Source of the DNA: Candidatus Woesearchaeota archaeon
Lineage (GTDB): Archaea > Nanobdellota > Nanobdellia > Pacearchaeales > GW2011-AR1
Assembly: GCA_964530955.1 (NCBI GenBank)
Contig: CAZHCL010000001.1
Location: 49,381 to 113,380 of the forward strand
Reading direction: 5' to 3'
DNA length: 64,000 nt
The notes under the pieces: model-generated
Databases searched by the model: none
Seen by the model: only the letters and a program-made list of their open reading frames with translations
What the model was told of the DNA's origin: nothing
Translations under genes and position numbers: made by a program
Shown here: positions 1 to 64,000 of the stretch, piece by piece
Numbering within the stretch: the stretch's first letter is position 1
How the letters are laid out: every line of letters starts with the position of its first letter

Positions 1-163
1 TCTTACTCTTCTTCGAGTCTTCAACTAACTTATCCATTCCCATCTCTATCATTATCTTCCACCTTAGCAAAAGGTTTATGATTACGTCACACGTCTTTGT
101 ATACTTCAGGCTGACGTACAGCAGATGGTCGGCACTGATTTTTTCCTTTATTATCGATTCCAT
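1..163 (-). CDS. Hypothetical protein, N-terminal part (runs off the window start)
   Basis: Manual translation from ATG at 163: MESIIKEKISADHLLYVSLKYTKTCDVIINLLLRW..., open to position 1. Confidence 0.6.
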   Translation of the reverse strand, partial: MESIIKEKISADHLLYVSLKYTKTCDVIINLLLRWKIMIEMGMDKLVEDSKKSK

Positions 164-278
164 TTAAGACAAATACCTAGCTTGAAAAGTAATAATCTGG
201 AATAATTTCTCCTATTTATATCTTTCTGATTAGAAAAATAATATATATTTTACATTAGTATAATAAGTTCGCTTTAAT

Positions 279-761
279 TTAATAATGCTGGGATATTTTA
301 TTACGAAAATCAAAAAGCAACTTCTTTAATAGAATTATGAACTCATTCATCTGTTCAGTTGTAAGCTCGTTCATTTCTAAATTATCATCTAGGATTATAG
401 CTTTTCTTTTGTGTGAAAATTCAAAGCCCGACTGTTTATGTTTTTTTCCAAGAAAAATAATTTTCTTTAAGTTATCCTGCTCAGACTTAGTCAGATTATA
501 TATTGCTGCACACTTTTCAAAAAAGATTTCAAAATTTTTATCTTTTTCTTTAGAAAGTTCTATTCTTTTAGAAATATACTCATACTTCAGTATTGCAGAA
601 ATTAAGGAAACTGCCTCTTTATGCAATAACTCTAAAACCTTTATTAAAATTCTAGAATCTCCCGTATTAGGAAGTATTGAATTTGTAATATTTTGAGCGT
701 CGCCGAGATTTTTTTCTGCGCTTATTATTGAATCAGCAAATTTTTTTTCAAATGGAACCAT
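279..761 (-). CDS. Hypothetical protein
   Basis: 160-aa ORF packed in a minus-strand run with NAC; no recognisable motif. Confidence 0.6.
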   Translation of the reverse strand: MVPFEKKFADSIISAEKNLGDAQNITNSILPNTGDSRILIKVLELLHKEAVSLISAILKYEYISKRIELSKEKDKNFEIFFEKCAAIYNLTKSEQDNLKKIIFLGKKHKQSGFEFSHKRKAIILDDNLEMNELTTEQMNEFIILLKKLLFDFRNKISQHY

Positions 762-766
762 TTTTA

Positions 767-1102
767 TTAAGACAAACTCACGATAGCTTCAGCGATATCA
801 CCATTTGCTTTTTCTAAAGCAGACTTAGATTCTTCTTCTGATTTGCCTGTTTTTTCCATAACCAGATTAATATCTTCTTGCTTTATTCCTTCTTCTTTTG
901 ATTCTTCTCTTATTTCTCCAGCTATCTGAAAAGTGGTTTGGCCTTGCATAATTATCTTCTGAACGCTTGCAGGCTCTATTACGATATTTTTTTCAGAACC
1001 TTCGATTACCACTCTAAGTGCATCTACTTCCTCATTTTTTATACCCATTTGCTTCATCATAGCCTGCATTTTTTTTGGGTCTAATCCGCCGAACATGTTC
1101 AT
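767..1102 (-). CDS. nac: Nascent polypeptide-associated complex protein (archaeal NAC)
   Basis: DPKKMQAMMKQMGI N-terminus, NAC barrel, C-terminal UBA-like EDINLV...ALEKANGDIAEAI. Confidence 0.92.
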   Translation of the reverse strand: MNMFGGLDPKKMQAMMKQMGIKNEEVDALRVVIEGSEKNIVIEPASVQKIIMQGQTTFQIAGEIREESKEEGIKQEDINLVMEKTGKSEEESKSALEKANGDIAEAIVSLS

Positions 1103-1145
1103 TGGAAAAATAAAGACTATAAATAGATTTCGAATTTGTCAAAAA

Positions 1146-1310
1146 TTAGCCAGTGATTGGCCAGAATACCTTCAATCCTATTACTAGCAGGATCAAAACA
1201 ACTATAAAAGCCACTACGTGAGCTGGCTTAAGCATTACCTTACTATCATACTCTTCATCGTATCTCATCAAGCCGCCAAAACCTGGCAAGCTTATTTTGT
1301 CATCAGCCAT
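1146..1310 (-). CDS. Preprotein translocase subunit Sec61beta (archaeal SecG-like), absent from ORF track
   Basis: Manual translation MADDKISLPGFGGLMRYDEEYDSKVMLKPAHVVAFIVVLILLVIGLKVFWPITG*; GGLMRY-acidic motif followed by one C-terminal TM helix. Confidence 0.85.
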   Translation of the reverse strand: MADDKISLPGFGGLMRYDEEYDSKVMLKPAHVVAFIVVLILLVIGLKVFWPITG

Positions 1311-1340
1311 ACTCTAAAAGAACAAAAATAGTATAAAAAC

Positions 1341-1985
1341 TTATCTCTCATCCAATTTTTCTAAAAACCTTTTCTTTTCTCTTCCAGGAACTTCCTTACC
1401 CCAAAGAACAAAAACACGATTAATTCTTGACCAATAGTTTTTGGGAGCTATTTTCATCAGTTCAAACTCTGTCTCTGTGGGATTTTTAGTTTTTACAATA
1501 TTTAATACATTTGAAATTCTATGGACATGGGTGTCTACTGTGATGCTGTCTTTATTATGTATTTCGCTTAAGACAAGATTCGCTGTTTTTCTACCTACCC
1601 CTGGAATCTGAACAAGAAGTTCTATCTCATCAGGAACTTTAGAATTAAAATTTTCTACCATAAATTTGGCAGCTTCAATCACATTCTTTGCCTTAGTTCT
1701 ATTATAGTTAAGACTTTTAAAAATTAAAAGCACTTCTTCGTATTTTGCCTTTGAAAGAGATTCTAAAGAATGATATTTTCCGAATAGAGATTCGGCAATG
1801 GGTATTGTTGTTTCATCCCTGCTTTGAGCGCTCATTATTGTTGCAATAAGAGTCTGCCAATCCTCTTTCCATCCCTCTCCAGCAAGCCTTTTCGTATCTT
1901 TGCTGTATTTTTTCTCAGCTCTTTTAAATATTTTTAGAAAGAAATCTCTTTTTTCTTGTAGATTCATAAGCATATTAGGTAACAA
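1341..1985 (-). CDS. nth: Endonuclease III (HhH-GPD glycosylase) lacking the C-terminal 4Fe-4S cysteines
   Basis: LIATIMSAQSRD, HhH motif IPGVGRKTAN with catalytic Lys, VDTHVHR with catalytic Asp. Confidence 0.88.
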   Translation of the reverse strand: MLPNMLMNLQEKRDFFLKIFKRAEKKYSKDTKRLAGEGWKEDWQTLIATIMSAQSRDETTIPIAESLFGKYHSLESLSKAKYEEVLLIFKSLNYNRTKAKNVIEAAKFMVENFNSKVPDEIELLVQIPGVGRKTANLVLSEIHNKDSITVDTHVHRISNVLNIVKTKNPTETEFELMKIAPKNYWSRINRVFVLWGKEVPGREKKRFLEKLDER

Positions 1986-2026
1986 TGTTATAAAAAAGTT
2001 TGCTAATTGTTTTTTGGAGAGTTATA

Positions 2027-2425
2027 CTATGCCTTTTCTGATATAGGTATTTGAGCTAAAGAGTATATATGTGATATCATTTTGTCCAAAGTTTCAGAAG
2101 CGGCGACTAAATAAGCAACGTCTGAAAATTTTTGGGCAGCAGGTTCAGCTACAGACTGACTATCGTAAAATTTCCTAGCACCTCTAAGACAATGAACTAG
2201 CTCACCAGCCAATGTTCTTGATCTTTCTGGACGATCTTCAACTAAAGAGAATAAAGGCAGAATAGCACTATTAAGTGCGTAATGCGCATCTGCAAGCTGT
2301 GCAGGGTTCAATCCAGGAAGAGAATTGAGATGCCTTACTGATAACTCATAGGCAGGTAAAATTATTTTTCTTAGAGAGGGACGTATTGAGTCCGCTTCAT
2401 CCTCTGCTGTGAATTGTCTTGCCAT
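2027..2425 (-). CDS. Hypothetical protein (orphan)
   Basis: 132-aa ORF with TATA-like sequence upstream; no motif recognised. Confidence 0.5.
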   Translation of the reverse strand: MARQFTAEDEADSIRPSLRKIILPAYELSVRHLNSLPGLNPAQLADAHYALNSAILPLFSLVEDRPERSRTLAGELVHCLRGARKFYDSQSVAEPAAQKFSDVAYLVAASETLDKMISHIYSLAQIPISEKA

Positions 2426-2556
2426 TTTAATCTTCTATAAAAACAAATAGTGCGTATTTAAACCATTGCCCTATTAAAAATAAAAAAGTTTTAACGAGAT
2501 ATTAGTAGTGAAAAATTAGATACAAGATTTAAATAAACATTTAATTTAAATTTCCT

Positions 2557-2943
2557 ATGGAAAACGAATATATCGGAAGGGAGATTCGCATTGCTGGCCC
2601 GGATCATAGAGGTTGCACTAACCCTCACATAGAGGTCATTGTTGACGGCTCAGCTGATTGTTTGGTGTATTTAAGAACAGATTTTAATCCTGGAAGAGGT
2701 CCACCTAAATTTGAAGAATCATTAGATAAAAAAGTTAATCTTGAAGCAAGTAGGGAAGACATTAGAGCTTGGAGTGGCAATAATCCTCTCTTTGAAAATA
2801 TTCCTCGTCAAAGAGCAGATAAAGTTGCTCTTGAAGAAGCTAAAAGAAGAAAATTAGTGCTATATAGAACAGTTCATGAACCAAGGTATAGCACCATTGT
2901 TGCTTGGTGTCCAGATGATTGGCAGCCTCATGAGGAGAGATAA
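2557..2943 (+). CDS. Hypothetical protein (orphan)
   Basis: 128-aa ORF preceded by ATTTAAATA at ~2528; no motif recognised. Confidence 0.55.
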   Translation: MENEYIGREIRIAGPDHRGCTNPHIEVIVDGSADCLVYLRTDFNPGRGPPKFEESLDKKVNLEASREDIRAWSGNNPLFENIPRQRADKVALEEAKRRKLVLYRTVHEPRYSTIVAWCPDDWQPHEER

Positions 2944-2989
2944 TTCTTCCCACCCTAAAATTTAAAACATCTTCTTTCTTACTGAAAAC

Positions 2990-5365
2990 ATGACTATGCC
3001 TAGATTTAAGGATATTAAGAATTGGTCCCCTGAAATAGAGAAACAAATAACTTCTGAATGGGTTAAGTCTGATAAATTTAAGTTCAATGAAAAAACGAAA
3101 AAAAAGATTTATTCCATAGATACTCCTCCGCCTTATGTTAACACTCCAGTACATATCGGTCAGACAGTAACTTACTGCTACATGGATTTTTTTGCCCGCT
3201 ACAGAAGAATGAAAGGATTTGAAGTCATTTTCCCTCTTGGACTTGATAGGAATGGTCTTCCGATCGAGATGGCTGCTGAGAAAAAGTTCAATGTTTCGCC
3301 ATTTTTAATCGGAAGAGATAAGTTTATTGAATATTGCGAGCAACTTCTTAAACAAACTTCTTCTGAGACAACAAACACGTTTGAGAAGTTGGGAATTTCA
3401 TTCACCTCTTACAAGCAAGGCGAACATATTGGAGCAGTTTACTTTACAGATTCTCCAGAATATAGGGCGGTTACCCAGGCAACATTTATTGAACTATATA
3501 AAAAAGGATTAGTATATGAGGATACTAGAATAAATAACTGGGATCCTAGGTTGCAGACTACTATTGCTGATTCTGAAATAGAATATAAAGAAGTACCTTC
3601 TAATTTTAATCACGTTAAATGGCAAATAAAGGAAACTGGTGAGGAAATAATAATTGCTACAACCCGCCCAGAACTTATATGTACATGCGGAATGATTATA
3701 TATAATCCAAAAGATGAAAAATATGTAAATTTAAAGGGTAAAACGGCTGTTTCCCCCATATTTAACAAAGAAATACCTATCCAACCCCATCCATTGGCAC
3801 AAATTGATAAAGGTTCAGGTCTTGTAATGATGTGTTCTGCTGGAGACTTATCCGATATTCAATTTTTTAGAGAGATGAATCTAAAACCAAAAATAGCGAT
3901 TGAAAAAGATGGCAGAATGAATGAATATGCTGGCAAATTTAAAGGATTAAAAGTTAAGGAAGCAAGACAGAAAATTATTGAAGAACTGAAATCAGAAGGA
4001 TTGCTGATAAAGCAAGAACAGATAATGCACCGAACTCCAATATCTGAGCGTTCTGGCGCAGAGATAGAGTTCATAGAAATGCCTGAATTTTATCTTACAC
4101 AGTTAAATATAAAAAATAAGATAAAAAAAATTTCCAGGGAAGTTGATTTTTACCCTCCAGAATCAAGAAAGATTCTTGATGATTGGATAGATTCAATCTC
4201 GATTGACTGGCCTATTTCAAGAAGAAGATATTACGCTACCCCGATACCAATCTGGCATAGTAAAGATAGAAAAAAGATAGCATTGCCTTCTGCAGGAAAT
4301 TACTATATTCCTTGGAAAGAATCTCCACCAAAAGATGCAGAAGTATATGAAAAAGGAAAATTAATAGGAAAATTAAAAGATTTTAAGGAAGAATGGTCTG
4401 GAGAAGAGAGAGTGTTTGATACATGGATGGACTCTTCAATTTCTGAGCTGGTCATGCTAAAATATAAATCAAATCCTGAATTCTTTAAGAAAGCATATCC
4501 TGCATCTCTCCGCCCACAGGGTAAGGAGATAATTAGAACTTGGCTTTATTATACTCTTCTCAGAGGTTATCTGGAGACTGAAAAAGCATGCTTTAAAGAT
4601 GTATGGATAAATCAACATATTGTTGATGAAAAGGGCAAGAAAATGTCAAAGTCAGTTGGAAATGTGGTTGATCCTCAGGAATTATTGAAAAAATTTGGTG
4701 GAGAAGCAATAAGACTCTGGGCATCTATAGAAGGAAATCTTGCTAAGCAGGACTTAAAATGCTCAGAAGATAAAATAAGAGCTGAAACAAAAACAATTAA
4801 CAAACTTATAAATCTCACAAAATTCGTTTTGCAATTTAAAAGACCAAAAAAAGCAGATACTACTGCTCTTGACTCTCTGTTCATTGATTATATTGAAGAC
4901 TTGACAGATTTTGCAGACAGACAATATGAAGAATATAATTTTTACCAGCCGGCGTTAAAGATAAGACAATTCCTTTGGGAAATATTTGCATCTCATTACA
5001 TTGAGATAGTCAAAAATAGGGTCTATAATCAGGAAAAAAGATTCACACAACGCGAGCAAGAATCTGCGCAATACACATTGTACTACCTTTTGGAAAGAAT
5101 GCTCCTACTCCTTCATCCTATTGCACCACAAATAACTTCGGTTATTCTGGAAGAGTTGAATGTTGAAATAGAAGATTTTCCAAAGCCTAAAAAAATAAAG
5201 AGCGATTTGGGTTTGATTGAAAAGATAATGCAATTTAACAGCGAAGTATGGAAGACTAAAAAAGATAAGGGCATTTCTTTGCGGGACCCTATATCTAATA
5301 TGACCATTCCAAATGAAATAAAAATATTTGAATCAGATCTTAAAGCGTGCCATAACCTAGTTTAG
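2990..5365 (+). CDS. valS: Valyl-tRNA synthetase
   Basis: DTPPPYVN..HIGQ (HIGH), DW.ISRR, DTWMDS, KMSKS; 791 aa. Confidence 0.95.
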   Translation: MTMPRFKDIKNWSPEIEKQITSEWVKSDKFKFNEKTKKKIYSIDTPPPYVNTPVHIGQTVTYCYMDFFARYRRMKGFEVIFPLGLDRNGLPIEMAAEKKFNVSPFLIGRDKFIEYCEQLLKQTSSETTNTFEKLGISFTSYKQGEHIGAVYFTDSPEYRAVTQATFIELYKKGLVYEDTRINNWDPRLQTTIADSEIEYKEVPSNFNHVKWQIKETGEEIIIATTRPELICTCGMIIYNPKDEKYVNLKGKTAVSPIFNKEIPIQPHPLAQIDKGSGLVMMCSAGDLSDIQFFREMNLKPKIAIEKDGRMNEYAGKFKGLKVKEARQKIIEELKSEGLLIKQEQIMHRTPISERSGAEIEFIEMPEFYLTQLNIKNKIKKISREVDFYPPESRKILDDWIDSISIDWPISRRRYYATPIPIWHSKDRKKIALPSAGNYYIPWKESPPKDAEVYEKGKLIGKLKDFKEEWSGEERVFDTWMDSSISELVMLKYKSNPEFFKKAYPASLRPQGKEIIRTWLYYTLLRGYLETEKACFKDVWINQHIVDEKGKKMSKSVGNVVDPQELLKKFGGEAIRLWASIEGNLAKQDLKCSEDKIRAETKTINKLINLTKFVLQFKRPKKADTTALDSLFIDYIEDLTDFADRQYEEYNFYQPALKIRQFLWEIFASHYIEIVKNRVYNQEKRFTQREQESAQYTLYYLLERMLLLLHPIAPQITSVILEELNVEIEDFPKPKKIKSDLGLIEKIMQFNSEVWKTKKDKGISLRDPISNMTIPNEIKIFESDLKACHNLV

Positions 5366-5402
5366 CGCATAGCTTTATTAATCATTCTTATATTTTATAA
5401 TT

Positions 5403-6503
5403 ATGGAAATCGACCAAAAGAAAAGACAGGAACTTGAAGAACTTGTAAGCTTACTTGGAAGCATCAGAGGAAGTCATACTGAACTCGTAACTGTTCTTAT
5501 TCCTGCAGGTACTAATATTCATCAAGTTTCAAACCAGCTCGCTGCAGAAGCAGGAACTGCTGAAAACATAAAATCCAAGTCAACAAGAACAGCAGTAGTC
5601 ACTGCTCTTGAAACGATTATAAGAAAATTAAAAGACTATAAACAGACTCCTCCTCATGGACTTGCTATTTTCTGCGGAAATATTTCTGAGAAAGAAGGCG
5701 TTCAGGATGTGAAAATATGGTCCTATGAGCCTCCAAGACCCTTGAACGTAAGAATTTATAGATGCGATAAAACATTTGTCGTTGAACCTTTAAAAGAAAT
5801 GCTTGAAGTTCAGGAGGTTTATGGTTTACTTGCAATAGACAGACAGGAAGCGACTATCGGAGTTCTTGAGGGTAAGCAAATTAAGGTCATAAGAAAGCTT
5901 AGCTCTGGAGTTCCAGGAAAAGTTAGGGCGGGAGGGCAGTCATCCCAAAGATTTGCTAGAATAACAGAAGGACTTGCAAAAGAGTTTTTTAGGAGGGTCT
6001 CGGATTCTATGAAAGAAATATTTTTTGACATGCCAAAGCTAAAGGGAATACTTGTTGGCGGACCAATTCCTACAAAAGAAGAATTTCTTGAGTTAGGAGA
6101 TTTGGTTACAAAGTTAAAAGAAAAAGTAATTGCTGTTAAGGATATAGGATACACTGATGAGCATGGTCTAAGATTACTTGTTGAGGCATCTCAGGAAGAT
6201 TTGTCAGAGCAAGAGTTGATGAAGGAGAAAGATATAGTAAATAAATTCCTTGAGACTCTTGGAAAGCACAGAGAAAAGGCATCCTATGGTCTTGAAAAAA
6301 CATCTTTGGCATTGGAAAGGGGAGCAGTTGAAAAACTCCTTTTATCGAAAAAACTTGATAAAAGAGAGACTCTGGAATTAGAGAAGAAAGCTGAGAATAT
6401 TGGTTCTGAAGTTTTTATAATTTCTACTGAAACTGAAGAGGGTGAGCAATTTTATAATATAACCAAGGGGATAGGCGCCATTTTAAGATTTCAAATTGAA
6501 TAA
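5403..6503 (+). CDS. prf1: Peptide chain release factor aRF1
   Basis: NIKS, YRCDKTF (YxCxxxF) and GGQS motifs; ends GIGAILRF. Confidence 0.96.
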   Translation: MEIDQKKRQELEELVSLLGSIRGSHTELVTVLIPAGTNIHQVSNQLAAEAGTAENIKSKSTRTAVVTALETIIRKLKDYKQTPPHGLAIFCGNISEKEGVQDVKIWSYEPPRPLNVRIYRCDKTFVVEPLKEMLEVQEVYGLLAIDRQEATIGVLEGKQIKVIRKLSSGVPGKVRAGGQSSQRFARITEGLAKEFFRRVSDSMKEIFFDMPKLKGILVGGPIPTKEEFLELGDLVTKLKEKVIAVKDIGYTDEHGLRLLVEASQEDLSEQELMKEKDIVNKFLETLGKHREKASYGLEKTSLALERGAVEKLLLSKKLDKRETLELEKKAENIGSEVFIISTETEEGEQFYNITKGIGAILRFQIE

Positions 6504-6589
6504 TAGCTGATTAGAATTGATTTTGAGTAATATTAAAGATGATATCTAAAAACAACAAACCATTTAAACGTAAATTACAATAGAATCCA

Positions 6590-8617
6590 ATGGAACCTGT
6601 CCTTCAAAAGAAAAAAAAGCAGGAAGAACTGCTGCTAGAGGCAAAGAACTTTTTTGATGCTTATAAGAAAGAAATAAGCGATTCTTTAAGAGAGGGAGAT
6701 AAAATTGTTCATTTAATCTTCCAAAATCTTATTGAGCATTCTCCAACACTATCCGATGCAGTTATAGAAGACCCTCAACAAACTCTTGCTATATTAGAGA
6801 CCGCACTGGATGAAGCAGGATTCATAAAAAATCCAAGAGTGAGACTGCAGGAGCTCCCTATTTCAGTCAAAATAAAGATAAGAGAGATAAGAGCTAAACA
6901 TCTTGACCAGCTTCTTTGGATTGAAGGAATAATCAGGCAGGCTTCTGAAGTTAGACCGCAGGTTGTGAATGCTAAATTTGAATGCCCAAACTGCGGAGCT
7001 TTACTTTCAGTTTTACAAATAGATAATAAATTTAGGGAACCTTCTAGATGTACCTGCGGATGGAAGAGTGCATTCAGACTTATATCTAAAGAAATGGTTG
7101 ACACTCAGAGATTAGTAATTGAAGAGTCTCCAGATTCACTTGATGGAGGAGAACAGCCAAGAAGAATCAATGTATTCCTTCAGGAGGATCTTGTTGACCC
7201 AAAAATGGAAGAAAGAACTACTCCTGGAAGTAAGGTTAAAATATTTGGTATTTTGAAAGAAGTTCCAATACCGTTGAAGACAGGCTCAATTTCAACAAGA
7301 TATGACATTGCAGTGGAAGCGAATAATATAATCCCCTTGGAAGAATCATTTGAAGATCTTAATATAACTGAAGAAGAGGAAGACCAAATAATTCAAATGG
7401 CTGCTGATCCAATTATATACGACCGCCTGGCAAAAAGCATTGCTCCAAGTATTTATGGATTTGATAAAATAAAAGAAGCAGTACTTCTTCAAATGTTTGG
7501 TGGAATAAAAAAGTCAAAATCTGATGGAGGAAGCACCAGAGGGGATATTCACATACTTCTTGTCGGAGATCCGGGAGTTGCAAAGTCAGTAATGCTTAAA
7601 TTTATCTCAATAATTGCCCCTAAAGGAAGATATGTTTCTGGTAAAGCGGCAACTTCTGCAGGCCTGACTGCTGCCGTCGTGAAAGACGAGTTCCTTAGGG
7701 GATGGAGCTTAGAGGCAGGAGCTATGGTATTGTCTAATAAGGGAACTGTCTGTATAGATGAAATAGAAAAGATGAATGAGCAAGATAGAAGCGCGATGCA
7801 TGAGGCGATGGAACAGCAAACAGTTACTATTTCGAAAGCGAATATTCACGCAAGCCTTAGAGCTGAAACTACTGTTCTTGCTGCGGGAAACCCTAAAATG
7901 GGAAGATTTAATCCCTATGTTCCAATTCCTGAGCAGATAGATATCTCTCCAGCTTTACTTAGCAGATTTGATGTTATTTTTGTAATAAAAGACTTGCCTA
8001 ATAAAATTCAGGATGAAGCAATTGCTTCACACGTTTTGGAAGAACACAAGCAGGAAGTTATCAGAGATACGATTCCTCCAAAACTTTTAAGAAAATATAT
8101 TTCATATGCTAAACAAAAATTTAAACCTAAATTAACTGATGAAGCAATAGAGGAAATAAAGGATTTTTATGTCAAATTAAGGGGACAATCGGTTAACAGT
8201 GATGCTGCAATAAAGCCAATCCCTATTACTGCTAGACAATTAGAAGGAATAATCAGATTATCAGAAGCACGAGCTAAAGTAAGATTAAGCAAGGAAGTTA
8301 AAAGAGAGGATGCAAAAATAGCTATTGAACTTTTGAAGACTTCTTTAACACAGGTAGGTTATGATGAAGAAACCAAGACATTTGACATTGACAAAATAAC
8401 CTCTGGTATTTCAGCAGGTAAAAGAAATAAAATAATGATAGTAAGAGAGACTATTGCTCAGCTTGAAACACGTCTAGGAAAGCTGATTCCTACGGAGGAA
8501 CTTGAAAAAGCCATCCAGGGAAAGATGTCTTCTCTTGAATTAGAGGATGCTATAAATCAACTTTCTAAATCAGGAGATATATTTAAACCTAAAAAGGGAT
8601 TCATACAGAAATTATAA
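6590..8617 (+). CDS. mcm: Replicative helicase MCM
   Basis: Zn-finger CPNC, Walker A GDPGVAKS, Walker B IDEIEKM, arginine finger SRFD; no intein. Confidence 0.96.
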   Translation: MEPVLQKKKKQEELLLEAKNFFDAYKKEISDSLREGDKIVHLIFQNLIEHSPTLSDAVIEDPQQTLAILETALDEAGFIKNPRVRLQELPISVKIKIREIRAKHLDQLLWIEGIIRQASEVRPQVVNAKFECPNCGALLSVLQIDNKFREPSRCTCGWKSAFRLISKEMVDTQRLVIEESPDSLDGGEQPRRINVFLQEDLVDPKMEERTTPGSKVKIFGILKEVPIPLKTGSISTRYDIAVEANNIIPLEESFEDLNITEEEEDQIIQMAADPIIYDRLAKSIAPSIYGFDKIKEAVLLQMFGGIKKSKSDGGSTRGDIHILLVGDPGVAKSVMLKFISIIAPKGRYVSGKAATSAGLTAAVVKDEFLRGWSLEAGAMVLSNKGTVCIDEIEKMNEQDRSAMHEAMEQQTVTISKANIHASLRAETTVLAAGNPKMGRFNPYVPIPEQIDISPALLSRFDVIFVIKDLPNKIQDEAIASHVLEEHKQEVIRDTIPPKLLRKYISYAKQKFKPKLTDEAIEEIKDFYVKLRGQSVNSDAAIKPIPITARQLEGIIRLSEARAKVRLSKEVKREDAKIAIELLKTSLTQVGYDEETKTFDIDKITSGISAGKRNKIMIVRETIAQLETRLGKLIPTEELEKAIQGKMSSLELEDAINQLSKSGDIFKPKKGFIQKL

Positions 8618-8664
8618 TTGAATACCTAAAAACTTAAAAGGCCTGATTGTTAAATCAAATAAAA

Positions 8665-9300
8665 ATGGAAAACACACAAGTTCAACCAAGCACTTCACCT
8701 AAAAGAAATACTGCCTACAAGTTAAGAGTAGGAACAATAATGTCGGCAAAGCAGAATCTTGAAGGTGAAAAGCTAAAAAATATTCAAATAGCTGATAAAA
8801 TGATAGTGAGAGTCAATGTTATAGCTAATGTGACTGACAAATATATTCAGGAAGGCGAGAAGAAATTTGGTTCCATAACTCTCGACGATGGAACTGGTCA
8901 GATAAAGGCTAAAGCTTTTGGGGATGATGTTGAGTCCTTCTTTTCAGAGCTTAATCAGGGAGACACGACGATGGTCTTAGGTCTTTTACGCTCTTGGAAT
9001 AATGAATTGTACATTTCTCCAGAGATAATAAAGAAAAAAGATCCTTCTTTTCTCCTTGTCAGAAAGCTTGAAGCGGAGTCTGAGGAAGTAAAAGTTCAGG
9101 ATAAGGTGCAAATGACCGTACTTAAAGATAAGATACTTAGTATGATAAAAGAGGCTGAAAAGGACGGAGGAATAGATACTGAAAAAATTTCCAGAGAACT
9201 TAAAGAAAATCCAGATGTAGTAAATCAGGAAATAAAGAAATTCCTTGAAGAAGGAATAGCTTATGAGCCAAGACCTGGAAAAGTCAGATATCTTGGTTAA
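8665..9300 (+). CDS. RPA32-like OB-fold ssDNA-binding protein with C-terminal winged helix
   Basis: RVNVIANV, TLDDGTGQIKAKAF OB-fold pattern; C-terminal G.AYEPRPG; ATG at 8665 preferred over TTG at 8647. Confidence 0.8.
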   Translation: MENTQVQPSTSPKRNTAYKLRVGTIMSAKQNLEGEKLKNIQIADKMIVRVNVIANVTDKYIQEGEKKFGSITLDDGTGQIKAKAFGDDVESFFSELNQGDTTMVLGLLRSWNNELYISPEIIKKKDPSFLLVRKLEAESEEVKVQDKVQMTVLKDKILSMIKEAEKDGGIDTEKISRELKENPDVVNQEIKKFLEEGIAYEPRPGKVRYLG

Positions 9301-9831
9301 ATGTACCACAGAAAATTTAATAGTGTAATGTCTCAGTTAAACGAAATTTGGGCGGCGAATGCCCTAAATATGAATGTTAATCTCCATCCAGGTATTGATC
9401 TGCTGGGAGAAGAAAAAAATGTTGAAGTAAAATTTAATCTCCAAGCCAGAGGCATTTATAGGCACCGCTCATGGAGAGTATTAGACCATGAATTAGCTTA
9501 TCAAAATGGAAAATCTTGTTTTTGGGCTCTTGGTTTCTATTGGTTAACCGATGATGTTGCAAATATTAATGTGCAGACTCAACTGGCTCTTGAAAGAAGA
9601 GTTACCGAAAGAGAATTGTTTATTGTTGGATGGGATTGGATGAATAGATTTGATAGGTATCACGAATCCGGAGAAACAAGAAAATCAAAATGGAATAACT
9701 GTTTAAGGTTTCCCAAATATAACCAATTGCCTTCAGTAGTGAATACTTACAAAGTAAAAAATGGAAGAGTTCACTTGACAGAAGGAGTTGACCCTAGTTT
9801 TTTCAAAGATATGAAAATAATTTCACCTTAA
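9301..9831 (+). CDS. Hypothetical protein, possible PD-(D/E)xK nuclease fold
   Basis: Helix with Glu (LNEIWAANAL) followed by GIDL-x7-EVK. Confidence 0.45.
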   Translation: MYHRKFNSVMSQLNEIWAANALNMNVNLHPGIDLLGEEKNVEVKFNLQARGIYRHRSWRVLDHELAYQNGKSCFWALGFYWLTDDVANINVQTQLALERRVTERELFIVGWDWMNRFDRYHESGETRKSKWNNCLRFPKYNQLPSVVNTYKVKNGRVHLTEGVDPSFFKDMKIISP

Positions 9832-10413
9832 CTTTTTCAGTGCAAGATATATTGCAGCAATAACTAACAGGGCAAGAACTATTATTACTGCCAATTTGTC
9901 GTCAAAATTCTTAACTGCTGCCTCTATAACCAAAATAGCTCCTGCGGGAAGTGCAATTATTTGAAGCAGAAGTGTTGGAATGAAAAGCCCTAAAACGACA
10001 AGAATAAAGCCTATTATCGCAAAAATAAAGAAGCTTACTCTATTGTAACTCTTTGTGTCCGTATCTAGTTGTTTTGCACAGAAGTCACATTGCTTAAGAG
10101 CAACAGTACATCCATTATCATTATACTGATAAATAGGCGAACCTCCTTGAGCAGTACAAGAATCAACCTGATTATTTAAAGTCGAATTGAAAAAACAAGA
10201 GGCATTTGTTTCTGGCTGAGGAAGGTAGGGTTTTGCAGGATAGGAATAATAATAGTTGGAAGAAGAATTACAGTATTTGTTATACTCTGGAGCAGGATAG
10301 GAATAGCTTACAATTAGATTTACCAGAGTTATCACCATTATTGCAATAAAAATTCCTACAATTATTGTCAGAGCAAGTGTTCGGCCATGTATTGGATGTT
10401 TGTTCTCAGGCAT
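9823..10413 (-). CDS. Membrane protein with Cys-containing extracellular loop
   Basis: N-terminal TM helix, six-Cys loop, three C-terminal TM helices. Confidence 0.7.
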   Translation of the reverse strand: MPENKHPIHGRTLALTIIVGIFIAIMVITLVNLIVSYSYPAPEYNKYCNSSSNYYYSYPAKPYLPQPETNASCFFNSTLNNQVDSCTAQGGSPIYQYNDNGCTVALKQCDFCAKQLDTDTKSYNRVSFFIFAIIGFILVVLGLFIPTLLLQIIALPAGAILVIEAAVKNFDDKLAVIIVLALLVIAAIYLALKKLR

Positions 10414-10463
10414 CTAATTATTAGATAAATAAAGCTTATAAACCTTATTTTACGCAGAGTATT

Positions 10464-10874
10464 ATGGAATCTTATGACTCATTGCTTGAGAAAGCTTATT
10501 CTAAAGTAAAAGTGGTCAAATCTTCAGGTGAAAGATTTGAAATACCTAAAGTTACTGGGCAAGTTCAGGGTAAAAATACAATAATAACTAATATAACTTC
10601 TATAGCAAATTATCTTAGACGCCCTGTTGACCAAATTTCAAAATTCCTTCAGAAGGAACTAGCTGCTTCAGGTAAAATAGAAAACGAGAGGCTTATCTTA
10701 AATACTAAATTGGGTTCAGATAAAGTAAATGACAAAGTTGCTCTTTACACCAAAGAATTTGTTATCTGCCCTGAATGTTCAAAGCCAGATACTGAAATTA
10801 TAGTCGATAAAGGAGTAAAATTCAAGCATTGCCTTGCATGCGGGGCTAAATCACCCATAAAAAGGAAATTATAA
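10464..10874 (+). CDS. eif2b: Translation initiation factor 2 subunit beta
   Basis: ERFEIP, G.NTII.N, Zn-ribbon CPEC...CLACGA. Confidence 0.93.
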   Translation: MESYDSLLEKAYSKVKVVKSSGERFEIPKVTGQVQGKNTIITNITSIANYLRRPVDQISKFLQKELAASGKIENERLILNTKLGSDKVNDKVALYTKEFVICPECSKPDTEIIVDKGVKFKHCLACGAKSPIKRKL

Positions 10875-11173
10875 TGATATCAGTAAAAATACATAAATCC
10901 TACAGAACGGTAGTGGCAATGTGTGATTCTGAGCTGTTAGGGAAAAAATTTGAGGAAGGAATAAGACAGCTTGATGTTAGGACAAATTTTTACAATGGGG
11001 AAGAAGTTAGTGAAGAAAAGGCTTTAGAAATAATGCAAAATTACGGCATAGAGGACGCAACCTTCAATATAGTGGGAGATAATTCTGTTAGACTTGCAAT
11101 ACAAGCAGGAATTATTGGAGAAGAATCTTCTGCTAAAATTCAGAATATACCTTTTGCTTTAAAATTACTTTAA
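10874..11173 (+). CDS. DUF424-family protein
   Basis: VVAMCDSELLGKKF, NFYNGE, ATFNIVG pattern; 1-nt overlap with aIF2-beta stop. Confidence 0.8.
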   Translation: MISVKIHKSYRTVVAMCDSELLGKKFEEGIRQLDVRTNFYNGEEVSEEKALEIMQNYGIEDATFNIVGDNSVRLAIQAGIIGEESSAKIQNIPFALKLL

Positions 11174-11175
11174 AA

Positions 11176-12078
11176 TTAATTTCTTTTGAGTGCCTGTAAT
11201 CTCAAAGCATTCTTCTTTTTCTTATTTCTTGATCTGATTACGAGCCAAACAATGATGCCTATTACTATTAGCAATACAATTATGAAGGTATAATTTGTAC
11301 TTTTTTGGTCTTTTATTCTTCCGGTGAATAACTCTGGATCAAAATTAACTGCCTTTGTTAATTCTCTTCTGACTCCGATATTATCATTGTATTTAATGTC
11401 TAAGGAAATAGCTCCTTTCTTTGGAATTCCCTCGAAGGTGAATGAAGTATCATCTCCACTATTAAAACTGCCCAAGATATTTCTTGTATTGCCCTTAACA
11501 CTGAAGTTTTCCTGATTAGGTAAATCAACAGTCAATCCTTCAACATTATTTTTTCCTATGTTCAGAATTTCAAAAGTTGCGGTCTGAGTAGTATAGTCAT
11601 AGTCTTTTATTGAAACTTCAAAATCACTTTTTGTATCATTTACCGCTAAGTTTAATTTCTTAAGAAAATATGTTGGCTGGGCTACTTGATTGTTTGGAGA
11701 GTATTTTACCCATAATTCGTTATCTCCGTTTAGTGCTGTTTCATTGACTCTTACTTTAAATGGAACAAGTGCAAAAGAACCATAATTACTTACATATGTA
11801 CCTGATTGCAGAATCAGGCTGGTATTTGCTCCAGGATCAAAACTTATAGGATAATCGTTAATTAGTTCGAAATAAAAATTTCCGCAATTTGAATTATCAA
11901 GACCATCTACCTGAAATACAAGTTTTACATACTCTCCAGGTATTGCTGGATAGGGATCTTGATTAAGAAGACTTATTGAAGGATTACATGCACCTACATT
12001 TGCCTGAGAAGCGCCAGTCATCCCAATCAACATTGCAGTTGCAATAAATATAATTGCGAAATTTATCACCTTTTTCAT
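11176..12078 (-). CDS. Secreted, C-terminally anchored COG1361/S-layer-like Ig-fold protein
   Basis: Signal peptide, QDPYPAIPGEYVKLVFQV, beta-rich body, C-terminal TM plus basic tail. Confidence 0.7.
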   Translation of the reverse strand: MKKVINFAIIFIATAMLIGMTGASQANVGACNPSISLLNQDPYPAIPGEYVKLVFQVDGLDNSNCGNFYFELINDYPISFDPGANTSLILQSGTYVSNYGSFALVPFKVRVNETALNGDNELWVKYSPNNQVAQPTYFLKKLNLAVNDTKSDFEVSIKDYDYTTQTATFEILNIGKNNVEGLTVDLPNQENFSVKGNTRNILGSFNSGDDTSFTFEGIPKKGAISLDIKYNDNIGVRRELTKAVNFDPELFTGRIKDQKSTNYTFIIVLLIVIGIIVWLVIRSRNKKKKNALRLQALKRN

Positions 12079-12147
12079 ATATTAATTTAGATAATAATTG
12101 TTTTAAACCTTTCTATGACTTATATTGACGACAAAAATAAAATTTGT

Positions 12148-13707
12148 TTAAGCCTTCGTGTTATTTATATAGGCTATTTCGGCAGCAGGCAAGACTTTGT
12201 TGTAAATTCTTATCTGGTCAATTGTTCCATTGAAATATTCACTTCCAAAGTTCGTTCTTCCTATCATCAAATAGGCACTAGAATCGATAGGAGGTGAATT
12301 TGTTAATGAAGAATTAGCTACATTGACTCCGTCGAGGTAAAACTGCACTGCTGAAGAGCTGACTACCCATGCTCCATGATGCCAAACTCCTATACTCGGA
12401 CTTACGCCTGATTCTTTCCACCCGTTAGGAGAAGAGTCCCAGTAATCAAAGAAGTTACCTATAGCATTTCTTCTCGCAATGAAGTTGACTCTGTTTTTAG
12501 TTGAGCCACCAGCTATTGAAAGAAGACCATAATGCTGATTTTGTATTCCAGAATTGATTCTGAACCAAATTGATACTGTAAAATTACTCTGCCCTAAGTT
12601 CGAAAACACCGGAGAAGATGACACGTTTATGTACTGATCTACTCCATTGAAATAATATGTCCCACCAGATATTCCTCCTCCGAATGGAAGGCTCGTTATT
12701 CCTGTGTTATTGTATGTTGAGCCATTAATTCCATTTCCGGAATAATCAGTTACTGTTGATGAACCTAAGTCTTCAGGGTAATAGGCAACCAGTGAACTCG
12801 TTAAATCGTATAGTGAATATGTTGTACTACCTACGCCAGAAGCAATTTGGAAAAGAGTATTATTAGTGGAACTCGTTGCAATTACTTCAAAAGTGTAATT
12901 GGTTCCATTCTTCAATCCTATTATTCTAGCTGGTAAAAATGATGACAAGGGCAACATGTTTCCAAAGGTCTGTACGCTCATATTTGGAGTTGATAAATAA
13001 TGTACTCCACCGTCAGTGGAAAGATAAATGTCATAGGTATCTGCGCCAGTTGCGTTGTTCCAAGTCAGATCAATTTCAGAAGCTGAAACATTTGTTGCTA
13101 CTAAACCGAATGGATTTGTTCCTGGTCCATTCCCGCTTTGATTGGTGTTATTCCCTCCATTATTACTTCCATTGTTAGGAGGATTAGGATTTCCTTGAGG
13201 ATTATTATTTGTTAGTGAAAGACTGGGATTACAATTTATTTTCTGTGATTGAGGACAGTTGATGATATTTCCATTTGTTCCTCTGAGAGTTACTGTGACG
13301 GCAACTGAATCAGGACTTGAAGTAGAACCAAGATATCCTCCTGCAACCTGTAAGGGATCAGACAAATCATAACTTCTAGTGTCCAAAATATTTGGCAAGG
13401 AAAGAACGCTCCTCACTTCAGTTATTGATGATTTGTAGAATATAAGACTTAAATTAATTATATTTCCGGGTGCGCTGTTTCTTTTTACAAGGACTACTGG
13501 GTTGGCAGGACCAGGAGAAGTAGAATTATATGAACATTTAGAGGTGACAACTTGAATTTGCTGGCACGAAACTGAAGATGAAATTTGGTTTGCTCCTTTA
13601 TTGACTGTATTTAAAACAACAACACCGATTATCGCAATAGCGACAACAACAAGCAAGATTACCAATACTGTAGAAATTACACTACTTATCCCCTTTTTTG
13701 ACATCAT
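12148..13707 (-). CDS. Type IV pilin-like protein with FN3 and LamG/concanavalin-like domains
   Basis: Class III signal KKG/ISSVISTVLVILLVVVAI; LTWNNATGADTYDIY (FN3); FTVSIWF, WHHGAWV, FYLDG, FNGTIDQIRIYN (LamG). Confidence 0.82.
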   Translation of the reverse strand: MMSKKGISSVISTVLVILLVVVAIAIIGVVVLNTVNKGANQISSSVSCQQIQVVTSKCSYNSTSPGPANPVVLVKRNSAPGNIINLSLIFYKSSITEVRSVLSLPNILDTRSYDLSDPLQVAGGYLGSTSSPDSVAVTVTLRGTNGNIINCPQSQKINCNPSLSLTNNNPQGNPNPPNNGSNNGGNNTNQSGNGPGTNPFGLVATNVSASEIDLTWNNATGADTYDIYLSTDGGVHYLSTPNMSVQTFGNMLPLSSFLPARIIGLKNGTNYTFEVIATSSTNNTLFQIASGVGSTTYSLYDLTSSLVAYYPEDLGSSTVTDYSGNGINGSTYNNTGITSLPFGGGISGGTYYFNGVDQYINVSSSPVFSNLGQSNFTVSIWFRINSGIQNQHYGLLSIAGGSTKNRVNFIARRNAIGNFFDYWDSSPNGWKESGVSPSIGVWHHGAWVVSSSAVQFYLDGVNVANSSLTNSPPIDSSAYLMIGRTNFGSEYFNGTIDQIRIYNKVLPAAEIAYINNTKA

Positions 13708-13815
13708 CTTACTATTTTTTATGGACTATTCTCTTTATAAAACTTTCTCAGAAGCTAGTCTTGTTGAATTTAATGCCTTCAAAAGCTATTTAAAAGTTCT
13801 TTTGCTTCAATTATT

Positions 13816-14364
13816 ATGGAATCATTTTATTTCAACAGAATTAAGGAATTAAAAAAGGAAAAAGACGAACTGGAAAGAAAACTTCAGGTAGTTATAACTA
13901 TTACAGGTAAAAAGGTCGAAATTGAGGGGTCTGCAGTAAATGAGTATGAAGCAGGTATTATTTTGGAAGCCATGCAATTCGGCTTTTCATCTAAAAAGGC
14001 ACTTCTACTTCTTAATGATGATATAATATTCAAGAAGGTGCCTATAAGAAGTTTTACAAGAAGAAAGGATATGAAGGAAGTAAGAGGAAGAGTCATAGGA
14101 AAGCAGGGAAAAACAAAAAGTACGTTAGAAGAAATATCTGGCTGCGATATATTAGTTAATGAGGAGCAAAATCAGATAGGAATTATAGGTTCTGCTCTGG
14201 AAATGGATGAAGCTACGGCAGCAATAGAGAAACTTATAAGAGGCTCAAAACAAGCGAATGTTTACAGATATTTAGAGAGAATGAATGCGGAAAAGAAAAA
14301 GATGGATTCTGACCTCGGCCTTAAGTTAAAGAAGAAGGAAGAGAAAAAGTATTCTGAAGAATAA
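13816..14364 (+). CDS. KH-domain ribosome biogenesis protein (Dim2/Pno1-like)
   Basis: AMQFGF, RGRVIGKQGKTKSTLEEISGC, LIRGSKQANVYRYLE. Confidence 0.88.
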   Translation: MESFYFNRIKELKKEKDELERKLQVVITITGKKVEIEGSAVNEYEAGIILEAMQFGFSSKKALLLLNDDIIFKKVPIRSFTRRKDMKEVRGRVIGKQGKTKSTLEEISGCDILVNEEQNQIGIIGSALEMDEATAAIEKLIRGSKQANVYRYLERMNAEKKKMDSDLGLKLKKKEEKKYSEE

Positions 14365-14422
14365 TCTTTCGTGCTTCAAGCTATATAGCAATATTTATAT
14401 GATTTTTAGAGAGATAGCAATA

Positions 14423-14430
14423 TTTAAATA
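14423..14430 (+). promoter_or_regulatory. TATA box of tRNA-Asn
   Basis: TTTAAATA ending 24 nt before the mature tRNA 5' end. Confidence 0.7.
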
Positions 14431-14453
14431 ACATTTTTATCTGACAAAAGTAA

Positions 14454-14603
14454 GTCCCCTTAGCTCAGACCTTCCGAGACGCTAATTAACGTTAGGATGG
14501 GAGCAATCGGTAGAGCATCTGACTGTTAGAGATTAACAGCAGCTTTCCGTTGGAAGGCCCTATAGAAATCAGAGGGTCGCTGGTTCGAGTCCAGCAGGGG
14601 ACG
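14454..14603 (+). tRNA. tRNA-Asn(GUU) with two introns (14469-14506 at position 15/16; 14529-14567 at position 37/38)
   Basis: Removing both introns gives a perfect 73-nt cloverleaf GTCCCCT TA GCTC AGTCGGTA GAGC A TCTGA CTGTTAA TCAGA GGGTC GCTGG TTCGAGT CCAGC AGGGGAC G; both junctions fit bulge-helix-bulge geometry. Confidence 0.93.
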
Positions 14604-14604
14604 T

Positions 14605-14820
14605 TTATTTTTTAAGAAGAATATAACCTAAAATTAATAATATAACCAGTGCAACAATTATCCAGAAAATGGTTTTACTTTTCTTTTCTCTCTTTTTTCT
14701 TTCGTCAGCCTCTGCATAACCTTGTTCTATTGCATCTTTTCTATCCGGATCTAATCCTGCCTGTTTCTGACCTTCATATCTGAACTGCATAACTCCGCCA
14801 GTCTGAACTTGTTCTGCCAT
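14605..14820 (-). CDS. Small tail-anchored membrane protein
   Basis: 71 aa, basic stretch followed by a C-terminal TM helix. Confidence 0.65.
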   Translation of the reverse strand: MAEQVQTGGVMQFRYEGQKQAGLDPDRKDAIEQGYAEADERKKREKKSKTIFWIIVALVILLILGYILLKK

Positions 14821-14860
14821 GTAATAAAATAAAATCAGACCATTATAAATATTATGAAAA

Positions 14861-15247
14861 TTAGTCTATTAATCCAGCTTCTCTTGCTTTTTCAGCAGAA
14901 AGCCTTTCTCTCCAAATAATTGATACCCTAGAAGAATCTTCTCCATATGAATGACTCCCATAGGCAGTCCATATGGTTCTATTTCTCTTATAGATGTAGT
15001 GGTTATCGGAAGAACCATACATTGCATCAAGTTCTGTACTAGCAGTGAATACTAAACCTACCTTAGATAGTAAATCATCCATCCCTTCGTTATCTAATGG
15101 TCCTTTAGCTCTATTTGAAATCTGAATTTCCAAAGCGCTTGCCCCGCTATTAGACACCATGCTAGTCACTCTTATTCCCTCAGGAGATTCGATTTTACTT
15201 TTTAATGCTGCTACTTTTCTTTGATTTAAGATAGGATATTTTACCAT
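14861..15247 (-). CDS. Hypothetical protein (orphan)
   Basis: 128-aa ORF; no motif recognised. Confidence 0.5.
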   Translation of the reverse strand: MVKYPILNQRKVAALKSKIESPEGIRVTSMVSNSGASALEIQISNRAKGPLDNEGMDDLLSKVGLVFTASTELDAMYGSSDNHYIYKRNRTIWTAYGSHSYGEDSSRVSIIWRERLSAEKAREAGLID

Positions 15248-15327
15248 CTATTTCTTCCTTAAGAGCAATTTATAAGAATATGTGTATTAGGAAATACAAA
15301 TAAATAGTCAACTTTCATTATAAGATT

Positions 15328-16410
15328 ATGAAAAATAATGACCAACAAAAGACCGTAGTAATAGGTCTTTCTGGAGGAGTTGATTCGAGCGTGGCTGCTC
15401 TTCTACTCAAAAGAAAAGGTTATAGAGTTATAGGCGCTTTCATGAAAAACTTTTCAGACACCAAAAACCCATATACTGGTGAATGCTCATATCTTGAAGA
15501 CAAAAGAATGGCTCAAAGAGTGGCTGCTCTTTTGGGAATTAGGTTTGTTGTTTTTGATTTTGAAAAAGTCTATAAAAAAGAAGTTATAGAACCAATGTTT
15601 AAAGCATATGCTAAAGGATTAACTCCTAATCCTGATATTTTATGTAATACTATTGTGAAATTTCCTCTATTCTGGAAAGAAGCTCATAAATTAGGAGCTA
15701 ATTATATTGCGATGGGACATTATGCAAGAATAATAAAGAAGAAGGGGTATGAACTTTTTTCTGGCAAAGATAAAACGAAGGACCAGTCATATTTTCTTTC
15801 TGACTTGAGCCAAAGCGACCTTGAGCATACTTTATTTCCTCTTGGAAATTTAAGCAAGAAAGAAGTAAGAAAGATAGCTAAGAAAAATAATCTTCCGAAT
15901 TGGAACAAACACGGAACTGTGGGTATCTGTTTTGTCGGAAAGGTGCACATGCAATCATTTCTCAAAAATAGAATAAAAGCAAGGGAAGGAATAGTAAAAG
16001 ACCCAGAGGGAAATATTATAGGAAAGCATAATGGAATTCAGTTTTACACTATTGGACAGAAGGTAGGAGAGCATATAGGTATAGAAATTAAAAAGCCTAA
16101 AGAATATTCCCAAAAAAGATTTTACGTTGCAGATAAAATAAAACCAAACGTACTCATTGTTGCCCCCGAAAACCATCCTACTCTGAAAAAAAAGAAAGTG
16201 GAGATAAAAAAAATCCATATCATTAATCCAAAAGAAAAGATTCCGAATAATGGCCTAAAAGCAAGGATAAGACACCTTGGTCAGCTACATTCTGGAAAAC
16301 TGATAAAGAATCAATTTATTTTTGAAAGAGAAGTTGAGTCGATTGCTCCCGGTCAGTATATTGTAATTTACAATAAAGATAAAGTTATTGCTAGTGGTGA
16401 GATAAAGTAA
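15328..16410 (+). CDS. mnmA: tRNA-specific 2-thiouridylase, bacterial MnmA type
   Basis: SGGVDS PP-loop, PNPDILCN, KDQSYFL, GICF, YTIGQ, PGQ. Confidence 0.92.
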   Translation: MKNNDQQKTVVIGLSGGVDSSVAALLLKRKGYRVIGAFMKNFSDTKNPYTGECSYLEDKRMAQRVAALLGIRFVVFDFEKVYKKEVIEPMFKAYAKGLTPNPDILCNTIVKFPLFWKEAHKLGANYIAMGHYARIIKKKGYELFSGKDKTKDQSYFLSDLSQSDLEHTLFPLGNLSKKEVRKIAKKNNLPNWNKHGTVGICFVGKVHMQSFLKNRIKAREGIVKDPEGNIIGKHNGIQFYTIGQKVGEHIGIEIKKPKEYSQKRFYVADKIKPNVLIVAPENHPTLKKKKVEIKKIHIINPKEKIPNNGLKARIRHLGQLHSGKLIKNQFIFEREVESIAPGQYIVIYNKDKVIASGEIK

Positions 16411-16413
16411 TAA

Positions 16414-17415
16414 TTAATTTTTAGCGAAGCTTTCTGCAACTAAAAGCGGAAAAACAATAGTGGCATCCGCAAAAAGCTTAACGCTCCTGGCGTTTGGAAG
16501 TATCTTTCCCCAGGAAACTGCTTCCTCTGGCAATGCGCCCGAATCGCTTCCATCATATTCTTGAGAAGTATTAATATAAACTGCATAATCTGCTCCGTTT
16601 CTAAGCATGTTTGCATTGAGTATGCTGTGCTTCACGACTCCTGCTCCAAGAATAATGACTCCGCTTTTACTCAATCCTATTGTTGTATCATTCAATCTCT
16701 TAGTATCTTCTGCAACATCAATAATAAAATCATTATGCTTAAATTTGAAAAAATAGATGTTATCTCCTAATGCTCCGTCCGTGATTGTAGGACAAAAAAC
16801 TCTTATCTTATTTTTCCACGCCCAGTAATAAATACTTTTTTCATTATTTATTTTTTCTCCCAATTTCCAGATGATGTCGCTTGGAGTGTGAAATATTCCT
16901 TTTTCTTTCTGCTCAACATAAAGCTCTTCAAGAATTGGCTGAACAAATTCTTCAAATTCCACATATCTATTGTTTGAAGCAAAAATATTTCCTATCCTGT
17001 TTATTCCTTTATTTCTTAATTCAGCTCCTGGCGCTCTGAAATCTCCAAGAACAAAATCTCCTAGACATTTTATTATGTCTTCTTCTACTCCTCCGCCTGT
17101 TGTGACTAATACATTGACCTTTTTATTTTGAGCTAAATATCGAATAACATCTCTTAATCCAGAACTTACCATGTTTGAAGTGTATCCTAAAAAAATAAAA
17201 GAATTGTCTTTTATCATTTCATTTGTTATTGATATTGCTTTTGAAAGATGAGATGCCTGAAAACCTGTGCTTTCAAAACTTTTGATTATTTCTTTGTAAT
17301 TAATTCCTTCATTGAAATCATATCCTTTTATGACCACGCCTTTTGCCTCTTCGCTCTTTCTTAAAAGAGATTCTCGAGCTTTTTTCTCATTATCTTTGCT
17401 ATTGTTCTTAACCAT
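16414..17415 (-). CDS. dys: Deoxyhypusine synthase
   Basis: GFQASHL, FLGYTSNMVSSGLR, GGGVEED, DGSDSGA.P.EAVSWGK (catalytic Lys). Confidence 0.95.
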   Translation of the reverse strand: MVKNNSKDNEKKARESLLRKSEEAKGVVIKGYDFNEGINYKEIIKSFESTGFQASHLSKAISITNEMIKDNSFIFLGYTSNMVSSGLRDVIRYLAQNKKVNVLVTTGGGVEEDIIKCLGDFVLGDFRAPGAELRNKGINRIGNIFASNNRYVEFEEFVQPILEELYVEQKEKGIFHTPSDIIWKLGEKINNEKSIYYWAWKNKIRVFCPTITDGALGDNIYFFKFKHNDFIIDVAEDTKRLNDTTIGLSKSGVIILGAGVVKHSILNANMLRNGADYAVYINTSQEYDGSDSGALPEEAVSWGKILPNARSVKLFADATIVFPLLVAESFAKN

Positions 17416-17513
17416 GAAAAACTCAATTTTTTTAGCTATAAAAGCCTTCTTATTTTGCTTTAATTGAGAAATAAAAAAGAAAGATATAAAAGCAGAGATA
17501 CATAATAATTTTC

Positions 17514-17711
17514 ATGAATTTCTCTTTTACAAAAGCAAAAACAATTACATCAGTAATTATAGGAATAATTTTAGCTGTTTATCAAAATTTCGTTTCAACT
17601 ATTTTAGGTCAGCCTACCCAATATTATCTTTATTCAACAATGATTCTGGCAGGAATAATAGGTATGATAGTTGTTTATTTAATCTGGAGCTTAATCCAGA
17701 AGAAGAAATAA
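17514..17711 (+). CDS. Small two-TM membrane protein
   Basis: 65 aa, two hydrophobic helices, KKK tail. Confidence 0.6.
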   Translation: MNFSFTKAKTITSVIIGIILAVYQNFVSTILGQPTQYYLYSTMILAGIIGMIVVYLIWSLIQKKK

Positions 17712-17716
17712 AATTT

Positions 17717-18802
17717 TTATTTTAGTTTCTTCCTTTCAAAATCTCTTCTGGAAGTCCCGCCAAAACGCCTTGTTCTTTCTGAGAAGTTTCTGATTGCTTT
17801 TCTAAGTTCATCTGCTCCGAATTCTGGAAAATAAACATCAGCAAAGTAAAGCTCTGCGTAAGTTGCCTGATAAGGCATTGCTCCGCTTGTTCTCATTTCT
17901 CCTGAAGTCCTTATTATCAAATCTGGGTCGGGAATATCTGCTGAGTCAAGATAATTTTTGAATTTTTCCTCGTCTATCTTTCTAACTCCTGATTTCAGCA
18001 TCTTGTTAACTGCCCTTATTATTTCATCTCTTCCCCCATAATCAAGCATTAGTTGAACATTTAGATCGGAGTATTCTTTTGTTTCTTCTTCGAGCTCATG
18101 CAGTTCTTTGATAAGATTTTTTGGAAGTCTATCTTTTCTTCCAATATGTCTGAATCTAATTCTATGCTTATGTGCTTCTTCCTTTAATTTGTCAATTTTC
18201 TTCAAAACGAGATTGAAAATTGCTTTAATTTCAGAACTATCTCTCTTCCAGTTTTCAGTTGAAAAACCCCAGAGTGAAAGATATTTTACCCCCAATCTTT
18301 TTGCTTCGAGAAAAATTTCCATAATTCTTTCGTCACTCGCTGAAGTATAATGCCCGAAACTTGCATTCAATCCTCTTTCTCTTGCCCATCTTCTGTTTCC
18401 ATCGGGAATAATCACAACATGTACTGGGACACTCTTTTTGCTATCGATAACTAAAGACTTTCCAAGATTCAAAAGGCTTTTTGCCTTATCAATTACAAAG
18501 CTGTCTTCCTTTATTATATCAAATGCCGAATATCTCGCTCTTGGATTTTTCCAGAAATAATTAATTTCCTCAACGTTTGAAAAGCCAGGACTTTCCTTAA
18601 GCCAAGAAATAACATCTTCTAGCTGTTCTTTCATCCCCTGCGCAACAACAAGAACAGAACCATCTTTTCTGTTCATTACATATCCTCTTAAATTCAGTGA
18701 ATCAGCATAATTTTTTATAATGCGTCTGAAGTTTACCCCTTGAACTCTTCCTAATAACTCTATTTCTACTTCGCTCTCTATCTTTTTATAATTATTTTCC
18801 AT
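17717..18802 (-). CDS. uppS: Acylphosphatase fused to undecaprenyl-diphosphate synthase (cis-prenyltransferase)
   Basis: N-domain GRVQGVNFR...GYVMNRKDGSV; C-domain HVVIIPDGNRRWA, FSTENWKR, PDLIIRTSGE; ATG at 18802 overlaps the upstream gene end. Confidence 0.88.
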   Translation of the reverse strand: MENNYKKIESEVEIELLGRVQGVNFRRIIKNYADSLNLRGYVMNRKDGSVLVVAQGMKEQLEDVISWLKESPGFSNVEEINYFWKNPRARYSAFDIIKEDSFVIDKAKSLLNLGKSLVIDSKKSVPVHVVIIPDGNRRWARERGLNASFGHYTSASDERIMEIFLEAKRLGVKYLSLWGFSTENWKRDSSEIKAIFNLVLKKIDKLKEEAHKHRIRFRHIGRKDRLPKNLIKELHELEEETKEYSDLNVQLMLDYGGRDEIIRAVNKMLKSGVRKIDEEKFKNYLDSADIPDPDLIIRTSGEMRTSGAMPYQATYAELYFADVYFPEFGADELRKAIRNFSERTRRFGGTSRRDFERKKLK

Positions 18803-19880
18803 TTTTTTCAGCTTCCTTTTCAAAGGCCTCCCTAAATTTTGCAAGATCATCTGTCCTTATTCTTGCTCCCGCCGCGTCATCATGTCCTCCGCCTGTTGCA
18901 TTTGAAAAATTTCCAATTATATTAGATAGAATTAATTTAACATTCTTTCCTCTTAGTGAAATATTAGAAATTCCTCCTTTAATAAAAGCAGCAGCAATAT
19001 ACTTTTCTGGATAAAGGAAACATAATTCATTGGCTATCTCTGCGCTTATACTCAAATCACCAGTATAATCAAAGAATACTACTTTTCCGGATACCTCTTC
19101 CTTTGCTTTTTGAACAAGATAGTCATATTTCTTTTTTATTTCCGAATATCTGTTTCTAAAACTTGAGTTTGAATCAATCTCTTGGAAAATGTCTGCTGGG
19201 CCTTTGCTATTGATTAAGAAATTTTGCAGCTGAACTACATGGGTTATTGTATCTTTTAATCCGAAGCTTATGGCTTGTGAAATTCTTCCTATTTCTGTTT
19301 TGTAATATGCTTCAAAGGGGTCTTTTATCTTTGCTTTTTTCGGCCAGAATTCAGGATATTGTTCAGAAAAGTCTTTTACAAAATCGGGCATGAAATGATC
19401 GGATATGCATCCTATGAAAGCAAGCCATAAATCCTCTTTTCTTGCAGAAATTGAATATGTCAAAAAAGTTACTGGCTCAGAACTTTTGTCTTTGCCTTTA
19501 TTTTTTGTCGGATTGTAAACATAAATCGGACTTTCTTTTTTAATCATTTCTTCTGTTGAGGATTCACTTCCCTCTATATCATGATGATCAATCCAGACAA
19601 GAGGTATCTGCATTTTGTCAATTTCTTCTACGAATTCTTTTGCAAGCAAGGGCTTGTCAAGAACAAATACATAGTCTGCCTTGAGTTCCTGCGCCTTTTT
19701 TGCATACTGAGGATTCAGGTCAGGATAACTTTTTACAGCGACTCCTTTGCCTCTTCCTAGATATCTTCTAAGTAAAAGGAAGCTGCAAAGACCATCTAAA
19801 TCATTATCATAGTAAAATAAAGGGTTCTGTGCCTTTTGCAGATGCTCCCTTATTTCTTCAATTTGCTTGTCAGTTAGCAT
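18792..19880 (-). CDS. DHH/DHHA1 family phosphoesterase
   Basis: YDNDLDG, VLD, IDHH, GGGHDDAAG. Confidence 0.9.
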   Translation of the reverse strand: MLTDKQIEEIREHLQKAQNPLFYYDNDLDGLCSFLLLRRYLGRGKGVAVKSYPDLNPQYAKKAQELKADYVFVLDKPLLAKEFVEEIDKMQIPLVWIDHHDIEGSESSTEEMIKKESPIYVYNPTKNKGKDKSSEPVTFLTYSISARKEDLWLAFIGCISDHFMPDFVKDFSEQYPEFWPKKAKIKDPFEAYYKTEIGRISQAISFGLKDTITHVVQLQNFLINSKGPADIFQEIDSNSSFRNRYSEIKKKYDYLVQKAKEEVSGKVVFFDYTGDLSISAEIANELCFLYPEKYIAAAFIKGGISNISLRGKNVKLILSNIIGNFSNATGGGHDDAAGARIRTDDLAKFREAFEKEAEKNGK

Positions 19881-19972
19881 GAAAAAATCAATCTCTGAAG
19901 CCTTTTAATGTTTACTAAAGATAAATTCTACCTAGGTTAATTTTAAAAAAATAAAAAATAAAAATTGATTAA

Positions 19973-20704
19973 TTAAAACAAGCTGAGCTTGTATTCTACA
20001 GTTATAGATGCAGTTACATCCAGATCGCTTGGCGAGATATTTGCTGCTGCCTGTTTTGCCTCTGCTGCTGAAGCTCCTGCTGATACTCCATCCATCATTG
20101 CATAGTATGGTCTTGGCATGTAGTTGAAGTCGTTAGACTGTACCGAAACTAGACTTCCTAACTTTCTACCTTGGCCTTCTGCAATTGAAGCCGCCTTATC
20201 TTTTGCATTTGCACTTGCTTCCTTCAGAGCTTCTGTCTTATACTGATTCTGACTGGCTGGTGAGAGTTCCATCTGAATTGTTTGAACCAATGCTCCGTTA
20301 TTTAGAGCGGCATTAACAATTTTTGATGTCTGATTAAAATCAGTTGTTTTCACAATAATCTGCTGGCTTACAACAAATCCTTTGTCAGTATTTGTGTTTG
20401 TATTACTGTTCCACTCTGTCCAAGGATAGCTTGTGTATCCCAGAAGTTGAATATCTTTCTGGTTTATTCCTAGAGAATTCAAAGCAGATACGGTACTGTC
20501 GGTTATCTCAGAATTTGTCTTTTGAGCATCTTGTAAAGTAGCATTTTTTGCTTCTATGTTCAAATATACTGATATTTCATCAGGCTGCGCTTTTAATGAT
20601 GACTCTCCCTGTGCTGAGACAATTGGCTGACTGCTGTAAAAAAAGTAACCTGCAATTGCTAGAACTGCAATTATTACTATTGCTAATATAATTTTGTTAT
20701 TCAT
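19973..20704 (-). CDS. SIMPL (DUF541) domain secreted protein
   Basis: N-terminal TM, G..S..AQPD, AL.EA..NA..KA..IA...G..LG, C-terminal ASITVEY. Confidence 0.85.
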   Translation of the reverse strand: MNNKIILAIVIIAVLAIAGYFFYSSQPIVSAQGESSLKAQPDEISVYLNIEAKNATLQDAQKTNSEITDSTVSALNSLGINQKDIQLLGYTSYPWTEWNSNTNTNTDKGFVVSQQIIVKTTDFNQTSKIVNAALNNGALVQTIQMELSPASQNQYKTEALKEASANAKDKAASIAEGQGRKLGSLVSVQSNDFNYMPRPYYAMMDGVSAGASAAEAKQAAANISPSDLDVTASITVEYKLSLF

Positions 20705-21302
20705 TTTTACCTCCTTTCATCATTTTTTTCCTATTGAAAAAAAGTATGAGCAATATAGAAATTAGTGCTCCAAGCAAAAACCAAAGCCAGGAATATTCTG
20801 ATGTGACATGTACTTGTTGAAGTATATTGTTTCCTGCTCCAACAATATAATCTTGTGCGTTTGCGGAAGTAGATGCTGCTTTTTCTGCAAATAATGGAGC
20901 AGATTGGCTTGCGCCTATTGAGGTATTGCTACTCAAGTAATATAATCTTATTCCTAATGCGGCTGCTAAAGAGATAAGCAAGGCTGGAAGAATTCCCTTG
21001 AAACTGCTCTTGGGAGAAATCATTATTTTTTTATCAGATACTTTGTAGGTTGGAATCTTTTTTCCCTTCACGCTCCAAAAGAAATTTTTTGATTTTTCTA
21101 TTAAACCTGACTTCAGTAGTTTGTTTATATTGTATCCAACTGTATTTAATGGAATTTTAAGCTCGGAAGAGATGTCGCTTTCACTCATTTCTTTTTCTAC
21201 CAGAACAGAAAGTATCTTTTTTGAAGTGCTGTTGGCCATTACTTCTGCTATGGCTGATGCCCTTGGGTCATCGATGTCGAAATTTATGTATTTCTCATTC
21301 AT
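20697..21302 (-). CDS. ArsR-like winged-helix regulator with two TM helices
   Basis: ILSVL..KEMSESDISSELKIPLNTVGYNINKLLKSGLI HTH followed by two hydrophobic helices. Confidence 0.78.
   Translation of the reverse strand: MNEKYINFDIDDPRASAIAEVMANSTSKKILSVLVEKEMSESDISSELKIPLNTVGYNINKLLKSGLIEKSKNFFWSVKGKKIPTYKVSDKKIMISPKSSFKGILPALLISLAAALGIRLYYLSSNTSIGASQSAPLFAEKAASTSANAQDYIVGAGNNILQQVHVTSEYSWLWFLLGALISILLILFFNRKKMMKGGKNE
20708..20720 (-). promoter_or_regulatory. Shine-Dalgarno site (ATGAAAGGAGGTA) of the SIMPL gene
   Basis: GGAGG a few nt before the ATG at 20704; identical 13-mer at 23344-23356. Confidence 0.6.
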
Positions 21303-21407
21303 GCTTGGAAAAGAGCTAACTTCTTTATAAATCCCTCGAAGACTTCAAACATGATTGAAATTGTCCAGAACGAAAATATTTATAAAGCCATTTACAATTA
21401 AATAAAT

Positions 21408-21593
21408 ATGAATAAATGGTTGGAGCTTTTGGTTGGATTGATTCTTGTAATTGCACCTATAGTTCTTGCACTTTCTGTTTGGACTTCTTGGTGGCCTGTG
21501 GCATTGGGATTCCTTGAGGGAGCGATATTCTGGGCAGTAATAGGAATTGGATTGCTTTTCATTCTTCTTGGTATTTCTGATTTGAAAGGATAG
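21408..21593 (+). CDS. Small two-TM membrane protein
   Basis: 61 aa, almost entirely hydrophobic. Confidence 0.65.
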   Translation: MNKWLELLVGLILVIAPIVLALSVWTSWWPVALGFLEGAIFWAVIGIGLLFILLGISDLKG

Positions 21594-21662
21594 ACTGTCT
21601 TTTTTGAAAATAGTTTTTTGAATTATAACAATTAATAAATACTTCGGGTGATTTTGCAAGTG

Positions 21663-22826
21663 ATGGGCAATTGCAAAATATGCGGGGAGGAGAACTGCAA
21701 GAAACACTCTTTTCTTCTTGGAAAAACAAGGTCTGTGCAGGAATTTTCGGGTTCGAGTCCTCCAGAAATATTCGTTGGAAGATGGAACTACCCGAATGTT
21801 TACGCTGGAATTTTAAGTCCGGAGGAATACGGAAATACTGAAATTATGTCTTCTGCCGAATTATGGCAGCAGAATAAACTTTCAATTCCTGAAATACTAA
21901 GCAACAGAAATAAACTTATTTATGGAAGAACGCAAGCGCAGATAAAAAAGCCTCAGCAGTCAAAATTTCTTTCTGCTTTTCGGGAAGTTGCTATGACTCA
22001 CAAATCGATTGCTGCTGAATTCAAACTCAAAAAGCCAATATCGAAGAATAAGGAAAATGACCCTAAAGTTCCTTTGATAAGTAATGCGGCAGATATTTCT
22101 TCTGTCAGACTGCAGGAGAATGCTTCTGTCAAACCTAAAGTTGATTATCTTGTTAATGATACTGACGCAAAATCAACCTCTTCTATGCTTGAACTTGATA
22201 AATCAGGGATAGCCACTTCAAATATAGTAAAATTACTTTCTGCAGGTCTTCTTGGATTGAGAGCGAATAGAAAGCTAGTGCCTACAAGATGGAGCATTAC
22301 TGCTGTTGATGATACTATTTCAAGAGAAAAGCTCAAAAAAATAAGATATTTTCCAGAAATACAGAATATAGAAGTTTTTCATGGAGAATATTTGGGAAAT
22401 CATTATGAATTTATTCTACTTCCTGAAAAATGGAGCTTTGAAGTTATAGAAATTTCAACAAAGAATATGGGTGTCTGGCATGATTATGAATCCTTTTTTC
22501 CAAGAAAAAATTATGCTGAATCAGTCACGGGGGGATATTATAGCGCTAGACTTCCCGTTACAGAATACCTTGAAAAGATAAAAAAACAGGCTTCTGTTCT
22601 TGTATTGAGAGAAGTAAGGCCTGAATATTCTTCTCCTTTGGGCGTGGGAATCTTAAGACAGACATGCAGAGAGGCATTCAGTAAAACTCCAGAGAAATTT
22701 TCAACGCTTCAGGATGCATTTTCATCTGTAAGTTCAAGACTTACAATTAATATAGATAATTTTCTACAAAAGGCAATTATTTTGCAAAATTACGGCAAAC
22801 AGAAAAAGATAAGTCAGTTTTTCTGA
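21663..22826 (+). CDS. nreA: Archaeal DNA repair protein Nre
   Basis: N-terminal CxxC, GSSPPEIFVGRWNYP, LVPTRWSITAVD, GGYYSARL, C-terminal PIP box QKKISQFF. Confidence 0.9.
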   Translation: MGNCKICGEENCKKHSFLLGKTRSVQEFSGSSPPEIFVGRWNYPNVYAGILSPEEYGNTEIMSSAELWQQNKLSIPEILSNRNKLIYGRTQAQIKKPQQSKFLSAFREVAMTHKSIAAEFKLKKPISKNKENDPKVPLISNAADISSVRLQENASVKPKVDYLVNDTDAKSTSSMLELDKSGIATSNIVKLLSAGLLGLRANRKLVPTRWSITAVDDTISREKLKKIRYFPEIQNIEVFHGEYLGNHYEFILLPEKWSFEVIEISTKNMGVWHDYESFFPRKNYAESVTGGYYSARLPVTEYLEKIKKQASVLVLREVRPEYSSPLGVGILRQTCREAFSKTPEKFSTLQDAFSSVSSRLTINIDNFLQKAIILQNYGKQKKISQFF

Positions 22827-22861
22827 CAAAAAAATAAAAAAAGAAAAATAAATTATGGAGC

Positions 22862-23335
22862 TTACTTGCTCCAGGCAGCAATACCTATCATTACCAATCC
22901 CACTATGGGGATTAGACAAAGAAGAGCCCACCAGCCTGGCTTATGAATTCTCTCAAACATTTTCCAATTCCAGATAACTGAATAAACTGCAAATACAATC
23001 ATTGCAATAACATAAATTACTGGAGCGAAATGCGCAAAGATCAAACCAACGAGCAACAACCAAGGCCACCAATTCATTTTAGATGCTCTAAAAGAAATTA
23101 TTAGAGGACCTATGCCTGGAATCCACGCTAGTCCTGGCAAACGTTGTTTTGCTTTTCTAGCAATAGACATGTAGGCTAGAGATTGATATATCCAAATAGC
23201 TACAAAAATGAGTAAGAAGATTGCAAAAAAAGCAACAATCATGGTCCAAAATCCTGGTGTGCTTGTTAATGAAGCAATATCTGCCGAACTAATATTTACT
23301 GAATTAGGATCAGTGACTAAAAATAAACTTGACAT
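22862..23335 (-). CDS. DUF5684-like membrane protein
   Basis: LAWIPGI, WWPW, WKMFERIHKPGWWALL.LIP pattern. Confidence 0.72.
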   Translation of the reverse strand: MSSLFLVTDPNSVNISSADIASLTSTPGFWTMIVAFFAIFLLIFVAIWIYQSLAYMSIARKAKQRLPGLAWIPGIGPLIISFRASKMNWWPWLLLVGLIFAHFAPVIYVIAMIVFAVYSVIWNWKMFERIHKPGWWALLCLIPIVGLVMIGIAAWSK

Positions 23336-23343
23336 TTATTAAA

Positions 23344-23356
23344 TACCTCCTTTCAT
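23344..23356 (-). promoter_or_regulatory. Shine-Dalgarno site of the DUF5684-like gene
   Basis: AAAGGAGGT upstream of the ATG at 23335. Confidence 0.6.
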
Positions 23357-23377
23357 TGTATTCGTTCTGAAATTAAA

Positions 23378-23932
23378 TTATTCCTTTCCTTCCTTTATGG
23401 CTGCTTTTATGTTCTTATTCAGCTGCTTCATGCTTTCTTCAAGCTGTTCCTTATTTTTTGTTCCTGTACAGACTAACTTTCCATTGCTGAAAAGAAGGAA
23501 AGTTGCAGTTGGATCAACCAGTTTGTAGACTAGACCGGGGAATTGTTCTGGCTCATATTCTGTATTCTCGAGCTGTAAAGCAAGAACATTAAGATTGAGA
23601 CTTAAATCAATACTTCCTGATGCAACAATGTTCTGGACTGTTATTTTTGGCTTGTCAGTAACTCTTACTCCTATCTTCGCTATCTGTCTGATGACTGCAT
23701 TTATTACTTCCTTTACCTGAGCTATACTTTTTGTTCCCGTACAAACCAAATTTCCTGAAGAGAAAACAAGAACTGCCGATTTTGGCTTTTCTACTCTTAA
23801 AACAAGACCTGGGAATTGTTCTGGGTTGTATTCTGTATTGCTTTGAGTTCTTGCAAGTTTGGTAAGAGAAATTTCTTTTCCTAAAGAAGTGGTTGCTACG
23901 ATATTCTGAACTTTTAGATTAGAGGTTGCCAT
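23378..23932 (-). CDS. tbp: TATA-box binding protein
   Basis: Two direct repeats: NIVAT/NIVAS, EY.PEQFPGLV, F..G.LVCTG.K. Confidence 0.97.
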   Translation of the reverse strand: MATSNLKVQNIVATTSLGKEISLTKLARTQSNTEYNPEQFPGLVLRVEKPKSAVLVFSSGNLVCTGTKSIAQVKEVINAVIRQIAKIGVRVTDKPKITVQNIVASGSIDLSLNLNVLALQLENTEYEPEQFPGLVYKLVDPTATFLLFSNGKLVCTGTKNKEQLEESMKQLNKNIKAAIKEGKE

Positions 23933-23967
23933 TTTGAGCAGGTATACCATTTATAAAGAGATTTTAT

Positions 23968-24429
23968 TTATAAAGCTTTGCCCATCTCTTTTTCGACAGT
24001 TTTTGCGACGTTTTTAAGCTCTTTCCTGAAATCAACAAACTCAAAAATAACAATTATCATCATAATAACCATTATTCCATCTATGGTAATACAATCATTG
24101 CAAATTTGCTTAAGCACAAAAAGCTGTAAGGAAATAAAATAGACTGCGAATACAGCACCAATTATTGTGGCTAGAAGAAAAGCCCAATATATGTTCTTTT
24201 TGAATCGTGCTATGAGGAAGAGTATGAAAAATATTGAAAATGAAACAAGACCAAACCAGGCAAGTTTTATTCCAAACAGTGTGCCGTAAATTGAGTTTTG
24301 AACGAATGAACAGGAAGAGCCTGTTGTACATAGATAATTGTTACTCCCGGAATATCCAACATAGAAGCAAAGAACAATTTCGGCTATTATGAGGAGCCCA
24401 AGAATTAAATCATATTTTCTTATTTTCAT
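23968..24429 (-). CDS. Vitamin K epoxide reductase (VKOR) family protein
   Basis: C-x5-C loop (LCTTGSSC), SIYGTLFGI, four TM helices, CNDC redox motif. Confidence 0.82.
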   Translation of the reverse strand: MKIRKYDLILGLLIIAEIVLCFYVGYSGSNNYLCTTGSSCSFVQNSIYGTLFGIKLAWFGLVSFSIFFILFLIARFKKNIYWAFLLATIIGAVFAVYFISLQLFVLKQICNDCITIDGIMVIMMIIVIFEFVDFRKELKNVAKTVEKEMGKAL

Positions 24430-24535
24430 ACATTGGTAAAAAAAAGGGTATTTAATAATGTTGTGAAAAAGCAACTTTGTAAATATGGCAATCTGATATA
24501 ATAATGCTTAAATAACAATTGCTCTTTTTCTAAAA

Positions 24536-25021
24536 ATGATTAATGCAACTATATGCTTCCTCAGAAACAATAGTCGAACTCTTTTTATCTATAGAAATCG
24601 TGGTGAGGCAGATATGCACAATGGATTTTATGTTCCGCCTGGAGGACACATAGAAAGAGGTGAGCGAGGTATTGATTGTATGGTTCGTGAATTTTCAGAA
24701 GAAACAGGCCTAAAATTAATTAATCCAAAGCTAAGAGTAATGGCTACGTTCTACAATCAGGGAAGATTAATGGGTGGGAAAGAGAATCCAGAAGACTGGC
24801 TCGTTGAAGTCTACGAGGCAAGAGAGTTTACTGGAAATTTAAAGGAAGAGCATCCAAGATCAAAACCTATCTGGGTTACTGATTCCGAAATAACTTCTCT
24901 TAAAATGTATCCTGGAGACAGGAGGATATTCGACCTGCTTGAAAAAAAAGGAATTTATCAGGTTCTGGTCCAATATGCTGGGGAAGAAATGACTCGTTTT
25001 GAAACAACAAGAGTTGATTGA
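24536..25021 (+). CDS. NUDIX hydrolase
   Basis: Nudix box GGHIERGERGIDCMVREFSEETGL. Confidence 0.9.
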   Translation: MINATICFLRNNSRTLFIYRNRGEADMHNGFYVPPGGHIERGERGIDCMVREFSEETGLKLINPKLRVMATFYNQGRLMGGKENPEDWLVEVYEAREFTGNLKEEHPRSKPIWVTDSEITSLKMYPGDRRIFDLLEKKGIYQVLVQYAGEEMTRFETTRVD

Positions 25022-25174
25022 ATTAAAAATTAACTGTTCGAAATTTATTTATCACTTCTTAACACGAATATTTCTCATTAGTATCAAGAATAAATTAGGC
25101 TGAAATCAAAAGATTTAAATAGCCCTATTTACAAAAAGTATTACTCGAACTTCACAGCGAGTTGATTTAATAAA

Positions 25175-26455
25175 ATGGCAAAACAGAAACCAATTTTGAA
25201 CGTTGTTTTCGTAGGACATGTAGACCACGGAAAATCTACAACCATAGGAAGACTTATGTTCGATTCTGGAAAGGTTTCTCCTGAGGAACTTGAAAAATTA
25301 AAGGCAGAGGCTCAGAAACATGGAAAAGCAGGATTTGAGTTTGCTTTCGTTATGGATAAATTCAAAGAGGAAAGAGAAAGAGGAGTTACTATTGATCTAT
25401 CTTATCAGAAATTAGTTACAAATAAGTATGAAGTTACAATAATTGATGCTCCTGGACACAAGGACTTCGTAAAGAATATGATTACTGGTGCTTCACAGGC
25501 AGATGCAGCTTTCTTAACACTCTCTGCAAAAGATGGAGTTCAGCCACAGACAAAGGAACACGTATGGCTTCTTAGAACAATGGGAGTTTCACAGATAGCA
25601 GTTAATATTAACAAAATGGATTCTGTTGATTACAAGGAAGATGCTTACAATAAGGTGAAGACTGAGGTTTCAGCTGTATTAAAAATGGCAGGATACAAGC
25701 CAGACACAATCACATTCTTAGCAATATCTGGATTTAAGGGAGATAACGTTGCCAAAAAGTCAACAAACATGCCATGGTATAAAGGACCTACTGTCTTAGA
25801 GCAGCTAGATTTATTTGCACCTCCTGAAAAACCAATCCAATTACCTTTGAGAATGCCTCTTCAGGATGTTTATGAAATTACAGGAATAGGAACAGTTCCA
25901 GTTGGTAAAATAGAAACTGGAGTTATGAAGATTGGTCAGAAAGTATTAATCCTTCCTGGAAGATCTGGAAAGGGAGTTATGGGAGAAGTAAGAACAGTTG
26001 AAATGCACCACGAACAACTTACTCAGGCAGAAGCAGGAGATAACGTCGGAGTCAACATTAGAGGAGTCGGAAAGAAAGATATTGCAAGAGGGGACGTCGT
26101 TTGCGATGCTCTAAAGCCAGCTACTATTGCAGAAGAATTCGTAGCACAGGTTGCGGTCATAAGCCATCCTACAGTCATTGCTAAGGGTTACACTCCAGTA
26201 TTCCATGTACACACTGCTCAGGTCCCATGCCAATTCATCGAGCTTATAGAAAAGACAAGCCCTGATGGAACAACCGCAAAGAATCCAGATTTCTTGAAGA
26301 ATGGAGATGTTGCAAAAGTCAGAATCAAACCAATTGGAAACCTAGTTCTTGAAACACAGGCTACAAATCCACATATGGCAAGATTTGCAATAAGAGACGC
26401 TGGAGCAACTGTCGCTGCAGGCGTATGCATTGAGTTGAAAGCAAAAAAGATCTGA
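25175..26455 (+). CDS. tuf: Translation elongation factor EF-1alpha
   Basis: [27 protein letters not shown]; ends in TGA. Confidence 0.98.
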
Positions 26456-26694
26456 TTTCTTAAAAAATAAAATCTAAACCAAACCTGAATTCTAACTACT
26501 ATGAACAATAAAATTGGAAAAATATTAAGGATGAATTCACAGGGATTGACTGCTTCTCTTATAAAAATACTTATTATAGCTGCAATTTATTTAGTTATAT
26601 TCTGGAAAGAGCATTAGTTTTTTTCTCCTCGAGACTAAAAACTAGTGTATAAAAATATAATAAAACTTATAAATGGGCTTTCACAGAAAAATTC

Positions 26695-27324
26695 ATGGAT
26701 ATTACCAGAAAAGAGGTTGAAGCGAAGCTAGCTTCTGTCGGAGATTATGTAAAAATGGATTTTCTTCAGCAATGCCTGAAAAAAAATATTGATTTTGACA
26801 CTAAAAGATTTGTCATGACAAGACTTTCTTCAATTTATGAATCCAGACTTATGTTTCTTGAAGCAGCTAAATTAATGAGAGTTGTCGCTGATATAAACAC
26901 TACTTTCGACGGCAAATACAATGATTTCTCAAAGTCAATGGAACTTTACATAAAGGCAGGAGAATTTGATCAGGCAGATTTATCTTTCAAAAAAGCAATG
27001 GCTTGCGGAAATGAAAGACAAAAACTTGCCTTAAAAATTAAAATGAAGGATATCTATAAGAATAGAGCAAAAGAAATGATGCTAAAAGATAAGAGAAAAA
27101 ATGCAATGGATATTTATGAGAAAATTGCTTCTCTGCCTTTCCTTGATGCTGCTGAAAGAAAGGATGCACAGGCCAATTTGTTGCAGCTTTATCAAAAGCT
27201 TGGAAAAATAAAGGAGTATTATGCACTGGACAAAAACATAAAGAATCCTCAGTCGATTAATCAACAGGTTGAAGAAAAGCCCAAGTATGATGATTTTAAC
27301 ATCGATGATGTTCTTGGCGAGTAA
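26695..27324 (+). CDS. Hypothetical alpha-helical (TPR-like) protein
   Basis: 209 aa, repeated amphipathic helices with A..LY..A patterns. Confidence 0.65.
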   Translation: MDITRKEVEAKLASVGDYVKMDFLQQCLKKNIDFDTKRFVMTRLSSIYESRLMFLEAAKLMRVVADINTTFDGKYNDFSKSMELYIKAGEFDQADLSFKKAMACGNERQKLALKIKMKDIYKNRAKEMMLKDKRKNAMDIYEKIASLPFLDAAERKDAQANLLQLYQKLGKIKEYYALDKNIKNPQSINQQVEEKPKYDDFNIDDVLGE

Positions 27325-27406
27325 ATCTGATTAATATTTTATTTTCTAATAAATTTTATATGGCAGAGCTAGGTGTGAAAAAAATAAAAAAATTAGAAAA
27401 ATTTAA

Positions 27407-27535
27407 CTAATCATCACGCAATGCGTCTAGGTCCGCATTCTCGAAAACATGTGATATGTCTTCCTCCTGAGAAAATTCTTCTTCAACAACTTTCTCAACT
27501 TTGGGGACCTCTTTTTGATTTCTTTTCGAAGCCAT
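27407..27535 (-). CDS. Possible small acidic protein (42 aa), absent from ORF track
   Basis: MASKRNQKEVPKVEKVVEEEFSQEEDISHVFENADLDALRDD*; TTTATAAA at 27565-27572. Confidence 0.45.
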   Translation of the reverse strand: MASKRNQKEVPKVEKVVEEEFSQEEDISHVFENADLDALRDD

Positions 27536-27720
27536 TGTCTTCAGTCCTTTGATGATATAAGGCATTTATAAACTTTATGCATGTTTTATAGACGATAAAT
27601 ATATATCCTGAATATACAGAAGGTTTATATAATAAATGGGTTTTATTTTTTGACTTCTGCTTTTGTTATTGATTACTACCCGCTATACCTTATTCATTGT
27701 TGAAAAATTATATATTAATT

Positions 27721-27779
27721 GAGCGGGCCCGCCGCGCCGCGTGCGACGAGCCCTTCATCTCAGCCTAACCGAGATGAGC
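27721..27779 (-). ncRNA. Candidate structured small RNA (two hairpins, 71% GC)
   Basis: 42/59 G+C in AT-rich context; stems CATCTCGG/CTGAGATG and GGGCTCGTCG/CGGCGGGCCC close with G-U pairs only on the minus strand; TTTAAATA 25 nt upstream. Confidence 0.6.
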
Positions 27780-27803
27780 ATGATAAAAAAACAGAGCATA
27801 AGA

Positions 27804-27811
27804 TATTTAAA
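27804..27811. promoter_or_regulatory. TATA element between the candidate sRNA (-) and the antiporter gene (+)
   Basis: TATTTAAA / TTTAAATA about 22-25 nt from both putative starts. Confidence 0.5.
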
Positions 27812-27832
27812 AACCCCTTGGTTCAACCTTTA

Positions 27833-29533
27833 ATGGCCGAACAGATATTAGTTTCTTTAAGTCTCATTATTGCAATAGCTGCATTGGTCACTATTTTGGT
27901 CAGGATAATTAAACAGCCACCCATAATAGCATATCTCATTTCGGGAGTAATAGTTGGGCCTTTGTTCCTTAACTTGATAGGACCAACAACGGACACAACT
28001 GGATTATTGCAATTGTTCTCTCACCTTGGTGTTGCACTATTGCTATTCATAGTCGGATTGAGTCTTGATTTCAGGTTACTAAAAGAGGTAGGTCCAGTTT
28101 CTGCTCTAGCTGGAATTGCTCAGATAGTGATTACTGGTGTTCTTGGATATTTACTTGCCGTATGGATGGGACTTAGTAACATAGGCGCAATATATCTTGC
28201 ACTCGCACTTGCATTTTCTTCGACAGTTGTTGTTGTAAAAATATTATCTGATAAAAGAGAGATTGATACTTTACATGGAAGGATTTCACTTGGAATATTA
28301 ATCATCCAGGATTTTGTTGCTGCACTGGCATTAATGATTATTCCATTCTTTAATAAAACTGGAAATATAGCGAGCATGGCCGGTAATTTTGGATTGGTTG
28401 TTCTTTTGATAGTTTTGACTTTTGTGCTTTCTACTTTTGTTTTCAATAGGTTGCTTAGCTATCTTGCAAGTAACCAAGAGGTTTTGTTCCTTTTTGGAAT
28501 TGCTTGGGCTCTACTGCTGGCAACAGTATTTGATTATCTTGGATTTTCTTCAGAGATAGGCGCATTGGTTGCTGGAATGTCTCTTGCTTCAAGCAAATAC
28601 ACTCTAGAATTGGAGGGTAAGATAAAACCTCTCCGTGATTTCTTCATAGTTCTATTTTTTATATTTTTTGGAAGCCAGCTGGCTGGAAGCATTGGATGGG
28701 ATATGATAAGGGATGCAATTATACTTTCTTTATTTGTAATAATTGGAAAACCAGTCATAGTAATGTTTATCCTGAAAATATTTGGATACAAGAAGAGAAC
28801 AAACTTCCTTGCTGGAACAAGCCTTGCGCAGATAAGTGAATTTTCTTTGATACTCGTCTTACTTGGATTTACTCTTGGACATCTTAACCAAAGTATAATG
28901 AGCCTTGCAGTTCTTGTTGCGATATTTACAATAGGAATAAGCAGCTATATGCTTTATTATTCTCATAGTGTATTTAATGGAATATCTGGATTACTTGGAA
29001 TATTTGAAAATAAAAAGCATAGAGCAGAAGAAAGTAAAAAAGAAGAAGAGTATGATGTTTTCTTGTTCGGATATCACAGAATAGGATATAAAATACTTCA
29101 AACATTGAAAAAGAGCAAATTAAAATTTGTTGTTGTTGACTATAATCCTAAAGTTATAACTACTTTAAGTAAAGAAGGAATTGAATGCATATATGGAGAT
29201 GCTGCAAATAAAGATTTCCTTAGAGAAATTCCAGTTCATAGGGCAAAAATGATTATTTCGACTATACCTGATGAATCTTCAAATAGAGCTATAAGAGAAA
29301 TGCTAAAAGAAAGAAACTCAAAAGCAACATTCCTTGCTACTGCTGAACAGCCAAGAGCTGCTCTTGATCTTTATGAAGCAGGAGTAGACTATGTTATAAT
29401 ACCTCATCATCTAGGAGGAAGTTTTGTATCTACAATAATAAGGGCATTTGGAACTAATAAGGATAAATACAGAAAGGCTGGAAAAGACCATTATCATGAG
29501 TTGAAAAAGGCTAAAAACAACTCCAGCTTCTAG
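27833..29533 (+). CDS. CPA2 cation:proton antiporter with C-terminal RCK/TrkA-N domain (KefB/KefC-like)
   Basis: Many TM helices, LGVALLLFIVGL, AFSSTVVVVKIL, FFIFFG, QISEFSLI; then GYHRIG, VVVDYNP, IYGDA. Confidence 0.9.
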   Translation: MAEQILVSLSLIIAIAALVTILVRIIKQPPIIAYLISGVIVGPLFLNLIGPTTDTTGLLQLFSHLGVALLLFIVGLSLDFRLLKEVGPVSALAGIAQIVITGVLGYLLAVWMGLSNIGAIYLALALAFSSTVVVVKILSDKREIDTLHGRISLGILIIQDFVAALALMIIPFFNKTGNIASMAGNFGLVVLLIVLTFVLSTFVFNRLLSYLASNQEVLFLFGIAWALLLATVFDYLGFSSEIGALVAGMSLASSKYTLELEGKIKPLRDFFIVLFFIFFGSQLAGSIGWDMIRDAIILSLFVIIGKPVIVMFILKIFGYKKRTNFLAGTSLAQISEFSLILVLLGFTLGHLNQSIMSLAVLVAIFTIGISSYMLYYSHSVFNGISGLLGIFENKKHRAEESKKEEEYDVFLFGYHRIGYKILQTLKKSKLKFVVVDYNPKVITTLSKEGIECIYGDAANKDFLREIPVHRAKMIISTIPDESSNRAIREMLKERNSKATFLATAEQPRAALDLYEAGVDYVIIPHHLGGSFVSTIIRAFGTNKDKYRKAGKDHYHELKKAKNNSSF

Positions 29534-29582
29534 TAAACATCAGATTGTCAAAATTTAAATAAGCCTTGTTTTTATAATACTT

Positions 29583-30872
29583 ATGATAGATATCAATCTT
29601 CTCAGGGAGAAACCTGAGGTAGTAAAAGAAAGCCAGACTAAGAGAAACGCAGGCACAGATGAAGTAGATAAAGTTCTTAAGCTTGATAAGGAATGGAGGG
29701 GTTTGAAGGAAGAAGTAGACCAGCTCAGAGCTAAAAGGAATAAAATTTCTGCAGATATAAGCGAAGCAAAAAAGAAAGGTAGTGGCGCAGATTCTCTTAT
29801 GAAAGAGGCTAAAGAAATCCCAAAAAAGCTTGAGGAAAAAGAAAAAGAACTTAACTCTAAAAAAGAAGCGAGGGACAAGGTGCTTCTTGAAATACCTAAC
29901 CTGGTTGATAAAAGTGTCCCTATAGGCGATTCTTCTAAAAATAAAGTGATAGCTGAATTCGGAAAAATAAAGAAAGATGATTTTGTAAGAAAGGACCATG
30001 CTGATATTTTAGCAGCTCTTGATTTACTTGACACTGAAAAAGCATCTGAAGTTGCTGGTTCAAGATTCTATTATCTGAAGGGAGATTTAGTCAGATTAAA
30101 TTTTGCAATTATCAGCTTCGCTCTAGACTTTCTTAGAGAAAAGAAATTTACATTGATACAACCTCCTTACATGCTTCGTAGAGATGCTTTGGAAGGAGCA
30201 GTTACATTAGGTGCATTTGAAGAAATGATTTACAAGATTGAAGGGGAAGATCTCTATCTTATTGGAACAGCAGAACATGCGATTAATGCGTATCACATGA
30301 ATGAAGTTCTAAATCCAAACAAATTGCCTTTAAGATATGCGGGAATATCTCCTTGTTTCAGGAAAGAAGCAGGCTCCCATGGAAAAGACACAAAAGGAAT
30401 TTTCAGAATACATCAATTTGAAAAGATAGAGCAGTTTGTCTTCTGCAAACCAGAAGATTCATGGAAAGAGTTTGAATTAATTTTAAATAATTCTGAAGAA
30501 ATGCTGAAAGCACTCGAAATACCTTTCAGATTTGTATTATTATCTTCTCAGGATATGGGTCGTGTGCCCACGAAGACAATAGATTTTGAGGGATGGTTCC
30601 CAAGCCAGAAAGCATACCGAGAACTTGGCTCTTGTTCAAACTGCCTAGACTATCAGGCAAGAAGAAGCAATATAAAGTACCAGGATAAGAATGATACTTC
30701 TTTTGTAAATACGCTAAACAATACAGCCATAGCTACTGAAAGAATGATGGTCTGTTTAGTTGATAATTTCCAGCAAAAAGATGGAAGCATAAAGATTCCT
30801 AAAGCTCTTTGGAAGTACACTGGATTTAAAGAGATTAAGCCGAAAAAAGCTGAGAAAAAAGATAAGAAATAA
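29583..30872 (+). CDS. serS: Seryl-tRNA synthetase
   Basis: MIDINLLR, coiled-coil arm, LIGTAEH, FRKEAGSHG, RELGSCSNC.DYQARR, TLNNTAIA. Confidence 0.97.
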   Translation: MIDINLLREKPEVVKESQTKRNAGTDEVDKVLKLDKEWRGLKEEVDQLRAKRNKISADISEAKKKGSGADSLMKEAKEIPKKLEEKEKELNSKKEARDKVLLEIPNLVDKSVPIGDSSKNKVIAEFGKIKKDDFVRKDHADILAALDLLDTEKASEVAGSRFYYLKGDLVRLNFAIISFALDFLREKKFTLIQPPYMLRRDALEGAVTLGAFEEMIYKIEGEDLYLIGTAEHAINAYHMNEVLNPNKLPLRYAGISPCFRKEAGSHGKDTKGIFRIHQFEKIEQFVFCKPEDSWKEFELILNNSEEMLKALEIPFRFVLLSSQDMGRVPTKTIDFEGWFPSQKAYRELGSCSNCLDYQARRSNIKYQDKNDTSFVNTLNNTAIATERMMVCLVDNFQQKDGSIKIPKALWKYTGFKEIKPKKAEKKDKK

Positions 30873-31238
30873 TTAATCTCTTTCTATTATAATAGCGTTA
30901 CTGGCATTTGAAATAACAACTCTGTTCTTTACGCTTCTCTTTATTGCTGCATCAAGACTTGCAATATAATATCCTTGTTTTCCTTTATCTATCAATCCCT
31001 TATCAACAGCTATATTGCCGAGACTTATTTTCTTTACTTTTGCTGATTCAAATATCTTTAATGCTACTTCAATTGCTGATTTATCTTCTTTTGAGACCTT
31101 TAACTTTAAGTCTTTCAGTTCCTGGTATACTTCTCTCGGCAAAAAGACTTTGAATCCCTCTTCTTCTAAAAGAGATATGAAATCCATTTTTCTTTTCACA
31201 CAAGAGATAATAAAGTTACTATCTAAAATCACTTCCAT
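30873..31238 (-). CDS. PIN-domain protein (Utp24/Fcf1-like)
   Basis: VILDSNF, V..EL, VD..L, IASLD..IK. Confidence 0.8.
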   Translation of the reverse strand: MEVILDSNFIISCVKRKMDFISLLEEEGFKVFLPREVYQELKDLKLKVSKEDKSAIEVALKIFESAKVKKISLGNIAVDKGLIDKGKQGYYIASLDAAIKRSVKNRVVISNASNAIIIERD

Positions 31239-31317
31239 CTAAATCATTTAGGTATTATGAATATATTAAGCTTTCGCTAAATAGAAAATTTATAAACTCA
31301 ATAGGACTTGATTATTT

Positions 31318-31878
31318 ATGGAAGAAGTTGGACACCTTACTGAAGTAATAGAGGGCGCAAAGGAGGCTTTGATTGCTAAGGACGTCGTTAAACTTAGAGA
31401 CCTTTCTAATCAGACAGTTCATCAGGCTGCAACTCATCAGGATGAGGGATGTATAACTCTCGCAGTATTAATTTATGCTCTAAGCAAGCTAATAGAAAGA
31501 AGAGATTATAATAAAATAAAGAACTGGGATAAGTTCACTAAGAAAATAATTTCTTTCATGAGTCTTGCTGTTTCTGCCCTAAAGGAGGGAAAAGAAGATA
31601 AATATAAAGGATATCTTGAGATGAGCAGGAAGAGTCTTGCTTCTATTTCATTAAACCTTAAGCCATATATACAGGAAGTTATAAGAAAAGCAGCGATACA
31701 TAAAGCATCTAAAATATATGAGCACGGAATTTCTATGGGTGCGACTGCAAAGATGCTGGGCATTACACAATGGGAATTGGCAGAATATACTGGCCAGAAA
31801 CAGGTTGCAGACAATCCTTATGCGGAAAAAATCGATGTTAAAAAGAGAGCTAAAATGGCTTTGGAGTTCTTTTCATGA
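31318..31878 (+). CDS. Helical protein with C-terminal UPF0175-like HTH
   Basis: EHGISMGATAKMLGITQWELAEY resembles the ISLGKAAELxG-S-WE pattern. Confidence 0.65.
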   Translation: MEEVGHLTEVIEGAKEALIAKDVVKLRDLSNQTVHQAATHQDEGCITLAVLIYALSKLIERRDYNKIKNWDKFTKKIISFMSLAVSALKEGKEDKYKGYLEMSRKSLASISLNLKPYIQEVIRKAAIHKASKIYEHGISMGATAKMLGITQWELAEYTGQKQVADNPYAEKIDVKKRAKMALEFFS

Positions 31879-32549
31879 AGGTTCTTATTTTTGATTCTGG
31901 AGCGTTAATTAATTTATCAATGAATGGCTTGCTTTATGTGCTTCAAGATTTAAAGAAAAACTTCGATGGTAGGTTTATAATAACTGAACAGGTAAGATAT
32001 GAAACTGTTGACAGACCTATAGGGATACAGAGATTCGAATTTGGAGCGATACAGGTAAAAAATTTGATTGATTCGGGAGTTATTGAAATGTCTTCAACCC
32101 TTAAAATAGATAATAACGAGCTTAAGAAAAGAACGAAAAATCTTATGGACAAGGCAAATCATTTAATGCAGGTAAGAGGTAGCTGGGTTCATTTGGTTGA
32201 GGAGGCTGAGATGTCCTGCCTTGCGCTGAGCTCTATACTTAATGATAACAAAATAGATAATATCATTGCGATAGATGAGAGAACTACCAGGAGCATATGC
32301 GAAAATCCAGAAAATCTTGAGAGAATGATGTCTGAAAAGATTCATCAAAATGTTCATCTTATTGAAGAAGATTATACTGAATTTTTAAAATTTAAATTTA
32401 TAAGATCTTCCGAGCTACTTTTTGTGGCTTATAAGAAAGGTATAATAAAATTAAGTGGAGCTAATGTTCTTGAAGCCCTTTTGTATGCTACTAAGTATCA
32501 TGGTTCTTCAATATCTTTTGAAGAAATTAATAATTTAAAGAAGATGTGA
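31875..32549 (+). CDS. PIN-like protein (DUF3368-like)
   Basis: LIFDSGALINL, V..E.V, EEAEMSCLAL, IAIDERTTR; ATGA overlap with the upstream gene. Confidence 0.65.
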   Translation: MKVLIFDSGALINLSMNGLLYVLQDLKKNFDGRFIITEQVRYETVDRPIGIQRFEFGAIQVKNLIDSGVIEMSSTLKIDNNELKKRTKNLMDKANHLMQVRGSWVHLVEEAEMSCLALSSILNDNKIDNIIAIDERTTRSICENPENLERMMSEKIHQNVHLIEEDYTEFLKFKFIRSSELLFVAYKKGIIKLSGANVLEALLYATKYHGSSISFEEINNLKKM

Positions 32550-32555
32550 CTAAAA

Positions 32556-32629
32556 TGGATCTGGAGGGAGTTGAACCCTCGTCTTCCGGGCTGGAGCCGG
32601 AAATTCTAAATCCGTTGAACTACAGATCC
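32556..32629 (-). tRNA. tRNA-Trp(CCA), intron-less
   Basis: GGATCTG TA GTTC AACGGATTTA GAAT T TCCGG CTCCAGC CCGGA AGAC GAGGG TTCAACT CCCTC CAGATCC A. Confidence 0.93.
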
Positions 32630-33696
32630 ATAACTTGAGGTATTTTACCTAACTCAGTCTTCTCAAGCACAATTATCTTATTTTCTCCTATTAAAAAAGT
32701 ATCTTTTTTCGGTTTTTTGAGGCAGATTAGAAAACCGAGGTTTGAGCCTATATCTTCTAAGTATCTATTTAATTGATTTATTTCAGAAATGGATATTTCA
32801 TGACATTTGTAATTTTTTAGCTCGATAGCTACTTTTCTGTCTCTTCTTTCCAAGATAATATCGGCAATCCCTCTTTTTGTCTTAACTAATCTATTAACTG
32901 AGCCATATCCTGTAAGTTTTCTCGCTATTTCATGTTCAAATTTCTCTGCATCCATCCTTATTTCTTTAATTATAACACCATGTATGTTTAATCTTTCATA
33001 AGGAAATTTGACACCTGCTCGTTCATATGCTTCAAATATCCCTCTCTCAAATAATGCCTGCACATGAGTCTTGCATGCCTTATTTACCTGTCTTTGTGTT
33101 GCAAGCGTGTTGTTTTTTATAAAATCTATAATTATATTTTGCTTATTTATCCTCCTCTTATCACCTTTCGAAACAAAAGGTATTCCTGCTATTTTGTATA
33201 TTTCCTTAGTGTTTTTAAATAATGAATGAGGGTGAGTTTTAGCTATCTTGCCAATCTTATCTAATCTTAACAGAGGGTTTTTCCTTACTAAATTTATAAT
33301 AATCTGCCTCTTTTCGCTAACACTTCTATTCATCAGTTTGCGACGTTCCTCTCTTAGGTAAGGCACACCTGCAGATTTGAAAGCATCTTTAGTATTTTTA
33401 AAAATCTCCTGAAAATTTATTTTTGTTTCCTTCTTAATAGTATGCCCTCCAGCTAGATGATTCTTCCTTATATAATCGATAATTATTCTCTTTTTCTCTT
33501 CTTTGGACATTCTTTTGAAAGTCCTTGGAGTATTTACTCGGGCGTCCCTGTAAGCTTCTTCCATGCCTCCTTCATAGACTTTATCTATCTTTGTATGCAA
33601 GTCTCTCTTTATCTCAGCAAAAGTTGCTCTAGGGTTTTTATTTATGTACTCTCTGACCACTTCTCTTCTCTTTTCCAAATCACCATAGAATCTCAC
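32620..33696 (-). CDS. Four-repeat DNA-binding-like region plus C-terminal PD-(D/E)xK (Mrr-like) endonuclease
   Basis: Four ~60-aa repeats ending (F/Y)...EA(Y/F)..AG(V/I); FEHEIA...IADIIL...AIELKNY; stop codon lies inside tRNA-Trp. Confidence 0.75.
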   Translation of the reverse strand: MRFYGDLEKRREVVREYINKNPRATFAEIKRDLHTKIDKVYEGGMEEAYRDARVNTPRTFKRMSKEEKKRIIIDYIRKNHLAGGHTIKKETKINFQEIFKNTKDAFKSAGVPYLREERRKLMNRSVSEKRQIIINLVRKNPLLRLDKIGKIAKTHPHSLFKNTKEIYKIAGIPFVSKGDKRRINKQNIIIDFIKNNTLATQRQVNKACKTHVQALFERGIFEAYERAGVKFPYERLNIHGVIIKEIRMDAEKFEHEIARKLTGYGSVNRLVKTKRGIADIILERRDRKVAIELKNYKCHEISISEINQLNRYLEDIGSNLGFLICLKKPKKDTFLIGENKIIVLEKTELGKIPQVMDL

Positions 33697-33840
33697 TTAT
33701 ATCAATAGGCAGGGTATTATTTATATTTTTCTATTGTATTACGCTCCTAAAATATACATTGAAATTCTTCGCCTCGAGCTAAAAATTATCTGTATAAATG
33801 CAGGATAAACATTTATAAATAAAATTTGTCTGTATAAAGC

Positions 33841-34266
33841 ATGCCAAACGGTAGAAAAAAAGAGGGTTCTTCAGACAGGCTGACAAAAATAGAGACTGAA
33901 AAACTCCAAGAAAAATTAATTGAAAATCTTGTTGAATTACAGAAAGTTCATACAGATATGGCTGAAAAATTCGATAAACTGACTGGACAGATTACTAATC
34001 TACTTACTTTGTTCGAAATGGCCGCAAGGAGCTTTGCAGAACATCCTGCGAATCAGGGAACTGAAAAGGACAAAGAATTCCTCGATAAGATTGATAAATT
34101 GCTTGACCAGAACAAGACTATCGCTAAAGGACTAACGCTAATGGAGGACAGACTTAAGGAAAGGGTCTATGGAGCCCCGAATATGCCTCAAAGACAGATG
34201 CCTGCTCAGGACAAGAATGATGAGTATGAATCTTCATCTCTTAACAGACCTCTTCCAAAATTCTAA
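33841..34266 (+). CDS. Hypothetical coiled-coil protein
   Basis: 141 aa heptad-like helices, LL.LFE.AARSF. Confidence 0.7.
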   Translation: MPNGRKKEGSSDRLTKIETEKLQEKLIENLVELQKVHTDMAEKFDKLTGQITNLLTLFEMAARSFAEHPANQGTEKDKEFLDKIDKLLDQNKTIAKGLTLMEDRLKERVYGAPNMPQRQMPAQDKNDEYESSSLNRPLPKF

Positions 34267-34271
34267 AAAAG

Positions 34272-35102
34272 ATGAGTGAAACTGACGACAATGAGAAAGA
34301 ATTCCTTTATGCTTTTGTAAGAGAATTGGTGAATGGAATGGTTTCTTCTGGAATGATAAGAGTAGAAAATAATTATCCTAGTATTGAAAAAATAAAAGAA
34401 AATATCAAGATATATGAAAAGCCTGAAAACACTCTTGCTAATGTTATTCTTATGAATCAGACTCCTGCTGTCCAGAAATTAATGCAACCTTTTGAAATAA
34501 TAAAAGATGCTGACAAGCAAAAAGCAAACATTGTCAGCATGATGGGGATTCCTTCATTGCCTTCTCAAGTTCCTATGCCTAGAGTTCCAAAACCTCTGCA
34601 ACCTAGACCTCAAAATCGTCCAAATATGAATGGAAGACCTCCTTTCTCACAACCATTACCTTTCATGCATAAACAAAGTAATATGAGAATGCTTCCTCCT
34701 AGAAATAACGGATTTTTCCCTCCTGTAGGAAGACTTCCTGCACAATCCTCTCCGCCCGCTCCTGAAAAATCACCATTCATAGGTTTTGCAAAGATAGATG
34801 AAATACTTGGAGATTCTGCTGTGCAAACAGTTGAGTGCCCCGGGCCTAATAAGCCTGTTTTGGTATACAAGGGAGGGGCAGTCCGATCTTCCAAGCTTAC
34901 TCTTACCTCTGATGAAATCAATAATATAATGAAAAGTGTGTCTGAAAAAACAAGAATACCTTTGATGTCTGGTGTTTTCAAGGCAGCATATGGTAATCTA
35001 ATTATAACCTCTGTTATGTCTGACTTTGTAGGTACTAGATTTATGATACAAAAAAAACCACAGCTTCCCCCACAACAACCAAACTCTCTTTACCAACAAT
35101 AA
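34272..35102 (+). CDS. Pro/Gln-rich protein ending in a domain like the N-domain of VirB11/TadA secretion ATPases
   Basis: KIDEILGDSAVQTVECPGPNKPVLV resembles L..D..I.EI..NGP..PVYV; no Walker motifs. Confidence 0.55.
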   Translation: MSETDDNEKEFLYAFVRELVNGMVSSGMIRVENNYPSIEKIKENIKIYEKPENTLANVILMNQTPAVQKLMQPFEIIKDADKQKANIVSMMGIPSLPSQVPMPRVPKPLQPRPQNRPNMNGRPPFSQPLPFMHKQSNMRMLPPRNNGFFPPVGRLPAQSSPPAPEKSPFIGFAKIDEILGDSAVQTVECPGPNKPVLVYKGGAVRSSKLTLTSDEINNIMKSVSEKTRIPLMSGVFKAAYGNLIITSVMSDFVGTRFMIQKKPQLPPQQPNSLYQQ

Positions 35103-35129
35103 TTTAAAGTCTATTTTTATTAAAAAAAC

Positions 35130-35732
35130 ATGAATGAAGAACTTACTGCACTTTATGAAAAAAGAAAGGAAGATATAAAGAAAAGACTGAAAAATTTTAA
35201 GAATCTAAAAGAAGAAGAGCAGTTTAAAGAAATGATTTTTTGCTTGTTGACTCCACAAAGCAACGCTCAGAAATGCTGGCAGGCCGTTGAACAAGTTTCC
35301 AAACTTGATAGATGGAATAGAAAGAATATATCTGAGATTTTAATCAGAAAAACAAGATTCCATAATAATAAGACAAGATATGTCTTGCTGGCTGATGAAA
35401 CTTGGAAAAAGATAAGAGAATATCTAGATGAAGAAGATAGAATAACTCTTAGAAACAGAATTGCTTATGAAGTAAAGGGTTATGGATTAAAGGAAGCAGG
35501 CCATTTTCTTAGAAACATAGGTAAATCAAATAATGAAATAGCAATACTTGACAGGCATATACTGAGAAATTTAAAAGAATTAGGTATAATTGAAGAAGAT
35601 AAAATAAAAAGTAAGAAAGATTATCTTGAAATCGAGCAAAAGTTCCTTGCTTTTTCTGAAAGGATAAATATTCCTATTGATGAACTTGATTTGCTCTTTT
35701 GGAGCAAGGAAAATGGTGAAATTTTCAAGTGA
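35130..35732 (+). CDS. ogg: 8-oxoguanine DNA glycosylase/AP lyase (archaeal Ogg)
   Basis: FCLLTPQS, VKGYGLKEAGHFLRNIG, AILDRHILR, ELDLLFW. Confidence 0.9.
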   Translation: MNEELTALYEKRKEDIKKRLKNFKNLKEEEQFKEMIFCLLTPQSNAQKCWQAVEQVSKLDRWNRKNISEILIRKTRFHNNKTRYVLLADETWKKIREYLDEEDRITLRNRIAYEVKGYGLKEAGHFLRNIGKSNNEIAILDRHILRNLKELGIIEEDKIKSKKDYLEIEQKFLAFSERINIPIDELDLLFWSKENGEIFK

Positions 35733-35773
35733 ACTTAGTAAATCAACAGATTTAAATAAAATCTTATTTTAGG

Positions 35774-36469
35774 GTGAATATGGAAAAGAAAGTGATGGTA
35801 ATCAGTCTCGGTGGTTCTATAATAATACCTGATAAGATTAACTTTGAATTCCTTGAGAAATTCAAAAAAGAAATTGAGAGAAACTTTGGGAGATGCAAAT
35901 TTGTCGTTGTTTGCGGAGGAGGAAGTATTGCGCGTAAATATATTGAAGCGCTCAGAAAAGAAGGAAAATCAGAGAGAGAACTTGCTTATGCAGGAATAAG
36001 GGCAACAAGAATGAATGCTTTGTTTTTGATGCAATTTTTTGGTAAAGAAACAAACCATAAACTTCCAAAAGATATGAATGAGATACGTAATGACCTTTCA
36101 AAGCATGATTTGGTAATTTGTGGAGCGCTGAGATATGCTGATAATGAAACTTCTGATGGAACAGCTGCTAAATTGGCTAGATTTTTGAAATCTGAATTCA
36201 TTAACATAACTAATGTTAGAGGACTTTACACTTCCGATCCTAGGAAAGATAGAAATGCTAAATTTATACCTCTTATAACTTGGAAAGAATTTGATGAAAT
36301 GGCTAATGCAGTTAAATTTAAGGCAGGACAGCATTTTGTCCTTGACCAGGAAGCAGCCAGAATAATCAAAGAAAACAGAATTAAGACATACATAATTGAT
36401 GGAAATGCATCTAATATGGGTAATATTTTTAGAGGTAAAAAATCTGTTGGAACAATAATCGAAGGTTAA
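35774..36469 (+). CDS. pyrH: Uridylate kinase (archaeal type)
   Basis: VISLGGSII, VVVCGGGSIARKYI, GI.ATRMNA, TNVRGLYTSDP. Confidence 0.92.
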   Translation: MNMEKKVMVISLGGSIIIPDKINFEFLEKFKKEIERNFGRCKFVVVCGGGSIARKYIEALRKEGKSERELAYAGIRATRMNALFLMQFFGKETNHKLPKDMNEIRNDLSKHDLVICGALRYADNETSDGTAAKLARFLKSEFINITNVRGLYTSDPRKDRNAKFIPLITWKEFDEMANAVKFKAGQHFVLDQEAARIIKENRIKTYIIDGNASNMGNIFRGKKSVGTIIEG

Positions 36470-36913
36470 TTGAAGATGATAAATACTGATAAAATTGAAA
36501 AGGCTAAACTAATGATTAAAGAGTCTAAGGAGAGACCCTTAGTTCTTCTTGCTCAGGATGATAACTTTAACAGAAAAATTCTTGAATATGGAAAATTTGA
36601 TGTTTTGCTTTCTATTGAAAGAGGCGAGAGAAAAGACTCTCTTAGACAAGTAGATTCCGGATTTAATCATGTTCTGGCAGTAATCGCTGCAAAAAATAAG
36701 ATTAGTTTTGGAATAGACCTAGACGAAATTAAGAATCTTGGCAAGAAGGAAAAGTCTGAAATGATTAAAAGAATAAGGCAAAATATAGTTCTTTGTAGAA
36801 AAAAAGGAGTTAAACTGTGTGTTTTTGGATGTTCTGACAGGAAAGATGCTTTTGCTTTTCTTATAAGTCTTGGTGCTTCAAGCAACCAGGCCAAAGAAGC
36901 AATATATTTTTAA
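36470..36913 (+). CDS. RNase P protein subunit Rpp30-like (short)
   Basis: NRKILE...DVL, DSGFNHVLA..AAKN.I, NI.LCRK. Confidence 0.7.
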   Translation: MKMINTDKIEKAKLMIKESKERPLVLLAQDDNFNRKILEYGKFDVLLSIERGERKDSLRQVDSGFNHVLAVIAAKNKISFGIDLDEIKNLGKKEKSEMIKRIRQNIVLCRKKGVKLCVFGCSDRKDAFAFLISLGASSNQAKEAIYF

Positions 36914-36935
36914 CCCTTATTATGCTATCAAAAAT

Positions 36936-38444
36936 ATGGAAAACATAAATGAAATCATTGAAAAATTATCTCCCATAGAAAGAAAGATAGTTCCTTTCCT
37001 TAACCTTGGAATGGATAAAATAAGGGAGAAATCTGGACTTGATGAGACTTCTTTTCTAAGGGCTCTAAAATTTTTGGAAGTCAAGGGACTGGTAAAGCTA
37101 AAATTATCTGAAAAAAATATAATTGATTTAGGAACAAATGGAATATATTACAAGAAAAATAGCCTGCCCGAAAGAAAGCTGGTCATTCTTCTAGAAAAAA
37201 GCAATCACCTGACTTTGGAGGAGGCAAAAAAGAACTCAAAACTTTCCGAAAACGAATTTAAAGTTTCTTTAGGGGTTTTGAAAGATAAAGCCCTTATCAC
37301 ATTTACTAATGGAAAGATCTCGTTAAATGCATCTAAAGAAGAGTTGATGAAGAAGACTCTTGAAGAGCAATTTCTGGATATATTGCCTATGGAAGTCAAT
37401 AAGCTAGTACCTGAGAATAAGTTTGCTTTTGAAAATTTAAAGAAAAGAAAAGATATAATTGAACTTAAGATAGACAAAGAATATTCATTTGAGCTTACTG
37501 AACTAGGAAAGCAAATAGCCGGAAAAGAGATAAAATCTGATTTGATGGAGGAAGTTACTCCTGATTTAATAAAGTCAGGGCAAAAAAATATTAAATTCAG
37601 AAAATATGATATTCATTCTGCTGTTCCCAGGATTTATGGAGGTAAAAGACATTTTGTAAATCAATCTGTTGATTATGCCAAAAGAATATGGATGGATATG
37701 GGATTTGAAGAAATGGATGGGCCCCTGGCAGATAGCTCTTTCTGGATTTTCGATTCTCTTTTTACTCCACAGGATCATCCGGTAAGAGAAATGCAGGATA
37801 CTTTTTTCATCAAAGACGTAACCGCGAGTCTGCCAGATAAAAAAATAGTTGCTAGTGTAAAAAAAGCCCATGAAGAAGGCATTGCTGGCAGCAAGGGATG
37901 GAAATATTCATGGAAAGAGGATATTGCAAGTAAAACAGTGCTGAGAACACATACTACTTCACTTTCTGCAAGAACTCTGGCAAAATTAGACATTAAGAAT
38001 TTACCTGCAAAGTACTTTACTATTGGAAAAGTTTTCAGAAATGAAACTGTTGACTGGAAGCATGGTTTTGAATTTTACCAAAGTGAAGGAATAGTTATTG
38101 ATGAAAAAGCAAACTTCAGACATTTGTTAGGTTATCTTAGACAGTTCTACAGAAAGATGGGGTTCACTAAAATAAAGTTTGTACCAAGTTTCTTCGCTTA
38201 CACCGAACCTAGTGTAGAAGTGCAGGTATGGCATCCTGAAAGGAAGGAATGGCTAGAGCTCGGGGGAGCTGGAATGTTCAGACCGGAAGTAACTGCTCCA
38301 TTACTAGGAAAGCCCATACCCGTACTTGCCTGGGGCCAAGGATTTGACAGAATAATAATGGATTATTATGGGATAAAAGACTTAAGAGAGATGTATTCGA
38401 ATGATATAAAAAAATTAAGAGAAAAGGAGTTTTGGGTGAAATAA
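36936..38444 (+). CDS. pheS: Phenylalanyl-tRNA synthetase alpha subunit
   Basis: FDSLFTPQDHPVREMQDTF, LRTHTT, VFRNETVD.KH..EF.Q, FFAYTEPS, ELGGAGMFRPEV. Confidence 0.96.
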   Translation: MENINEIIEKLSPIERKIVPFLNLGMDKIREKSGLDETSFLRALKFLEVKGLVKLKLSEKNIIDLGTNGIYYKKNSLPERKLVILLEKSNHLTLEEAKKNSKLSENEFKVSLGVLKDKALITFTNGKISLNASKEELMKKTLEEQFLDILPMEVNKLVPENKFAFENLKKRKDIIELKIDKEYSFELTELGKQIAGKEIKSDLMEEVTPDLIKSGQKNIKFRKYDIHSAVPRIYGGKRHFVNQSVDYAKRIWMDMGFEEMDGPLADSSFWIFDSLFTPQDHPVREMQDTFFIKDVTASLPDKKIVASVKKAHEEGIAGSKGWKYSWKEDIASKTVLRTHTTSLSARTLAKLDIKNLPAKYFTIGKVFRNETVDWKHGFEFYQSEGIVIDEKANFRHLLGYLRQFYRKMGFTKIKFVPSFFAYTEPSVEVQVWHPERKEWLELGGAGMFRPEVTAPLLGKPIPVLAWGQGFDRIIMDYYGIKDLREMYSNDIKKLREKEFWVK

Positions 38445-40082
38445 ATGGCAAATTTAATAATTGACAAAAAAGAATTTGAGAACTATATCAAGCTTAGCAG
38501 CGAGATGATTGAAAAAATAACTATGATGGGAATACCTATTGAAGTTAGTGGCAATGATGTAAATATTGAAGTGCTTCCAAATAGACCTGACCTGCTCTCC
38601 TTGCAGGGATTGGTGAGAGCGATAAAAGCATTTATCGGAAAGGAACAAGGTTTGAAAAAATATAAAACAAAAAGTTCTGGCTATAAGTTAATAGTTGAAA
38701 AATCATTGCCTAGGGAGTGGCCCTATGCTGCGGCCTGTATAATTAAGAACCTTAAATTTGATGATGCAAAAATAAAAGAAGCAATCCAAATACAGGAAAA
38801 ATTAGGCATTACATTGATGCGTAGAAGAAAAAAGGGAGGAATAGGAATATATCCTCTTGAAAGGATATCCTTCCCAGTTACTTTCAGGGGAGAAAGCCCT
38901 GATAAGATAAAATTTCAACCATTGGAATATCCTGAAGCAATCACTGGAAGGCAGATATTATCCAAGCATCCAACGGGAAGAGAATATGCTAATATATGCA
39001 AAGATTGGAGTTCACTACCGATATTTGTTGATTCAAAAGGAAAAATAATGTCTATGCCCCCTATAATTAACTCTAATGATCTCGGTAAGATAGATGAGAC
39101 TACCAAAAATATATTTATTGAAGCAACAGGAACAGATTATAATCTCCTTAAAAAAACAATTAATATCCTTTCAACTGCTTTTGCAGAGATGGGGGGAGAA
39201 ATATATACTATAGAATGTATCCAACAGGACAAGAGGAAAGAAAGCATCCCTTCTTTTGAGTCTGAAAAAATTAAGATTAATTTAGAAAATGTGAATAATA
39301 TCTTAGGAATAAACCTTCAGGAAAAAGACCTGGAGAAGTTACTTCCGAGAATGGGATATGATTATAAGAAGAATATGGTTGAAATTCCACCATGGAGAAC
39401 TGATGTTTTGCACGAAGTGGATATTATTGAAGATATAGCCATCGCATATGGCTATGATAAATTAGAACCAATAATTCCATCTATATCTACCATAGGCCAA
39501 GAAGGCAAAGAATCTAAAATTGAAAGGAAAGTTTCAGAAATACTTACTGGTCTTGGATTGATTGAAATTTCTTCTTTCCACCTAATTAAAGAGGAAGAGG
39601 CAAAAAAAGGGAATATCAAAGAAGCTGAATTTATTGAAGTTGAAAATTCCAAGACTGATTTTAAAATATTAAGGCCTAACCTGTTAATATCTGCATATAG
39701 AGTATTTGGAGAAAACAAGGATAATGAATATCCTCAAAAAATATTTGAGATTGGAACTGTCTTTAGAAAGGATATCGATGGAAAAAGTGAAACTGGAATA
39801 GGCGAGAGTAAAAGGTTACTTATTTCTATTTCTCCTTCTAATTTTACTGAAATAAAGCAGACTTTAGATTATCTTATGAGAATGCTTAAGATAAAATATG
39901 AACTAAAAGAAGAGGATTGTTTTGGTCTAATACCTGGAAGAACTGGCAAAATAGTAATTAACGGCAAAAAGGCTGGAATAATGGGGGAGTCTAATATTGA
40001 ATCCTTGAGGGAATGGAACATTAAAATGCCAGTCTCCCTTGTTGAGATTGATTTGGAAGAAATATATAAATTGATTCAGTAA
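38445..40082 (+). CDS. pheT: Phenylalanyl-tRNA synthetase beta subunit
   Basis: EVLPNRPDLLS, SMPPIINS, PPWRTDVLHEVDIIEDIAIAYGY. Confidence 0.95.
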   Translation: MANLIIDKKEFENYIKLSSEMIEKITMMGIPIEVSGNDVNIEVLPNRPDLLSLQGLVRAIKAFIGKEQGLKKYKTKSSGYKLIVEKSLPREWPYAAACIIKNLKFDDAKIKEAIQIQEKLGITLMRRRKKGGIGIYPLERISFPVTFRGESPDKIKFQPLEYPEAITGRQILSKHPTGREYANICKDWSSLPIFVDSKGKIMSMPPIINSNDLGKIDETTKNIFIEATGTDYNLLKKTINILSTAFAEMGGEIYTIECIQQDKRKESIPSFESEKIKINLENVNNILGINLQEKDLEKLLPRMGYDYKKNMVEIPPWRTDVLHEVDIIEDIAIAYGYDKLEPIIPSISTIGQEGKESKIERKVSEILTGLGLIEISSFHLIKEEEAKKGNIKEAEFIEVENSKTDFKILRPNLLISAYRVFGENKDNEYPQKIFEIGTVFRKDIDGKSETGIGESKRLLISISPSNFTEIKQTLDYLMRMLKIKYELKEEDCFGLIPGRTGKIVINGKKAGIMGESNIESLREWNIKMPVSLVEIDLEEIYKLIQ

Positions 40083-40550
40083 CTAACCGAAATAGCTCTT
40101 TTCTTTTTTAGCTACTGCGCTAGCTGGCTTCTTTACTCCTGAGAGTATTTTTCTGAACTTTGGCTTGCATGATTCCCAGGTAGACACTATTACATTAATC
40201 ATCTCTGCTTCCTTCTTCTCAGCGTAATCAATTTCCAGATCAAGAGACAATAAACTTATCTCACCAAGAGCAGAATATATTTCATCGATTACTTTTCTGT
40301 CTTCCTGAGATAATGAACGAGCATAGGAAAGATACATTCTAGGAGCATTTACCGGATTAAGAAGCATCTCAAGAAAGTTCACCGAATTTACTATTTTTTC
40401 CATCATTACCTTCCTGATTAATCTGAGAAGACTCTCAGTCTCTCTGTCTATCTTATCAATCTCAAAATTATCACTTAGGTATTCAAAAGATTCAAGTTTG
40501 TATTTTTTTCCCAAAGGGATATATAATTTTTTTAATTCTGAGGGGGTCAT
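40083..40550 (-). CDS. Hypothetical protein
   Basis: 155-aa helical ORF with typical composition. Confidence 0.7.
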   Translation of the reverse strand: MTPSELKKLYIPLGKKYKLESFEYLSDNFEIDKIDRETESLLRLIRKVMMEKIVNSVNFLEMLLNPVNAPRMYLSYARSLSQEDRKVIDEIYSALGEISLLSLDLEIDYAEKKEAEMINVIVSTWESCKPKFRKILSGVKKPASAVAKKEKSYFG

Positions 40551-40568
40551 TCTTATTTTTTCCTTAAA

Positions 40569-40844
40569 TTATAGACCAAACATCCTCTTCCAAAAAGATT
40601 TCTTCTCTTCGGCAATTGCTCCTTCTGGTTCTACAACATCATAAGTTATTTCTGGCTTTGTTTTTAGTATCGGTGCTTCTTTGGCAAATTCGTCTTCCGC
40701 GCGCTTTACTGCCTTGTCGACCTCAAGTTTCGAATGACCTTGATTTACAAGAGCCCATCTCAAAGATTCCTTGGTATACCCTTTCTTCAAGTTTTTTTTA
40801 ACATAACCTGAAAGCTCCCCAACGTAGTCTCCCTTCTTTATCAT
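40569..40844 (-). CDS. Hypothetical protein
   Basis: 91 aa, L..Y.KKNLKKGY..ESLRWAL..QG. Confidence 0.7.
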   Translation of the reverse strand: MIKKGDYVGELSGYVKKNLKKGYTKESLRWALVNQGHSKLEVDKAVKRAEDEFAKEAPILKTKPEITYDVVEPEGAIAEEKKSFWKRMFGL

Positions 40845-40891
40845 GGGAATTTGTAGAGCAAAGCATATTTAAATTTATTTATTGGGGATTA

Positions 40892-42364
40892 CTAAGAAAT
40901 AGGCACAGGTTTTTCCAGATAAAAATGCTCTACTGCTTCATTGAGTTTTTTATTTGATTCTGAATAAAATGTAAGTAATGATTCTCCCTTCTTAACATTC
41001 TCTCCTCTATGCTTATGAATGAATATTCCAGAACCCTTATCCACTGGACACCCAAGAATCCTTGAAAGATGATTTATCATTTTATTATCTATACTCTCTA
41101 CTTTTCCGTTTTTAACCGCTTTGATGGAATAAGAGAATGGAGCAATTTTCATGGCTGCTTTTTTTCTTCCCTGTGCTTCAATTATTTCATAAAATTTCTT
41201 TAATGCTCTTTTTGATTCTAGTATTTCAAGAGCCATAGAAATTCCTTTCCCCTTGGCGGCTTTTCCAGTTAATTCAAGTATCTCTCCAGCCAGATGAACT
41301 GCCTTTCTTTCCAAATCTTTAGGACCTGCATCTCTCTTTAAAACTTTCAGAACATCAATCATCTCTAAAACTGGACCTATTCCGTTTCCTATTGGCTGAC
41401 TTCCATTAGTTATTATTACTCTTAAAAATAATTTGAAATGTTTTGCTATCTTAAGAAATTTTAATTTGAGCTTTTCAGCTTCATGTCTTGTTACTTTAGC
41501 TCCAGTGCCTGCAGGAATATCAATTAAAATATATTTGCTTCCTGCAGCCAGTTTTTTCGACATTATTGAAGCTATGAGCTGTGATTCGGGATCAAGATTG
41601 AGTATTCTTTCAACACGTATCAATTTGTCGTCCGCAGGAGCCAATCCTAGAGAACCTCCCCAGGCAAGACATGCTCCAGTCTTAGATACTACTTTCTTTA
41701 GAGTATCAAATTCCAAATCTACTTTAGTAAGAGTTTCAATTGTATCTGCAGTACCTGCCGCGCTTGTTATTGCTCTTGAAGAAGTTTTAGGCATTATGAC
41801 TCCCGCTGCAGCGCAAATTGAAACAATTATTGGAGTAGTTCTATTTCCAGGTATCCCTCCTATTGAGTGCTTATCCGCAACTTTATACTCTTTCGGCCAC
41901 TGCAAAACTTTACCTGTCTTATACATCGCTTCTGTAAGATTAACTGTTTCTTGCATATTCATTCCATTCTCGTAAACCCCTAGTATAAAGTAAGAAATTT
42001 CTGCTTCGGTCAATGCATTGCTTGAAATGTCTTTTACTATTGAATAGATTTCACTTTTGTTTAATTCTTTTCCTTTCATTTTTTTTGAGATAAATTGCGC
42101 ACTTGCTGGCTCTGGCATTTGGCTAATATCTAAAAAATCTCCAGGTTTGACTCCTAGATAAGCAGTAGTATCCTCTGACAAAGATATTTCATCTTCTTTA
42201 AGCAAGTCACGTATTGTATCTACAATGGAAATTGTTTTTTTACCTCTTCTTAAAATTTCTATTCTATCTCCTGCGTGAATATCTGACTGTTTGGCAGCGT
42301 TCTCATTGAGAAATGCAATAGGTCTGCCTGCATCAAAATTGATTTTTCTTAATTTTAGTTTCAT
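40892..42364 (-). CDS. AMP phosphorylase (thymidine phosphorylase family with N-terminal barrel)
   Basis: DKHSIGGIPGNRTT, KTSSRAITSAAGTAD, APADD, SIMSKK.AAG, DIPAG.GAK. Confidence 0.9.
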   Translation of the reverse strand: MKLKLRKINFDAGRPIAFLNENAAKQSDIHAGDRIEILRRGKKTISIVDTIRDLLKEDEISLSEDTTAYLGVKPGDFLDISQMPEPASAQFISKKMKGKELNKSEIYSIVKDISSNALTEAEISYFILGVYENGMNMQETVNLTEAMYKTGKVLQWPKEYKVADKHSIGGIPGNRTTPIIVSICAAAGVIMPKTSSRAITSAAGTADTIETLTKVDLEFDTLKKVVSKTGACLAWGGSLGLAPADDKLIRVERILNLDPESQLIASIMSKKLAAGSKYILIDIPAGTGAKVTRHEAEKLKLKFLKIAKHFKLFLRVIITNGSQPIGNGIGPVLEMIDVLKVLKRDAGPKDLERKAVHLAGEILELTGKAAKGKGISMALEILESKRALKKFYEIIEAQGRKKAAMKIAPFSYSIKAVKNGKVESIDNKMINHLSRILGCPVDKGSGIFIHKHRGENVKKGESLLTFYSESNKKLNEAVEHFYLEKPVPIS

Positions 42365-42393
42365 TTATTTGACCTTCTTTTTTATTTACAACT

Positions 42394-43422
42394 TTATGAA
42401 AACAAAGTATAAATGCTTTTGTCCCTGAAAGATTCTAGTAATGTGAGAAGATAGGCCAAGACTAAAGGCCCAATGACTATTCCGGTGACTCCAAACATGA
42501 AAATTCCTCCTAACATACCTAGCAATATGACTGCTGGAGAAACCTCTGTTCTTTTGGAAATTATATAAGAACGAATTATATTATCAACTAAAGAAACAAT
42601 TAGAAGGTTATACAAGAAATAACCTATTATCATCCCTGCGTTGTTTGTAGTTGCAATAAGATAAATTCCTACTGGAACCCAAACGAATGCTGGACCCAAA
42701 AATGGAATTATTGAGAGGAATATGGCTATAACTGTTAGGATTAATGCACTTTTCACTCCGAATATGAAGAATCCTATACCTGCGAGCAGTCCCTGAATTA
42801 CTCCTACTACAACCCATCCGTAAAGAATTGCGCCAGTCATATTCTTAAAATGATTTACCACTATTTTTTCTTTTGATTCTGACAATGGTGAAATTCCTTT
42901 TACGAACGCCTTAAGTTGTTCGGCATCTCTCATACCATAAAAGAATATGAATCCTAGAATGAAGAGGTCAAGAAGAAACTTTGGAAGATTTGTTAAAAAA
43001 GAACTAAGTGCATTTGCGGAAGCTGAGAAGGCTTTACTGGAAATATTATTAAGAGTGACTGTCATTTGGGTTACAAAATCAGACGAAGCAGTGGGGAAAA
43101 GAGTATGAACAAATTTTTGCATGTCAATTTTCTGCACTGTTAGAAATAAATCAAAAGTTTGCTTTATCATTACCGGAGCAGCAAACCAAAGCGCTGCGAA
43201 TATACACACAAGTATAAGCATTACAAGTATAAAAGCTGCTGCGCTTTTGTTTTTGACATAATAATTTATTTTTCTATAGACTGGCATAAATATATATGCT
43301 AAAATTAGTCCTGAAATAGCAGATATGATGAATGGCTGGACAACTATAAACGCCAAAACTATAAGAACCGCTGCTAGCAGCAAAATTGATATTTTCTTTA
43401 CATCCTTCTCTCCAAATTCCAT
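42394..43422 (-). CDS. AI-2E (PerM) family transporter
   Basis: LAYIFMPVY, QGLLAGIGF, SIIPFLG, DNIIRSYII, FG..GIVIGPL. Confidence 0.88.
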   Translation of the reverse strand: MEFGEKDVKKISILLLAAVLIVLAFIVVQPFIISAISGLILAYIFMPVYRKINYYVKNKSAAAFILVMLILVCIFAALWFAAPVMIKQTFDLFLTVQKIDMQKFVHTLFPTASSDFVTQMTVTLNNISSKAFSASANALSSFLTNLPKFLLDLFILGFIFFYGMRDAEQLKAFVKGISPLSESKEKIVVNHFKNMTGAILYGWVVVGVIQGLLAGIGFFIFGVKSALILTVIAIFLSIIPFLGPAFVWVPVGIYLIATTNNAGMIIGYFLYNLLIVSLVDNIIRSYIISKRTEVSPAVILLGMLGGIFMFGVTGIVIGPLVLAYLLTLLESFRDKSIYTLFS

Positions 43423-43519
43423 ATATCTTATTATGAACCATGATATATAAACTTTAAGTAATCTAGTCGGCTTTTCTAATAAACGCCAAATTTATAAATG
43501 AACTTTTTCTCAACTAGAG

Positions 43520-44233
43520 ATGGAAAGCTTTTTGAAAAAAATATTTACGGGAAAGAAAGATGATGAAGTCCATTCAGAGTTTATAAAATTCAGCAAGGGA
43601 GTTTTTGACAACAGATATCTTGTTGAAGGCAAAAAACAAGCTGACAGATATAGCGTAAAGACTAGTGCTGAACTGGCAAATTTCCTTGTAAGAAAATGCC
43701 TTGAAAAGGTTAATGGTAAAGTTGCCATAAAGGGAATAATTGTTTCCACACTAGATTTAAGGAAAGAAAAAGGCCAGCTTTTTGAACCGGATGAAAAAAT
43801 CAAGCAATTCATGGGAATAAAGCAGCTTATTGTCAATACTACTCTTGAACCTCAAAAGGTTCTGGATGTTATGGATAAATATCCAAAAGCTTTCTTTGCC
43901 CTTTCATTTAAGACTGATAATTTTGAGCTTAAAATAAAAGAAAAAGCTCCGAAGAGTGCCAAACCTTCCAACAAAGGAGATGCCGAGCCGAAAGCAGAGT
44001 TCTGTTCTCTTAAAACAAAAGATATGGACATCATTAGCGATTTATTTTTTGACTTTCCTATGTTCAAGGAAATAAAAATAAAACATACAATACAAATTAA
44101 TGAAATAATTCTTCCTAGGGGAGAAAAAGACCCTGTAAAGATAAGGGAGCTTGCAATAAGAAAAGGAAAAATGATAAGAAAAATAATTGTTGACGGCAAA
44201 AATGCTACTGAAGAGAAAGATTTTGAAGCTTAG
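43520..44233 (+). CDS. Hypothetical protein
   Basis: 237-aa Lys-rich ORF, VH.EFIKFSKG.F. Confidence 0.7.
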   Translation: MESFLKKIFTGKKDDEVHSEFIKFSKGVFDNRYLVEGKKQADRYSVKTSAELANFLVRKCLEKVNGKVAIKGIIVSTLDLRKEKGQLFEPDEKIKQFMGIKQLIVNTTLEPQKVLDVMDKYPKAFFALSFKTDNFELKIKEKAPKSAKPSNKGDAEPKAEFCSLKTKDMDIISDLFFDFPMFKEIKIKHTIQINEIILPRGEKDPVKIRELAIRKGKMIRKIIVDGKNATEEKDFEA

Positions 44234-44244
44234 AGTAAAGCTAA

Positions 44245-44799
44245 CTAAAATTCCAAGCCCTTTCTGGCTAAAATACCTAGGTCATAGGGATGTTTGACCT
44301 TTTTTATTTCTGTGACCAAATTTGCAACTGCGAAAACTTTTTCGAGAGGCTTGTGCGAACCAGTAAGAATAAGCTCCTTGTATTTTGGCTTGTTTTTTAT
44401 TAACTCGATTATCTGTTCTTCATTTAAAAGACCTAACTGCACTGCATAGAGTATTTCATCAGCGATTATTATATCATAATCTGGATTGTTAAGAGATTCA
44501 ATTACATGCTTTAGTGCAATTTCTACATTTTCTTTATGCACTAATTCGTTCTTTCCCTTAACATACCAATCGCCTACTCCAAATCTTTTATAAGAAAAGT
44601 TTTCAAATTTTTCCAATGCTTTTATTTCACCAGGTATCTGCTGGTCTAACGTACTCGCTCCATTCTTCATGAATTGAACTAGATGAACTGAATATCCATT
44701 TCCACAGGCGCGCAGAGCAGTGCCAAGAGCTGAAGTGGTCTTGCCCTTTCCATTCCCCCAAAATACCTGAACAAAGCCTAGTGATGATTTATCAGACAT
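44245..44799 (-). CDS. cobO: ATP:corrinoid adenosyltransferase, CobA/CobO/BtuR type
   Basis: G.VQVFWGNGKGKTTSALG, VQFMK, ADEI, LILTG, VTE..K.KHPYD.G..AR.G.EF. Confidence 0.9.
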   Translation of the reverse strand: MSDKSSLGFVQVFWGNGKGKTTSALGTALRACGNGYSVHLVQFMKNGASTLDQQIPGEIKALEKFENFSYKRFGVGDWYVKGKNELVHKENVEIALKHVIESLNNPDYDIIIADEILYAVQLGLLNEEQIIELIKNKPKYKELILTGSHKPLEKVFAVANLVTEIKKVKHPYDLGILARKGLEF

Positions 44800-44872
44800 T
44801 AGAATAAATGCACTTTGTAATATATAAAGATAAATGAAATACAGTTAAATAATAAAAAAGATAGCCTCTACG

Positions 44873-44927
44873 TGTATATACATATCAATATGATAAGAAT
44901 ATGTTTAAATACTTATTTATACGTATA
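44873..44927. promoter_or_regulatory. Palindrome cluster in the promoter of the surface-protein operon
   Basis: TGTATATACA (44873-44882), CATAT-CA-ATATG (44881-44892), TATACGTATA (44918-44927). Confidence 0.4.
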
Positions 44928-44940
44928 GTCATTGATTAAA

Positions 44941-45108
44941 ATGAAAAGAAAGGAAAAGGACAAGCTTACGATTCTAGTTGATAAGGATATAAAAGAAAGT
45001 TACAAACAACATTGTGATACTCATGGGTTGATTATGGGAAAGCAGATTGAATTGTTCATGGAAAATGAGCTGAAGAGAAAAGAAGAGAGGAAAAATGATA
45101 AGAAGTAA
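44941..45108 (+). CDS. Ribbon-helix-helix (CopG/ParG-like) protein, absent from ORF track
   Basis: MKRKEKDKLTILVDKDIKESYKQHCDTHGLIMGKQIELFMENELKRKEERKNDKK*: alternating strand KLTILVD, helix, G turn, helix; overlaps the next start. Confidence 0.75.
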   Translation: MKRKEKDKLTILVDKDIKESYKQHCDTHGLIMGKQIELFMENELKRKEERKNDKK

Positions 45109-45856
45109 GAGAGCCCAAATAGGAATATGGGTGATAATTGCAATATGTATTGTTGGAGTAATGGCTTTGCTGTTTTTTTTGAGCAAAAAACCTACCATAC
45201 TTCCTCAAAACGAATTTAATGCACAGAGTTCAATTGAAAAATGTGTTAGGGATTCAATAGGCGAAGCAGTTGAAAAAATGATTCCTCAGGGAGGATTGAT
45301 TCTTACTGGAGATTATAAAAGTTATATGAATATTAATGTGACTTATCTATGTGAGTATAAAGGTTACTTCAAACCGTGCATATCTCAGCACCCTATGTTG
45401 GTGAATGAAGAAATAAAACAAATACATGACTATATTTATCCGAAAATTGACCTTTGTTTCTCAAATGCAAGAGACGAACTTCAAAAGAGAAATTATGATG
45501 TGTCTCTTGACCCTAATATGGAAATAAATATTTCTCTTGGTTCTGGAAACGTTTATTCTTTTATTCAAAGAAAAATGAGTGTTTCTAAAAATAATCAGAC
45601 AGAATCTTTCAATAAATTTAATATTGAATTTGCTAGCCCAATATATGACCTGACAAATGTTGCAGTGGACATAGCAAGTCAGGAAGCAAAATACTGCTAT
45701 TTTGAATATGTGGGATATAACCTTCTTTATCCTAGATTTGATATTAGCAAATTTACTTTTTCTGATTCAACAAAGATATATATCATAAAGGATAACTATT
45801 CTAATAAAGTAATGAATATTGCAGTAAGAGGCTGCGCAATTCCTCCGGGAATATAA
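45095..45856 (+). CDS. Class III signal-peptide (pilin-like) protein, paralog A
   Basis: KRA/QIGIWVIIAICIVGVMALLFFL; shares YLC...Y...C, YDL, YP motifs with 49725..50489. Confidence 0.8.
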   Translation: MIRSKRAQIGIWVIIAICIVGVMALLFFLSKKPTILPQNEFNAQSSIEKCVRDSIGEAVEKMIPQGGLILTGDYKSYMNINVTYLCEYKGYFKPCISQHPMLVNEEIKQIHDYIYPKIDLCFSNARDELQKRNYDVSLDPNMEINISLGSGNVYSFIQRKMSVSKNNQTESFNKFNIEFASPIYDLTNVAVDIASQEAKYCYFEYVGYNLLYPRFDISKFTFSDSTKIYIIKDNYSNKVMNIAVRGCAIPPGI

Positions 45857-45859
45857 AAG

Positions 45860-48800
45860 ATGGTGAAAAAAATAAATAAAACGATCTATGGTGCGGTTAT
45901 ATTTCAAATAGCATTAATGATGGGAATGACTGTGTCATTTTCATATATTCTTAATGAAGCTTCAAATACTGGAGCAACTGTAGGTAATTCCAATCAAAAT
46001 GGGATTCAAAAAGTTCTTCTGCATGCACTTTGGATTCTTGACAAAATAGTTTTTAATCAGAATAACTTTGCTTCTGCTCTTTCACAGAGTGATTTGAAGC
46101 AGTGATGCTATACCTGACATATTGATAAAAATGGATCAATATGTCAAGAATATCCTGCAAGTGATTGTGCTGGGCAATGTTCTGTTAGTTGTTTGCCTAC
46201 TGCTGCTGACCAAACTTCTGTCTGCAAAGTGGGAACATGCTACGATCCTGTTCAGGGAACATGTCAAACAGGAGCTCCTCAGGAAGCATGCCAGCAGAAT
46301 GGAGGAAAGTGGTTTAATGACCCCTATGGAAATGTTGCACAATGCATGCCTGGATGCTGCCTACTTGGAAATAGTGCTTACTTTCTGACTTCACAGCAAT
46401 GCGCTAGAAATGCAAATGCCACGGGATTAAAAAGTGATTTTAGACCTGAAGTAAACACTGAAATTGGATGTCTTGCTCTTTCACAGACTCAGGAGCAGGG
46501 AGCATGTGTATTTGAAGACAATACTGGATTACAAAATACTTGTAAATTTACGAGTAAACTTAATTGCCAGCAGGATTTGAAAGGAAAATTTTATTCTGGA
46601 CTATTATGTTCAAATTCTGCATTAAATACAAATTGCAAGCCTCAGGCAAGCATAAGCTGTATCCAGGGAAAAGATGAAGTTTACTGGATAGACTCATGCG
46701 GAAATCAGGAAAATATTTACGATGCAAATAAGGTGGCTAGCTTTAACAATGGAAATATTTTAAGTAAAAATAATAGTTGCTCTCTTTCTGTTGGAACAAA
46801 TTCTTTAGCAAATCAGGCAAGTTGTGGAAACTGCAATTATCTTTTGGGAAGTATTTGCGGGACAAAAACAAGCACGCAAAAATTATCTGAACCAAATGCA
46901 AATGTTGTATGCAAAGACATTTCATGCATTGATGAAAATGGAAAGAAAAGACTGAATGGAGAATCTTGGTGTGCATATCAGAGTTCAACAGGAACAGAAA
47001 AAGGAGCAGGAGGATACTTGAGAGCTACAGATACTGTAGGGTCGAGAGATTTCAGAGAATCATGTATTAATGGAGAGATTAAAACTGATCCTTGTGCTGA
47101 TTACAGAAATGAAATATGCACGCAGTCACAGACCACCACTCCTGATGGAGAAATATCTTCTGCTGCCTGCAGAATTAATTTAGGATATCAATGTTATGAC
47201 TATAATTCAAAGGGGAAAAAAGATTTCTGTGACCAAAATCCTGACTGTTTTATAAAACATGTTCAGGTAACTGATAGTTTTGTATTTGATATTTGCGCTC
47301 CAAAATATACTCCTGGATTTGACTTGACCGCAAGAGGAGGGAGTGCTGCAAGTATTTGCTCACTCGCAACACAAACATGCACTGTTGTTTATGTTCACCA
47401 GCTTTTCGGAGGATGGAAGTGCAAAGCAAATTGTGATTGTGAGACACCAAAATTTGCTGAGCAGATGAACGACTTATGTATTTCATTAGGCGATTGCGGG
47501 ACAAAAACAAATTATCTTGGAGATTTAAGTAAAAATAGTAGAACAATAAAAGATGGAAGAACTGGAGGTCCTACTTTAAGCAGCGGTTACATTAATGGTT
47601 TGGTAAAAGATGCAAACGAAAAACTTTTCAAAAATAATTATATTGCCGCAGGAGATCCTTCCAAGTTATATGCTCAACTCGGGATTCCAGGTTGGCTTGG
47701 GCAGGCGCAGACTCCTACTGATCCTACAATTGGCATAAGAGGAGTAGCGTCGATGGTTTCCGGTATGGGTGGAGTAATGCTTTGGGGATTGACACATCTG
47801 GCTGTTGGCCATGCTGTTTTAAGCTCGGTCGGGTTAATGGTTCCTCTTCAAGGGCCTACCCTTACGGGAGCTCCTCTTGGAAGCGTAGTAAATCCTACAT
47901 TCGGAGCAATCAGTGGAGCAGCAAGCGGAGCTGCAGTTGGATTAGCAATAGTTTCATTCTTAATTGATTTTACAGGAATTGGTCCTGGAATTCCTCCTGA
48001 ATTAACTTATGGTCTAATGGCAGCAGGAGCGATTGGAGGAGCAATTGTCGGATTGCAAATTACAGGCCATTCAGCAGTAATTGGAGTCCTCTCAACAAAT
48101 CCTGTTGGATGGATAATCCTGGCGGTCGTAATTATAATTATAATAATTCTTTCAATACTTGGAATTGGAAAGATAAAGAAAATAAATTATACTTTCCAAT
48201 GCAATGTCTGGCAGCCGACACCTGGAGGAAATAAATGTAGTCAATGCGGAAGCGATGGTTTTCCATGTAGTCAATATTCATGCCAAAGTTTGGGACAGAC
48301 TTGTCAGCTTGTGAATGAGGGAACTGCAAATCCTGCTTGTGTAAATATGGCTCCTAATGACACTTCTCCTCCAGTAATTACTCCTTACTCTGGATTGCTA
48401 CCTGATGGATATACTGCTAATGTTGTGCAAAATGGTGTGCAAATAAAAGCATCTGGAAATGGAGGATGTATTTCTGAAACTTACCAGCCAATTACTTTTG
48501 GAATATTGTTAAATGAATATGGACAGTGTGCAGTCAGTAGTAATCACACTTCTTCATTCGATGAAATGGATCAGGTATTAAGCGCAGGATTATATTTACA
48601 GAATCACAGTTTGCCGATACTAGTTCCGAGTGCAGAAAGTTTGGGATTAGAAAGTTTTGACCCTAATGCAAGTGCAGATTACAATATTTATGTCAGATGC
48701 CAGGATAAATCTGGAAATGCAAATATGAATGAGTATGATATTAATTTCTGCATAAAACCTGGAAACGACACTACCCCTGCGAGTATTATAGATAGTAATC

Positions 48801-49702
48801 CTTCTTTTGGTACTGTTGCGTATAATGTAACAAATATAGATGAATCAATAATAACAAGTGAACCTGCAGAGTGCAACTGGGATATTACAGATAAAGTATA
48901 TAATTTAATGGCAAATAATTTCAGCTGCCAGAATAATATTGAAAATAGAACTAGCCTTTCTTTGGTCAGCCCTTCAGGATGGGAATGCAATGCCCAGTTG
49001 CCTTTCGCAATGTCTCAAAATTCTAGCACATATTATGTAAGATGTCTAGACCAACCCTGGCTTACTGGAGAAAATGTTAGCAAGAGAAATGTAAATACTC
49101 AGGGCTATCCTCTGACTTTTACTCGAACGAAAAATCCTTTGAATATTACTTCAATAAATGTGGATGGAAAGAATTTAACATTTGGAACAGCTCCTGCGAG
49201 TGTTGAAGTTGATGTAAAAACTTCTGGAGGATTGGATGGAACTGCCAAGTGCTCCTATATCTGGGGCAATTCTACAATTGATTTTATGGATACTTGGAAA
49301 ACAACCAGCACACAGGTTTTTCAGAGCATATATCCAGGTACTATAACTCTTCCAATAGTATGCCAAGATTCTATTGGAGATGTAGCGCAGAAAACAGTTC
49401 ACTTTAAGATATTACTAGATACTTCTGCTCCCGAAATAAGTAGAGCTTATGTTCAGTCAGGAACTTTGAATATTATAACTAATGAAAAATCAAGCTGTTA
49501 TTACAGCACAGATATCAGCCAACAGTGTTTGTTTGACATGAATAATGCAAGCCAGTTTAATGGAGTAAACATTGTATCTCACACTATAAGTTTTGATACT
49601 AAAAATACATATTACATAAAGTGCAAAGATTCTTTTGGAAACTATCCTGGAACATGTAATATGATAATAAGGCAGGGCAATTATGAGTCGCAACAATTAT
49701 AA
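45860..49702 (+). CDS. Giant Cys-rich surface protein (1280 codons) interrupted by in-frame TGA at 46103 and 46115; readthrough, pseudogene or sequence error unresolved
   Basis: ORFs 45860..46105 and 46193..49702 share one frame; intervening codons read Q*CYT*HIDKNGSICQEYPASDC and align to paralog CCEKTLSGLSCQ. Confidence 0.75.
46115..46146. repeat. Perfect 12-bp inverted repeat starting at the second in-frame TGA
   Basis: TGACATATTGAT-AAAAATGG-ATCAATATGTCA. Confidence 0.95.
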
Positions 49703-49724
49703 ATGTAAAACATCTGGTTTATCC

Positions 49725-50489
49725 ATGCAGGCAAAAAAGGGACAGGTAGCTATATTTGTGATTATTGCAATTGTTATTGTTGGAGCGATACTTCTTATCT
49801 TTTTGTATCCAAAAATTCCAATCATTAGTCAAAATTCAGAACTCTCTCCTGTTGCTTATCTAAAAAGTTGCATAACTCCTGAAATAAATAAGGATGTCTT
49901 ACTTCTTTCAAAGAATGGAGGATATGCAAATCCTGAAGGTGTTCTTGATTATCAGGGAGATAAAATAAAATATTTATGCTATACTTCTGAATATTACAAA
50001 ACTTGCGTTGTTCAACAGCCTTTGATAAAAGAGCATTTTGAACAGGAGCTCAATACTCTTGTACATAGTAAAGTAAATGATTGCGTTCAGAGTTTAAAGC
50101 AGGAATACATAAACAGAGGATACGATATAACTCTTGGAAATATTGAAAGCAAGACAAGTATTAATCCGGATAATATATTAGTTTCTATCACCTCTCCTAT
50201 TACTGTAAGCAAGGCAGGGGCATCTCAAACCTTTAACGGATTTGATGTTCAAATAGGGAGCAAGATGTATGACCTGCTCATGATAACTGTCAGCATAATT
50301 GATTATGAATCGACATTGGGAGACAGCGAGACTACATTGTATCTTCAATATTATCCTGATTTGAAAATAGAAAAGGTTAAATTGAGTGATGGCAGTAAAG
50401 TTTATACTCTGACCGATGTTGTTAGCGATGAAAGCTTCAGATTTGCGTCGAGAAGTCTTGCCTGGCCGCCAGGTTATGGAGGAGCATAA
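49725..50489 (+). CDS. Class III signal-peptide (pilin-like) protein, paralog B
   Basis: MQAKKG/QVAIFVIIAIVIVGAILLIFL; ATG at 49725. Confidence 0.82.
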   Translation: MQAKKGQVAIFVIIAIVIVGAILLIFLYPKIPIISQNSELSPVAYLKSCITPEINKDVLLLSKNGGYANPEGVLDYQGDKIKYLCYTSEYYKTCVVQQPLIKEHFEQELNTLVHSKVNDCVQSLKQEYINRGYDITLGNIESKTSINPDNILVSITSPITVSKAGASQTFNGFDVQIGSKMYDLLMITVSIIDYESTLGDSETTLYLQYYPDLKIEKVKLSDGSKVYTLTDVVSDESFRFASRSLAWPPGYGGA

Positions 50490-50491
50490 AA

Positions 50492-52024
50492 ATGGAAGAA
50501 AAAAATAAAATAATGAAAGGGATTTTGTTGCTAGTCGGATTGTCTGTTTTTATTCTAGTAGCTAATATAAATTTTTCATCTGCAGATGGACTTAATCAGA
50601 CAATTTGCTGTGAGAAAACTCTTTCTGGACTTTCATGCCAAAATGTTCCGCAGGATCAATGCAGTCCTAATTCAAGACAGGCTCCAACTTCATGTGACTC
50701 AACTTCATTCTGCAAGCCAGGAGTTTGTTATAATTCTGTTCAGGGAACATGCTTAGACAACACTCCTCAAATAACTTGCAATTCTAATGGAGGAGTATGG
50801 AGTGCACAAACACCCCCACAATGTTCTCTAGGATGCTGTATTCTAGGCAATCAGGCAGCTTTCGTGACTCTTACAAGATGTAAATACTTATCCTCTTCTT
50901 TAGGATTACAAACTAATTATAACAATAATGTACAGGATGAAAATCAGTGTATTTTACAAGTTCAGAATCAGGACCAGGGAGCCTGCGTCTATACTGATCA
51001 ATTCCAGAAGACTTGCAAGTTTACAACAAGAGGAGAGTGCGGAGCTAATTTAAATGGCACAAGTGCACAAGCGCAATTCTTCAAAGACAAGTTATGCAGT
51101 GCTCCAGAACTAGGAACTAACTGCGCGCCTACGACAAAGACTGCCTGTATTCCTGGAAAAGATGAAGTTTATTTTGTTGATACTTGTGGAAATCCGGGAA
51201 ATATTTATGATTCTTCAAAAATAAATGACCAGGATTACTGGACAAATGTAAAAACTAAAGACCAATCATGCAGTCCTTCATCAGGCAATGCAAATTCACC
51301 TAACTGCGGTAACTGCAATTATTTATCCGGAAGCATTTGCAGAGCAGCTAATTCAACTGGACAAAAGCCAAGTTATGGAAGTTATATATGCCAAGATTTA
51401 AACTGCGGGAAAACATCAGACGGAAAATCTTACAAGCAGGGAGAATCCTGGTGCGTCTACAATGATCAGGGAGGAAGTTCAAATTCGAACAATGCAGTTG
51501 GAAGCAGATTCTACAAGCACATTTGTGAAAATGGACAGGAAGTTCTTGAGCAATGTGCGGACTTTAGACAGGAAGAATGCATTCAAGATAGCATACAAAC
51601 TTCAGCTGGGCCTTTCTCTCAGGCAGCATGCAGGGTAAACCGATGGCAGGATTGCACTGCTCAAACTAACAAAGCTGACTGCGCTAATAGTGATAAAAGA
51701 GACTGCACCTGGGAAGCGGGAGCAGCAATAGGAAATTCAACTGGCGGAGCTTGCATTCCGACTAATTCTCCCGGTTTACAGTTCTGGTCTGGAGATCAAG
51801 CTCAGAGTATTTGCTCGCAGGGAAATGCACAGTGCATAGTTACATTCGAGAAAGGACTTTTTGGTGGAGAGACTTGCAAAAGTAATTGTCAATGTTTAAC
51901 ATCTGGATGGCAACAGCAAAGAATCCAAATTTGTGAATCTCTTGGAGACTGCGGACCAAAAATAAACTGGATTGGAAGCCAAGGATACAAAGCAGGATAC
52001 AATCTTACTATCCGAAAAGCATAA
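50492..52024 (+). CDS. Secreted Cys-rich protein matching the N-half of the giant protein
   Basis: Signal peptide; shared motifs GCC.LGN, QGACV, GKDEVY..D.CGN, GESWC.Y, CAD.R.E.C, LGDCG. Confidence 0.85.
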   Translation: MEEKNKIMKGILLLVGLSVFILVANINFSSADGLNQTICCEKTLSGLSCQNVPQDQCSPNSRQAPTSCDSTSFCKPGVCYNSVQGTCLDNTPQITCNSNGGVWSAQTPPQCSLGCCILGNQAAFVTLTRCKYLSSSLGLQTNYNNNVQDENQCILQVQNQDQGACVYTDQFQKTCKFTTRGECGANLNGTSAQAQFFKDKLCSAPELGTNCAPTTKTACIPGKDEVYFVDTCGNPGNIYDSSKINDQDYWTNVKTKDQSCSPSSGNANSPNCGNCNYLSGSICRAANSTGQKPSYGSYICQDLNCGKTSDGKSYKQGESWCVYNDQGGSSNSNNAVGSRFYKHICENGQEVLEQCADFRQEECIQDSIQTSAGPFSQAACRVNRWQDCTAQTNKADCANSDKRDCTWEAGAAIGNSTGGACIPTNSPGLQFWSGDQAQSICSQGNAQCIVTFEKGLFGGETCKSNCQCLTSGWQQQRIQICESLGDCGPKINWIGSQGYKAGYNLTIRKA

Positions 52025-52064
52025 ATACTTCTTATTCTTTCTGAATTGGCACTTGGTTGATAAA

Positions 52065-52760
52065 ATGAAAGGTATCAATGGATTGCAAAAAATAGTTTTG
52101 GCAGGTTCTTTATTAGGATTTACTGGCTGCGAGAACATGAGCGAGTATGAGCCTTCTTCTCAAAATAGATTAAATTCTGCAATATTTAGTGGCGCTGCGC
52201 AAAATGCTCCAACTCAGGGAAGTAGGGTTGCGTGGGGTCTTCTCGGGCAGGCATATGCTGCAGAGGCAGCACATCAGGAAAGGATGGCTGAAGCTGCTGC
52301 TGGGAGAAGCCAGATTAATATTAATCAAAACCAGTATCCTACGCAAAATAGTTCTGCAAATAATGGAACTCAATTCACTGCAACCATATATCCTAGAATG
52401 AATTTGTGGACTGATAGGAATAATAATGGGCAGGTTGAGGCTGAAGAATTGACTGAGACAAATAATTTTCATGTTATGCAGTGGGCAATGCCTTCATTTT
52501 ACAATGAGTCTAAATTTCCTATAAACGCTGAAATTATAGTAACGGATTCATCAAAAAAGACAATTATAGATGACTGCTGCGTTCTCGCTCCTTGCCCTGA
52601 TTCGGCCCGGGCAACCATTAAGTTTGTCTATTTTACAGATGATGGAACAAATAATATGAGTCCGTATAGTGTTGCCTTTAATGTTATAATGGATGCAAGA
52701 ACAGTTCCAGTCAAGAAAAGTACATTAATTGTTTATTCAGTTAACTTTCTTCCGAAATAG
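52065..52760 (+). CDS. Putative lipoprotein of unknown function
   Basis: MKGINGLQKIVLAGSLLGFTG/C lipobox-like; DRNNNGQVEAEE EF-hand-like loop; ATG at 52065. Confidence 0.6.
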   Translation: MKGINGLQKIVLAGSLLGFTGCENMSEYEPSSQNRLNSAIFSGAAQNAPTQGSRVAWGLLGQAYAAEAAHQERMAEAAAGRSQININQNQYPTQNSSANNGTQFTATIYPRMNLWTDRNNNGQVEAEELTETNNFHVMQWAMPSFYNESKFPINAEIIVTDSSKKTIIDDCCVLAPCPDSARATIKFVYFTDDGTNNMSPYSVAFNVIMDARTVPVKKSTLIVYSVNFLPK

Positions 52761-52834
52761 ATGCTATTTAATGTGAATAACCTTTTTTCATAAATATTAA
52801 GAATATTTATAAACATAAAAATTCTTGATAAAGG

Positions 52835-55195
52835 ATGAGGAAAGAGCTGAAAAAGAGGGCTGTATTTTTTAGTGTAATTTGCCAAATATTTTTGTTGATA
52901 GGGACAAGTTTTGCTTTTGCTTTTTTAATTAGTGATAATTTTGTTAATGCAGCAGGAGGAATTTTAGGTAGTTCAGCCCCTGCTCAGACAACTCCAACAC
53001 CAGTATATATTGCCAAGACTCCCAGTGCGAGTATTATTGGAACTGGCAGCAGTACTCAAGCGGCTGCATTGTCTCCAATACAAAACTTTCCTGCCGGAGG
53101 GATTACAATACCTAACACTTTTGAAGTGAATAATCCTACATTTGGTGGTCTTGAAACTTGGTCTCAGGGAAGCACAATTAAAACTCAAGTTTATGATTCG
53201 GCCGCAGGGAAATGGCAATTATCGGGTACATATTCTGATGGAACAACTTGGAGTGAATCTGTTGACCAGGGTACCTTTAACCAGATACTCACTAAATCAG
53301 GATACCAACAAATACCTCAGGCGCAGGCGAAGATACTAGGAATAGGTCCTACTGTGAGTGGCGGATTTTCTTATCTTGTTCAGGGATTAAACTATGCAAT
53401 ACTTGTTGCAGGAGTGATACAACTTATTGGGCCCCTCATTGGTCTTAGTTCTCAGACTACAAAGGCATTAACTGTTTCTGCAATTGGAGGAATTATCGCC
53501 GGTAAAGCTGTTGGTTCTCTTGGGGCAGCAGGTTTTGGGAAGGAAGCTAACTTAATAGGCGGAAAATTCGGTAATTGGCTTACGGGTGGTTATGGCCAGT
53601 TTACAGTTGGAGCAATAGTTGCAATAGCGATATTTATTGCGATGTATTCATCTGAATCAAAGAAACTTGTTAACTTCCAATGCTTGCCATTTGAGCCTCC
53701 TCTTGGTGGGAGTCAATGCGAGCAATGCAACAAAGATCCTTTCAGACCATGCTCCGAATATAGATGCAGATCTCTTGGACAGGCATGCCAATTACTTAAT
53801 GCTGGAACAGGGCAAGAACAATGCGCCTGGGTTGGAAGTAATGATGTGAAAAGCCCAACTATTACTCCTTGGGATGCAGCATTATCTCCTTTCGGATTGA
53901 AATATTTACCTGACACTGCAGTAAGACCTCCCGCAATAGGAACTAAAATAGTAACTTCGAGCGGAGGATGTCTTCCTGCTTTCACTCCTCTTCAATTTGG
54001 AATAACAACTGATGAGCCTTCGCAATGCAAGATAGATTACAATCACACTTCTTCATTCGATGACATGCAATATTATTTCGGAGGAAGCAATTATTATGCA
54101 TATAATCATACTGAGCAGCTTAGATTGCCGGGGCCAGATACTGGAAATAACAGCATCGCTCCTGAGATAAAGAATGATGGAAGTTTCTCATTGTATGCAA
54201 GATGCAGAGATGCAAACGGAAACTTTAACGTCGATGAATATGCATTTTCATTCTGCGTTGACAAGGGACCAGATACAACGCCTCCAGTGATAGAAGGATT
54301 TTCTATACCTTCTGGAAGCTATGTTGGATTTAATCAAAATACAGTTCCTATTGAATTATATGTTAATGAGCCATCAGAATGTAAGTGGAGCACTCAAAGT
54401 AAGGCATATGATGACATGGAAAATTCTCTGACATGCTTCACTCAGAGTTATCAGGTCAATGCTAACTTACAATATACTTGCTACGGAAATGTTACTGGAG
54501 TTACTAATAATCAGGATAATAATTATTATTTCAGATGCAAAGATCAGCCCGGAAAGCCGGACAACCAAAGAAATGTCGATGTACAAAGTACTCTTCTTGA
54601 TTTGAAAGGCTCACAACCACTGGTGATACTTTCTGCTTCACCTAACTCAACAATTACTGGAAGCGCAGACACTGTTCCAGTAACTCTTCAGCTTGAGACA
54701 AGCGCAGGAGCCCAGGGAAATGGAAATGCTACGTGCTATTTCTCGCCTACTGGAGAAAATGATAGTTATATTGCAATGTTTGAAACAAATAGTTACTTGC
54801 ATAGCCAGGACTTGAATCTACCTAATGGAAATTATAATTATTATTTCAGATGCATAGACTTAGGTGGAAACGCAGCGGAGGCAAACACGACTTTCAGCGT
54901 ATCCGTGGACAAGCAAGCTCCTCAGGTGACAAGAGTTTACAAACAAGATGCTCTTAAAATAGTCACAGATGAAAGTGCCGAGTGCAGTTATTCACTTACT
55001 TCCTGTAATTTTGATATTTCAGATGGATTGAAGATGATTTACTCCAATCCAGATATAAGGAATAATTTGTATGCTGAATGGAAACCTAGCAGCACATATT
55101 ATATAAGATGCAGAGACTTGTTTGGTAATGAACCTTCTCCTAATCAGTGCAGCATTGTTGTAAGTGCAGTAACTCTTACTGGTAAAAGCAGTTAA
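52835..55195 (+). CDS. Surface protein matching the C-half of the giant protein
   Basis: N-terminus ICQIFLLIGTSFAFAFLI like 45860; Gly/Ala hydrophobic region; FQC...GG..C..C, CQSLGQ/CRSLGQ, NHTSSFD, RC.D..GN, DT..P, YYIRC.D.FGN. Confidence 0.88.
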   Translation: MRKELKKRAVFFSVICQIFLLIGTSFAFAFLISDNFVNAAGGILGSSAPAQTTPTPVYIAKTPSASIIGTGSSTQAAALSPIQNFPAGGITIPNTFEVNNPTFGGLETWSQGSTIKTQVYDSAAGKWQLSGTYSDGTTWSESVDQGTFNQILTKSGYQQIPQAQAKILGIGPTVSGGFSYLVQGLNYAILVAGVIQLIGPLIGLSSQTTKALTVSAIGGIIAGKAVGSLGAAGFGKEANLIGGKFGNWLTGGYGQFTVGAIVAIAIFIAMYSSESKKLVNFQCLPFEPPLGGSQCEQCNKDPFRPCSEYRCRSLGQACQLLNAGTGQEQCAWVGSNDVKSPTITPWDAALSPFGLKYLPDTAVRPPAIGTKIVTSSGGCLPAFTPLQFGITTDEPSQCKIDYNHTSSFDDMQYYFGGSNYYAYNHTEQLRLPGPDTGNNSIAPEIKNDGSFSLYARCRDANGNFNVDEYAFSFCVDKGPDTTPPVIEGFSIPSGSYVGFNQNTVPIELYVNEPSECKWSTQSKAYDDMENSLTCFTQSYQVNANLQYTCYGNVTGVTNNQDNNYYFRCKDQPGKPDNQRNVDVQSTLLDLKGSQPLVILSASPNSTITGSADTVPVTLQLETSAGAQGNGNATCYFSPTGENDSYIAMFETNSYLHSQDLNLPNGNYNYYFRCIDLGGNAAEANTTFSVSVDKQAPQVTRVYKQDALKIVTDESAECSYSLTSCNFDISDGLKMIYSNPDIRNNLYAEWKPSSTYYIRCRDLFGNEPSPNQCSIVVSAVTLTGKSS

Positions 55196-55208
55196 TTTTA
55201 GAATATTG

Positions 55209-55607
55209 TTAAATTGATGATTCAAAGAACTGGCCGAATTTTTGTGCTACCTGCTTTGCCTTTTTTCTTGATATGACGAAACTTTTACCTGAATCATCCA
55301 ACTGCTCCGGATTAATGAAAAGCCAGCCTTCGTAGGTGAACCTTAAAGCAATAACTGGCTTTAATCCGATAATATTTGTAAAAAGAATAAAATCTTCTAT
55401 CTGAGATTTTTTTATATAAACATATTTTCCTTTTGATGATTTTGCTTCAACAGTATATCCTTTGTGACCTATTTTTCCTGCAATTATGTCACATGGAGAT
55501 TCATCATTGACTCCTGAGCCAGCTACTCTTACTGCTCTCCACCCATTTTCAGTAAAAAGAGCAACCAGCTCTCTTTCTGCATTAGAACCTTTAGATTTAT
55601 TTGACAT
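55209..55607 (-). CDS. hjc: Holliday junction resolvase Hjc
   Basis: KGSNAEREL, RVAGSG, DIIAG, VEAKSS. Confidence 0.92.
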   Translation of the reverse strand: MSNKSKGSNAERELVALFTENGWRAVRVAGSGVNDESPCDIIAGKIGHKGYTVEAKSSKGKYVYIKKSQIEDFILFTNIIGLKPVIALRFTYEGWLFINPEQLDDSGKSFVISRKKAKQVAQKFGQFFESSI

Positions 55608-55647
55608 ATTATTTCCTCTTTAAACAGTTAAAATTATCTTCTAAGAT

Positions 55648-56199
55648 TTAAATAACTTTGCCAGATGGCATTGTTATTTGAAAATTGCTTAGTGCAACTG
55701 GAAAATAAAGATATATAGGAGAAGGTCTGCCTATGGATGAGTCATAGATAGCAGCTTCGAGAGTAAATTTATCTACGAATTGCGAATCAGGATGATAATC
55801 GCACCAAAATCTAGTTCCAAGCTGTCGGTCTATTATACTAAACCCTGACTGGTGAGAAACAACTATTCCAAAATGAACCCATTGGTCGGAGCCAGGGTCT
55901 CTTTCTTTATGTCCTTTCAAGACATTGACTTCTCTTGCTCTGTTCTCCTCCAGACTTGTAGCTGCAATTAACTCTATTGCTGAATATATTTTATCATAAA
56001 CCTTCTCTATTGCTTTTTCAACTAACTCTCCTGATAAATATATATCGAACCCAGATTCATAAAGAGAATACATTACATTTCTTAAATTTTTGACGTCACT
56101 TTCTTTTAGCAGTGCAGAAACAAGCCCGAAAGATTCATCTTTGCTTTTCTCATCTGGAAAATCAGAAACAGACCTTGTTGCAAGAGGGATAATCTTCAT
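55648..56199 (-). CDS. Hypothetical protein
   Basis: 183-aa ORF; no firm motif. Confidence 0.55.
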   Translation of the reverse strand: MKIIPLATRSVSDFPDEKSKDESFGLVSALLKESDVKNLRNVMYSLYESGFDIYLSGELVEKAIEKVYDKIYSAIELIAATSLEENRAREVNVLKGHKERDPGSDQWVHFGIVVSHQSGFSIIDRQLGTRFWCDYHPDSQFVDKFTLEAAIYDSSIGRPSPIYLYFPVALSNFQITMPSGKVI

Positions 56200-56208
56200 T
56201 CTCTTACT

Positions 56209-56382
56209 CTATCTATTTCTTTCGCTTCTTGCGTAATGGTTAATTATCCAACCTATAGAGATTATGACTATGATTAAAGGAATCCAAGGTAAGTCTATAT
56301 TGATAAGATTCAAATCCCTTAGCAGCCAGACTAATGCAAATATAAGAACTATAACTGCGAATGTTGGGAATCTTCTTTTCAT
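56209..56382 (-). CDS. Small two-TM membrane protein (57 aa), absent from ORF track
   Basis: MKRRFPTFAVIVLIFALVWLLRDLNLINIDLPWIPLIIVIISIGWIINHYARSERNR*. Confidence 0.65.
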   Translation of the reverse strand: MKRRFPTFAVIVLIFALVWLLRDLNLINIDLPWIPLIIVIISIGWIINHYARSERNR

Positions 56383-56463
56383 GAAATAAGAATGAAATCA
56401 AACTATTTAAAATTTAACTTTTTGTAGTATTTGATAAATTTAGAAGGATTAATCATTTTATTT

Positions 56464-57177
56464 CTACTCTTTGGCTATATTCCACAAATCATTAAATATA
56501 AGAATCATAGAATTAGCGTGATCTTTTGATTTTATCTTTATTGCAGATATTTCATATTGGAATATAATATGATAGGCAAAATCATCAAATAAAAATATAG
56601 CCTCCTTTGAATCTTTAAGCGATTCTAAGAATTTTACTTCGGTATATTTATCCTGCAAAATCTTTCTTGATTCATTTGAGACTTCTAATATCTGCTTTAT
56701 TTTAATTTTGTTTTCAATTCTTCTTGTTCTGAATTTTTCTGGGTGGTAACCTATCTTCTCTAAGGCATTTCCAATACTCCCTATTACTTTTAGATTCTTA
56801 GAATTGCTTAAGATTTCATCGAATATCTTGAGAATTGCGTTTTTACCTTGAAATACTTCTGCATAAGGTTTGTCACCTATTTGATTTTGCATTTTCTTTA
56901 AGTCGGGAAGTATTTTAGCTAAAATGTCATTTTTCTCGGCTAACATTGCATTGAGTGATTCTGGAGGATTGGAAATAAAGTAAGTCTTACTCTCCTTTAT
57001 ACATGTGCTTATCAAACCAAGATTCTTTAATTTTTCAAGGATATCGTAGGTTGTGCTTCGGGGCAAGCCAGATAATTCAGATATCCTATTAGCTGTAGCC
57101 TCTCCTTTTTTTAAGCAAACTAGATATACATTAGCTTCCTTTTCCGATAAACCTAAATCTATTAGTTCTTGTTGCAT
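56464..57177 (-). CDS. TrmB-family transcriptional regulator
   Basis: LIDLGLSEKEANVYL.CL..GEATAN.IS..SGLPRSTTYDILEKL..LGLI. Confidence 0.88.
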   Translation of the reverse strand: MQQELIDLGLSEKEANVYLVCLKKGEATANRISELSGLPRSTTYDILEKLKNLGLISTCIKESKTYFISNPPESLNAMLAEKNDILAKILPDLKKMQNQIGDKPYAEVFQGKNAILKIFDEILSNSKNLKVIGSIGNALEKIGYHPEKFRTRRIENKIKIKQILEVSNESRKILQDKYTEVKFLESLKDSKEAIFLFDDFAYHIIFQYEISAIKIKSKDHANSMILIFNDLWNIAKE

Positions 57178-57257
57178 GTCTTGATAGAGTATTTTATTCT
57201 TATAAATGTTATTATTGTCGGTCTAAAGCGACGGCATAATATTAAATATAGTTGTAA

Positions 57258-58148
57258 TTGATAAATAGTAACATGATAGAAATAAATCTCTCAAGTAATG
57301 TAATCTCCTTGCCTACTCCTTGGTGGTCGAATGGTGGTGGCTTCTTTGGAAGTAAATACATTGAAGGAGATGATAGCGTAGAAGGTTATTTGCCTGGAAA
57401 AGTAGAAAGATTAAAAGAAAGAACAGAAAGAGAAGTAGATGGAATCATAAAACTTCTCCACTTAAAAAAAGAAGAAAAGATATTAGATGTTCCTTGCGGA
57501 TATGGAAGACATACTATCGAACTTTTATTTAGAGGGTATAGTGCTATGGGATTAGATATAAATCAAACACATATCTCAGAAGCTGAAAAAAGACTACATC
57601 TAAGATATAAAGGAACAAACCAGAATACTCCGTTTAAGCCTGCGACCTATCAGTATTTTGGGATTGGAGATATGAGAAAGGTAGTAAGTAGAAAAAGTTT
57701 AATTGAATCTTGCAACGCAATAATTAATATGTTTTACTCATTTGGATTTTTTGAAGATGAAAAAGATAATGAAAAAGTCATGGAAGAATTCTTTAAAACA
57801 TTGAAGTCTAATGGACAGTTATTAATCCATAGCGATGTATCTCCTGAGATTATCTCATCTGGAAAATATAGATTCGATGAAACTAGAAGTTTAACGTCTG
57901 GCAAGAAACTTCATATTAGAGAAGAGTATAACCCGCAAACTAAGAGAATAAATGGAACTTGGACTATAATCGGAGAGAACAAACATCAAGAAAAACTTAC
58001 ACCCTATAGTGTAAGAATCTATTCAGTTCAGGAATTCGAAAAAATGGCTAAAAGAAAGGGTTTTAGAGATGTAAGATTTTTCGGTTCTTTTGAAGGGGAA
58101 AAATTCACTAAAGAATCTAAAGAATTAATTATGATAGCCAAAAAATAA
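57258..58148 (+). CDS. Class I SAM-dependent methyltransferase
   Basis: ILDVPCGYGRH, GLDIN, GDMR, NMFYSFGFF, L..NGQLLI. Confidence 0.88.
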   Translation: MINSNMIEINLSSNVISLPTPWWSNGGGFFGSKYIEGDDSVEGYLPGKVERLKERTEREVDGIIKLLHLKKEEKILDVPCGYGRHTIELLFRGYSAMGLDINQTHISEAEKRLHLRYKGTNQNTPFKPATYQYFGIGDMRKVVSRKSLIESCNAIINMFYSFGFFEDEKDNEKVMEEFFKTLKSNGQLLIHSDVSPEIISSGKYRFDETRSLTSGKKLHIREEYNPQTKRINGTWTIIGENKHQEKLTPYSVRIYSVQEFEKMAKRKGFRDVRFFGSFEGEKFTKESKELIMIAKK

Positions 58149-58167
58149 TAATTTTAGTGAATATTAA

Positions 58168-58335
58168 TTACAAATCTCTAGCCTGCAAAGTTCTTCTGCC
58201 ATTTAACTTCGCCCTCAAAGCACCTGCATCAAGGATTTCCTGGACTTTCTTATTTAGAGCCTCTGGAACATCTCCAGCAACTGAAAGGTCTGGCACTGAT
58301 GCCTTGATTTTGCTTTTTATTATTATATCAGTCAT
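58168..58335 (-). CDS. Short histone-fold protein (55 aa), absent from ORF track
   Basis: MTDIIIKSKIKASVPDLSVAGDVPEALNKKVQEILDAGALRAKLNGRRTLQARDL*; R-x-T-x4-D histone L2/alpha3 motif; ATGA overlap with the lysS stop. Confidence 0.82.
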   Translation of the reverse strand: MTDIIIKSKIKASVPDLSVAGDVPEALNKKVQEILDAGALRAKLNGRRTLQARDL

Positions 58336-59843
58336 TTACTTTCCCCTTTCTTGGATTCATTTTTTGAATCTAATGGTTTCATAAATGGAAATAGAATAAT
58401 ATCTCTTATTGATTCCTGGCCTGTTAATAATATTACTAATCTGTCTATACCTAGTCCTATTCCACCCGTAGGAGGCATTCCTACCTCTATGGCATTGATA
58501 AAATCTTCATCGAGAGGATTTGCTTCTTCATTTCCTCCAGAAAGCTCTTTCTGTTGGTCTTCAAGCAATTTTCTCTGCAACACAGGATCATTCAATTCCG
58601 AATATGCATTTCCTAGTTCTGCACCTAAACAAAATGGCTCAAATCTTTCTATCAATCTATTTTCTTTATCTTTTCTATGAGCTTTACAAAGAGGCGTCGT
58701 TTCTGCAGGATGATCTATTATAAATGTAGGTTGGATTAAATTTTTCTCGCAGAAGTGTTCGAAAATCGACTGCACTGCCCAACCCCAGGTGTGACCTTTT
58801 AATTCTACTCTATTTTCCTCGGCAAATGATATAAGTTCTCTAGCATCCATCTTCAAAACATCTATCTTTGCATATTTCTTTACTGCTTCAGCCATGGTCA
58901 TTCTTTTCCAAGGAGTTTTGAAATCAAGTTCTACATCTCCCACTTTTACTTTTGTAGAACCATTAACTTTCTTAGCCGCATTTTCACATATTTCTTCAAA
59001 AAGAACCATCATATCATTATAATCTGAATAGGCTTCGTATATTTCCATCATTGTAAATTCAGGATTATGCCATTTGTCTATTCCTTCATTTCTGAAATTA
59101 CGAGCAATGGTAAATACTTTTTCATAACCTCCAACGATTAATCTTTTTAAGTAAAGTTCAGGAGAAATAGATAAGAATAATGGAATATTCAATGCGTTCA
59201 AATGTGTTCTGAATGGTTTTGCAGCAGCACCTCCGTGCAAAGTCTGAAGATATGGAGTGTCTACTTCTTTGAAATCTTTATTTTTTAAAAATTCTCTTAT
59301 TGAATCAACTATCTTTTCTCTTTTATCAAAAACTGCACGAACTTCTGGACTCATTATCAAATCAAGATATCTTTTTCTATATCTTTCTTCTTTGTCTTCT
59401 AGGCCATGCCACTTATCCGGTAGAGGCAATAGAGATTTTGATAATATTTCTGCCTTATTCAATAGAATTGAAAGCTCTCCTCTTTTTGTTCTCAAAATTA
59501 TCCCTTCAACTCCTACAAAATCCCCAACATCGAGATATTTCTTGAAAAAATCCTGAACTTCCTTTGGAGTTTCTGGATCCTGAAGAAGAACCTGAATTTT
59601 TCCTGAATTGTCCTGCATAACTCCGAACGCTATTTTCCCCAAATCTCTGAAACCGACCAATCTTCCTGCAAACTTTACCTTATCTTTTGTTTTTTTCTCG
59701 GAAGCTAATTTAGAATATTTTTCCTGCAATTGCAAAGCGTAATCTTTTTTATCGTAGCTGTAGGGATAGGGATTTATTCCTTGCTTTCTTAATTCGCTTA
59801 TTTTTTTCAATCTCTCCTTAACAATCTCATCCTGTCTTCCCAT
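58332..59843 (-). CDS. lysS: Lysyl-tRNA synthetase, class II
   Basis: GINPYP, OB-fold GK.AF, RYRKRYLDLI, GGAAAKPF.TH, ISPELYLKRLIVGG, FRNEG, HNPEFT.ME, MPPTGG.G.GIDRL. Confidence 0.97.
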   Translation of the reverse strand: MGRQDEIVKERLKKISELRKQGINPYPYSYDKKDYALQLQEKYSKLASEKKTKDKVKFAGRLVGFRDLGKIAFGVMQDNSGKIQVLLQDPETPKEVQDFFKKYLDVGDFVGVEGIILRTKRGELSILLNKAEILSKSLLPLPDKWHGLEDKEERYRKRYLDLIMSPEVRAVFDKREKIVDSIREFLKNKDFKEVDTPYLQTLHGGAAAKPFRTHLNALNIPLFLSISPELYLKRLIVGGYEKVFTIARNFRNEGIDKWHNPEFTMMEIYEAYSDYNDMMVLFEEICENAAKKVNGSTKVKVGDVELDFKTPWKRMTMAEAVKKYAKIDVLKMDARELISFAEENRVELKGHTWGWAVQSIFEHFCEKNLIQPTFIIDHPAETTPLCKAHRKDKENRLIERFEPFCLGAELGNAYSELNDPVLQRKLLEDQQKELSGGNEEANPLDEDFINAIEVGMPPTGGIGLGIDRLVILLTGQESIRDIILFPFMKPLDSKNESKKGESK

Positions 59844-59884
59844 ATTTTCAGATAGGGGAAGGCATTTAAATATCTTTAGAAGGA

Positions 59885-60160
59885 CTAGAAAGTTATTATC
59901 CTGAAATCCTTAAACCCTTGAAAGCGTTCTGGCTTTTCCTCAAAGCCTCTTATTTGCGCATATTTGGGACCTTTCTTGCATACTGCACAGGCAGCATCTA
60001 CATCGGCTGCATCTCCTTCAAGAAAAACCTCTCCTCTTCCATCTTCCAATCTTCTGAAAAATCCTTTTACGTTAAGTTTTTCCACATTTTCCTTTATGAA
60101 CAAACGGAAAAACATTGATTGAATAGTGCCCGTTAAATAAAGACGTATTGCTTTCTTCAT
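59885..60160 (-). CDS. Acylphosphatase-fold protein, degenerate active site
   Basis: GTIQSMFFR, KGFFRRLEDG, CKKGP.YA.I, F.DFRI. Confidence 0.8.
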   Translation of the reverse strand: MKKAIRLYLTGTIQSMFFRLFIKENVEKLNVKGFFRRLEDGRGEVFLEGDAADVDAACAVCKKGPKYAQIRGFEEKPERFQGFKDFRIITF

Positions 60161-60191
60161 AAAAATTACTAGAAAATCTGCTTAATATAAC

Positions 60192-60962
60192 TTACTCTAC
60201 CTTATCTTCTTCTTTATTTGGACTCTGGAGAGGTTTTTCAGGAAACCTCTCACTTATAAGTCTCAAATGAGAGACTGCTTTCCACTCTTTTCCCAGAAGT
60301 TTGGCTGCCTGCTTATCCATATCCATAGGCATTCCAGCCAAGATAGAACCTTGTTCTGAAGCATCAATTACTGCTAAATCAGGCAATTTACATACTAAAA
60401 TATCATTCAAAGAGAATTTTAATGGCCAGCGTCTTATCTTGCTTTTAGCTTTTGAGAATAGACCTTTATAATATCTTGCAGGGAAAGCACCAATCATGTT
60501 TGACAAAGAACCAGCCATTTCAAGCTCCGAATCTTCGCCAAGCTTAGGAAGAGAAACTACAAATGATTCAAGAAGAATCTTAGGATACATAACTGAATCA
60601 AATTTCATAAGATTTGCATTAACAACCTCTTCAGCTTCTGTGTTATTAAGATCTATAAGTCCTATTGAATACTTTTCCGCAAGATTCTTGTATCCAAGCT
60701 TTTCAAACACTTGAAATGTTTCTTCTCCGTCAGAACCCTCTGCAATGAATATCTGTGACTGAGGAGCCTTGTTCGCTAGGCAGTACTTAAGAACTGCTTC
60801 AGTGAACTCTAAAGAGGTATGAGGAGAATCTGAATTCTTCAAAGAAGGCTTTAATATAATCTTGTCATGATTTTGCAATTCTTTGTCGAACTTGATAACC
60901 TCTAAAAGTTTTGGAACTGTCTCTGCGTACGATTTGAATTTGATAGAAACTCCTTTTGTCAT
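60192..60962 (-). CDS. DUF362-domain protein
   Basis: IILKP.L, T..EF.EAV, IAEGS, LIDLN, VSLPKL, LAVIDA. Confidence 0.7.
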   Translation of the reverse strand: MTKGVSIKFKSYAETVPKLLEVIKFDKELQNHDKIILKPSLKNSDSPHTSLEFTEAVLKYCLANKAPQSQIFIAEGSDGEETFQVFEKLGYKNLAEKYSIGLIDLNNTEAEEVVNANLMKFDSVMYPKILLESFVVSLPKLGEDSELEMAGSLSNMIGAFPARYYKGLFSKAKSKIRRWPLKFSLNDILVCKLPDLAVIDASEQGSILAGMPMDMDKQAAKLLGKEWKAVSHLRLISERFPEKPLQSPNKEEDKVE

Positions 60963-61042
60963 GAATTTTTAGAATATCCCTTGCTTTTAAATATTGTTGT
61001 AATCTGTTTAGTAATAAAAAACAAGTAGTTTTGAGAAAATAA

Positions 61043-61699
61043 TTACTCCTCGTCTAAAATTTCTTCCTCTTTTTCAGAACTTAAGGGTAATCTGCCATCT
61101 GATTCTCTTCTGTCGAGCTCATTATTTACAACCGCAATTGTTTGCGAAGCAAAGTAAACTTTTGGCCCGATATTTACATGATTGCATATCTGTTTAAGTC
61201 TTTTCAATTCTTTTAGAGGAAGACCTTTATGGTCGCCTAAAATAAAAATAGGGTCTTTTCCTATTTCTGCAGTTCTTATATCCTCTCCGTTTGGGTCAAG
61301 AATGTAAATATTTCTTCCTTCTTCAGAAAGAGATTTGACAACTTCCATAAAACCTTTCTTTTCAATCCAGAATCCTGGAAATACTTCTTTTCTCTCTCCT
61401 TCTCTGTATTTGTAAAGCATTTTCTTCAAAACGGCAGAGACATTTGTCTTAGCAAGATAAATTTTGTCTACTCCTGTTTTTCCTTCTGTAACTGGCATTA
61501 ATTCTAAGTGTTTTTGAGGGTCTGGAGGTCCTGCAAAACAAAGATGCAATTTTGCGTCTGCTCTTAGTTTATGACTTAGAAAAAAAGTTGCAATAACTGT
61601 ATGAATAGCTATGTCTATTCTCCCCGATTCCTGTAGGTCTTCCTTGATATAGCTGCCGGAGGTTGGTGCAGTCCTTGAATAATAAATGAATTCTCTCAT
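61043..61699 (-). CDS. trmY: tRNA (pseudouridine54-N1)-methyltransferase (SPOUT)
   Basis: MREF, GRID, FFLSH.LR, FILGDHKGL, IGPK..FASQ.I..VNNELD. Confidence 0.88.
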   Translation of the reverse strand: MREFIYYSRTAPTSGSYIKEDLQESGRIDIAIHTVIATFFLSHKLRADAKLHLCFAGPPDPQKHLELMPVTEGKTGVDKIYLAKTNVSAVLKKMLYKYREGERKEVFPGFWIEKKGFMEVVKSLSEEGRNIYILDPNGEDIRTAEIGKDPIFILGDHKGLPLKELKRLKQICNHVNIGPKVYFASQTIAVVNNELDRRESDGRLPLSSEKEEEILDEE

Positions 61700-61777
61700 A
61701 AACAGCTTAGAAAATGAGGACTTTTAAGCTTTAGCCTTGAGAAAGAGTTAAAAACAGCCAATGACCTATAGAAATGT

Positions 61778-62377
61778 ATGACTACTATAACAGGTATATT
61801 TATTTATACTTTGCTACATTACCCTAAGGTAATGGCCTTCGGTGCAGGAATATTGGCTGAAGAACTCTTGCTATTCCTTTCTTTTCTCTCAGGGCATAAT
61901 CTTATTGATTTTAAAACAGTACTAATTTTTGGATTCCTGGGGGCTATGGTTATCGACTCTATCTATTATTTTATTGCAAGATCGAGTTTCTTTAAAAAAT
62001 ATATTGAAAATAGGATGAAATCAATCAGAAGTATAGGCCTAATTAAAAAGATAGATAAATTTGCAAATCATAATATATTTATAACTTTATTTTTAAGCAA
62101 ATTTATATATGGGCCGAGAACAATAGTAATTTTGAATTTTGCTTCTAATGGAATGAAATATAGAAAATTTTTATACAATGACGTTCTTGCTATGCTTTTG
62201 TGGTACATCCTACTGCCTCCTCTTGCCTGGGCTGCTGGACACGGACTAATTTCATCTTATGGAGCGGTTAAAGAGATTGAGAAAACAATAGGAATAGCGA
62301 TACTTTTCATGATAGCAATATATTTCATAACGGAGCATATCGCACTTAGAGTGATAAGAGTAAAAAAGAAAAAATAA
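61778..62377 (+). CDS. DedA/VTT-family membrane protein
   Basis: AEE.LL, GA...DSIYY.IAR, FLSKFIYGPR. Confidence 0.8.
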   Translation: MTTITGIFIYTLLHYPKVMAFGAGILAEELLLFLSFLSGHNLIDFKTVLIFGFLGAMVIDSIYYFIARSSFFKKYIENRMKSIRSIGLIKKIDKFANHNIFITLFLSKFIYGPRTIVILNFASNGMKYRKFLYNDVLAMLLWYILLPPLAWAAGHGLISSYGAVKEIEKTIGIAILFMIAIYFITEHIALRVIRVKKKK

Positions 62378-62385
62378 GATCAATC

Positions 62386-63258
62386 TTAATTGAAAACAAA
62401 CTCGGGCACTGCAACTATTTCTTTTTTACCAATAAAATTATAACAGCCAACAAAAATATCTTTTGTGTAAACGCAAATCTTATCACCTTCCTGAATATTT
62501 TTTATCTCTTTATCATTTTCAAGAAAGCTGTTGAAAATTGGACTTCCTGAAAGAACCTTCTTCAAAACCTGCTTTTTTATATTTACAATGGGAAGAATTT
62601 CAGCAACAATTTCCGCAGGAATAATGATATCTCTAAGGGGTTTGCTGTTTCCTTTTTCATGCTCTGAAATTACTTTTTCCAACTCATAAAGTGAAATCAA
62701 TCCTTTTTCTGAAAATATACTTGCATTTGTTCTGCGTAGTTCAAGCATATGCGCGCCCCCCATTTCCTTGCCCATGTCGTCACATAACTTTCTTATATAG
62801 GTCCCTGCCTGAACTTCCGTCTCAAAAAGAACATCTTTCGCCTCAATCTCAAGTATTTTAAAAGAAATTATTTCTCTTTCTCTTATTGCTCTTTTTACCC
62901 TAGATTTTTTAGGAGGCAGCTGCATTATCTTGCCTATAAATTTATCAATTACTCTTTTTAATTCATTTTCACTTATTTCCTTATGAAGACGCATTACTCC
63001 TACATAAGTTTTATTTCTGTGCATTAAGTATTCGTTTAAACGGCAAGCTCTTCCTAATAAAACAGGTAGAACTCCTGAAACCATCGGGTCAAGAGTGCCG
63101 AGATGGGATGTTTTATTTAAGCCAAGAGATTTTCTAACAAAATCAGATACTGAAAAAGAAGTAGGACCTGACGGTTTGTCAATATTTATTATGCCAAAAT
63201 GTAAAAGCTCTTCTATTGATTTTGATTCTTTTATTTTTTCTAGGTTTAATTTTTCCAT
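62386..63258 (-). CDS. truB: Pseudouridine synthase Cbf5/TruB
   Basis: GIINIDKPSGPTS, HLGTLDP.VSGVLP, Q.PP..S.VKR..R.R, AGTYIRKLC, M.ELRR; ATG at 63258 preferred. Confidence 0.93.
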   Translation of the reverse strand: MEKLNLEKIKESKSIEELLHFGIINIDKPSGPTSFSVSDFVRKSLGLNKTSHLGTLDPMVSGVLPVLLGRACRLNEYLMHRNKTYVGVMRLHKEISENELKRVIDKFIGKIMQLPPKKSRVKRAIREREIISFKILEIEAKDVLFETEVQAGTYIRKLCDDMGKEMGGAHMLELRRTNASIFSEKGLISLYELEKVISEHEKGNSKPLRDIIIPAEIVAEILPIVNIKKQVLKKVLSGSPIFNSFLENDKEIKNIQEGDKICVYTKDIFVGCYNFIGKKEIVAVPEFVFN

Positions 63259-63259
63259 A

Positions 63260-63964
63260 TTATATTTTTCCTTTGAGATAATCTTTTCTTTTAGCTTCTG
63301 GGAACTTCTCGATTGCATATCTTAACATTGTTCTGGGCATATTAGTGTAATATTTATTCAAAAATGTTTCTTCTGCTTTCAAATCTCTCTTTCCCACTTC
63401 TCTAAGCATCCAGCCTACTGCCTTATGAATTAAATCTTCTTTATCAGTCAATAATATTTTTGATATCTTAAATGTGTCATCAAAGTCCTTATTTACTATA
63501 AATGCAGCCGTCGAAATTATTGAAATGCGTCTTTCCCACAAGTTTTTTGATTTAGCTAATTTGTAAAGAACCTCTCTCTTTTTGCCTATGAGATATTTTC
63601 CAATTATGTATAAAGCAGATGTATCAACTAAATCCCAATTATTGATACTTTTTGTATTTTTGAGATAAAAATCATATATTTCTTTCTTTTCTTTTTCGTT
63701 CCCCGAATCAAATTTCATTACAAGTATTTCAAGAGCAATGAATCTTTCTTCATGTATTTTTGATTTTAAAAGTTTCTCAGTTTCTTTCAAGGTAATAGAT
63801 TTATGTTTCATCCCCACCTTTCTCACTTCAGGCACTGAAATTCCAAGAAAAATGTCTCCTTCGGCATATTCGCCCTTTCCGGTCTTGAAGTATCTTTGAA
63901 GGAGCTTTGCTTTTTCAAGGTCTGCTATTTTTCTTAAATCTATTCTTATATCATTTAATGACAT
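63260..63964 (-). CDS. DNA alkylation repair protein (AlkD-like HEAT-repeat glycosylase)
   Basis: YFKTGKGEYAEGD.F.G, INNWDLVD, NLWERR, DLIHKAVGWMLREVGK, PRTMLRYAIE. Confidence 0.9.
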   Translation of the reverse strand: MSLNDIRIDLRKIADLEKAKLLQRYFKTGKGEYAEGDIFLGISVPEVRKVGMKHKSITLKETEKLLKSKIHEERFIALEILVMKFDSGNEKEKKEIYDFYLKNTKSINNWDLVDTSALYIIGKYLIGKKREVLYKLAKSKNLWERRISIISTAAFIVNKDFDDTFKISKILLTDKEDLIHKAVGWMLREVGKRDLKAEETFLNKYYTNMPRTMLRYAIEKFPEAKRKDYLKGKI

Positions 63965-64000
63965 AAATAATCTAGAAATTGATGGATTATAATATTAACG

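Follow-up and report, generated by a model that had tools for sequence, protein, structure and literature searches.

The window, by which the whole 64,000-nt stretch of DNA analysed here is meant, belongs to a 0.76 Mb assembly of 26 contigs that is 83% complete and carries archaeal translation genes. At positions 27721-27779 it contains a 59-nt segment with a GC content of 71.2%, compared with 34.9% for the window and 34.6% for the genome. The neighbouring gene is transcribed divergently and encodes a CPA2-type cation/H+ antiporter, in which the Pfam domains Na_H_Exchanger (7.6e-59) and TrkA_N (2.3e-24) were detected. The features of the locus are listed in Table 1.

Table 1. Features of the small-RNA locus (positions are those of the window)
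Feature	Position	Strand	Basis
TTTAAATA, TATA box for the small RNA, 24 nt 5' of 27779	27804..27811	-	Sequence; pile-up in homologs
AUCAU block, predicted transcription start region and 5' tail	27780..27784	-	Conservation; 20-24 nt 3' of the TATA box
HP1, 7-10 bp stem, variable loop with conserved GGCU (27762-27765) on its 3' side	27755..27777	-	Fold; covariation
HP2, 11-bp GC-rich stem, 7-nt loop with CGCGGCG (27735-27741)	27725..27753	-	Fold; covariation
3' tail, GCUC in the window, consensus A-C-U	27721..27724	-	Conservation
T5 run, likely archaeal terminator of the small-RNA transcript	27703..27707	-	Sequence; T-runs in homologs
CPA2-type cation/H+ antiporter with TrkA-N domain, divergent neighbour (context only)	27836..29533	+	Pfam

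The minus strand of the segment folds into two directly adjacent hairpins, HP1 and HP2, with a free energy of -35.8 kcal/mol and a z-score of -4.04, and none of 200 shuffled sequences folded as well. Two U-G pairs of HP2 turn into A-C mismatches on the plus strand, whose fold is for this reason less stable (-25.7 kcal/mol). The original prediction had described a GC-rich RNA of two hairpins on the minus strand, where mismatches of the plus strand become G-U pairs; both statements hold, and homologs in 45 other loci keep the two helices. The number of stems in that prediction was also right, whereas their lengths (8 and 10 bp) have to be revised to 10 bp for HP1 and 11 bp for HP2. In the window copy, 7-9 of the 10 base pairs of HP1 are conserved, and the final G of the CGCGGCG motif is the base that closes the stem of HP2.

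Covariation, invariant loops and phylogenetic distribution

Compensatory changes among homologs, which had been proposed as a check on the element, are abundant. In an alignment of 45 homologs (A3), changes on both sides were found in 17 of the 18 pairs, including all seven modelled pairs of HP1 and ten of the eleven pairs of HP2. Standard pairs occupy 98.3% of 784 stem cells (99.7% in HP1 and 97.5% in HP2), counts that were made on a model-fitted alignment, which favours pairing somewhat, and on kin that are not independent, such that they overstate the number of independent events. None of 500 shuffles reached the observed values, and pairing fell to 36-44% when the partner column was shifted by one to three positions. 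An alignment of only ten sequences, made with MAFFT alone, gave the same picture, with compensatory changes already present in eight pairs. Among the paired columns of 44 distinct homologs (again kin, with the same overstatement), 63 cells are G-U and two are A-C; as the former are mismatches on the opposite strand, the functional molecule is the minus-strand RNA, which agrees with the RNA-level selection predicted for this strand.

The stem sequences of both hairpins drift freely while their pairing is retained, and HP2 varies from 10 to 12 bp in stem length and from 7 to 8 nt in its loop. Conserved letters in A3 occur only in the apical loops and the tails, and no conserved internal loop or junction was found in this alignment. 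Loop 2 reads GCGGCG in all 45 homologs and is preceded by C in 43 of them, and the four letters of the GGCU in loop 1 are kept in 39, 41, 44 and 44 of the 45, respectively. Conservation extends to the AUCAU block (U in 45, C in 34, A in 43 and U in 42 of 45) and to the tail after HP2 (A in 30, C in 37 and U in 37 of 45). In one member of the genus (L009:1459-1512), an extra 9-bp hairpin is inserted in loop 1 with the stem-adjacent GGCU left intact, which shows that insertions can be tolerated in the 5' half of this loop. No supported pseudoknot was found in the small RNA, and both kissing of loop 1 with loop 2 and pseudoknots between tail and loop were rejected, given that at most 3 bp could form and that these showed no covariation.

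The distribution of the element was examined with BLAST, which found copies 78-85% identical in ten genomes of the same genus, and with two covariance models. The first model (R1), run on 151 genomes of the order, detected one copy each in 37 of them. The second (R2), built from 38 sequences, matched 47 of the 150 genomes sampled from this family, always with one copy (48 of 151 if the own genome, also with a single copy, is included), and these matches span 35 of 112 genera. A sample of 150 genomes of the phylum from outside the order yielded one convincing match (L184), in which both hairpins and the loop-2 motif are kept. Where public records with true matches carry a name, they are metagenome-assembled genomes (MAGs) of a Candidatus Pacearchaeota, Woesearchaeota or Nanoarchaeota archaeon, which marks the source of the window as a Pacearchaeota-type DPANN archaeon.

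When the same 150 family genomes were ordered by the identity of their EF-1alpha to that of the own genome, the RNA was present in 23 of 24 genomes at 79% or more, 12 of 22 at 75-78%, 6 of 31 at 72-74% and 1 of 56 at 71% or less. Presence thus tracks relatedness, which points to a lineage-specific invention that was kept almost without exception after its acquisition; judged from this pattern, the family is inherited vertically within one clade of a Pacearchaeota-type DPANN family. Absence in a MAG means "not found" and is no proof of loss; even a more sensitive search did not find the small RNA in three near-complete genomes of the family that fall outside this clade (G041, G042 and G094), and it is therefore not essential to the family as a whole. 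A scan of genome contigs with a loose pattern gave, among the 80 matches listed, nine archaeal records that pass the model and about 70 matches in GC-rich bacteria that all fail it, the latter being a useful negative control for the covariance model. All of the 80 pattern matches listed from viral contigs fail the model as well.

Two hairpins would also be expected of an element that acts at the level of DNA, i.e., an IS200/IS605-type or REP-like relic, a protein-binding palindrome or a bidirectional terminator. Short TCAT-like words indeed lie on both sides of the element in about ten homologs, and hairpins of single-stranded DNA tolerate G-T as well. Such an origin is nevertheless highly improbable, since the element is present as a single copy in every genome and its position is syntenic across genera, its arms covary with no recognition sequence kept, no transposase is nearby, and the pattern matches listed from viral contigs all fail the model; in the window, moreover, it sits between divergent genes, so that nothing is terminated there. 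Copy number and synteny also led to the rejection of the TCAT-like direct repeats as target-site duplications and, with no transposase among the neighbours, of mobile-element hairpins or REP-like repeats.

On these comparative grounds, the element is a gene, present once per genome, whose product is a stable and structured non-coding RNA with a predicted length of about 60-80 nt, belonging to a family that has no entry in Rfam 15. It encodes no peptide. DPANN archaea have the smallest archaeal genomes, and a single-copy RNA with an almost perfectly conserved structure and unchanging loops in nearly every member of a multi-genus clade implies strong selection in genomes that discard dispensables. 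To our knowledge, almost nothing is known about the non-coding RNAs of DPANN archaea, and no carrier of this RNA has been cultured. The small RNA provides a defined molecule for metatranscriptome searches and a bait for its partner, as well as a compact clade marker, and the two models and the alignment (R1, R2 and A3) could seed a new Rfam family. The novelty lies at the level of the RNA family, and the mechanism may prove to be ordinary protein binding or antisense action.

Transcription unit and gene neighbourhood

TATA-like 8-mers pile up at positions -29 to -26 of 44 homolog loci (4, 14, 10 and 4 occurrences, respectively, vs a background of 0-3), and the best such 8-mer in the window begins 26 nt before model position 1. 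A peak 26-29 nt upstream places the predicted transcription start inside the AUCAU block. The promoter assigned in the original prediction is thereby supported, TTTAAATA lying 24 nt from 27779, and so is a role as terminator of the U-run that it had pointed out (T5 at 27703-27707): on the sense strand, 17 of 45 loci have a run of at least four T no more than 10 nt past HP2, vs 2 of 45 on the antisense strand, and 27 of the 45 loci have one within 30 nt. A TATA box about 25 nt upstream, an oligo-T run and covariation on one strand, which are generic attributes of an independent archaeal RNA gene, are thus found together. Within positions 27804-27836 of the window, an AT-rich, nearly palindromic box, TTTTTAAATAT, lies about 24 nt from the conserved block of the RNA and about 25 nt from the ATG of the antiporter gene. 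The position of one box near both genes suggests a shared back-to-back promoter and a leaderless antiporter mRNA, and TTTAAATA probably also serves the leaderless antiporter gene on the plus strand.

A different transcription unit was observed in one genome from another family of the order (L060), where no nucleotide separates the RNA from the discriminator base of an upstream tRNA-Tyr, which contains an intron. The only TATA box is borne by the tRNA gene, the AUCAU block is absent, and a T5 run follows the RNA. In such a tRNA-sRNA dicistron, with the sole promoter held by the tRNA, the 5' end of the RNA would be made by tRNase Z. Because the AUCAU block is absent from this tRNA-fused copy, it is probably an initiator or leader and not part of the functional core. 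At L060:1568-1696 on the minus strand, the tRNA-Tyr(GUA), whose anticodon loop is interrupted by an intron of about 60 nt, is joined head-to-tail to the small RNA; this tRNA was missed by ARAGORN and found by Rfam. In three further loci (L041, L047 and L121), 30-100 nt separate the small RNA from tRNA genes on its strand, and in L109 the 3' end of a tRNA is about 45 nt upstream of the small RNA. Taken together, the flanking signals are consistent with an RNA that starts at a TATA promoter of its own or that, in one genome at least, forms the 3' cistron behind tRNA-Tyr; its 3' end would be formed at the T-run, or the RNA would be cut out of a longer transcript.

Dicistronic genes of a tRNA and a snoRNA or sRNA are known from plants and have been reported for Nanoarchaeum equitans. 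The present RNA resembles such tRNA-linked small RNAs in that it abuts a promoter-bearing tRNA-Tyr in L060 and has tRNAs close by in four more loci, but it differs from tRNA-snoRNA genes in lacking C/D or H/ACA boxes and in that most copies have their own TATA box.

The proximity of tRNA genes, found in five loci and abutting in L060, would also suit a tRNA-like minihelix, in which HP2 and an unpaired purine mimic an acceptor/T-arm that is processed by RNase P and tRNase Z, possibly with addition of CCA, HP1 being the leader. The dimensions of HP2 (10-12 bp with a 7-8-nt loop) and the unpaired A or G that follows it in 38 of 45 homologs are compatible with this idea. We consider it very unlikely, as the loop is no T-loop, the stem varies in length and keeps no identity pair at any position, conservation and covariation are as strong in HP1 as in HP2, contrary to expectation for a discarded leader, and in the window the tRNA model gives no score at E<=10 and ARAGORN is silent. 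Because its stem covaries freely and varies in length, its loop is no T-loop and the tRNA model gives it no score, the likeness to a tRNA acceptor helix that had been attributed to HP2 could not be upheld.

The neighbourhood of the gene was compared across 47 loci. The antiporter gene is present in 21 of these and is the nearest upstream, divergent gene in 14; the fetched flanks include the gene for ribosomal protein S10 in 21 loci, and in 14 no other gene is closer downstream of the RNA. The ancestral gene order seems to have been SerRS and the antiporter (divergent), followed by the small RNA and then S10, if these flanks are taken as a guide. Beyond the synteny of antiporter, S10 and SerRS, no recurrent functional neighbour was found across the 47 loci, and the other neighbours are functionally unrelated (NUDIX, PAP2/VTT, SNase, Ogg and SPOUT methyltransferase). 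In L041 and L109, HP2 is followed after 14 nt, without an intervening T-run, by the start of a gene for an SFM1-like SPOUT methyltransferase (PF04252, 1.9e-52), which is thus probably co-transcribed with the small RNA; this adjacency may be a coincidence in compact genomes.

Since an ORF follows so closely in these two loci, the RNA may double as a 5' leader in some genomes, and a more general form of this idea is that it acts in cis as a leader or attenuator of the downstream gene, ancestrally S10, e.g., as a ribosomal protein site controlling read-through at the T-run. Besides the two methyltransferase loci, the frequency of S10 in the flanks and the orientation of the downstream gene, which is on the same strand in 32 of 46 loci, are in its favour. 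However, a dedicated cis function appears distinctly unlikely. Reading of L004, L006 and L011 by eye revealed a TATA-like box between the T-run of the RNA and the start of a leaderless S10 gene; in the window, L008, L009 and L012, what follows downstream is a distant or a convergent gene; the genome analysed here has its S10 gene on another contig; and in G041 and G094 the antiporter gene is directly beside S10 with no small-RNA element between them. Given that the flanks vary and that S10 has its own TATA-like box in the three loci read by eye, the RNA is better regarded as an independent gene and not as a dedicated leader.

Comparison with known RNA families

The original prediction had matched the element to no known family and had named an Rfam scan as the means of checking this. 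In the window, Rfam 15 placed no family on the element either at the gathering score or at E<=10, and in 20 homolog loci there was no match to the element at E<=1, while the flanking tRNAs were found. No local match to the element was obtained with the SSU, LSU, tRNA, SRP and RNase P models, and literature searches retrieved no description of the small RNA. At the same thresholds (E<=10 in the window and E<=1 in the homologs), the ribozymes and riboswitches of Rfam 15, such as hammerhead, twister, mini-ykkC and nhaA-I, were rejected; conserved nucleotides would be expected there in junctions or internal loops, and the small RNA has them only in its apical loops and tails.

Several classes of RNA were also rejected on structural grounds. 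Archaeal C/D box sRNAs have RUGAUGA and CUGA in a terminal K-turn, internal D'/C' boxes and single-stranded guides of 10-12 nt; in the small RNA, a CUGA-GAUGA string is part of the 3' strand of HP1, where it is Watson-Crick paired, and it covaries, its GGUG, AGUG and GAGG variants being accompanied by matching 5' strands; neither terminal C/D boxes nor an Rfam C/D match was found on the element, and, unlike C/D and tRNA-linked sRNAs, it has no guide-like single strands. In an archaeal H/ACA sRNA, a hairpin encloses a pseudouridylation pocket, its upper stem forms a K-turn or K-loop and ACA follows the stem on the 3' side, whereas both stems are continuous here and the consensus of the 3' tail is ACU, not ANA. 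A tRNA or split-tRNA half (RF00005) was dismissed because ARAGORN was silent at the site and the tRNA model found none at E<=10 in the window and at E<=1 in the 20 loci. A tRNA anticodon arm does not fit, as loop 2 has C at the place of U33 and loop lengths vary; mimicry of the anticodon arm of tRNA-Arg(GCG) was rejected too, GCGG being common to the loops and positions 33 and 38 being different. HP1 was also considered as an SD/anti-SD mimic of the 16S 3' end (GAUCACCUCCU); in most copies only six of seven letters agree, the letters of the inner stem covary freely, and the match was judged to be a coincidence. Other GC-rich islands of the genome were considered as partner RNAs, and none bears the complement.

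The view that the element is a detached piece of a known RNA, i.e., a split-tRNA half, SRP helix 6 in trans or an rRNA fragment, draws on the fact that split tRNAs are known from DPANN archaea and on the lack of helix 6 in the SRP RNA of this family. It is scarcely credible, and already largely refuted. A split-tRNA half is expected to carry a free GC-rich tail complementary to the other half, and a tRNA has a T-loop of the GTTCRANYC type; the stems of the small RNA are self-contained, with no free GC-rich tail, and no D- or T-arm signatures are present. SRP helix 6 has a GNAR tetraloop, which the loop of HP2 is not. Moreover, the SRP RNA measures 261-264 nt in carriers and non-carriers of the small RNA alike, which leaves no room for helix 6; as helix 6 is missing regardless of the small RNA, its supply in trans fails as an explanation. 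The absence of a local match to the SSU, LSU, tRNA, SRP and RNase P models points in the same direction. The idea that the element stands in for a missing SRP RNA, RNase P RNA or 5S rRNA was rejected as well, because all three are encoded elsewhere in the genome: an SRP RNA (RF01857) with an intact Alu domain at C13:21132-21390, an RNase P RNA (114 bits) at C19:5412-5730 and a 5S rRNA (61.8 bits) at C8:5308-5422.

Some known systems are similar to the small RNA in part. The Hgc RNAs of Methanocaldococcus and Pyrococcus are GC-rich non-coding RNAs that were found by composition screens and are present in Rfam. Like them, the small RNA is a sharp GC island (71% vs 35%) in an AT-rich archaeal genome and has its own promoter, but it matches no Hgc family in Rfam, and the DPANN lineage and the fold differ. 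The guanidine-II riboswitch (mini-ykkC) has ACGR tetraloops in both hairpins and resides in bacterial 5' UTRs; it shares with the small RNA two short tandem hairpins of which only the loops are conserved, and loop 2 of the small RNA usually starts with ACG. On the other hand, the loops of the small RNA are 7-10 nt long and mutually dissimilar, its gene is free-standing, and there is no Rfam match. Two neighbouring hairpins with conserved loops are also characteristic of the SRP Alu domain (helices 3 and 4), and variants of loop 1 (UAGGC) resemble the consensus of the helix 3 loop, whereas no UGUNR turn separates the hairpins and loop 2 differs from the helix 4 loop. Finally, antisense or decoy RNAs that display their loops, such as the kissing-loop pair RNAI/RNAII, similarly use stable stems to present short invariant loops as contacts, although the small RNA, unlike RNAI/RNAII, is encoded by a single-copy gene on an archaeal chromosome and has no overlapping antisense gene.

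Candidate partners and other RNAs of the genome

Stems that drift and yet always pair, combined with invariant apical loops, suggest an RNA that acts in trans by presenting its loops. The stems would be rigid, nuclease-resistant scaffolds, and GGCU (loop 1) and CGCGGCG (loop 2) would form a sequence-specific docking surface for a trans partner. This partner may most plausibly be a protein, with which the RNA would form a small RNP or for which it would act as a decoy, and less plausibly a complementary RNA. A protein is the default choice because no convincing RNA target was found in the genome: the complement of the loop 2 7-mer has eight sites in the own genome, approximately the number expected from composition, two of which fall on the element's own antisense strand, and no such site is located within the known RNAs of this genome. 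If the partner is a protein, a new small RNP would be defined. As a whole, the explanation by an independent small-RNA gene whose rigid stems present loop motifs to a trans partner is one that we hold with slightly more belief than doubt.

A specific RNA partner can be proposed in the ribosome. The 530 loop of 16S rRNA (helix 18) is universally conserved and part of the decoding centre. Loop 2 (CGCGGCG) could pair with CGCCGCG (positions 523-529 in E. coli 16S numbering) and GCUG of loop 1 with the adjacent CAGC (519-522), giving 11 contiguous nucleotides; the small RNA would then be an rRNA-binding RNA that serves as a small-subunit assembly chaperone holding helix 18 open or as a reversible ribosome silencer. 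In the 16S and 23S rRNAs of four relatives that carry the RNA, the 530 loop is the only 7-mer complement of loop 2, and the four nucleotides directly 5' of it are complementary to loop 1. Both the loops and this target are invariant, and no other full site exists in the own genome. Such an interaction would be a new kind of contact between an RNA and the ribosome.

Nevertheless, permutations of the motifs with matched composition yielded an adjacent bipartite rRNA site in 5% of trials (p about 0.05) and a 6-mer rRNA site in 70%, and the idea arose after several other hypotheses. In addition, a second GCCGCG site with an adjacent CAGC is present in the 23S rRNA of two relatives, and CAGCC is also common in the tRNA D-loops of the own genome. 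Four homologs have A for G in loop 1, for which no change in the target is possible; the loops do not follow the order that a continuous antisense sequence would have; and genomes without the small RNA should have the same universally conserved loop. The 530 loop is therefore an unlikely partner, and a new class of rRNA-directed RNA, neither C/D nor H/ACA, that would clamp 11 nt of this loop has to be regarded as an improbable outcome.

Several observations were made on other RNAs of this genome and its relatives. The SRP RNA of the own genome (L181:1501-1759) and those of eight relatives (L324-L331) are only about 260 nt long, with 40 helix 6 positions of the model deleted in the alignment of the former. 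The nine RNAs score 67-83 bits, below the Rfam gathering cut-off of 96.5, and what they represent looks like a family-wide archaeal SRP RNA without helix 6, as far as these sequences indicate. The 23S rRNA genes of five relatives (G059, G079, G093, G122 and G124; L200-L204) measure between 3.1 and 4.0 kb, a spread suggestive of insertions or introns, and the 16S rRNA of G093 is found in three pieces over two contigs. The own assembly seems to have a 23S rRNA gene (GC-rich islands at C19:633-3970) and no 16S rRNA gene. With regard to tRNAs, ARAGORN detected no tRNA-Asn in the 83%-complete own genome and called a tRNA-Gly(tcc) with a 67-nt intron at position 24 in the window (14454-14603; C1:63834-63983). 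Shorter GC-rich islands without an assignment include C21:3337-3396, C10:12351-12395 and C10:31103-31149, among others. Two GC-rich elements of about 150 nt, approximately 80% identical to each other, are located outside long ORFs at C1:1742-1872 and C18:7700-7832 (L332 and L333); they had no Rfam match at E<=0.1, and in both the minus strand gives by far the better fold (-58 and -54 kcal/mol), which makes this element another candidate structured RNA.

Follow-up and report, generated by a model that had tools for sequence, protein, structure and literature searches.

An operon of two homologous modules of pilin-like and cysteine-rich proteins in a Pacearchaeales archaeon: a candidate adhesive surface complex

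We analysed a stretch of 64,000 nucleotides (hereafter the window) from a Candidatus Woesearchaeota archaeon, and concentrated on a tightly packed operon at positions 44941-55195 of the + strand, where the junctions between genes are tight or overlapping. The operon encodes, in this order, an RHH-type regulator and the proteins A1, B, A2, C, D and E. It takes up 10.25 kb of 761 kb, i.e. ~1.3% of the 0.76-Mb genome. The initial annotation had described co-oriented, packed genes in this interval, and every one of them was found where it had been placed, on the + strand. Its description needs a correction at the head of the operon, where there is a gene encoding an RHH-like small DNA-binding protein of 55 aa (44941..45108) that overlaps the start of A1 by 14 nt. 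The matches of this protein to RepB-RCR_reg (18.6 bits for a cut-off of 21) and to the Arc-like repressor phrog_582 are below threshold. Three related loci (L002-L004) have a gene of 47-65 aa at the same position: two align as RHH-like and one resembles a wHTH protein.

The first of the larger genes, A1 (45095..45856; 253 aa), encodes a class III (prepilin-type) signal, one transmembrane (TM) helix and an alpha/beta ectodomain. It is followed by B (45860..49702; 1280 codons), which comprises an N-terminal TM anchor, a Cys-rich head (aa 81-560, 43 Cys; 46100..47539), a Gly/Ala-rich hydrophobic core recognized by hydropathy and composition (aa 626-775; 47735..48184), and finally a Cys knot and four putative Ig-like repeats with many N-glycosylation sequons (48185..49699). 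A2 (49683..50489; 268 aa), a paralog of A1 that likewise has a class III signal, shares its first 20 nt with the end of B. C (50492..52024; 510 aa) has a signal/anchor helix and a Cys-rich head with 43 Cys (8.4%); it is the free-standing equivalent of the N-terminal half of B, a protein with 64 Cys in total. E (52835..55195; 786 aa) is the equivalent of the C-terminal half: it has a B-like N-terminal TM helix, a variable linker, a Gly-rich hydrophobic core, a Cys knot and four such repeats. D (52065..52760; 231 aa), which has a lipobox-type signal (LLGFTGC), lies between C and E. All these genes are on the + strand. The composition first reported for the large proteins (Cys-rich modules, Gly/Ala core and repeats) holds for B, C and E.

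The operon contains two homologous modules. A1 and A2 are 29% identical across 251 aa (E 1e-32), B and C 40% across 450 aa (E 9e-88), and B and E 28% across 664 aa (E 2e-65). The initial annotation had proposed two cassettes, each with a pilin-like protein followed by a giant one. These alignments confirm the duplication; the single giant protein does not hold for module 2, where it is split into C and E with the unrelated D in between. With A2-type orthologs, A2 shares 41-48% identity, but with A1-type proteins only 25-33%. From these comparisons, the two modules would best be explained as ancient paralogous versions of one complex.

The giant protein of module 1 is present as a gene of full length, interrupted in this genome by two TGA codons in frame (46103-46105 and 46115-46117). 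As a result, the table-11 ORFs are of 81 aa and 1169 aa. A sister contig (L001), 99.6% identical, has GGA and TGC at these positions and an intact B. In the alignment, an invariant Gly stands opposite the first TGA and an invariant Cys opposite the second. Given these two residues, and with no tRNA-Sec passing the Rfam cut-off in this genome, which is 82.7% complete, we rejected a reading of B as a selenoprotein. TGA terminates 10 of the 60 long ORFs of the window. Because of these nonsense codons, module 1 may be inactive in this strain.

The class III signal of A1 and A2, already recognized in the initial annotation, was corroborated by comparison with processed pilins. Such signals follow a pattern (FlaFind-type) with a short basic leader, a [KR][GA] site and a hydrophobic helix of ~20 residues, and Q at +1 marks the EppA class. 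A1 (KRA/QIGIW, the slash being the processing site) and A2 (KKG/QVAIF) have the [KR][GA] site, the helix and Q at +1. In an alignment of 45 family members, this Q is nearly invariant and preceded by K/R-G/A, while Glu at +5 is absent. RAQI is the site of EpdA and KGQV that of EpdB/C in Methanococcus maripaludis, all pilins cleaved by EppA (PMC4371748); the sites of A1 and A2, respectively, are identical to them. The genome encodes, on contig C6, a Peptidase_A24 (PF01478, 54 bits, above the cut-off). This prepilin peptidase would probably cleave A1 and A2 and leave one hydrophobic helix in the membrane.

Six Cys are conserved in the ectodomain of A1, and so is a C-terminal CAIPPG. The AF2 model of A1 (pLDDT 90.9) shows a TM helix (5-29), a low-confidence linker and then an alpha/beta domain, for which no known fold was found (Foldseek matches with E>=6e-3; best VIA match with Z 6.2). 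There was no pilin among the Foldseek matches, and GspK reached only Z 4.3 in the VIA search of the PDB. As modelled, A1 appears to differ from the canonical pilin fold, in which a long, continuous N-terminal helix packs on a beta-sheet or an Ig-like domain. Of 401 genomes sampled across the phylum, 369 have the A-family pilin-like domain, which is found in over 6,500 protein clusters. It is present in all 27 sampled genomes of the family of our genome (f1), and yet it has no name, Pfam family or known fold. A match to it is absent from three sampled genomes that, to judge from their size and single-contig state, may be those of cultured Nanoarchaeales-type symbionts.

The Cys-rich head has ~40 Cys that are invariant across the family. 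Its mean pairwise identity (49.5%) makes it second to the Cys knot in conservation among the segments. The initial annotation had described a disulfide-rich ectodomain, which these residues make plausible together with the oxidative machinery: the window encodes a VKOR homolog (24049..24390, - strand; PF07884, 58.7 bits, over the cut-off), a membrane oxidase of the extracytoplasmic disulfide-forming pathway, and two DsbA-like Thioredoxin_4 genes are found elsewhere in the genome. C alone was modelled to represent the head. Its AF2 model (pLDDT 80.6) predicts small beta-hairpin modules strung together and held by disulfides, for which we found no known fold. The head resembles in this respect small disulfide-rich modules (FnI, and the chitin-binding CBM14) and Cys-rich lectins (the Entamoeba Gal/GalNAc lectin). 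There is no sequence similarity to them and the scores do not rise above the noise: FnI and CBM14 match locally with Z 3.1-3.6, and the lectin is among the low-probability Foldseek matches. The best VIA match is domain IV of the archaeal Fusexin1 (Fsx1; 7p4l), with Z 4.3 over 52 residues and an rmsd of 2.3, a Z that falls inside the noise range given by the search tool. Class II fusogens (Fsx1, HAP2) would be expected to show a three-domain, beta-rich fold in the ectodomain. No fusogen or pore-former was found among the Foldseek matches of C.

The C-terminal half of B, and E, share the hydrophobic core, which is ~18-20% Gly in both proteins. It is among the least conserved segments, with a mean pairwise identity of 35% and many gaps; in B it closes with a strong TM helix, then KIKK. 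The following Cys knot (C..W.P.GG..C..C...PC..Y.C.SLGQ.C) has a mean pairwise identity of 56%. In each repeat, pairs of Cys are conserved along with an RC.D..GN motif; RC.D..GN-type and DT..P motifs are found in 2-3 copies each in B and E. Big_13 (PF19077) matches E with 23.3 bits, under the gathering cut-off of 27, and five homologs with 13.9-20.2 bits, and matches of homologs to DUF4625 and Y_Y_Y are likewise sub-threshold. Outside the family, the nearest structural neighbours in the ESM Atlas are proteins that consist of Ig-like chains. These neighbours suggest an Ig-like fold for the repeats, as in the Big_13, DUF4625 and Y_Y_Y chains of surface adhesins. Unlike the latter, they score below the Pfam cut-offs, have Cys pairs, and come after a membrane hairpin and a Cys knot that is unique. 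The knot and repeats (the stalk) contain 15 sequons for 9.2 expected, a number reached by 3% of the shuffles, and family-wide there are 1.46 sequons per 100 aa in the stalk vs 0.28 in the head. The genome encodes AglB/STT3.

We surveyed the gene neighbourhoods of related genomes. The initial annotation had made its case depend on the cassette order being conserved elsewhere. The gene order recurs, and the cassette order is kept in many genomes. In L002-L004, where B is only 36-42% identical, the order is small gene-A-B-A'-C(-D)(-E). The locus lies in a conserved core-genome neighbourhood with CobA-like and AI-2E genes and PheRS. Within the same family it takes several forms (twin, doubly fused, or single and split as A-C-E), and some relatives retain only one module. 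That head and stalk have split and fused time and again implies that they act as one unit. In other lineages (genomes G197 and G002; homologs L008/L009), fused ORFs of 1098-1275 aa encode the A domain with a class III signal, the distal part of the Cys-rich head, and the knot with Ig repeats. Such fusions suggest that the parts work together outside the cell. The fused proteins have a single TM helix and lack the Gly/Ala core, which would place every module outside the membrane. Under the positive-inside rule, the stalk would lie in the cytoplasm, given the charged residues (KIKK, or KK with E) that follow the final helix of the core; the outward topology that we favour is inferred from homology to the single-TM fused forms.

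No family in Pfam, NCBIfam, PHROG or the PDB fits the locus proteins. These profile searches agree with the initial claim that no member belongs to a characterized family, whether an S-layer family, to which no locus protein matches at E<=1, or another one. Neither of the outcomes that it had named as refuting, a full assignment to a known family or a cassette order kept in no other genome, was observed. There were no matches to viral families; in PHROG, the RHH gene alone had a match.

Of the archaea not yet cultured, the tiny-celled Pacearchaeota and their relatives are among the most abundant. Building on the homology, gene order, fusions, signals and supporting machinery described above, we propose that the locus encodes a heteromeric, membrane-anchored and disulfide-rich surface complex outside the membrane, probably adhesive, an explanation to which, taken as a whole, we give a probability of about one half. 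Its parts would bind each other and expose their large domains outward. The head (the N-terminal half of B, or C) would be ~450 aa held by ~20 disulfides. The stalk (the C-terminal half of B, or E) would consist of the Cys knot and four glycosylated Ig-like domains, tied to the membrane by a Gly/Ala hydrophobic hairpin serving only as an anchor. The complex would mediate adhesion to, or contact with, a surface or a partner cell, possibly a host. The conservation of the head, as judged from the alignments, would argue against this proposal, being unlike the pattern of fast-evolving host-recognition adhesins. So would the missing A-family match in the three putative symbiont genomes, the apparent departure of the A1 model from the pilin fold and the charges that follow the core. 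Metaproteomics, labelling for cryo-ET and heterologous expression could all be aimed at the ectodomain of A, the Cys-rich head or the stalk of knot and Ig-like repeats, and the fused and split variants tell which parts should bind each other.

This complex would be more like a bindosome or modular pilins than like a pilus fibre. In the bindosome of Sulfolobus solfataricus, sugar-binding proteins that carry class III signals are built into the envelope by Bas PilB/PilC (PMC4371748). These are large non-pilin surface proteins with pilin-type sites, located in the envelope and not in a fibre, and provide the closest match to the behaviour that we propose for A1 and A2 and for the fused A-B proteins of other lineages. 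The locus proteins differ in that they have no homology to substrate-binding proteins, have giant Cys-rich/Ig-like membrane proteins as partners, and have no linked Bas-like genes.

A bolder version of the proposal, which we advance tentatively, is that of a previously unknown archaeal surface machine, specific to Pacearchaeota and related Nanobdellota, in which a pilin-primed and disulfide-knotted head on an Ig-like stalk, present in two versions, docks the ultra-small cell to its partner or to the glycans of the partner's wall. If true, it would be the physical basis of episymbiosis in this uncultured lineage, and would be unlike any adhesin, S-layer or pilus known.

The locus could instead serve cell integrity and not contact, as a structural scaffold of the envelope: an S-layer, or its anchor or spacer, as SlaB is under SlaA in Sulfolobales. 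Glycosylated and membrane-anchored proteins with multiple Ig-like domains are typical envelope components. The ubiquity of the locus in the sampled genomes of family f1 (the A family in 27/27, the stalk in 3/3), its core-genome neighbourhood, and the good conservation of head and knot would all fit. We nonetheless hold this role to be rather unlikely. Another protein, of 800 aa and encoded on contig C16, matches S_layer_C (26 bits vs a cut-off of 23.9), which the locus proteins do not match. To our knowledge, a Cys content of 5-8% is unlike that of S-layer proteins. B tolerates nonsense codons here, and some relatives dispense with one module.

More doubtful is that A1 and A2 are minor pilins at the tip of a type IV pilus, where they would form its cap and display the large Cys-rich/Ig-like proteins, as in minor-pilin/PilY1 systems. 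They share with the M. maripaludis pilins EpdA-E the basic leader, G/A at -1, Q at +1, the hydrophobic helix and the A24 peptidase, and the genome encodes two PilB-like ATPases away from the locus. Moreover, the fused 1100-1275-aa homologs have the layout of the modular pilins PilB and PilC of Streptococcus sanguinis, where a functional (adhesive or glycan-binding) module is joined to an N-terminal module with a class III signal (PMC8179133, PMC9934059). Yet A1 and A2 lack Glu at +5, are, at ~250 aa, larger than typical pilins, and have no homology to them beyond the signal; the low-confidence linker of the model leaves no continuous pilin alpha1 helix. Separate genes encode the modules in the window, and the large products B, C and E have membrane anchors of their own that a tip-borne cargo would not need. 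There is also no homology to the modular pilins, and no vWA or lectin domain. Neither the window nor L001-L004 and L010 have PilB/PilC ATPase or platform genes in or beside the locus.

The initial annotation had seen in the core a membrane-inserting part of a pore or fusion device, and a glycine zipper that enters the partner membrane, forms pores, fuses membranes or bridges cytoplasms would account for the long Gly-rich hydrophobic segment between two ectodomains in B and E and for the Fusexin1 match of the head. We find this very improbable: the core is too divergent for a conserved insertion domain, is missing from fused homologs that keep head and stalk, and terminates in an ordinary strong TM helix. 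It looks like an anchor rather than a pore. Finally, the RHH-type leader gene and the slightly higher GC over 46-54 kb (0.40 vs ~0.34) might suggest that a virus, a plasmid or another mobile element carries the locus as cargo, which is scarcely credible for a locus kept in the same chromosomal neighbourhood across deep divergence in B and in every sampled genome of the family, with no integrase or repeats noted and a GC rise that fits Gly/Ala/Cys-rich coding content.

At the position of D, five other loci (L017, L018, L019, L022 and L024) have genes with a lipobox-type ...G-C signal and L021 has one with a signal peptide without Cys, none with detectable sequence similarity to D, which may be a fast-evolving lipoprotein added to module 2. 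In a single E ortholog, the extracellular linker contains a LysM domain (35.7 bits).

The locus comprises seven tightly packed genes that span 44941-55195 on the + strand of the window, and the gene after E lies on the opposite strand. A 55-aa RHH-like protein (44941-45108) overlaps the start of A1 (253 aa, 45095-45856), which is followed by B (45860-49702), A2 (268 aa, 49683-50489, with a 20-nt overlap with the end of B), C (510 aa, 50492-52024), D (231 aa, 52065-52760) and E (786 aa, 52835-55195), all on the + strand. The genome is of the Pacearchaeota type, has 761 kb and is 82.7% complete. None of the seven proteins had a match above the cut-offs in scans of Pfam, NCBIfam and PHROGs. We found no account of the locus in the literature searched, whose coverage was limited, so one may exist. 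The first gene of the operon keeps its position across genomes but not its family. jackhmmer detected no similarity between the RHH-like gene and its positional counterparts elsewhere, and in one genome the gene in this place (L003, 9028-9225) resembles a winged-helix protein, not an RHH one.

The initial annotation described two copies of one cassette, and sequence comparison bears out the duplication: A1 and A2, B and C, and B and E are paralogous. A2 matches A1 (29% identity, E = 1e-32), while the N-terminal half of B is matched by C (40% identity, E = 9e-88) and its C-terminal half by E (28% identity, E = 2e-65). Hence, module 1 consists of A1 and the fused B, and module 2 of A2 and the split pair C and E. 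The claim that each copy joins a pilin-like protein to a giant one holds for module 1 but not for module 2, where the large protein is split into C and E and an extra gene, D, separates the two. The duplication is ancient, since A2 shares 41-48% identity with the A2-type proteins of other genomes and only 25-33% with their A1-type proteins.

B falls into five parts. It starts with a conserved N-terminal transmembrane (TM) anchor, followed by a Cys-rich head (about 480 aa, some 40 invariant Cys). Next comes a hydrophobic Gly/Ala-rich core of roughly 150 aa, whose last element is a strong TM helix. A Cys knot, highly conserved, and four C-terminal repeats bearing the RC.D..GN and DT..P motifs complete the protein. 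The knot and repeats together are called the stalk. Mean pairwise identity is 35% in the core, 40% in the repeats, 49.5% in the head and 56% in the knot. The repeats have recurrent Ig-like matches (Big_13, DUF4625 and Y_Y_Y), all sub-threshold, and comparison with the ESM Atlas shows a resemblance to Ig-like domain chains; such chains were also found there for E, the other matches being unnamed Nanobdellota clusters. Searching PDB sequences with the B/C family profile gave nothing meaningful. In its AF2 model (pLDDT 80.6), C consists of small beta modules strung together, which resemble FnI and CBM14 modules only weakly and locally (Z ≤ 4.3), and fold searches with the model gave no significant match (Foldseek E ≥ 0.08, best VIA Z 4.3). 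D carries a lipobox-type signal. In six genomes, a protein of about 200-330 aa whose N-terminus carries a signal is encoded between C and E (L017 3823-4443, L018 3516-4139, L019 2012-2791, L021 9316-10032, L022 8804-9799 and L024 5086-5820). In five of the six this signal is a ...G-C lipobox, and the L021 protein has a signal peptide and lacks the Cys. The mature part of D shows no similarity to these counterparts detectable by jackhmmer, which makes this a fast-evolving positional gene.

The frame of B meets TGA at 46103 and 46115 and is then open to its end. In the metagenome contig L001, which shares 99.6% identity across 23.4 kb, both sites are sense codons (GGA and TGC) and B is an intact protein of 1280 aa; the two positions are Gly and Cys in 30 homologs. 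Rather than recoding, we take the TGA codons to reflect either nonsense mutations at strain level or an error in the consensus. An alternative code was rejected, since TGA ends 10 of 60 long ORFs in the window and reading it as sense lengthens no other genes. Selenocysteine was rejected given the residues in homologs and the lack of any tRNA-Sec above the Rfam cut-off in the 82.7%-complete genome. Four substitutions relative to L001 within 17 nt (46103-46119) create both stops. Three of them perfect an inverted repeat, with a 12-bp perfect stem at 46115-46146 and an outer helix, and the hairpin has an RNA fold z of -4.9. A quasi-palindrome template-switch mutation would be expected to leave such a cluster. 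In A2, six consecutive third-codon positions (49976-49991) differ from L001 amid near-identical surroundings, which looks like a short recombination patch donated by a diverged strain. In-frame stops (TGA, TAG or TAA) also interrupt A- or E-type genes at the corresponding locus of other genomes (G397:C15:116393-117163, G375:C2:52609-53336, G106:C1:31988-33787 and G193:C17:4083-4838), where one paralogous module seems to have decayed repeatedly.

The N-termini of A1 and A2 run from a basic leader through G/A and Gln to a hydrophobic helix, and the Gln is nearly invariant in an alignment of 45 relatives. Their processing sites, RAQI and KGQV, are letter for letter those of Epd pilins of M. maripaludis, EppA-processed pilins for which the EpdA and EpdB/C sites have been tabulated (PMC4371748). 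The AF2 model of A1 is confident (pLDDT 90.9) and comprises a TM helix joined by a linker to an alpha/beta domain. It found no significant match in the PDB with Foldseek (E ≥ 6e-3) or VIA, where the best hit was a ribosome-biogenesis factor (Z 6.2) and POTRA-like matches reached Z of about 5; the A family profile retrieved nothing meaningful from PDB sequences. Of 401 genomes sampled across the phylum, 369 have a match to the A domain; this tally takes in five unpublished ones (G322, G243, G396, G244 and G333), which support no other claim here. Matches also occur in 6,530 clusters at 50% identity. This domain has a much wider spread than the full-length stalk, for which a match was seen in some two dozen of the 150 genomes sampled, from roughly ten families. 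The source genome encodes a third A-domain protein of 616 aa with a KRGQ class III signal (L007 1501-3351; contig C12:20281-22131), preceded by two small TM proteins that belong to no Pfam family. Proteins of this third type, of about 610-650 aa, recur across the same family of genomes.

B-type proteins number more than 260; they are about 1210-1460 aa long, are unnamed or annotated as 'hypothetical', and all come from Pacearchaeota/Nanoarchaeota MAGs. Even where B has diverged to 36-42% identity, contigs retain the order small gene-A-B-A'-C, with E or D and E after C if these are present. The twin layout occurs in five of twelve further genomes of the family and a lone split module (A-C-E) in five others; of the remaining two, one has both modules fused and the other both split. 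In two genomes (G197 and G002), single ORFs of 1098-1275 aa have a class III signal and combine the A domain with the distal half of the head, the knot and the Ig repeats; their only hydrophobic helix is N-terminal. These fusions suggest that A acts jointly with head and stalk, and their single helix would place head, knot and repeats outside the cell, like the ectodomain of a pilin.

We propose that the locus encodes a membrane-anchored heteromeric surface complex for adhesion or contact (probability about 0.5), the extracellular complex being much firmer than the adhesive role. Adhesion would be hinted at by the Ig-like stalks, by small disulfide modules of the sort that binding proteins often contain, by the hypervariable lipoprotein D, and by a LysM domain (35.7 bits, above cut-off) inserted in the outer, variable linker between the N-terminal TM and the core of one E ortholog (L024 in genome G249, 5868-8252), the only case among 388 collected proteins. 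Against a host-recognition adhesin count the head, which is among the best-conserved parts, and the neighbourhood of the locus, which is conserved core genome. The main rival, an envelope scaffold, is unlikely: it is weakened by the high Cys content and by a separate protein above the S_layer_C cut-off. A pilus-tip complex, rather improbable, would fit the signals and the fused forms, whose layout is like that of modular pilins (PMC8179133), but the large proteins have their own membrane anchors and linked assembly genes are lacking. The pore or fusion device of the initial annotation finds little support and seems very improbable: the core is among the least conserved parts and is absent from the G197 and G002 fusions. 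This absence suggests that the core is dispensable for the function of the family, in agreement with its low identity; in B and E it most likely crosses the membrane an even number of times, as a hairpin anchor. Mobile-element cargo has little support and is hardly credible. No relatives are known of the protein families or of the folds modelled for A1 and C. The general kind is already known, i.e. class-III-signal proteins built into the archaeal envelope or bearing adhesive modules, and it is doubtful that the surface complex represents a contact machine of a truly new type.

The genome encodes, on other contigs, a Peptidase_A24 prepilin peptidase and two PilB-like ATPases. A VKOR homolog (24049-24390, minus strand) scores 58.7 bits and is encoded some 21 kb upstream of the locus, and two DsbA-like proteins are encoded elsewhere. 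These genes would indicate a pathway for extracytoplasmic disulfide formation in this small genome, making extracellular disulfides plausible. The stalk has 15 sequons where 9.2 are expected (3% of shuffles reach 15), and family-wide there are 1.46 per 100 aa in the stalk versus 0.28 in the head. The STT3/AglB homolog of this genome fits this enrichment. The separate S-layer candidate, of 800 aa, lies on another contig of the genome (C16; L030 2812-5214, minus strand) and scores 26 bits for S_layer_C against a cut-off of 23.9.

What the first reader, a model, noticed from the sequence alone, without database searches (positions are those of the whole stretch)
46098..46146. Two in-frame UGA codons with RNA structure gate the giant protein
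The 81-aa ORF and the 1169-aa ORF are one frame: ...DLKQ-TGA-CYT-TGA-HIDKNGSICQEY.... The upstream piece carries the export signal (homologous to the N-terminus of 52835). The second TGA aligns with a Cys of paralog 50492 (CCEKTLSGLSCQ) and would complete a CxxU-like motif. It begins a perfect 12-bp hairpin (46115-46146), and the first TGA sits in a GUGA (GNRA) tetraloop closed by AGCA/TGCT. There are three competing readings: (a) programmed readthrough or selenocysteine-like recoding; (b) a quasi-palindrome template-switch mutation that perfected the hairpin and switched the gene off, possibly reversibly; (c) an amplification or assembly artefact. TGA is a normal stop elsewhere in the window, so any recoding must be local.
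Basis: partly seen in the sequence, partly recalled or inferred. Interest (0 to 1): 0.85.

Follow-up and report, generated by a model that had tools for sequence, protein, structure and literature searches.

The report
Private double-stop allele, not UGA recoding
The two in-frame TGA codons are real in this assembled genome but are a four-base change private to it, which truncates a surface-protein gene that reads Gly and Cys at those codons in five other assembled copies of the same species and has no in-frame stop in relatives, so this is a fresh knockout (or an error), not a special genetic code.

Summary
In a small-genome (Pacearchaeota-type, DPANN) archaeon, a 1280-codon Cys-rich surface-protein gene is interrupted by TGA at 46103-05 and 46115-17. 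The second TGA opens a perfect 12-bp hairpin (46115-46146).

The recoding reading fails.
- No tRNA-Sec, SelD, SelB, PSTK, SepSecS or SECIS was found.
- TGA ends 104 of 563 long ORFs.
- Eleven same-genus orthologs are uninterrupted. Of 119 full-length homologs, 117 read Cys at the second site (the other 2 have gaps) and 80 read Gly at the first.
- Conspecific assemblies (two ENA contigs, Logan contigs of four rhizosphere runs) read GGA AGC ... TGC CCT.

One contig, L018, differs from the window inside the 3843-nt gene at only four bases: 46103, 46106, 46117 and 46119. Two of them turn a 10/12 imperfect inverted repeat into the perfect 12/12 hairpin. That is the signature of a quasi-palindrome template-switch mutation, and it necessarily creates the second TGA. 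The hairpin is not conserved in other species (1-7/12).

Best reading: a very recent loss-of-function allele, with the second stop made by template switching. Ordinary biology; low interest.

The parts
45860..46102 (+). First 81 codons of the surface-protein gene: Lys-rich N-terminus plus one hydrophobic helix (residues 9-31), i.e. the signal anchor. In this allele it is cut off from the rest of the protein.
   Evidence: The intact 1280-aa version P0002 is continuous through this point.
46103..46119 (+). Private cluster of four substitutions relative to near-identical strains: 46103 G>T (GGA Gly to TGA), 46106 A>T (AGC Ser to TGC Cys), 46117 C>A (TGC Cys to TGA), 46119 C>A (CCT Pro to CAT His).
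   Evidence: Compared with L018, these are the only four differences in the 3843-nt gene. L017 has the same sense allele, as do the Logan contigs of runs X1-X4 (X4 covers only the second site).
46103..46105 (+). First in-frame TGA. It aligns with a mostly conserved Gly.
   Evidence: Codon alignment with 11 congeners: GGA or GGG in 8, TCA in 1, gaps in 2. Among 119 homologs: Gly 80, Ser 13, Ala 9.
46115..46117 (+). Second in-frame TGA. It aligns with an invariant Cys, the first Cys of the protein.
   Evidence: TGT or TGC in all 11 congeners. Cys in 117 of 119 homologs; the other 2 have gaps. Residues 1-85 contain no Cys.
46115..46146 (+). Perfect 12-bp inverted repeat with an 8-nt spacer (left arm 46115-46126, right arm 46135-46146). 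The right arm is made of the conserved Ser-Ile-Cys-Gln codons.
   Evidence: Arm complementarity is 12/12 here, 10/12 in L017 and L018, and 1-7/12 in other species.
46098..46109 (+). Mini-palindrome AGCA-GTGA-TGCT around the first TGA. The private change at 46106 completes its fourth pair. It is not used in the predicted minimum-energy fold.
   Evidence: Sequence, fold, sense allele AGCA-GGGA-AGCT.
46118..49702 (+). Remaining 1194 codons of the gene plus the stop: a Cys-rich ectodomain, a Gly/Ala-rich hydrophobic core (about residues 680-776 of the intact protein) and a beta-rich C-terminal part. There is no other lesion.
   Evidence: At the DNA level it is identical to L018.
46193..49702 (+). 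The 1169-aa ORF from an internal TTG, as annotated in the public record of this contig (P0124). It lacks the signal anchor.

Best explanation
The two TGAs are ordinary stop codons in a very recent loss-of-function allele of a conserved Pacearchaeota surface-protein gene. In the ancestral state, still carried by near-identical strains, the gene reads ...Q G S Y T C P I D K N G S I C Q... as one 1280-codon frame. The codons for C-P-I-D and S-I-C-Q happen to form an imperfect inverted repeat, complementary at 10 of 12 positions.

Inferred step: during DNA synthesis the nascent strand switched template within this quasi-palindrome and copied the other arm. This replaced TGCCCT with TGACAT, which perfects the hairpin and necessarily creates TGA plus a Pro-to-His change. 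Two further substitutions 11 and 14 nt upstream (GGA AGC to TGA TGC) belong to the same 17-nt cluster. They probably arose in the same error-prone event or at the same hotspot, but the hairpin does not template them.

Consequence (inferred): translation ends after 81 residues. The signal anchor is separated from the ectodomains, so the gene is off. The hairpin is a by-product of the mutation, not a regulatory RNA element.
For: - Derived and private. L018 (ENA assembly) differs from the window at 9 of 6843 positions, and inside the gene only at 46103, 46106, 46117 and 46119.
- L017 (second ENA assembly, 56 differences in 9843 nt) carries the same sense allele at all four sites. So do the Logan contigs of rhizosphere runs X1-X3; X4 covers only the second site and is sense there.
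- In the roughly 2% divergent strain, the differences that lie inside the hairpin (46132, 46135, 44, 47) are synonymous by the codon frame, so the gene looks to be under selection in the population.
- Eleven same-genus orthologs are single open frames of 1253-1335 aa.
- Among 119 homologs, the second-site column is Cys in 117 (the other 2 have gaps) and the first-site column is Gly in 80.
- Templating. Arm complementarity is 10/12 in L017 and L018 and 12/12 in the window. Of the 9 possible base pairs at 46117 and 46119, the observed A,A is the only one that gives a 12-nt reverse-complement match; the next best gives 7.
- Hairpin energy is -13.3 against -4.2 kcal/mol.
- No donor copy of the patch exists elsewhere in the genome.
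- The mechanism is established in bacteria, yeast and RNA-gene evolution (PMC7202029, PMC8794818, PMC8604942).
- Inference: contigs are built from words of 21 bases or more, so reads carrying all four changes together must have existed at assembling depth in the source data. This favours a real allele.
Against: - The allele was seen in no assembly other than this MAG. A scan of JGI contigs with N at the four sites found neither allele.
- The hairpin tract does not explain 46103, and it explains 46106 only through a 4-bp mini-palindrome or a 6-nt direct match.
- All four changes are transversions towards A/T, and three are G:C>T:A. That is unusual for natural point mutation and is also the spectrum of oxidative damage during library preparation (from my own knowledge).
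- Two nonsense codons among four changes is a coincidence that needs either selection for loss of function or luck.
- In run X1 the contigs break inside the hairpin (46122-46130), which is unexplained.
Confidence: 0.6

Rival explanations
1. Artefact. The four bases do not exist in the organism. They come from library preparation (fold-back or strand-pairing artefacts at inverted repeats, or oxidative G>T damage), or from error correction, assembly or polishing of a low-coverage, multi-strain metagenome. The gene is intact in the cell.
For: - Every other assembly of this population reads sense codons.
- Depth in the laid runs is only about 3-7x per word.
- Several strains coexist, and in X1 the contigs break exactly at the hairpin.
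- Three of the four changes are G:C>T:A.
- Artefacts that 'correct' imperfect inverted repeats during fragmentation and end repair are documented (PMC10908179, PMC6941819, PMC7531576).
Against: - Such artefacts are reported as low-frequency calls. By inference they sit near read ends and would not normally win an assembly path.
- All four changes lie within 17 nt, so they must co-occur on the same reads at assembling depth.
- Outside the arms the flanks are not converted to the reverse complement, as fold-back chimeras would be.
- K-mer confusion between the two arms cannot make this sequence at k of 21 or more, because the loop is asymmetric (inference from the sequence).
- None of the listed runs holds 100% of the words, and X1 differs at 45968. 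The MAG's source sample was therefore probably not among the runs laid, so its absence there is weak evidence.
Confidence: 0.3
2. Programmed recoding. One or both UGAs are decoded (selenocysteine at the Cys-aligned site, or stimulated readthrough), with the hairpin acting as the stimulatory RNA element, so the full-length protein is made.
For: - The second TGA aligns with an invariant Cys, which is the classical Sec/Cys pattern.
- A stable hairpin starts at that codon.
- The remaining 1194 codons are intact.
Against: - No tRNA-Sec and no UGA-reading tRNA was found.
- selD gave no hit. The selB model hits only EF-1alpha-type and IF-2-type GTPases below its cut-off. SepSecS and PSTK gave no hits. 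The genome is 82.7% complete.
- No SECIS or any other Rfam match was found across the gene and its 3' end.
- The first TGA aligns with Gly, not Cys.
- No ortholog or conspecific strain has a stop at either site.
- The hairpin is absent from other species. It also starts at the UGA itself rather than downstream of it, as bacterial SECIS elements do; archaeal SECIS elements lie in the 3' UTR (from my own knowledge).
- The intact downstream frame is explained by the allele being extremely young: zero other differences from L018.
Confidence: 0.03
3. Contingency switch. The quasi-palindrome is a mutational hotspot that repeatedly and reversibly turns this surface protein off and on in the population, like phase variation.
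For: - Surface proteins are typical targets of on/off variation.
- The site is a quasi-palindrome in the conspecific strains.
- A paralogous split copy of the protein lies next door (50492 and 52835), so loss may be tolerated.
Against: - Only one off-allele has been seen, in one assembly.
- A perfected palindrome has no template to restore the original bases, and two separate stops would both have to revert.
- The quasi-palindrome is not conserved in other species (1-7/12), so it is not a maintained device.
Confidence: 0.05

Closest known systems
Quasi-palindrome-associated template-switch mutations (Ripley-type; E. coli lacZ QP reporters, yeast, and RNA hairpin evolution: PMC7202029, PMC8794818, PMC8604942)
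   Same: There is an imperfect inverted repeat in the ancestral allele. Several nearby bases change at once, exactly at the mismatched stem positions and to the complement of the other arm, producing a perfect hairpin. The change is a multinucleotide mutation inside a coding sequence.
   Different: Here it is seen only as a natural variant in a metagenome-assembled DPANN archaeon, with no experimental proof of an in-vivo origin. Two more substitutions of the same cluster lie outside the templated tract.
Selenocysteine insertion (UGA plus SECIS, with tRNA-Sec, SelB, SelD and, in archaea, PSTK and SepSecS)
   Same: An in-frame UGA sits at a position where homologs have Cys, with an RNA hairpin nearby.
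   Different: None of the machinery was detected. No SECIS-like match was found. The hairpin position is wrong for both the bacterial and the archaeal type. The UGA is not conserved even within the species. A second UGA sits at a Gly position.
Inverted-repeat library-preparation artefacts (PDSM model and fragmentation-enzyme artefacts: PMC10908179, PMC6941819, PMC7531576)
   Same: Mismatches in an imperfect inverted repeat are replaced by the complement of the other arm.
   Different: Those artefacts are low-frequency miscalls in read data. Here the variant is the consensus of a 113-kb assembled contig, and the flanks are not converted.
Ordinary nonsense pseudogene or null allele of a surface protein in a natural population
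   Same: A premature stop separates the signal anchor from the ectodomain. Sister strains have an intact gene. A paralogous copy lies nearby.
   Different: There are two stops four codons apart, created by a 17-nt cluster of four transversions rather than by a single point mutation.

Membership tests
Selenocysteine recoding | tRNA-Sec (anticodon UCA) in the genome | tested here: not met
   ARAGORN finds 36 tRNAs, none Sec or UCA. Rfam RF01852 gives only sub-threshold hits (30 bits or less, against a cut-off of 47), and these fall on the ordinary tRNA-Lys, tRNA-Ser and tRNA-Leu. The genome is 82.7% complete.
Selenocysteine recoding | SelD, SelB and (in archaea) PSTK and SepSecS | tested here: not met
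   selD: no hit. selB: only EF-1alpha-type and IF-2-type GTPases, 159 bits or less against a cut-off of 242. SepSecS: none. PSTK/KTI12: none.
Selenocysteine recoding | SECIS element (just downstream of the UGA in bacteria, in the 3' UTR in archaea) | tested here: not met
   An Rfam E-value scan of 45000-50600 finds no SECIS and nothing with E below 2.9. The hairpin begins at the UGA itself.
Selenocysteine recoding | UGA aligned with Cys in homologs and conserved as UGA in some orthologs | tested here: inconclusive
   The second UGA aligns with an invariant Cys. However, no ortholog or conspecific strain has UGA there, and the first UGA aligns with Gly.
Programmed stop-codon readthrough | Stop codon and stimulatory structure conserved among relatives | tested here: not met
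   There are no stops in the 11 congeners or in the conspecific contigs: L017, L018 and X1-X3 at both sites, X4 at the second site only. Arm complementarity is 1-7/12 in other species.
Reassigned genetic code (TGA = Trp or Gly) | TGA not used as a stop genome-wide, and a cognate tRNA present | tested here: not met
   TGA ends 104 of 563 long ORFs. No UCA tRNA was found; tRNA-Trp has anticodon CCA. A scan for other double-TGA junctions found no other convincing interrupted gene.
Quasi-palindrome template-switch mutation | Imperfect inverted repeat in the ancestral allele | tested here: met
   L017 and L018 carry TGCCCTATTGAT / ATCAATATGTCA, complementary at 10 of 12 positions.
Quasi-palindrome template-switch mutation | Derived bases lie at the mismatched positions and equal the complement of the other arm | tested here: met
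   Changes at 46117 and 46119 give 12/12. The observed base pair is the unique best of 9 alternatives (a 12-nt match against 7 or fewer).
Quasi-palindrome template-switch mutation | All clustered changes are explained by one copied tract | tested here: not met
   No single direct or reverse-complement template covers all four sites. For 46103 and 46106 the best match is a 6-nt direct copy, only marginally better than the alternatives.
Quasi-palindrome template-switch mutation | The event happened in the cell, not in vitro | not testable with these tools
   Only contigs of public runs could be laid. Raw reads of the source sample were not available.
Diversity-generating retroelement target (variable region) | A template repeat homologous to the variable stretch, with differences at template adenines | tested here: not met
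   The genome does carry a DGR elsewhere. But no second copy of the 46100-46126 patch exists in the genome, even allowing 2-4 mismatches.

The most novel reading that the evidence does not exclude
The quasi-palindrome formed by the codons of the first two conserved cysteines is a natural mutational hotspot. Through it, populations of this DPANN archaeon recurrently generate tight (double-stop) null alleles of a host-contact or virus-receptor surface protein. The allele in this genome would then have risen to dominance in its sample under selection. This would be a template-switch-based contingency locus in archaea.
Probability: 0.06. Interest if true: 0.55.

Novelty: new member of a known kind. 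Interest (0 to 1): 0.18.

Why it matters
The main value is as a caution. A UGA aligned with an invariant Cys and sitting next to a perfect hairpin looks like selenocysteine or readthrough. Yet population and ortholog comparison show a days-old knockout, or an error, in an otherwise intact gene. If the allele is real, it is a clean natural example, in an uncultivated DPANN archaeon, of a quasi-palindrome template switch creating a nonsense mutation and a new perfect hairpin in one step. It would also show that this large, conserved Cys-rich surface protein can be lost in some cells, perhaps because a split paralog lies next to it. Neither point changes current understanding.

Tried and rejected
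- A scan of JGI metagenome contigs with a 41-nt pattern carrying N at the four sites gave 0 hits for either allele.
- An exact look-up of the 81-aa product found it not on record.
- The look-up of cluster member P0123 showed it to be a C-terminal fragment, irrelevant to the site.
- No RNA holder was listed among the sequencing runs, so nothing can be said about expression.
- Gene conversion from a paralog or another locus: there is no donor copy of the patch in the genome.
- DGR mutagenesis: the genome has a DGR, but no template repeat matches this site.
- One template-switch tract for all four changes: not found, in register or out of it.
- The crude genome-wide scan for same-frame segments separated by stops (269 junctions) was too noisy to use. 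The other double-TGA junctions I inspected are intergenic or in non-coding frames.
- The sigma-70 promoter and terminator scan is not applicable to an archaeon and showed nothing relevant.
- Pfam finds no family for the protein or its neighbours, apart from a sub-threshold Big_13 hit in 52835.
- My first hairpin count was spoiled by runs of N in contigs C6 and C11. I redid it with N excluded.

Full report
**What is there.** The window belongs to a 761-kb, 26-contig, 82.7%-complete archaeal genome. It encodes MCM, EF-1alpha and archaeal-type PheRS. Homologs of the gene in question are labelled Pacearchaeota or Nanoarchaeota. The frame starting at ATG 45860 reads 81 codons, then TGA (46103-05), then Cys-Tyr-Thr, then TGA (46115-17). 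After that come 1194 open codons to 49702. The second TGA is the first triplet of a perfect 12-bp inverted repeat with an 8-nt spacer (46115-46146).

The intact protein (P0002, 1280 aa) has these features:
- an N-terminal signal anchor (residues 9-31);
- no Cys before residue 86;
- 43 Cys in residues 86-620;
- a Gly/Ala-rich hydrophobic core (about residues 680-776);
- a C-terminal part with 18 Cys.

Pfam finds no family. The family is large: 1063 proteins at E<=1e-50, all unnamed.

**Is it recoding?** No. TGA ends 104 of 563 long ORFs. The 36 tRNAs include no tRNA-Sec and none that reads UGA. The Rfam tRNA-Sec model only grazes ordinary tRNAs below threshold. selD, SepSecS and PSTK give no hit. 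The selB model hits only EF-1alpha-type and IF-2-type GTPases below its cut-off. An Rfam E-value scan over the gene and its 3' end finds no SECIS. A genome-wide look for other double-TGA junctions found no other convincing interrupted gene.

**What do relatives have at the two codons?** Eleven same-genus genomes carry the ortholog as one open frame of 1253-1335 aa with no internal stop.
- In the codon alignment, the first TGA sits on GGA or GGG (Gly) in 8 of the 11 (TCA in one, gaps in two), and the following TGC sits mostly on GCN (Ala).
- The second TGA sits on TGT or TGC (Cys) in all 11, and the following CAT sits on CCN (Pro) in the two closest species.
- Among 119 full-length homologs, the second-site column is Cys in 117 (the other 2 have gaps). 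The first-site column is Gly 80, Ser 13, Ala 9.

**What do conspecific strains have?** Logan contigs of four rhizosphere metagenome runs that hold this stretch read sense codons wherever they cross the site: 46103 G, 46106 A, 46117 C, 46119 C. X1-X3 cover all four sites, while X4 covers only the last two. Run X1 is otherwise identical to the window across 45600-46700 except at 45968. Runs X2-X4 carry a strain about 2% divergent, and its differences inside the hairpin (46132, 46135, 46144, 46147) are synonymous by the codon frame.

The protein search returned an intact 1280-aa version, and its 90% cluster holds:
- two intact proteins from two ENA assemblies;
- the window's own 1169-aa annotation;
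- a C-terminal fragment.

The DNA of the two ENA contigs is 99.4% (L017) and 99.87% (L018) identical to the window. Both read GGA AGC TAT ACC TGC CCT. Inside the 3843-nt gene, L018 differs from the window at exactly the four clustered positions and nowhere else. The double-stop allele is therefore derived, private to this assembly, and extremely young.

**What made it?** In L017 and L018 the arms are TGCCCTATTGAT and ATCAATATGTCA, complementary at 10 of 12 positions. The window's changes at 46117 and 46119 hit exactly the two mismatches and install the complement of the right arm, giving 12/12. Of the nine possible base combinations at those two positions, only the observed one yields a 12-nt reverse-complement match; the next best yields 7. 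The right arm consists of the conserved Ser-Ile-Cys-Gln codons, so copying it necessarily writes TGA-CAT into the left arm.

This is the textbook signature of a quasi-palindrome template-switch mutation (PMC7202029, PMC8794818, PMC8604942). The hairpin is not a conserved element. Arm complementarity is 1-7/12 in the other species, and predicted stability rises from -4.2 to -13.3 kcal/mol only in this allele.

The two upstream changes (46103 G>T, 46106 A>T) are not covered by that tract. 46106 completes a 4-bp mini-palindrome, and the two together create a 6-nt direct match to AGTGAT at 46088. That match is only marginally better than the alternatives. I regard these two changes as part of the same error-prone event or hotspot, but this is inference. 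Error-prone synthesis at hairpin-forming sequences is known in yeast (PMC3874155).

**Real or artefact?** I could not lay raw reads. The allele appears in no other assembly, and all four changes are transversions towards A/T. In X1 the contigs break inside the hairpin. Artefacts that perfect inverted repeats during library preparation are documented (PMC10908179, PMC6941819).

Against an artefact:
- Such errors are reported as low-frequency calls.
- The four changes must co-occur on the same reads at assembling depth to enter a 113-kb contig.
- The flanks are not converted, as they would be in fold-back chimeras.
- The asymmetric loop rules out confusion between the arms at the word sizes assemblers use.
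- None of the laid runs is a perfect holder (best 0.93), and X1 differs at 45968. The source sample was therefore probably not among them.

My odds are about 0.6 for a real in-vivo allele, 0.3 for an artefact, 0.03 for recoding and 0.05 for a recurrent switch.

**Consequence.** If the allele is real, translation stops after the signal anchor. The first in-frame ATG, GTG or TTG after the stops is the TTG at 46193, which is the start of the annotated 1169-aa ORF. A product from it would lack the export signal. The neighbouring genes 50492 and 52835 are homologs of the N-terminal and C-terminal halves, so loss may be tolerated. Reversal is unlikely, because the perfected palindrome no longer carries the original bases and two stops would have to revert.

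**Other checks.** DGR mutagenesis was considered because the genome encodes a reverse transcriptase. It does carry a clean DGR, but that lies 45 kb upstream of the window and on contig C18. No template-like copy of this site exists anywhere in the genome.

**Earlier notes of this scan.** Another first-stage note (e1-5777468) reported the same two TGAs from an overlapping window and recalled a conserved Cys at the second. My alignments confirm that. A further note (e1-5777478) describes the neighbouring split paralogs, which agrees.

**Verdict.** The quasi-palindrome reading is supported for the second stop, and an artefact is not excluded. This is ordinary biology: a fresh null allele made by a known mutational mechanism.

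Noticed in passing
Outside the window, same contig: G000:C1:971-5565 (the RT part is in L019) and G000:C18:7723-7809: A complete diversity-generating retroelement. The parts are a reverse transcriptase with a YVDD motif (C1:4388-5565), a template repeat just upstream (C1:4280-4359), and three variable repeats at the 3' ends of target genes (C1:978-1057, C1:1773-1852, C18:7730-7809). Mismatches between template and variable repeats fall at template adenines in 19/19, 11/12 and 14/14 cases. DGRs are known in DPANN archaea.
   Followed up: partly
G000:C1:4388-5565 (L019): The DGR reverse transcriptase is read in two overlapping frames (4388-4837, and an open frame from about 4765 to 5565). This could be a frameshift, a sequencing error or a broken gene.
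   Followed up: no
window 45021-45024: Another multinucleotide difference between near-identical strains: ACT CAT in the window and L017 against ACC CGA in L018 (His to Arg). It lies in the small ORF upstream of the surface-protein operon, within a short quasi-palindromic context.
   Followed up: partly
window 49976-49991: Six differences spaced exactly 3 nt apart between the window and L017, in the gene 49683-50489. This looks like a short recombination tract from a more divergent allele.
   Followed up: no
window 45095-55195: A conserved Pacearchaeota surface-protein cluster. The 1280-aa protein is followed by a 268-aa gene, a 510-aa homolog of its N-terminal half (50492) and a 786-aa homolog of its C-terminal half (52835). 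The same fused and split forms recur in most of the 40 related genomes searched. No Pfam family matches.
   Followed up: partly
G000 contigs C6 (about 27093) and C11 (about 24222): Runs of 200 and 100 N. These are scaffold gaps or masked stretches in the assembly.
   Followed up: no
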